A stretch of 11,639 bases of DNA from NCBI GenBank assembly GCA_016184305.1, contig JACPCX010000001.1:1-11639 (forward strand), written 5' to 3'. Positions within the stretch are counted from its first letter, which is position 1. The number at the start of each line of letters is the position of its first letter. This document shows positions 1 through 11,639 of this stretch, in pieces. Source of the DNA: Candidatus Rokuibacteriota bacterium (GTDB taxonomy: Bacteria; Methylomirabilota; Methylomirabilia; Rokubacteriales; CSP1-6). The position numbers and the translations under genes were made by a program. A model generated the notes under the pieces. That model was given only the letters and a program-made list of their open reading frames with translations, ran no database searches and was not told where the DNA came from.

Positions 1-1
1 C

Positions 2-658
2 CTGGTCCATCGGACGCTGCTCGTCCGCGTCACCGGCGGGGGCAACCCGCAACGCCTGATGGACGCCCAGCTCATCCTCACCCTCGGCCTCTCCCTCATC
101 ATCACGAACGCGACGACGATGATCCTCACGCCCATGCCCCGCGGTATCCAGACGGCCTACGCCACCCAGGCCTTCGCCGTCGGCCCCATCCTCATGAACC
201 AGGCCCGCTCCTACGCCTTCCTCATGGCCCTCGTGCTGGCCGGCCTCGTGTACGTCTTCCTCACCCGGACCGACGTCGGCAAGGCGCTCCGGGCGGCGGC
301 CGACGAGCCGGAGGCCGCCGGCTACCAGGGCATCGACGTCCGCGCCATGCACGGCCTCGCGTTCGGCGTCGGCATCGCGCTGGTGGCGGCGGCCGGCGGG
401 CTGCTCGCCACCTACCACCCGATCGAGCCCACCGTCGCCGTGAACTTCATCGTCCTCATGTTCGTGGCCGTCGTGCTCGGCGGGCTCGGGAGCATCCCGG
501 GCGCCTTCGCCGGCGGCCTCGTCATCGGGCTCGTCCAGTCGCTCACGCTGCTCGTGCTCCCCTTCCAGCTCCAGAACGCCGGCGTCTTCATCGCCTTCCT
601 GCTCGTCCTGTACCTACGGCCCCAGGGCCTCTTCGGCCAGCGGCTCCGCGCGGTCTGA
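2..658 (+). CDS. livH: Branched-chain amino acid-type ABC transporter permease (LivH-like), 5' truncated by window edge
   Basis: Frame open from base 2 (LVHRTLLVRV...). Hydrophobic protein with LivH-type motifs RTDVGKALRAAAD, VVLGGLGSIPGAFAGG and LRPQGLFG. Confidence 0.88.
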   Translation: MVHRTLLVRVTGGGNPQRLMDAQLILTLGLSLIITNATTMILTPMPRGIQTAYATQAFAVGPILMNQARSYAFLMALVLAGLVYVFLTRTDVGKALRAAADEPEAAGYQGIDVRAMHGLAFGVGIALVAAAGGLLATYHPIEPTVAVNFIVLMFVAVVLGGLGSIPGAFAGGLVIGLVQSLTLLVLPFQLQNAGVFIAFLLVLYLRPQGLFGQRLRAV

Positions 659-2451
659 TGGCGGCCGTTCCCGCCTCCCGCCTGCGCGGGCTCGCCCCCA
701 TCGGCCTCGTCGTTCTCCTGGGGCTCGCCCTGAGTTTCGCCCTCGGCGAGCGCTATCACCACCGGGTCCTGACCCTCGTCTTCGTGTGGGCGACGATGGG
801 GCTCGCCTGGAACATCATCAGCGGCTACGCGGGGCAGACCTCCTTCGGCCACCAGGCCTTCTTCGGGGTGGGCGCCTACGTCACGGTCCTCCTCATCGTC
901 GGCTTCCGCCTCACGCCGTGGCTCGGCCTCGTGGTCGGCACGGTGGCCGCCGTCGTCGCCGCCGCCCTCATCGGCTTCCCCACCTTCCGCCTGGCCGGGA
1001 TCTACTTCGCGCTGGCCACGCTCGCCTACCCGCTCATCCTCCGCATCTTCATGGACTTCCTGGGCTACCAGGAGGTCGCGATCCCCATGGTGCGCGACCG
1101 TCCGGCCCTCTACATGCAGTTCACCGATCCCCGCGCCTACGACCTCCTGGCCCTGGCCGCGCTGGCGGGGACGCTGCTGCTCTCGCACTGGATCGAGACC
1201 TCGCGGCTCGGCTACGCGCTGCGGGCGCTGAAGGAGAACGAGCAGGCGGCGGAGGCGGCCGGGGTCGACACCTTCCGGGCGAAGATGATCGCCTTGATGC
1301 TGAGCGCCGCCCCCGCCGCGGTGATCGGGGCGATCTACGCCCACGCCATCCTCTACGTCGTCACCCCCGACGCCGTCTTCGGCCTCCTCGTGATCGTGCA
1401 GACGCTCGTCGTTTGCCTCGTGGGCGGGGTTGGCACGAAGTGGGGCCCGGTGCTCGGGGCGGCGATCATGGTCCCGATGAGCGAGACGCTCGACGCCACC
1501 ATCGGGGACCGGCTGCCCGGGATCCAGGGCGTGGTGTACGGCGCCGCCCTCGTGCTCGCCATGCTCTTCGCGCCCGAGGGGATCTACTGGCGGCTGCGGG
1601 CGCTGCTTCCGGCCCGGCGGGCCGCGCCCGCGCTCGCAGGCGCCGCGGCGGCGAGGGAAGGCCCGATCGCCGCGGACCTCGCGGGACGCGCCCCGGTGGC
1701 CCGCGGCGCCACCCTCATGGACGTCCGTGGAGTCTCCAAGGCGTTCCTGGGCCTCCACGCCCTCGAGGAGGTGAGCTTCACCGTCCGCTCCGGCGAGATC
1801 CTCGGCGTCATCGGTCCCAACGGCGCGGGCAAGACGACGCTCTTCAACGTGCTCGACGGCTTCCTCGCGCCCGACCAGGGGGAGGTCCGCTACCGCGACG
1901 CGCGGATCACCGGGCTCCGTCCCAGCGCCATCTGCCGCGGCGGGGTCGGCCGTACGTTCCAGGTCGTCCGCTCGTTCCCTCAAATGACGGTGCTGGAGAA
2001 CGTCATGGTGGGAGCGTTCGTGCACGAGACCGCGCCGCACCGTGCGCGGCAGCGCGCCCTGGCCGCCCTCGCCTCGGTGGGGCTCGAGGCGCGCGCCGAC
2101 CTCGTCCCGAGCGGCCTCACCACCCTCGACCTCCGCCTCATGGAGCTGGCCCGCTGCCTCGCCACCGCGCCCGACCTCATCCTGCTCGACGAGCCGCTGG
2201 CCGGGCTCGCGCGCGACGGCGTGGAGACGGTGATGGCTTTGGTCCGTCGCGTGCGCGACGGGGGCGTGACGGTCGTGATCATCGAGCACACCATGTACGC
2301 GGTCGTCCAGCTCGTCGACCGCCTCGTCGTCCTCGACCACGGGCGCCGGGTGGCCGAAGGGCTGCCGGGCGAGGTGGTGCGGGATCCGGCCGTCATCGAG
2401 GCGTACCTCGGAAAGCGCTGGCTCCGTCATGTTGAAGGTCTCCGGACTTAG
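658..2451 (+). CDS. Fused ABC transporter permease (LivM-like) + ATP-binding domain (LivG-like)
   Basis: N-half has LAWNIISGYAGQTSFGHQAFFG and LVGGVGTKWGPVLGA. C-half has Walker A GPNGAGKTT, Walker B LILLDEP, IIEH and VIEAYLG. Start overlaps upstream stop (TGATG). Confidence 0.9.
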   Translation: MAAVPASRLRGLAPIGLVVLLGLALSFALGERYHHRVLTLVFVWATMGLAWNIISGYAGQTSFGHQAFFGVGAYVTVLLIVGFRLTPWLGLVVGTVAAVVAAALIGFPTFRLAGIYFALATLAYPLILRIFMDFLGYQEVAIPMVRDRPALYMQFTDPRAYDLLALAALAGTLLLSHWIETSRLGYALRALKENEQAAEAAGVDTFRAKMIALMLSAAPAAVIGAIYAHAILYVVTPDAVFGLLVIVQTLVVCLVGGVGTKWGPVLGAAIMVPMSETLDATIGDRLPGIQGVVYGAALVLAMLFAPEGIYWRLRALLPARRAAPALAGAAAAREGPIAADLAGRAPVARGATLMDVRGVSKAFLGLHALEEVSFTVRSGEILGVIGPNGAGKTTLFNVLDGFLAPDQGEVRYRDARITGLRPSAICRGGVGRTFQVVRSFPQMTVLENVMVGAFVHETAPHRARQRALAALASVGLEARADLVPSGLTTLDLRLMELARCLATAPDLILLDEPLAGLARDGVETVMALVRRVRDGGVTVVIIEHTMYAVVQLVDRLVVLDHGRRVAEGLPGEVVRDPAVIEAYLGKRWLRHVEGLRT

Positions 2452-3136
2452 CGTCGCCTACGGCGGGCTCCAGGCCCTGGCCGGGGTCTCTCTCGAGGTC
2501 GCCGAGGGCGAGTTCGTGGCCATCGTGGGCCCGAACGGCGCCGGCAAGAGCACGCTCATGAAGGCCGTCGCCGGCGGCGTGCCCCTCGGGGCCGGCAGCA
2601 TCGAGTACCGCGGGCAGAACATCGGCGCGCTGCCGTCGCACTCGCGGGCCCGGCTCGGGATCGCCCACGTGCCCGAGGGACGGAAGGTCTTCCCCTCGCT
2701 CACGGTGCTGGAGAACCTCGAGATGGGCTCCTACCGGCCCGCCGCCCGGCGCCGGCGGGCGGAGGGCCTCGACACCGTGCTCGGGCTCTTCCCCGTCCTC
2801 CGCGAGCGGCGCGATCAGCTCGCCGGCTCCCTCTCGGGCGGCGAGCAGCAGATGCTCGCCCTCGGCCGGGGGATCATGGCCCAGCCCGATCTGCTCCTGC
2901 TCGACGAGCCCTCCCAGGGCCTCGGCCCCCGGATCGTGGAGGGGATCTTCGAGGCCATCGCCGCCATCAGGAAGAACCGCCGCGTGACGATCCTGCTCGT
3001 CGAGCAGCGGGTGGTCGAGGCGCTCGAGCTGTGCGACCGCGGCTATGTGCTGGAGACGGGCCGGGTGGCGCTGGGCGGCGACCGGGAGACGCTGCTCGCC
3101 GACCCGCGTGTCCAGCACGCCTACCTCGGGACCTGA
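2429..3136 (+). CDS. livF: ABC transporter ATP-binding protein (LivF-like)
   Basis: GPNGAGKST, HVPEGRKVF, LSGGEQQMLA, LLLLDEPS, LLVEQ motifs. Confidence 0.92.
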   Translation: MLKVSGLSVAYGGLQALAGVSLEVAEGEFVAIVGPNGAGKSTLMKAVAGGVPLGAGSIEYRGQNIGALPSHSRARLGIAHVPEGRKVFPSLTVLENLEMGSYRPAARRRRAEGLDTVLGLFPVLRERRDQLAGSLSGGEQQMLALGRGIMAQPDLLLLDEPSQGLGPRIVEGIFEAIAAIRKNRRVTILLVEQRVVEALELCDRGYVLETGRVALGGDRETLLADPRVQHAYLGT

Positions 3137-3143
3137 GGGAACG

Positions 3144-4757
3144 ATGGAGCCGCCCCGGAGCCGCACTCTCGGCGATCTCCTCGACGAGATGGCCGCCCGC
3201 TATCCGGAGGGCGAGGCGGTTGTCTTCGGGGGCGACCGGCTCACCTACGAGGAGTACCGCAGCCGCGTGCGGGCGCTCGCCCGGGGGCTCCACCGGCTGG
3301 GCGTGCGCCGCGGCGACAAGGTCGCCCTCCTCATGGGCAATCGCACCGAGTGGCTGCTCGTGGACTTCGCTGTGGCCCTGCTCGGCGCCACCCTCGTGCC
3401 CGTCAGCACCTGGTCGACGGCGCGCGAGCTCGAGTACGTGCTCGCCCACGCGGAGGCAACCGCCCTCGTCACCGTGGACCGCTTCCGCGGCCAGGACTAC
3501 CTGGCCATGCTGGGGGCGATCGGCCCCGGCAGCCAGCGGCTGCCGCTCCTGCGGCACGTTGTATGCCTTGGCGGCGAGAGCGTTCCCGGCATCACCCCCT
3601 TCGCCGACCTCCGGGAGATCGGGGCCGGGATCCCGGAATCCGTCGTGGACGAGGCCCAGCGGGCGGTCCGGCCCACCGACATCGCGTACATCCTCTACAC
3701 CTCCGGCACCACCTCGACCCCCAAGGGCGTCCAGCTCGAGCACGCGGGCCTCGTCGAGAACATGTTCAGCATCGGGGAGCGCCAGCACCTCGGCCCCGCC
3801 GACCGCCTGTGGCTCGGCATCTCGCTCTTCTGGGGCTTCGGCTGCGAGAACGCGCTCCTGGCCGTCATGACCCACGGCGGGTGCGTGGTGTTGCAGGAGC
3901 ACTTCGATCCGGGCGAGGCGTTGCGCCTCATCGAGAGCGAGCGGTGCACGGTCTATTACGGCACCCCGAACGTCGCGCTGGCGCTCTGGGAGCACCCCGA
4001 CCGTCCCAGCCGCGATCTCCGCTCTCTCAGGACGGGCGCGGCCATCGGGCATCCGCCGGCGATCCAGATGGTGATGGACCTCGGCGCCCGGGAGATCTGC
4101 AACGTGTACGGGCTCACCGAGTGCTACGGCAACTGCACGCTCACCGACGCCCACGACCCCGTGGACGCCCGCCTCCACACGGTGGGCCGGCCGCTGCCGG
4201 GGATGGAAATCAAGATCGCCGACCCCGCCACCCACCGCCCGCTCCCGCCCGGCGAGATCGGCGAGATCGCGCTCCGGGGCTACATCACCCCCGGCTACTA
4301 CAGGGACCCCGAGACGAACGCGGCCGCCTTCGACCCCGATGGCTTCTTCCTCACCGGCGACCTCGGCTGGTTCGACGCCGACGGCCGTCTCCGCTTCCAC
4401 GGTCGCATCAAGGACGTGGTGAAGACGGGCGGCCTCAACGTCTCCCCCCTCGAGGTCGAGCAGATCCTCCTCGGCCACCCCGCCGTCGAGCAGGCCCACG
4501 TGGTCGGGGTGCCCGACTCGCGCAAGCAGGAGGCGCTGGCCGCGGTGGTGGTGCTGAAGGAGGGGGCGACCGCTTCCGCCGGCGAGCTGCGCGCCTTCTG
4601 CCGCGAGGCCCTGGCCGCCTTCAAGGTCCCCCAGCACGTCCGGTTCCTCTCCCGCCAGGCCCTGCCCCTCACCGCCTCCGGCAAGGTCCAGAAGCACCGG
4701 CTGCGCGAGCGCCTGGTCGCCGAGCTGGACGCCGTCCCCGCCGACCGCCATGGCTGA
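3144..4757 (+). CDS. AMP-binding acyl-CoA synthetase / ligase
   Basis: YILYTSGTTSTPKGV (A3), YGLTE, TGDLG, GRIKDVVKTGG, LPLTASGKVQK. ATG at 3144 follows GAGGGA just after the livF stop, preferred over the track start at 3045. Confidence 0.9.
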   Translation: MEPPRSRTLGDLLDEMAARYPEGEAVVFGGDRLTYEEYRSRVRALARGLHRLGVRRGDKVALLMGNRTEWLLVDFAVALLGATLVPVSTWSTARELEYVLAHAEATALVTVDRFRGQDYLAMLGAIGPGSQRLPLLRHVVCLGGESVPGITPFADLREIGAGIPESVVDEAQRAVRPTDIAYILYTSGTTSTPKGVQLEHAGLVENMFSIGERQHLGPADRLWLGISLFWGFGCENALLAVMTHGGCVVLQEHFDPGEALRLIESERCTVYYGTPNVALALWEHPDRPSRDLRSLRTGAAIGHPPAIQMVMDLGAREICNVYGLTECYGNCTLTDAHDPVDARLHTVGRPLPGMEIKIADPATHRPLPPGEIGEIALRGYITPGYYRDPETNAAAFDPDGFFLTGDLGWFDADGRLRFHGRIKDVVKTGGLNVSPLEVEQILLGHPAVEQAHVVGVPDSRKQEALAAVVVLKEGATASAGELRAFCREALAAFKVPQHVRFLSRQALPLTASGKVQKHRLRERLVAELDAVPADRHG

Positions 4758-4768
4758 GGGCCTGACCC

Positions 4769-5950
4769 ATGCCTGAGACGATGACCATGCGCGACAAGAC
4801 GGCGATCGCCGGCGTGGGCGTGAGCCGGTTCGGCCGCTTCCCCGACGAGAGCCCCCTCAAGCTCGCCGTCGAGGCGTTCAAGGCCGCCCTCGCCGACGCC
4901 GGGCTCGGCCGGGACGAGGTCGACGGGGTGGCCATCAATATCGGCTGGCCGCTCGGCGTGGACTACGACCGCTTCGCGGAGACCGTCGGCCTCGACCTCC
5001 GCTTCGCCGACCAGACGTGGACCCACGGCCGCTTCGTGGGCCCCACCCTCCAGCACGCGGCGATGGCGGTGGCGGCCGGTCTCGCCCGCTGCGTGGCCTG
5101 CGTGTGCGGCGTGAGCTTCCACCAGCAGCGCGGCCTCCTCGGCGGCCCCGCCGACGTCGAGGGGACGCGCGAGGAGGGCGGCACCCACGAGGAGAACCCC
5201 GTGTACGGGATGACAGCCCCGGCCGCCGGCGCCGCGCTTTCCGCCCAGCGCTACTTCGCCCTCTACGGGGCGACCAGTCGCCAGCTCGCCGCGGTTCCCC
5301 TGGCCTTTCGCAAGCACGCCGCGCTCAACCCTCAGGCCATCATGCGGACGCCCCTCACGCTGGAGGAGCACCAGGCCTCCCGCTACATCGTGGAGCCCCT
5401 GCACCTTTACGACTGCTGCCTGGTCTCGGACGGCGCCGCCTGCGTCCTCGTGACCACCGCCGAGCGGGCCCGCGACGGCCGGAAGCCCCCCGTCCTCGTC
5501 GCCGGCATGCAGGGCATGCGGGCCGGCCGCGACGAGTTCCTCTTCGCCCCCCGGGGCCTCGGCATCCACCAGCAGCGGCATGTCCGCCACACGCCGTCGG
5601 CCGAGGACCTCCTCGTCTACCGCATGGCGGGCACCTCGCGGGACGATATGGACGGCCTCTACACCTACGACGCGTTCTCGCCGCTCGTGCTCTTCACGCT
5701 CGAGCGCTTCGGCTTCTGCGGGCCGGGCGAGGCCGCCGCGTGGGTGCAGGACGGGCGGATCGAGCTGGGGGGTGAGCTGCCGATGAACACCTCCGGCGGG
5801 CTCCTTTCCGAGGCCCACGTCTCGGGCTGGAACTCCATCGTGGAGATCGTCCGCCAGCTCCGGGGCGAGGCGGGCCCGCGCCAGATCGCCGGCGCCCGCG
5901 TGCTCCAGTGGGGGACGTGCTGGGGCGACTCCCTGGTGTTCCGCCGGTGA
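4769..5950 (+). CDS. Thiolase-like protein (SCP-x/Ltp2-like, DUF35-associated)
   Basis: AIAGVG start, [33 protein letters not shown]. Directly upstream of a DUF35 gene. Start could be 4769, 4781 or 4787. Confidence 0.88.
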
Positions 5951-6209
5951 GCGGTTACGCTCGGCCGCTCCCGCGCGTCACCCCCGACAACCTGCCCTTC
6001 TGGGAGGCCGCGCGCCGCCACGAGCTGCGCCTCCAGCGCTGCGGGGGTTGCGGGCGGTTCTGGCACCCGCCGGGCCCCGTGTGCCCCGACTGCCTCTCCG
6101 AGCGATTCGACTGGACGCCGGTGAGCGGGCGGGGGACGGTCTCGAGCTTCGTGGTCTTCCACAAGGCCTACTTCCCGGCGTTCGCCGACGCGATCCCCTA
6201 CGCCGTCGT
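5947..6209 (+). pseudogene. N-terminal part of DUF35 Zn-ribbon/OB-fold protein (C-terminus deleted)
   Basis: GTG overlapping the thiolase stop (GTGA). [20 protein letters not shown]...CPDC...[10 protein letters not shown]...IPYAVV, then an abrupt switch to LLM sequence. Confidence 0.85.
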
Positions 6210-6311
6210 GGGCCTCCGCTTCGGGGTCACGCTCGCCGCCTACCCCGACGGCGTGCCGCCGGCCGCGTGGTGGTGGCGGTTCGCCGAGCGGGCCGAGGCC
6301 CTCGGCTTCGA
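6210..6311 (+). repeat. Direct-repeat copy of the LLM oxidoreductase 5' end (partner 11188-11289)
   Basis: 102 bp, about 6 mismatches by manual alignment. Encodes [33 protein letters not shown]. Confidence 0.93.
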
Positions 6312-6501
6312 GGCCCACCCCACCCGCCGGCGCCGCCGCCGGCTGGGCTGCGCCAGACACCGTTTGTGCTGGCTTCGCTCCGCGGAGGATGACGTCGGCC
6401 ACAGGCCTGTTGCTCGCGCGAGGGGAAGCGACGGCTGGACTGCCCTTCGCCCTCCGTGCGTCGCGCCCCACGCAGTAAGGGCACGACGCGATCTCACGAA
6501 G

Positions 6502-6776
6502 TTGAGCGCGTTGCTGTTTCTCTACCGCGACGTCCTCGGGCAAGATCTGCCGTGGCTCGACGATGTCGTCCGGGCCAAGCGGACCACGCGCCTGCCGGTG
6601 GTCCTCACCCGTGAGGAAGTGCAAGCCGTGGTTCGCCAGCTCCGTGGCACCCACCGGCTCATGGCGATCCTGCTCTATGGAGCCGGTCTCCGCCTCCTCG
6701 AGTGCGCGCGCCTCCGGGTGAAGGACGTTGATTTCGCCCGGCACCAGATCACCGTGCGCGCGGGAAAGGGCGACAA
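6502..6776 (+). pseudogene. intI: Internal fragment of integron integrase (tyrosine recombinase)
   Basis: [38 protein letters not shown]...[22 protein letters not shown]...ITVRAGKGD is typical of IntI. Lacks the N-terminus and the C-terminal HxxR/Y catalytic region. Adjacent to an attC array. Confidence 0.9.
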
Positions 6777-7056
6777 CAAGACCGCCGGATACATCGGTGG
6801 GATGGGACGCCCGGGACTGAAGGCATCGCTTCATCCGCCGATCGATACGGGCCTCTGGGACGGCCTTCGTGAACGGTTTCGAGACAGGACCGCGATCCTC
6901 GACGAAGTCCAATGCGTCCGTCGCATCAAGGAGATCGGTGACTATTCCACGTACCGCCGGATCATCAAGGGCTGCCGGCTGGCGGCGGCCGAACTCGGCT
7001 GCCTTCTCATCGAGTTGGAGCAGTTATGGTTGGGCGCAGCGACGCCGGAGGTCTAA
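6777..7056 (+). pseudogene. 3' remnant of a cassette gene of unknown function
   Basis: [27 protein letters not shown]...[12 protein letters not shown]. Stop TAA lies inside the attC inverse core GTCTAAC, the usual cassette arrangement. No start of its own. Confidence 0.65.
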
Positions 7057-7147
7057 CTTCCGGATGCAGGCGCCGGCGGGCGCATTGGGCGCGGCCGATG
7101 ACAGACGGTTGGCGTGCGCCCGCTGCGCCTGATCCGGCGCGTTAGCC
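7051..7147 (+). other. attC site 1
   Basis: R'' GTCTAAC (7051-7057), R' GTTAGCC (7141-7147). Arms CCGGAT[G]CAGGCGC[C]GGCGGGCGCA and TGCGCCCGCTGCGCCTGATCCGG pair with two unpaired bases on the left arm. Confidence 0.92.
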
Positions 7148-7169
7148 AGCGCCAAGGACCAGCACACTC

Positions 7170-7619
7170 GTGCCTCTACCACGGCTGACCGAAAACGGCG
7201 AGCTGCCGATCGGAGTACACCTAGGATCCTTGCGCGAGGTTCTGGAGCGCTTCGGTGTTGGTTCCGACCAACGCAAGGCCCTGGCTCTCCGCCTCGTGCG
7301 CGTCCACAGCGTGGCTCAAGCGACCGGCCACCTGGCGCGATTCGTCATTTTCGGGTCGTTCGTTACGAGCAAGAGTGAGCCCAACGACGTCGATATCGTC
7401 CTGGTCATGGCCGACGCCTTCGACGCGTCCCAGCTGCGCGGCGAGGCACTGCTTCTCTTTGATCACGGTGCCGCGCAAGCGTACTTCGGCGCCAGCGTGT
7501 TCTGGCTCCGGCGACTGGCAGCGTGGCCGAACGAGCAGGCGGCGGTAGAATTCTGGCAAGTGAAGCGCGGTGGTGGCCAAAGGGGCATCATCGAAGTCAC
7601 GCGGGGGGAGGCATCATGA
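7170..7619 (+). CDS. Minimal Pol-beta-like nucleotidyltransferase (DUF6932-like), cassette gene
   Basis: GTG start 23 nt after R', AAGGA upstream. FVIFGSFVTSKSEPNDVDIVLV carries the GS...DxD motif. Confidence 0.78.
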   Translation: MPLPRLTENGELPIGVHLGSLREVLERFGVGSDQRKALALRLVRVHSVAQATGHLARFVIFGSFVTSKSEPNDVDIVLVMADAFDASQLRGEALLLFDHGAAQAYFGASVFWLRRLAAWPNEQAAVEFWQVKRGGGQRGIIEVTRGEAS

Positions 7620-7822
7620 TCAGCGACGACCAAGAACTCAGCGCCACGCTGGAGCGAATCCGCCATCTCCAGACTCAGGTAACCCATCTCCGCAAGACGG
7701 AGACCAATCCCACGAACTACCACCTGTCGGCATCCGGGTTCCTCGCCGAGATCGACCGGATGCAGCTCGAGGTGCGCGAGTACCTCTCCCTTCATCCCGG
7801 TGAGGTGAAGGCTAGTGCCTGA
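7616..7822 (+). CDS. 68-aa helical hypothetical protein, translationally coupled to the nucleotidyltransferase
   Basis: ATGA overlap at 7616-7619 with GGAGG RBS. MISDDQELSATLERIRHLQTQVTHLRK...FLAEIDRMQLEVREYL. Confidence 0.75.
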   Translation: MISDDQELSATLERIRHLQTQVTHLRKTETNPTNYHLSASGFLAEIDRMQLEVREYLSLHPGEVKASA

Positions 7823-7852
7823 GCGCGCGCGGCGCAACGGTGAGTGGCGACT

Positions 7853-7905
7853 GGCTGACTTCTGCTTCCAGCCGACCGGCGTCGCCGGCGGCTGAAGCAT
7901 GCGTT
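7853..7905 (+). other. attC site 2, R' core interrupted by the IS
   Basis: R'' GGCTGAC. Arms TGCTT[C]CAGCCG[A]CCGGCG / CGCCGGCGGCTGAAGCA, then GTT at 7903-7905. The remainder AGGC is at 9453-9456. Confidence 0.85.
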
Positions 7906-7919
7906 GATATGACTTCCAC

Positions 7920-8223
7920 TGTCGAGAGTCACGATAACGGAGGACCGCGCGTACCCCTGGCATCTTGCTGCGTGGGGTTCGGAGGTTGCTCGAGCCATCG
8001 GAAGAGGCGGGGCCTGTACCTGCGACGGTTGCTCATGCTGATCTCCGTGGGTTGGGTACCACCGTACCGGTGTCCGTCGCGGCGCCGGCTTCGCTCTAGG
8101 GGCGAGGGTTGTGGTCTCATAACGCGATCGAAGATTGCGCCGATACCGGGGCCGCGCCTCCGCCGATGGCTCAAGATCGGGATCATGGGGTCTGCACTCC
8201 GTCCACCTCGATGGACCCGCCCG
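7920..8223 (-). ncRNA. Putative bridge/seek RNA region of the IS1111-type element
   Basis: About 300-nt non-coding region downstream of the transposase. Closing stem GAGCCATCGG (7992-8001) / CCGATGGCTC (8163-8172) extends inward. Short matches to target and end sequences. RNA boundaries are not known. Confidence 0.68.
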
Positions 8224-9339
8224 TCAGGAGGCCAGGGGCACGAGCCGGGCGATGGCCCAGGCGAAGGCGGCCATCTCGCGGGCGATGGCCGCCACGACCT
8301 GGTTGACGTGCTTGCCGCGGGCGGTGAGCTGCCGATACCGTTTGCACAGGCGGACCTGCGCCTTCCAGCCGATCGCCTGGACCTCGGCGGGCAGCTTCTC
8401 CAGCCGGAGCTGCAGATGCCGGCTGACCTTGGCCGGATACCGATACGCCCACGCCCCTTCCACCAGTGGCCGCCGGGCGTGGCTGTTCCCCGCCTTTGTA
8501 ATGCCGCCTTGATGGCGCCGCGCTCCCGACGAGTACTCCGAGGGGGTCAGCCCGAGGGAGCTCATGAGCTGACGCGGGCTGTCGAAGCGCGTGAGGTCCC
8601 CGAGCTCGGTCATCACGATGACGGCGCCGATGAGCTCCACGCCCCGGAGGGCTTGGATCGCCTCGACCACCGGGTAGAGCCGCCAGCCCTTGACCGCCTC
8701 GTGCAGCTCGCGCTCCACGCGCTGCACCCGGTCCTGCTGCTCGGTGACGGCGCGCACGTACTCCTGAAAGACGATCTGCTGCGGCGGGGTCGGGCACACC
8801 ACCTGGGCCAGCCAGCGGAGATGGGCGGGGTTCCAGGTCGCCCGACCCTCGTAGCGAATGTCCCGCCGCAGCAGGAACGACTTCAGCCGGCGCTTGCTCC
8901 GCTTGAGGTCCTGCATGGCATCGTCGCGGCCGCGGCCCAGGTCCCGCAGCGCTTCGTCTTCGACCCAGGGCACGTAGATCGCGCTCAGGTCGCCGCTGCG
9001 CATCAAACGGGCCAGGGTGATCGCGTCGCGCCGATCCGTCTTCACGCGGTCCCCCGCCTTCCGCGGGATGAGCGACGGCGCCACGACCTGGCTGGCCAGA
9101 CCTGTCCCGGTGAGGTACCGATACAGCCCGTAGCCGCACGGCCCCGCCTCGTAGCCGAACATCAGCGTCGCACCCTTCGACTCGAGCCTCCGGATCAGCT
9201 TGTCGATGTCGCTCTGCCGGGTCCCGATCGCCCCCAGCGACACCACCTGGGCGCCGCGGTCCTCGGGCGCGTAGGCGACGCTGATCGAGTCCTTGTGCAC
9301 ATCGAGCCCGACATACAGAGTTTTGCTAGACTCGTCCAT
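8224..9339 (-). CDS. IS110-family DEDD transposase/recombinase, 371 aa
   Basis: [23 protein letters not shown] (DEDD), C-terminal [11 protein letters not shown] and [16 protein letters not shown] upstream. Confidence 0.96.
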
Positions 9340-9471
9340 GGCTGACCTCCACGTTCGTTGGGTGCCCTGCGCACCAGGCGGCTCTGGCCCCTCCAGGCTA
9401 ACCCGCGCAGAGCGCTGGGGGTCAGCCTCACCTCGTGGAAGTCATACTCTCTAGGCGTACTGAGCACGCGC

Positions 9472-9500
9472 TTGCGACGCGACGATCGGGAAGGGAGAAT
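9472..9500 (+). promoter_or_regulatory. Putative sigma70-type cassette promoter
   Basis: TTGCGA (9472-9477), 17-bp spacer, GAGAAT (9495-9500), 6 nt before the antitoxin ATG. Confidence 0.45.
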
Positions 9501-9506
9501 ACGCTC

Positions 9507-9725
9507 ATGAAGAACGTGCTTGAGGACATTCTCTCGCTCAGCGTGGCGGAGCGCCTGCAACTCGTAGAGGATATCTGGGACAGCATCGCAGCGCACCCTG
9601 AAGCGGTCCCGGTCACCGAGGCCCAGCGCAAGGAACTGGCCAGGCGCAAGCGGGCGCACACGCGGAACCCTGAGGCCGCGAAGCCCTGGGAGGAAGTGCG
9701 CGCGCGGCTCAAGCGGCGTCGGTGA
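9507..9725 (+). CDS. Addiction module antitoxin (TIGR02574-like), 72 aa
   Basis: ILSLSVAERLQLVEDIWDSI...TEAQRKELARR...PWEEVRARL. Overlaps the downstream toxin (GTGA). Confidence 0.88.
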   Translation: MKNVLEDILSLSVAERLQLVEDIWDSIAAHPEAVPVTEAQRKELARRKRAHTRNPEAAKPWEEVRARLKRRR

Positions 9726-10018
9726 GACTTCGCCTTACGCGGGAAGCTGAGGCGGATCTCGATGCCGCTTACGCGTGGTACAGGGAACAGAGCTACGGCC
9801 TCGGCGACGCGTTCCTACGATCGGTCGACGCATGTCTTGCGTCAATCGACCGGGAGCCCGAGGCGTATCAGCTCATCGACAGAACGATGCAGCGGGCGCT
9901 GCTTCGACGATTTCCCTACGGCGTGTTCTTCGAGGTGGCAGCGACGGAGATCATCGTCTACGGAGCCTTTCATTGCGCCAGGGACCCCGAGGTCTGGAGG
10001 CGACGACGGGACGCATAA
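9722..10018 (+). CDS. RelE/ParE family toxin
   Basis: EAEADLDAAYAWY...GLGDAF...RALLRRFPYGVFF...GAFHCARDP. Stop lies inside the attC R''. Confidence 0.9.
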   Translation: MRLRLTREAEADLDAAYAWYREQSYGLGDAFLRSVDACLASIDREPEAYQLIDRTMQRALLRRFPYGVFFEVAATEIIVYGAFHCARDPEVWRRRRDA

Positions 10019-10070
10019 CTTCAGCGTCCAGCGGACGCCGAGACGGCGCCGCTGACGCTGACCGTTGGGC
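10013..10070 (+). other. attC site 3
   Basis: R'' GCATAAC, R' GTTGGGC. Arms TCAGCGTC[C]AGCGG[A]CGCCG-aga-CGGCGCCGCTGACGCTGA give canonical extrahelical G and T on the bottom strand. Confidence 0.95.
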
Positions 10071-10141
10071 GGACCGAGAACAAGCTCTCCGGCATCCTAT
10101 TCGGCTGCGACCGACAAGCTGGCTCGATGTAGAATGCCCGG

Positions 10142-10465
10142 GTGATGCTCGACAGCGACGTCCTCTTCGAGGTCCGCACCCCACTGGGGTTCTCGGTTCG
10201 CGTGACCCGGGCTCGGTGGCAACTGATTACGAGCATGAAGCATCCAGTAATGGCCGGTCGGGAGTGGAGCGTGAGGCTAGCGTTGGAGAAGCCGGATGAG
10301 GTTCGCCAGAGTCGGACCGACCCAGAGGTGTTGCTCTTCTACAAGGCGGAAGAGGCCCGACGTTGGGTGTGCGCCGTCATCAAGCGGGCCGGCGATCAGG
10401 CTTTCCTGGTAACCGCGTACCCAACGGACGCAATCAAGGAAGGCATACGAGTATGGCCGAACTGA
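10142..10465 (+). CDS. Putative RelE/BrnT-like (DUF4258/PBECR-like) toxin, cassette gene
   Basis: RWQLITSMKHP...LEKPDEVRQSRTDPEVLLFY...AFLVTAY pattern. Overlaps a DUF2283-like gene. Start is GTG 10142 or ATG 10145. Confidence 0.65.
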   Translation: MMLDSDVLFEVRTPLGFSVRVTRARWQLITSMKHPVMAGREWSVRLALEKPDEVRQSRTDPEVLLFYKAEEARRWVCAVIKRAGDQAFLVTAYPTDAIKEGIRVWPN

Positions 10466-10665
10466 ACGTGCTCTACGACCGTGAGGGACGGACCCTCACC
10501 GTGTGGTTCAGCGATCGACACCAGGAACACGTATGCGAGGAGACTGGCGAGGACGTCGTGCTCATGAAGGACGCGGCCGGACATGTCATTGGGTTTGAGA
10601 AGCTCAATTTCTCTATTCCCGAGACTGACCGGCTTCACGTCGCCATTGAAACGGCACCTGGGTGA
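10453..10665 (+). CDS. DUF2283-like putative antitoxin, 70 aa
   Basis: YDREGRTLTVWF...ETGEDVVLMKDAAGHVIGFEKLN resembles the DUF2283 pattern. Acidic and small. Confidence 0.78.
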   Translation: MAELNVLYDREGRTLTVWFSDRHQEHVCEETGEDVVLMKDAAGHVIGFEKLNFSIPETDRLHVAIETAPG

Positions 10666-10671
10666 GTGGCC

Positions 10672-10761
10672 GCCCAACAACCACGTCGCGCGGCCCGCCC
10701 GCAAGCTACGCTTGCGGGTTCCCTCGCTTCGCTCGGCGGCCGCTCACGTGGACCGTTAGAC
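10672..10761 (+). other. attC site 4
   Basis: R'' GCCCAAC (exact complement of this cassette's GTTGGGC at 10064), R' GTTAGAC. Arms CCACGT[C]GCGCGGCC[C]GCC / GGCGGCCGCTCACGTGG with inner hairpin CCCGCAAGC-tac-GCTTGCGGG. Confidence 0.9.
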
Positions 10762-10940
10762 GCACAGGCATTCCGGTGTGGGCCACGAGTTACTGGCGAG
10801 AGGGCCAGGATCAGGCGCGAGGCGGCGGCGATCCTGAAGTCCGTGCGAGGACAGATGAGGGACGACCGTTACGAGGAGAAGCTACGGGCACTTGGGTCAG
10901 GGCGGAAGTGATGAGTCTGCGTTTACCTCTAACGACCGTC

Positions 10941-11069
10941 GACGGCCTCCACACCTACGACGCCTTCTCGCCGCTCGTGCTCTTCACGCTCGAGCGCGTC
11001 GGCTTCTGCGGGCCGGGCGAGGCCGCCGCGTGGGTGCAGGACGGACGGATCGAGCTGGGGGGTGAGCTG
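10941..11069 (+). repeat. Direct-repeat copy of an internal thiolase segment (partner 5651-5779)
   Basis: 129 bp, 4 mismatches by manual alignment. Encodes [43 protein letters not shown]. Confidence 0.95.
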
Positions 11070-11183
11070 GCGAACGTGGTGGACGTCCCGCCCGCGGAGA
11101 TCCGGATCGACATGGCCGTCAGCGTCGTCTTCGACGACGTGACGCCGGAGATCAGCATCCCGCGCTTCCGCCGCGCCCCGTGA
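11070..11183 (+). pseudogene. C-terminal part of DUF35 OB-fold protein
   Basis: ANVVDVPPAEIRIDMAVSVVFDDVTPEISIPRFRRAP* is a typical DUF35 C-terminus and is the part missing at 6209. Confidence 0.82.
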
Positions 11184-11639
11184 GCGGGGGCCTCCCCGTC
11201 GGGGTCACGCTCGCCGCCTACCCCGACGGCGTCCCGCCCGCCGTGTGGTGGTGGCGGTTCGCCGAGCGGGCCGAGGCCCTCGGTTTCGACTCCCTGTGGG
11301 CCGGCGAACATGTCCTCTTCCACACGGAGACGGTCAGCGCCACCGTCCTCTTGGCCGGCCTCGCCGCCCGCACGGGCCGGATCCGCCTCGGCACCGCCAT
11401 CTACCTCCTGCCGCTCCGCCATCCCGTCCTCGCCGCCAAGGACCTGGCCACGCTCGACCACGTCGCGGGCGGCCGGCTCGTCGTCGGCGTCGGGGTCGGC
11501 GGAGAGTACCCCCGGGAGTTCGCCGGTTGCGCCGTGCCGCTCGGCGAGCGCGGCGCGCGGACGGACGAGGCGCTCGCTCTCTTGCGCCGTCTCTGGCGGG
11601 AGGAACGGGTGACGGCGGCCGGGGCCCACTTCCCCCTGG
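11180..11639 (+). CDS. LLM-class flavin-dependent oxidoreductase (luciferase-like), runs off window end
   Basis: GTG overlapping the upstream TGA. AEALGFDSLWAGEH, TGRIRLGTAIYLLPLRHPVLAAKDLATLDHVAGGRLVVGVGVG, ERGARTDEAL. Not in the ORF track because there is no stop in the window. Confidence 0.92.
   Translation, partial: MSGGLPVGVTLAAYPDGVPPAVWWWRFAERAEALGFDSLWAGEHVLFHTETVSATVLLAGLAARTGRIRLGTAIYLLPLRHPVLAAKDLATLDHVAGGRLVVGVGVGGEYPREFAGCAVPLGERGARTDEALALLRRLWREERVTAAGAHFPL

Follow-up and report, generated by a model that had tools for sequence, protein, structure and literature searches.

How does an insertion sequence (IS) come to lie exactly inside the recombination core of an integron attC site? 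The question is raised by a window of 11,639 nucleotides, the whole stretch of DNA analysed here, from a Candidatus Rokuibacteriota bacterium (assembly GCA_016184305.1, contig JACPCX010000001.1). In this window an IS splits the second attC site of a cassette array (Table 1). The answer we propose is that the IS is an intact-looking IS1111-type element from a cross-phylum clade, and that the R' recombination core of attC is what its guide RNA is programmed to find. We consider this reading very probably correct.

Table 1. Coordinates of the features in the window; RNA features are predicted.
Feature	Position	Strand	Details
Integron integrase remnant	6493-6780	plus	model positions 65-160 of 315
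Further attC sites (four)	7051-7147, 10013-10070, 10672-10761, remnant 10927-10933	plus	attC1 R' = GTTAGCC, 7141-7147
Cassette 2	7142-7902	plus	DUF6932 protein 7170-7619 (Pfam PF22014, E 6e-24) and overlapping 68-aa ORF 7616-7822
attC2, left part	7853-7905	plus	R'' GGCTGAC (7853-7859), L''/loop/L', GTT of R' (7903-7905)
IS1111-type IS	7906-9452	minus	1547 bp, opposite to cassette direction
Subterminal inverted repeat, RE of IS	7908-7919		TATGACTTCCAC, 12 bp, recessed 2 nt
-35-like box TCGACA in RE	7920-7925	minus	conserved alignment block; most relatives TTGACA
Structured guide RNA, seekRNA/bridge-RNA type	8023-8158	minus	inside non-coding region 7906-8223
Donor-joint motif	8038-8044	minus	RNA AGAUCAG against RE end ATATC + LE AG, 6/7
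Guide 2	8094-8102	minus	RNA CCCCUAGAG = left-flank last bases (CCT), then LE first bases (AGAG)
Guide 1	8120-8127	minus	RNA UCGCGUUA, reverse complement of left flank's last base + right flank (T^AACGCG)
Transposase gene	8224-9339	minus	371 aa, intact ORF
Subterminal inverted repeat, LE of IS	9435-9446		GTGGAAGTCATA, exact reverse complement of 7908-7919, recessed 6 nt
-10-like box GAGTAT in LE	9444-9449	minus	3/6 against TATAAT; relatives CATAAT or CAGTAT
attC2, right part	9453-9456	plus	AGGC of R' core, also first bases of cassette 3
Cassette 3	9457-10070	plus	PF09720 antitoxin-like ORF 9507-9725, ParE-like toxin ORF 9722-10018, attC3 10013-10070

Once the IS is excised by script, attC2 is 57 nt long and forms the same R''/L''-loop-L'/R' hairpin as attC1, attC3 and attC4. 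R'' pairs with R' and L'' with L', and the DNA fold has a z-score of -2.5 against shuffles. The restored R', GTT+AGGC, fits GTTRRRY. The R'' of attC2 carries GAC in place of AAC, and a 94%-identical homologue (G022:C155) has the canonical GGCTAAC. In attC4 the R'' GCCCAAC is complementary to the preceding R' GTTGGGC at 7/7 positions. The integrase remnant scores 122 bits against TIGR02249, far below the cut-off of 265, and no full-length integron integrase was found in the assembly, which is 88.8% complete.

The transposase belongs to the IS110 family. It is a DEDD transposase with an IS110-type N-terminal domain (Pfam PF01548, E 2.5e-17, profile positions 1-151 of 155) and a C-terminal Transposase_20 domain (PF02371, E 5.4e-18), and it scores 247 bits against a cut-off of 140 for NCBIfam NF033542, "IS110 family RNA-guided transposase". 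Within the family the layout is that of the IS1111 group: 318 nt of non-coding DNA lie downstream of the transposase gene and 113 nt upstream (9340-9452). The group is defined by subterminal inverted repeats of 7-17 bp (PMC11208160), a range that includes the exact 12-bp repeats found here. The transposase has 89% identity to a Candidatus Rokubacteria contig, and metagenomes hold more than 120 clusters at 82-91% identity. The closest named transposase is that of ISSso6, with 56% identity over residues 3-366 (98% of the length).

Both ends of the IS can be placed to the base, apart from a 1-nt ambiguity that allows either end to be moved by one T. The left flank ends in ...GAAGCATGCGTT, and the right flank begins AGGCGTAC. 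Related genomes contain homologues of cassette 2 without the IS, in G022 (two contigs, 92% and 94% identity) and G024 (79%); these read ...GCATGCGTT, followed directly by the next cassette. Homologues of cassette 3 start with GTT+ATGCGTAC in G001 (A(T)GCGTAC after GTT) and with GTT+ATCCGTACTGAG in G008. The uninterrupted homologues of both flanks show no target duplication, and the two junctions have only a single T in common. Together with the comparison of 64 relatives, they fix both ends. In four groundwater runs of one study, possibly the assembly's own source, contigs span both junctions with 0-1 differences. Summed contig depth in these runs is 20-200 times higher over the IS than over its flanks, which points to many copies of the same or closely similar elements (at least 90% identity) in the samples. 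Among these contigs, which could easily miss such molecules, neither a direct 7905-9453 join nor an RE-LE circle joint turned up.

An earlier, sequence-only reading of the window had called the IS an IS1111-type element, a call that the DEDD transposase, the subterminal repeats and the long non-coding region after the transposase gene bear out. It had also claimed that the IS splits the GTT^AGGC of an attC site, that its inverted repeats are recessed by 2-3 and 5-6 nt, that it is antisense to the cassettes and that GTTAGGC complements the next R'' (GCATAAC) at 6/7 positions. The split is supported by the sequence and by the IS-free homologues of both cassettes, and the repeats fall within the expected distances. 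The complementarity is as counted, and the transposase ORF and the cassette ORFs lie on opposite strands. The same reading had proposed a search for the empty site in relatives, and the uninterrupted homologues in G022, G024, G001 and G008 fit the ends that it predicted.

The same sub-site is used again elsewhere. A second copy in the same genome (G000:C224), 84% identical, also sits at GTT^AGGC, with flanks GACGTT and AGGCAC, in an attC-like site between plus-strand ORFs. Thus both full copies in this genome (2/2) lie at the R' core. The second copy is decayed: compared with the window copy it lacks about 57 bp (judged by eye), and its transposase frame is broken into several ORFs. A solo IS end is found on contig C13 of the same genome.

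Among 84 related elements the ends could be assigned in 64, and 55 of these have canonical ends. The right flank begins with AAC in 29 of the 55, and partial loci contribute the left flanks GCCT, ACCT, GGCT and others. In total about 30 relatives are inserted at RYYY^AAC(G/A), which is GTT^ARRY on the cassette strand. ORFs flanking the relatives are antisense to the transposase gene in 18/22 left flanks and 20/24 right flanks; cassette orientation was determined gene by gene for the window copy, the second copy and a copy on a Klebsiella plasmid.

This Klebsiella copy is a 56%-identical member of the clade in a clinical class 1 integron on an IncC plasmid. It sits antisense between arr-3 and qacEdelta1, flanked by GGCGGCGTT and AGATGCACTAAGC. 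A megablast search of the element against PLSDB matched only its own record. Another candidate integron copy, H58 from K. pneumoniae (42% identity), was rejected; its locus is not in an integron.

To compare the target sites we rebuilt them without the IS. A crude R''/L'' score separated the classes poorly (median 9 versus 7), and fold z-scores were used instead. Strong structure is the rule in rebuilt AAC-class sites (median z -4.4; 19/25 at z of -2 or below), in contrast to the rebuilt sites of other targets (median z -0.54; 5/25). The remaining 6/25 AAC-class sites have no such structure, for example the site of a Pseudoalteromonas plasmid copy (L006, z 0.85). Hence it is sequence that the element reads, and look-alike sites outside attC have received some of the insertions.

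What reads the sequence is, we predict, an RNA. The non-coding region 3' of the transposase gene is predicted to encode a structured RNA, supported by covariation, with segments that match the target. Folding 29 homologues together gives a consensus of 23 pairs, and compensatory changes are seen at 12 of these. In the alignment 96.5% of cells pair, compared to 29-49% when the partners are slid, and two-sided changes occur in 79 cells, compared to 15 or fewer. The window RNA folded alone is not more stable than shuffles (z 0.38), and a search of the whole window against Rfam, with E up to 1, matched no family.

Two segments of this RNA follow the flanks of the element. In nearly all of 34 relatives, and across differing targets, guide 1 reads as the right flank's reverse complement. 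Its column-wise identity averages 6.91/8 with the element's own flank and 4.04 with swapped flanks. With their own flanks, 42/55 elements match the junction-spanning flank exactly over 7 nt or more; with swapped flanks only 50/550 pairings do. The same alignment columns hold a matching guide also in relatives whose targets are quite unlike this one (AGTCCTTG, ATCAGG, AGGGTGG, AGCGGTTC and others). For guide 2 the signal is weaker: over four flank-specific columns, 2.74/4 agree with the own flank and 1.79 with swapped flanks. A third segment, the donor-joint motif, matches the joined IS ends at 7/7 positions in 30/34 relatives, and a matching variant is present in 4/6 elements with variant RE ends. 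We also searched the second loop, on its 5' side, for another donor guide that would pair with the LE start; no consistent match was seen.

The sequence-only reading had suggested that the element targets the R' core and had proposed aligning the flanks of other copies. That comparison places the second copy and about 30 relatives at an attC-R'-type site. With both copies in the genome at this site, and with a guide segment of the element's own facing it, we regard the suggestion as well founded.

How would such an element reach its site? The mechanism would be ordinary seekRNA or bridge-RNA guided recombination, aimed at the R' core of attC. By analogy with work on ISEc11, ISKpn4 and IS621, from which we borrow circle formation, junction promoter activity, RNA-protein binding and the chemistry, the element would leave as a circle. 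The RE-LE joint of this circle would unite the -35 and -10 boxes; in the predicted joint, TCGACA and GAGTAT are 17 nt apart, and they may act as a junction promoter. Judging by its title, a 2006 study by Prosseda, listed in PMC11187229, reportedly assigns such a role to the junction of ISEc11. A transcript across the transposase gene and the 3' non-coding region would yield the structured RNA, which the DEDD recombinase would bind. One internal loop of the RNA would hold both guides and the second loop a copy of the RE-LE joint. Guide 1 would pair with T^AACGCG on the IS-direction strand, in other words with the complement of the cassette-strand sequence ...CGCGTT^A, and guide 2 would repeat the last bases of the left flank. 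The outcome of recombination would be an element lodged between GTT and ARRY, in antisense to the cassettes, with no duplication.

For the array, the split R' of attC2 would mean that cassettes 2 and 3 are effectively fused. The IS begins 2 nt 3' of the G^TT crossover and would thus travel with the downstream ParE cassette. Cassette 3 would carry it along as its 5' end, provided that the residual GTT together with the purine-rich RE end works with an integrase. Such travel would require that attC2, though split, can still recombine, and only a remnant of the local integrase gene is left. A point against the guided reading is that attC1 of this array (GCGCGTTAGCC) fits guide 1 at 7/8 positions, better than attC2, but carries no IS.

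Is the window copy still able to move? Although its ORF is intact, the copy may be functionally impaired. The window flank facing guide 1 is T^AACGCatg, a site match of 6/8; guide 2 matches 3/4 flank bases; the donor motif has a mismatch, and the promoter boxes are weak. One could go further and see in it a correctly classed but dead relic, immobile, with the inactivation of attC2 as its sole present effect. Weak junction boxes, a donor motif with one mismatch and a guide 1 with two are what a relic might show, and it would have company in the plainly decayed second copy, the solo end on C13 and the integrase remnant. Against this, the ORF spans its full 371 aa and shares 89-91% identity with many metagenomic proteins, neither inverted repeat has a mismatch, the alignment shows no break in the RNA helices, and the contig depth over the IS points to many similar copies in the samples. 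We consider a dead relic rather unlikely.

Alternatively, the element could recognise attC as a folded single-stranded hairpin, in the manner of the integrase, instead of a base sequence, and the guide matches would be secondary. The strong structure of the rebuilt sites would suit such a mode, as would an insertion point 1-2 nt from the integrase crossover and an orientation that is fixed relative to the cassettes. Yet guide 1 covaries with the right flank also at unstructured targets outside attC, the unstructured minority of AAC-class sites was used all the same, and the reprogramming of ISEc11 shows that sequence sets the target, according to PMC11187229. Hairpin recognition thus has very little in the way of probability.

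Guided recombination at the R' core, the reading we prefer, has relatives among known systems. The IS1111-attC group (ISPst6, ISPa21, ISKpn4, ISUnCu1 and ISPa25) was reportedly treated by Tetu and Holmes in 2008 and by Post and Hall in 2009. It is alike in its IS1111-type design, in being site-specific in attC, in its antisense orientation to the cassettes (stated for ISPa21 and ISPst6 in PMC3001079), and in a 3' non-coding RNA that picks the target, with the top-strand match 5' of the bottom-strand match. According to PMC11187229, a seekRNA has been demonstrated for ISKpn4 and ISPst6. The difference lies in the insertion point. Table 1 of the review PMC13604230 gives the ISKpn4 target as CGGCTTGAA followed by CGAATTGTTAG, and the group is placed near the attC 5' end, at ...CTAACAATTCG^TTCAAG... 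(PMC13604230 Table 1, PMC3001079). Our scan with the group's inverted-repeat motif returned 80 loci, about 50 of them (counted by eye) with the motif as an IS end. Nearly all of these ends directly follow ...YCTAACAAnnnG, about 6 nt after R'' at the attC 5' end, and in four full elements the remainder of attC lies beyond the other end. In contrast, the window IS is found at GTT^ARRY in R', at the 3' end of attC. Its inverted repeats are unrelated to those of the group, and its transposase falls outside the monophyletic ISPst6/ISPa21 subgroup. In BLASTP its transposase aligns only locally (35.6% over 87 residues, E 5e-13) with an IS1111-attC transposase, a stand-in chosen by the group's repeat motif and flanks.

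That the window IS is a plain member of this group is hardly tenable: it has the same family-level design, attC insertion and antisense orientation, in a group that tolerates divergence (as ISPa25 shows, its transposases can be only 46% identical to each other, according to PMC11187229), but it has unrelated repeats, it lies at the opposite end of attC from both the published and the scanned insertion points, and its transposase is far closer to that of ISSso6, which is not an attC element. The choice between the described group and an independent lineage, left undecided by the earlier reading, falls on the latter, given the different attC sub-site and the short transposase match.

Three other systems bear comparison. 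ISEc11/ISSso6, from Shigella and E. coli virulence plasmids and the experimental model for seekRNA, share the end layout AG..ATGAC...GTCATATC with the window IS. In a quick tree they fall in the same 45-row clade as the window transposase, nested among attC-R' elements. Unlike these, ISEc11 has a short linear target (GTGAAAATACTGT) and not attC, as listed in PMC13604230 Table 1. IS621 of the IS110 group (Durrant et al. 2024, PMC11208160) is alike in combining a DEDD recombinase with one structured RNA, whose two internal loops hold target- and donor-matching segments for both strands. It differs in carrying the RNA in its left end, upstream of the gene, with inverted repeats of 2-3 bp and a recombinase that is only distantly related. 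Group IIC-attC introns are likewise mobile, home to attC and are antisense; they are retroelements with another mechanism, and their position as given in PMC3001079 is near the attC 5' end. No published IS1111 element at GTT^RRRY was found in the literature searched, which excluded both primary papers of 2008-2009. The clade is apparently large, cross-phylum, unnamed and distinct from the described IS1111-attC lineage, although a prior description is possible.

A wider reading is possible, and we offer it tentatively. The clade may be a second, independent IS1111 lineage in integrons, guided to the R' core (GTT^A), far more widespread than the one named in 2008, and able to ride from host to host at the head of a cassette; ISEc11/ISSso6 would be a retargeted offshoot. 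If so, the guide would consist of the near-universal R' core GTT^A plus a few bases before it, and its variable part would track the attC family of the host: AACGCC in marine Gammaproteobacteria, AACGTTT in sulfur oxidisers, and AACGC or AACGT in soil and groundwater phyla. Such riding would be made possible by landing 2 nt past the integrase crossover. Transposases that are nearly identical in different phyla, and the one copy in a clinical class 1 integron, would then have an explanation.

In many bacteria, exchangeable genes are stored mainly in integron cassette arrays, and insertion into attC governs whether the adjoining cassettes can still be excised or expressed. Should a second lineage home to the R' core rather than to the attC 5' end, annotation tools will meet attC sites that seem complete up to GTT and then end, and there would be a simple cause for apparent two-gene or IS-containing cassettes in surveys. 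Natural guide-target pairs would also be available by the dozen in this clade, with a guide position that can be read off, as material on the evolution of seekRNA and bridge RNA specificity. The single copy on a Klebsiella IncC plasmid indicates that members of the clade can reach clinical integrons.

The R' core of attC2 is split by an IS1111-type element, and the stretch 7853-9456 that the sequence-only reading had singled out is exactly attC2 plus this insertion. The element conforms to the IS1111 layout as it is defined in PMC11187229 and PMC11208160, and its closest transposase match among the best 80 of 574 relatives is a Candidatus Rokubacteria copy. Cutting it out by coordinates leaves a 57-nt site with a normal attC fold.

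Features of the integron remnant, the inserted element and their surroundings
Feature	Position	Strand	Remarks
Ordinary metabolic genes	1-6316, 10941-11639		branched-chain ABC transporter, AMP-binding enzyme, thiolase-like, ChsH2-like, luciferase-like oxidoreductase
Integron integrase fragment	6493-6780	same as cassettes	TIGR02249 positions 65-160 of 315
attC1	7051-7147	+ (cassettes)	
attC2, split	7853-7905, 9453-9456	+ (cassettes)	
IS1111-type element	7906-9452		1547 bp
Inverted repeats			exact 12 bp, lying 2 nt and 6 nt inside the element ends
Non-coding regions of element			113 nt upstream and 318 nt downstream of the transposase gene (tnp)
tnp ORF		-	371 aa; both IS110-family Pfam domains; NCBIfam NF033542 over cut-off
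Putative promoter boxes	7925..7920, 9449..9444		TCGACA and GAGTAT; spacing would be 17 nt across a circle joint
Donor motif	8044..8038		AGAUCAG, one mismatch
Guide 2	8102..8094		CCCCUAGAG
Guide 1	8127..8120		UCGCGUUA; needs T^AACGCG, site has T^AACGCA, 6/8 columns match
attC3	10013-10070	+ (cassettes)	
attC4	10672-10761	+ (cassettes)	
Truncated attC	10927-10933		

In each case R'' pairs with the R' remainder that heads its own cassette: GCCCAAC with GTTGGGC at 7/7 positions, and GCATAAC with GTTAGGC at 6/7, the complementarity claimed earlier. In related genomes, the attC of cassette 2 homologues (G022:C68, 92% identity; G022:C155, 94%; G024:C11, 79%) is uninterrupted, reads ...GGCTGAAGCATGCGTT and is followed directly by a different cassette. 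Homologues of cassette 3 start with GTT+ATGCGTAC (G001:C96) or GTT+ATCCGTACTGAG (G008:C32). These homologues show that the element is inserted between GTT and A, with an ambiguity of one T.

Contigs from four groundwater runs of one study, possibly the one from which the assembly derives, bridge both element junctions with 0-1 differences. Summed contig depth in these runs is 20-200x higher for the IS than for its flanks. Hence the samples seem to contain many copies of the element or close kin (≥90% identity). Neither the circle joint nor an empty allele of the exact locus was found among the contigs of the four runs, which could easily miss them. In runs X1-X3, contigs join window position 7923 to 8292 via 7 other letters, and 7935 to 9234 via 34; such contigs may stem from miniature forms of the IS with internal deletions.

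To relatives found by scanning one genome per species (574, best 80 kept) we added the window element, a second copy from the same genome and two plasmid copies, giving 84 elements. Both ends were set in 64 and are canonical in 55. AAC opens the right flank in 29 of these 55, and their left flanks mostly end in RYYT, which corresponds to GTT^ARRY in cassette-strand orientation (attC-R' class). Partial loci of the closest relatives provide further left flanks (GCCT, ACCT, GCCC and GGCT). Rebuilt AAC-class sites have a median fold z of -4.4 (≤-2 in 19/25), compared to -0.54 for other targets (≤-2 in 5/25); by these z-scores some members of the class are inserted in unstructured look-alike sites. 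Antisense orientation relative to tnp is seen for the longest frame of the left flank in 18/22 cases and of the right flank in 20/24.

The second copy (L002, G000:C224, 1501-2990) is decayed and 84% identical, and lies between plus-strand ORFs with flanks GACGTT and AGGCAC. Judged by eye, ~57 bp of the window copy are missing from it, and its transposase frame is split. A solo LE (left end) fragment in the same genome (L003, G000:C13, about 1510-1640; 79% identical over 130 nt) has no adjoining transposase gene, and its flank is not attC-like.

A 56%-identical member, L005, lies antisense between arr-3 and qacEdelta1 on a K. pneumoniae IncC plasmid, with flanks GGCGGCGTT and AGATGCACTAAGC; the 3' conserved segment can be recognised there by its start. 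The host integron is of class 1, and this marine-type clade member (NZ_CP095763.1, 2896-4446) is inserted in its arr-3 attC at GTT^AGAT; the plasmid also carries blaNDM-1. The element occurs in 1 of 72,556 PLSDB records (megablast), and its nearest sampled relative is on an Alishewanella maricola contig (L048).

Target choice is mirrored in a predicted seekRNA/bridge RNA, as seen in an alignment of 34 elements over their 3' non-coding regions. A conserved CCTCGA precedes guide 1, a block that is reverse-complementary to the last left-flank base plus the first seven right-flank bases. On average it matches its own flank at 6.91 of 8 columns and swapped flanks at 4.04, with 8/8 columns in 14 of the 34 elements. 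The block matches at the same columns for unrelated targets (AGTCCTTG, ATCAGG, AGTACTT, AGGGTGG, AGGCTCT, AGCGGTTC). Independent of any alignment, exact junction-spanning matches of ≥7 nt occur for own flanks in 42/55 elements and in 50/550 swapped pairings. Guide 2, the last 2-4 left-flank bases followed by AGAG or AGAC (the LE start), gives a weaker signal (2.74 of 4 for own flanks, 1.79 swapped). The donor motif ATATCAG comprises RE (right end) and the first two LE bases, and tracks four of six variant ends. The guide order agrees with the seekRNA rule of PMC11187229, by which the segment matching the top strand comes 5' of the one matching the bottom strand.

The consensus structure of 29 RNAs (five marine sequences with a long insertion were left out) has 23 pairs, 12 with compensatory changes, and places guide and donor blocks in internal loops. 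Pairing holds in 96.5% of cells, compared to 29-49% when partners are slid; 79 cells changed on both sides, compared to at most 15. Sister elements (L028 and L033, L079 and L085, L020, L008) share an RNA scaffold and have quite different repeated targets, for example TTCCGGACA^AGCCGGAATGACA, with guide 1 rewritten to fit. Judged by these sequences, they are natural examples of retargeting.

The guides and promoter boxes of the window copy are imperfect; relatives have TTGACA and CATAAT as boxes. Although attC1 is empty, its positions 7136-7147 (GCGCGTTAGCC) fit guide 1 at 7/8 columns, more than the occupied attC2 does. In L002, a G replaces the second U of the window's UUA in guide 1, and the guide thereby loses its match to the L002 insertion site. 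Folded alone, the window RNA was no more stable than shuffles, and an Rfam scan of the whole window gave no match.

In a quick midpoint-rooted IQ-TREE of 78 of the 84 transposases (L002, L008, L023, L031, L040 and L043 were dropped for length), the window transposase and that of the Rokubacteria GWA2_70_23 copy group together (support 98). Their clade of 45 rows (support 98) contains 26 attC-R' elements, seven with a left flank only (five ending RYYY) and four without a known flank. Nested in its 32-row group (support 88) is a 13-row subclade (support 100) of Burkholderiaceae copies and ISSso6, whose known targets are almost all non-attC-R'. The tree's other half holds four more attC-R' elements. 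Target class clusters on this quick tree, yet at least 11 changes are required.

The described IS1111-attC group is a different matter. PMC3001079 places ISPa21 and ISPst6 antisense near the 5' end of attC, in a monophyletic subgroup, and Table 1 of a 2026 review (PMC13604230) lists CGGCTTGAA^CGAATTGTTAG as the ISKpn4 target. Scanning metagenome contigs for the group's 16-nt repeat motif (derived from a printed ISUnCu1 primer) returned 80 loci. The motif is an IS end in about 50 of them (by eye), nearly all flanked by ...YCTAACAAnnnG, ~6 nt after R''. Beyond the other end of four full elements lies the remaining attC, ending GTTAT or GTTAG. The 347-aa transposase of these elements and that of the window share just a local alignment, with 35.6% identity across 87 residues (E 5e-13), whereas ISSso6 is 56% identical to the window protein over nearly the whole length. 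Lineage, inverted repeats and sub-site all differ, and membership is very unlikely. The choice left open by the sequence-only reading is answered in favour of an independent lineage.

The window's contig has a high GC content, and the integron remnant sits between its two metabolic blocks. The integrase fragment is fused in frame to unrelated sequence, and a full-length integron integrase was not found in the assembly (239 contigs, 88.8% complete); small pieces lie at contig ends (C170 and C59). Partial duplicates bracket the 4.6-kb remnant (5651-5783 and 10941-11073, 96%; 6207-6316 and 11185-11294, 92%). They are diverged thiolase-like, ChsH2-like and luciferase-like genes with a different internal deletion in each copy, and look like the result either of foreign DNA integrating through one crossover event or of strains being joined into a chimera during assembly. 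At 7170-7822 one cassette encodes DUF6932 and a 68-aa ORF, overlapping at ATGA, and at 10142-10665 another encodes a 107-aa ORF and DUF2283, small ORFs that overlap or abut. Beside the PF09720/ParE cassette, these pairs look toxin-antitoxin-style.

GTT of attC2 now runs into GATA, which keeps a purine at two of the four RRRY positions. If attC2 is inactive, cassettes 2 and 3 would form one unit between attC1 and attC3; comparable IS-containing cassettes are reported for ISPa21 in a blaGES-5 survey (PMC11616780). If it is still active, the IS would be part of cassette 3.

Follow-up and report, generated by a model that had tools for sequence, protein, structure and literature searches.

A long non-coding region follows the transposase gene of an insertion sequence (IS) that interrupts an integron attC site in Candidatus Rokuibacteriota DNA. 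The question raised by this locus is whether that region codes for the RNA that directs the element to attC. The first-pass annotation of the window (the whole stretch of DNA analysed, 11,639 nucleotides) had read the locus as an IS1111-type element with a guide RNA 3' of its transposase gene, programmed against integron sites. RNA structure, covariation among related elements and the attC target support this prediction: the 3' region very probably codes for a ~190-nt two-loop guide RNA whose target loop specifies the attC R' core and whose donor loop would specify the donor end; this RNA would guide insertion by the recombinase.

The whole IS occupies positions 7905–9453 (1549 bp; minus strand). 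Its ends were placed from the inverted repeats and from alignments to an 82%-identical second copy in its own genome and to 52 related elements, with the convention that the element extends 7 nt outside the left repeat and 3 nt outside the right one; the outermost TA (9452–9453) is probably target-derived. The transposase/recombinase gene (8224–9339, minus strand) is uninterrupted and codes for a protein of 371 aa that features the Pfam domains PF01548 (DEDD, RuvC-like; E 2.5e-17) and PF02371 (E 5.4e-18) and scores 247 bits against the NCBIfam model NF033542 "IS110 family RNA-guided transposase" (cut-off 140). Its translation displays GLDVH, YEAG, KTDRRDA and YSSG, which we take to be the conserved motifs of this protein family. 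The best match in a search of solved structures is the ISCro4 transposase, whose similarity (E 6.5e-4) is too weak to map catalytic residues from it. The left (9435–9446; IS sense TATGACTTCCAC) and right (7908–7919; IS sense GTGGAAGTCATA) subterminal inverted repeats, both read on the minus strand, match each other at 12 of 12 nt. Outside them the element continues for 7 nt at the left end (TAGAGAG) and for 3 nt at the right end (TCA). A target duplication is absent, the flanks GCC and ACGC not being repeats of each other. The non-coding DNA amounts to 319 nt 3' of the transposase gene versus 114 nt 5' of it. Such repeat, extension and non-coding features separate IS1111 from IS110 elements in the available parts of the literature (PMC11187229; PMC11208160). 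By its transposase domains, subterminal repeats, asymmetric extensions and longer 3' non-coding region the element belongs to the IS1111 group.

The IS splits an attC site. The left part (7853–7904, plus strand) starts with the R'' sequence GGCTGAC (7853–7859) and ends with GCGT, the start of R'. The right part of the R' core, TAGGCGTAC, was identified at 9452–9460 (plus strand) by folding and junction comparison. When the IS is removed in silico the restored site folds like the adjacent attC at 10014–10071, with the same two extrahelical bases. The consensus of the attC R' core is GTTRRRY. Insertion is inside R' (GT-TA-GGC) and the transposase gene points opposite to the cassettes. The own assembly (239 contigs, 3.2 Mb, 70% G+C) has two full copies of the IS and one end fragment. 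The sister copy, L002 (contig C224, locus ~1501–2996), is 82% identical and lies in another GCC-TA/ACG site, so that both copies have GCC-TA as left and ACG as right flank, which is CGT-TA-GGC in integron orientation. The target is the attC R' core of GTTAGGC type. Note that the transposase gene of the sister copy is damaged by a 57-nt and a 1-nt deletion. The end fragment L003 (contig C13, 1501–1635) is a solitary stretch of ~135 nt, with 79% identity to the left end of the IS and its 5' untranslated part.

A related IS (L085) from a Klebsiella pneumoniae plasmid, where it separates arr-3 from qacEdelta1 in a class 1 integron, is inserted in attC at the same position and in the same orientation as the window copy, as is the sister copy. 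An uninterrupted arr-3 attC from a second plasmid has GTTAACC where the IS would be inserted; the TA, confined to the left junction, is therefore target sequence. The 8-mer CC-TA-ACGC (GCGTTAGG in integron orientation), the sequence that the guides described below specify, occurs 4 times in the assembly versus ~113 times expected from base composition. Words containing TTA or TAG are strongly avoided in this 70% G+C genome, which makes the target rare outside attC sites. Of 20 sequencing runs listed, 4 are RNA runs, each having only 0.05–0.09 of the sampled words, as contigs. Three DNA runs (X1, X2, X3) and one RNA run (X15) compared to positions 7500–9800 of the window yielded neither an empty site lacking the whole IS nor a circle junction. 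Contigs from three DNA metagenome runs of one study (4, 2 and 5 per run; consensus agreement 0.52–0.68) match the attC up to 7905 and continue into unrelated sequence starting with AGCC, as intact attC copies preceding other cassettes would give.

Related elements were collected by a transposase scan of one genome per species. This gave 574 relatives, the best 80 of which (49–89% identity) were used. Both ends could be placed for the window copy and for 53 of the 80 loci, the 27 loci without them being mostly on truncated contigs; the spurious locus L016 was removed from the set of ends and L002 was added to it by hand. The alignment of non-coding regions excludes L019 and L038 for their length, the set of RNA cores is without L037, L045 and L050, and alignment A1 without L022. 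The ends are nearly invariant in the 54 elements: (T/A)AGACA(T/G) ahead of the left repeat and A(T/C)CA past the right one. Flanking DNA varies widely among the elements despite this uniformity.

The candidate guide (bridge/seek) RNA core covers 188 nt (7988–8175, minus strand). This is the sole match in the window to covariance model R1, whose 46 input sequences are relatives other than the window copy and the sister copy; the match spans the full-length model (positions 1–196) and scores 136.9 bits (E 1.4e-32). The covariance model was among the checks that the first-pass annotation had proposed, and its outcome favours the RNA. The model also matches 28 of the 37 other sources searched, each time 3' of the transposase gene (the clinical-integron element L085 scores 102.9 bits), and the RNA region accompanies the transposase gene in 29 of 38 sources. 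A scan of the whole window against Rfam 15, with E values up to 1, returned no match, the RNA thus not being covered by any curated family. A side observation comes from metagenome runs X1 and X2, in each of which one contig joins position 7923 to 8292 with 7 other letters between them, as in a relative devoid of the entire guide-RNA region; the short side of these joins is only 22 nt and the likeness threshold was 90%, so that the contigs may stem from another organism.

In the fold two closing stems are followed by a short stem and then by two internal loops. The 5' arms of the closing stems (P1 8167–8173, P2 8150–8161; span 8150–8173, minus strand) pair with 7991–7997 and 8003–8014, respectively, the 3' arms together spanning 7991–8014 on the same strand by pairing and family covariation. 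A long closing stem had been noticed at this place and it is indeed there: arms of 26 nt (7989–8014 and 8150–8175 in plus coordinates), 85% complementary and separated by 135 nt, pair in the minimum-energy fold (-132.9 kcal/mol, z -2.15, none of 100 shuffles being equally stable). All 17 pairs of P1 and P2 show two-sided changes in the family. The consensus computed with RNAalifold from 48 distinct cores consists of nine helices with 38 pairs in total, and 33 of the pairs show two-sided changes. Standard pairs fill 91.9% of the cells of these 48 cores versus 71.0% in shuffles, none of 500 shuffles reaching the observed value, and pairing drops to 33.7–44.9% of cells when partners are slid by 1–3 columns. 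Cells changed on both sides number 402, versus 121.5 expected. The conserved structure whose existence had been put forward as a check is thus found, and the window copy forms 37 of its 38 consensus pairs as standard pairs. The first internal loop has closing pairs of CCUCG/CGAGG type and an inner hairpin, while the second is closed by GACG/CGUC and also has an inner hairpin. The target-binding loop unit (8089–8133, minus strand) is delimited by the closing stem 8130–8133/8089–8092 and includes the hairpin 8115–8118/8104–8107; these helices 5 and 6 are paired in 90.1% and 92.7% of cells, and 4/4 and 3/4 of their pairs, respectively, change on both sides. The donor-binding loop unit (8024–8078, minus strand) comprises the stem 8075–8078/8024–8027 and the hairpin 8059–8061/8048–8050 (helices 7 and 8).

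The specificity of the predicted RNA is read from its target loop. The right-target guide is found on the 5' side of the loop (8120–8127, minus strand) and the left-target guide on its 3' side (8094–8102, minus strand), both delimited by column covariation and a permutation test. The right guide contains GCGUUA, which the first-pass annotation had placed correctly at plus 8120–8125 and matched to the target: covariation in the family identifies it as right-target guide plus core. Its bases 8122–8125 (GCGU, minus strand 5'–3') pair with the right flank ACGC and 8120–8121 (UA) with the core. In the left guide, 8099–8102 copy the left flank, 8097–8098 are the core UA and 8095–8096 a conserved GA. 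The CCUAGAG that had been noted at 8094–8100 does have an identical copy across the left junction (9449–9455), but the likeness is homologous only for CC (left flank), UA (core) and GA (family feature); its final G matches the unusual left end TAGAGAG of the window copy and is without covariation in the family. The left-flank match in the window copy is short, being made of 2 contiguous bases plus one of the next two. Together the two guides of the window copy specify CC-TA-ACGC, and in their order the top-strand match comes first, 5' of the bottom-strand one.

The same arrangement is found throughout the family. In the right-target guide a conserved UA is preceded by six bases that are complementary, in reverse, to the six with which the right flank starts. 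Over 39 non-redundant elements this holds at 192 of 234 positions (permuted mean 86.5; reached by 0 of 10,000 permutations). The match extends to the 24 elements whose right flank does not start with AC, that is to sites of non-ACG type (119/144 vs 52.9). In the left-target guide it is the end of the left flank that is copied, by the three bases 5' of (U/A)A-GA; the test on 39 elements, which left out L006, L079 and L002, gave 80 matches of 117 versus 34.9 when permuted (again 0 of 10,000), distributed as 33/39 at position -1, 26/39 at -2 and 21/39 at -3. In 38 of the 39 the core pair of this guide is the same as the dinucleotide with which the left end starts. A scan of mutual information between all RNA columns and all flank or end positions delivers the right-guide columns as its top five signals: columns 70–74 are complementary to right-flank positions 5–1 in 80–96% of 46–48 elements, with 1.0–1.3 bits. 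The next guide-like signals are the left-guide columns, where column 120 agrees with left-flank position -2 in 64% of elements and column 121 with position -1 in 83%. Covariation of guides and targets, which had been put forward as a check, is therefore present on both sides of the loop. A few elements deserve separate mention. L026, L030 and L031, whose left end starts with AA, have AA in the left-target guide too. Relatives L077 and L083 have one RNA in common and are inserted at different sites, one of which fits the guide in only 4 of 6 positions. In the sister copy of the own genome both target guides have changed U to G (GCGUUA to GCGUGA and CCUAGAG to CCGAGAG).

The donor loop carries the left-donor guide AGAUCAG (8038–8044, minus strand), whose family consensus, AUAUCAG, is a copy of the right end extended by the base that follows the left-end TA. 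The AGAUCA reported earlier at plus 8039–8044 is correctly placed and corresponds to this guide, with one mismatch to the right end ATATCA; single mismatches in the donor guide are also carried by 10 other elements. Guide and donor agree in the family as well: in 41 of 52 elements the 6-mer is identical to the right end of the element that carries it, among them those with the variants ATACCA (3) and ATAAGA (1). A right-donor guide for the left end may be present at 8064–8069 (minus strand). It is weakly supported by a partial complementarity, which for left-end positions 7 to 3 holds in 29, 16, 40, 33 and 27 of 48 elements. A right-donor guide complementary to the subterminal repeat was also considered and rejected, the GUCAUG-type motif being constant across clades that have different repeats.

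The work on IS621, ISEc11 and ISKpn4 suggests how such an RNA would be used. The element would excise as a circle whose joined ends, by analogy, create a promoter for the transposase gene and the RNA, with the -35 hexamer in the right end and the -10 hexamer in the left end. The RNA would bind the DEDD/serine recombinase and bring the circle junction and the attC core together, and strand exchange would then insert the element in a single orientation without duplication. The left junction would retain the target TA and the right junction the donor CA. In IS621 the top strand is exchanged 3' of the core, according to the available part of PMC11208158, with a polarity as at these junctions. The presumed promoter half in the right end is the -35-like hexamer TCGACA (7920–7925, minus strand; TTGACA in most relatives), located just inside the right repeat; all 54 elements keep this hexamer, with no more than one mismatch. 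When the junction is joined without the TA, 53 of the 54 elements have a -10-like hexamer (A at position 2, T at position 6) 17–18 nt past the -35; only 8 of 54 have one when the TA is included. In the integrated element a scan of 7800–9560 found 0 promoter-like and 0 terminator-like sites.

With the target TA at the left junction and the donor CA at the right junction, the two cores appear to differ at their first base. On a tentative reading, which we hold at slightly below even chances, the elements of this clade naturally recombine mismatched cores (TA in the target, CA in the donor, with the A shared), the TA is left behind on excision, the top-strand product is fixed and the GA of the left-target guide pairs with the product only, in the manner of a handshake guide. 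If so, the first two bases ("TA") of the 7-nt left extension described in the literature are target DNA. A statement that target and donor cores differ was not found in the available parts of the IS621 and IS1111 papers cited.

Two readings would do without a guide RNA. One takes the matches as fortuitous and the region as a merely structured 3' untranslated region, a terminator or a hairpin of attC or REP type. Matches of 6–7 nt are indeed individually unremarkable, and high-GC DNA folds stably anyway. The first-pass annotation was right to caution that short matches could be chance: the 319-nt region by itself has a single 6-mer (GCGTTA) that matches the target across the insertion point, and dinucleotide shuffling does as well or better in 564 of 2000 cases. 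The target match of the single sequence is therefore not significant and only the comparison across relatives exceeds chance. There, however, the guide columns covary with the flanks of elements that target unrelated sequences, and the stems covary too. The region lies inside the IS bounds and accompanies the transposase gene in most of the sources searched, and the scan for terminator-like sites around it was empty. Fortuitous matching in a plain structure is thus highly improbable, being refuted by guide–flank covariation, stem covariation and the covariance-model matches. Still more improbable is that the region codes for a protein, although an ATG-started open frame of 85 aa (7929–8186, minus strand) overlaps it. 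Of 51 related cores just 12 have a forward frame without a stop, the lengths of the cores are spread over all three classes modulo 3, and variation is paired and compensatory; the stops found in most cores and the spread of lengths refute the coding of this small protein.

It is a different matter whether the guide-RNA gene, if genuine, belongs to a copy that is still active. The closest relative with a readable RNA is L005 (transposase 89% identical). The target loop of the window copy is identical to that of L005, but derived changes are found in the donor guide (AGAUCAG for AUAUCAG), the left end (TAGAGAG for TAGACAG), the -35 hexamer (TCGACA for TTGACA) and the possible right-donor guide. 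Changes in the parts that recognize the donor imply that the window copy may be impaired. The element could accordingly be a fossil that has lost excision and insertion while its donor parts and junction promoter drifted, which would agree with the clear decay of the sister copy and with the presence of just two full copies and one end fragment in the 3.2-Mb assembly. Set against this, the 371-aa transposase frame is intact with its conserved motifs visible, the subterminal repeats are perfect, all but one of the consensus RNA pairs are preserved, and single guide mismatches are found in 10 other elements too. A fossil copy is rather unlikely, if to be reckoned with.

The predicted guide RNA has close precedents. 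Siddiquee et al. 2024 (PMC11187229, available part) demonstrated seekRNAs for ISKpn4 and ISPst6 and predicted one for ISPa25, and the reference lists of that paper show that attC-targeting IS1111 elements have been known since 2008–2009. As published, these three elements resemble the window element in transposase family, subterminal repeats, position of the guide RNA 3' of the transposase gene, possession of two short guides with the top-strand match first and overlapping at the insertion point, and a target that is one attC end (PMC11187229). Bridge RNAs are predicted in 93% of IS1111 entries (PMC11208160, available part), and the order of the guides and the 3' position of the RNA are also in line with what that paper describes for IS1111. 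The description in 2024 of attC-targeting seekRNAs of ISKpn4, ISPst6 and ISPa25 means that the concept is not new; the window element is a new diverged member of a described guide-RNA group and not a new kind. It differs from the clinical-integron elements by its host, an uncultured 70% G+C bacterium, and from L085 by a transposase only 56% identical and by the guide, ACGC(GA) in the window copy and ACGCCG with one wobble in L085.

By prediction the RNA has the plan described for IS621 in the accessible parts of PMC11208160 and PMC11208158, that is two loops, for target and donor, each pairing with both strands around a short core; a joined-end promoter, presumed for the window element, and junctions with the target core on the left and the donor core on the right are further likenesses. 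In IS621, in contrast, the RNA lies 5' of the gene (Durrant et al. 2024, PMC11208160) instead of 3', the order of guides in the loop is reversed, and CT is found in both cores where the window element has TA (target) and CA (donor). The window element also differs by its long subterminal repeats and by the lengths of its guides, the longer one being the right-target guide (~6 nt plus core) and the left-target guide being short (2–3 nt plus core). Transposases annotated in plasmids as "IS110-like element ISSso6 family" are 56% identical to the one in the window over 98% of the length, and the organisation of the element is the same. ISSso6 is, we presume, near-identical to ISEc11. The latter, the model IS1111 seekRNA system, has a documented junction promoter and differs in its target, a linear 12-bp sequence and not an attC (PMC11187229, available part).

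The finding extends a known family, its principle having been published in 2024. It places a predicted RNA-guided IS aimed at integron attC cores in an uncultured high-G+C groundwater-type bacterium. The RNA architecture common to ~50 elements with many different targets amounts to a natural table of guide/target pairs, in which the right side is read over ~6 nt plus core and the left side over 2–3 nt plus core. Elements of this kind shape the cassette arrays of integrons, those of clinical class 1 included.

An integrase remnant and gene cassettes are found in the surroundings of the IS. The region ~6311–10941, which includes the integrase remnant, the cassettes and the IS, is flanked by imperfect direct copies of thiolase and ChsH2/DUF35-like gene ends (5651–5783 vs 10941–11073, 96%; 6207–6311 vs 11185–11289, 93%), which could result from a paralogous operon, a rearrangement or an assembly chimera. 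The integron integrase remnant (6502–6780, plus strand; TIGR02249, E 2e-35) covers only profile positions 68–160 of 315. These ~93 residues are encoded on the cassette strand in an open frame fused with upstream ChsH2-like sequence. The remnant is followed on its 3' side by short cassettes coding for a DUF6932 protein, a small frame, an antitoxin/ParE pair and two more small frames. The cassette at 9508–10018 (plus strand) codes for an Unstab_antitox-type antitoxin and a ParE-family toxin, and is followed by the well-formed attC at 10014–10071.
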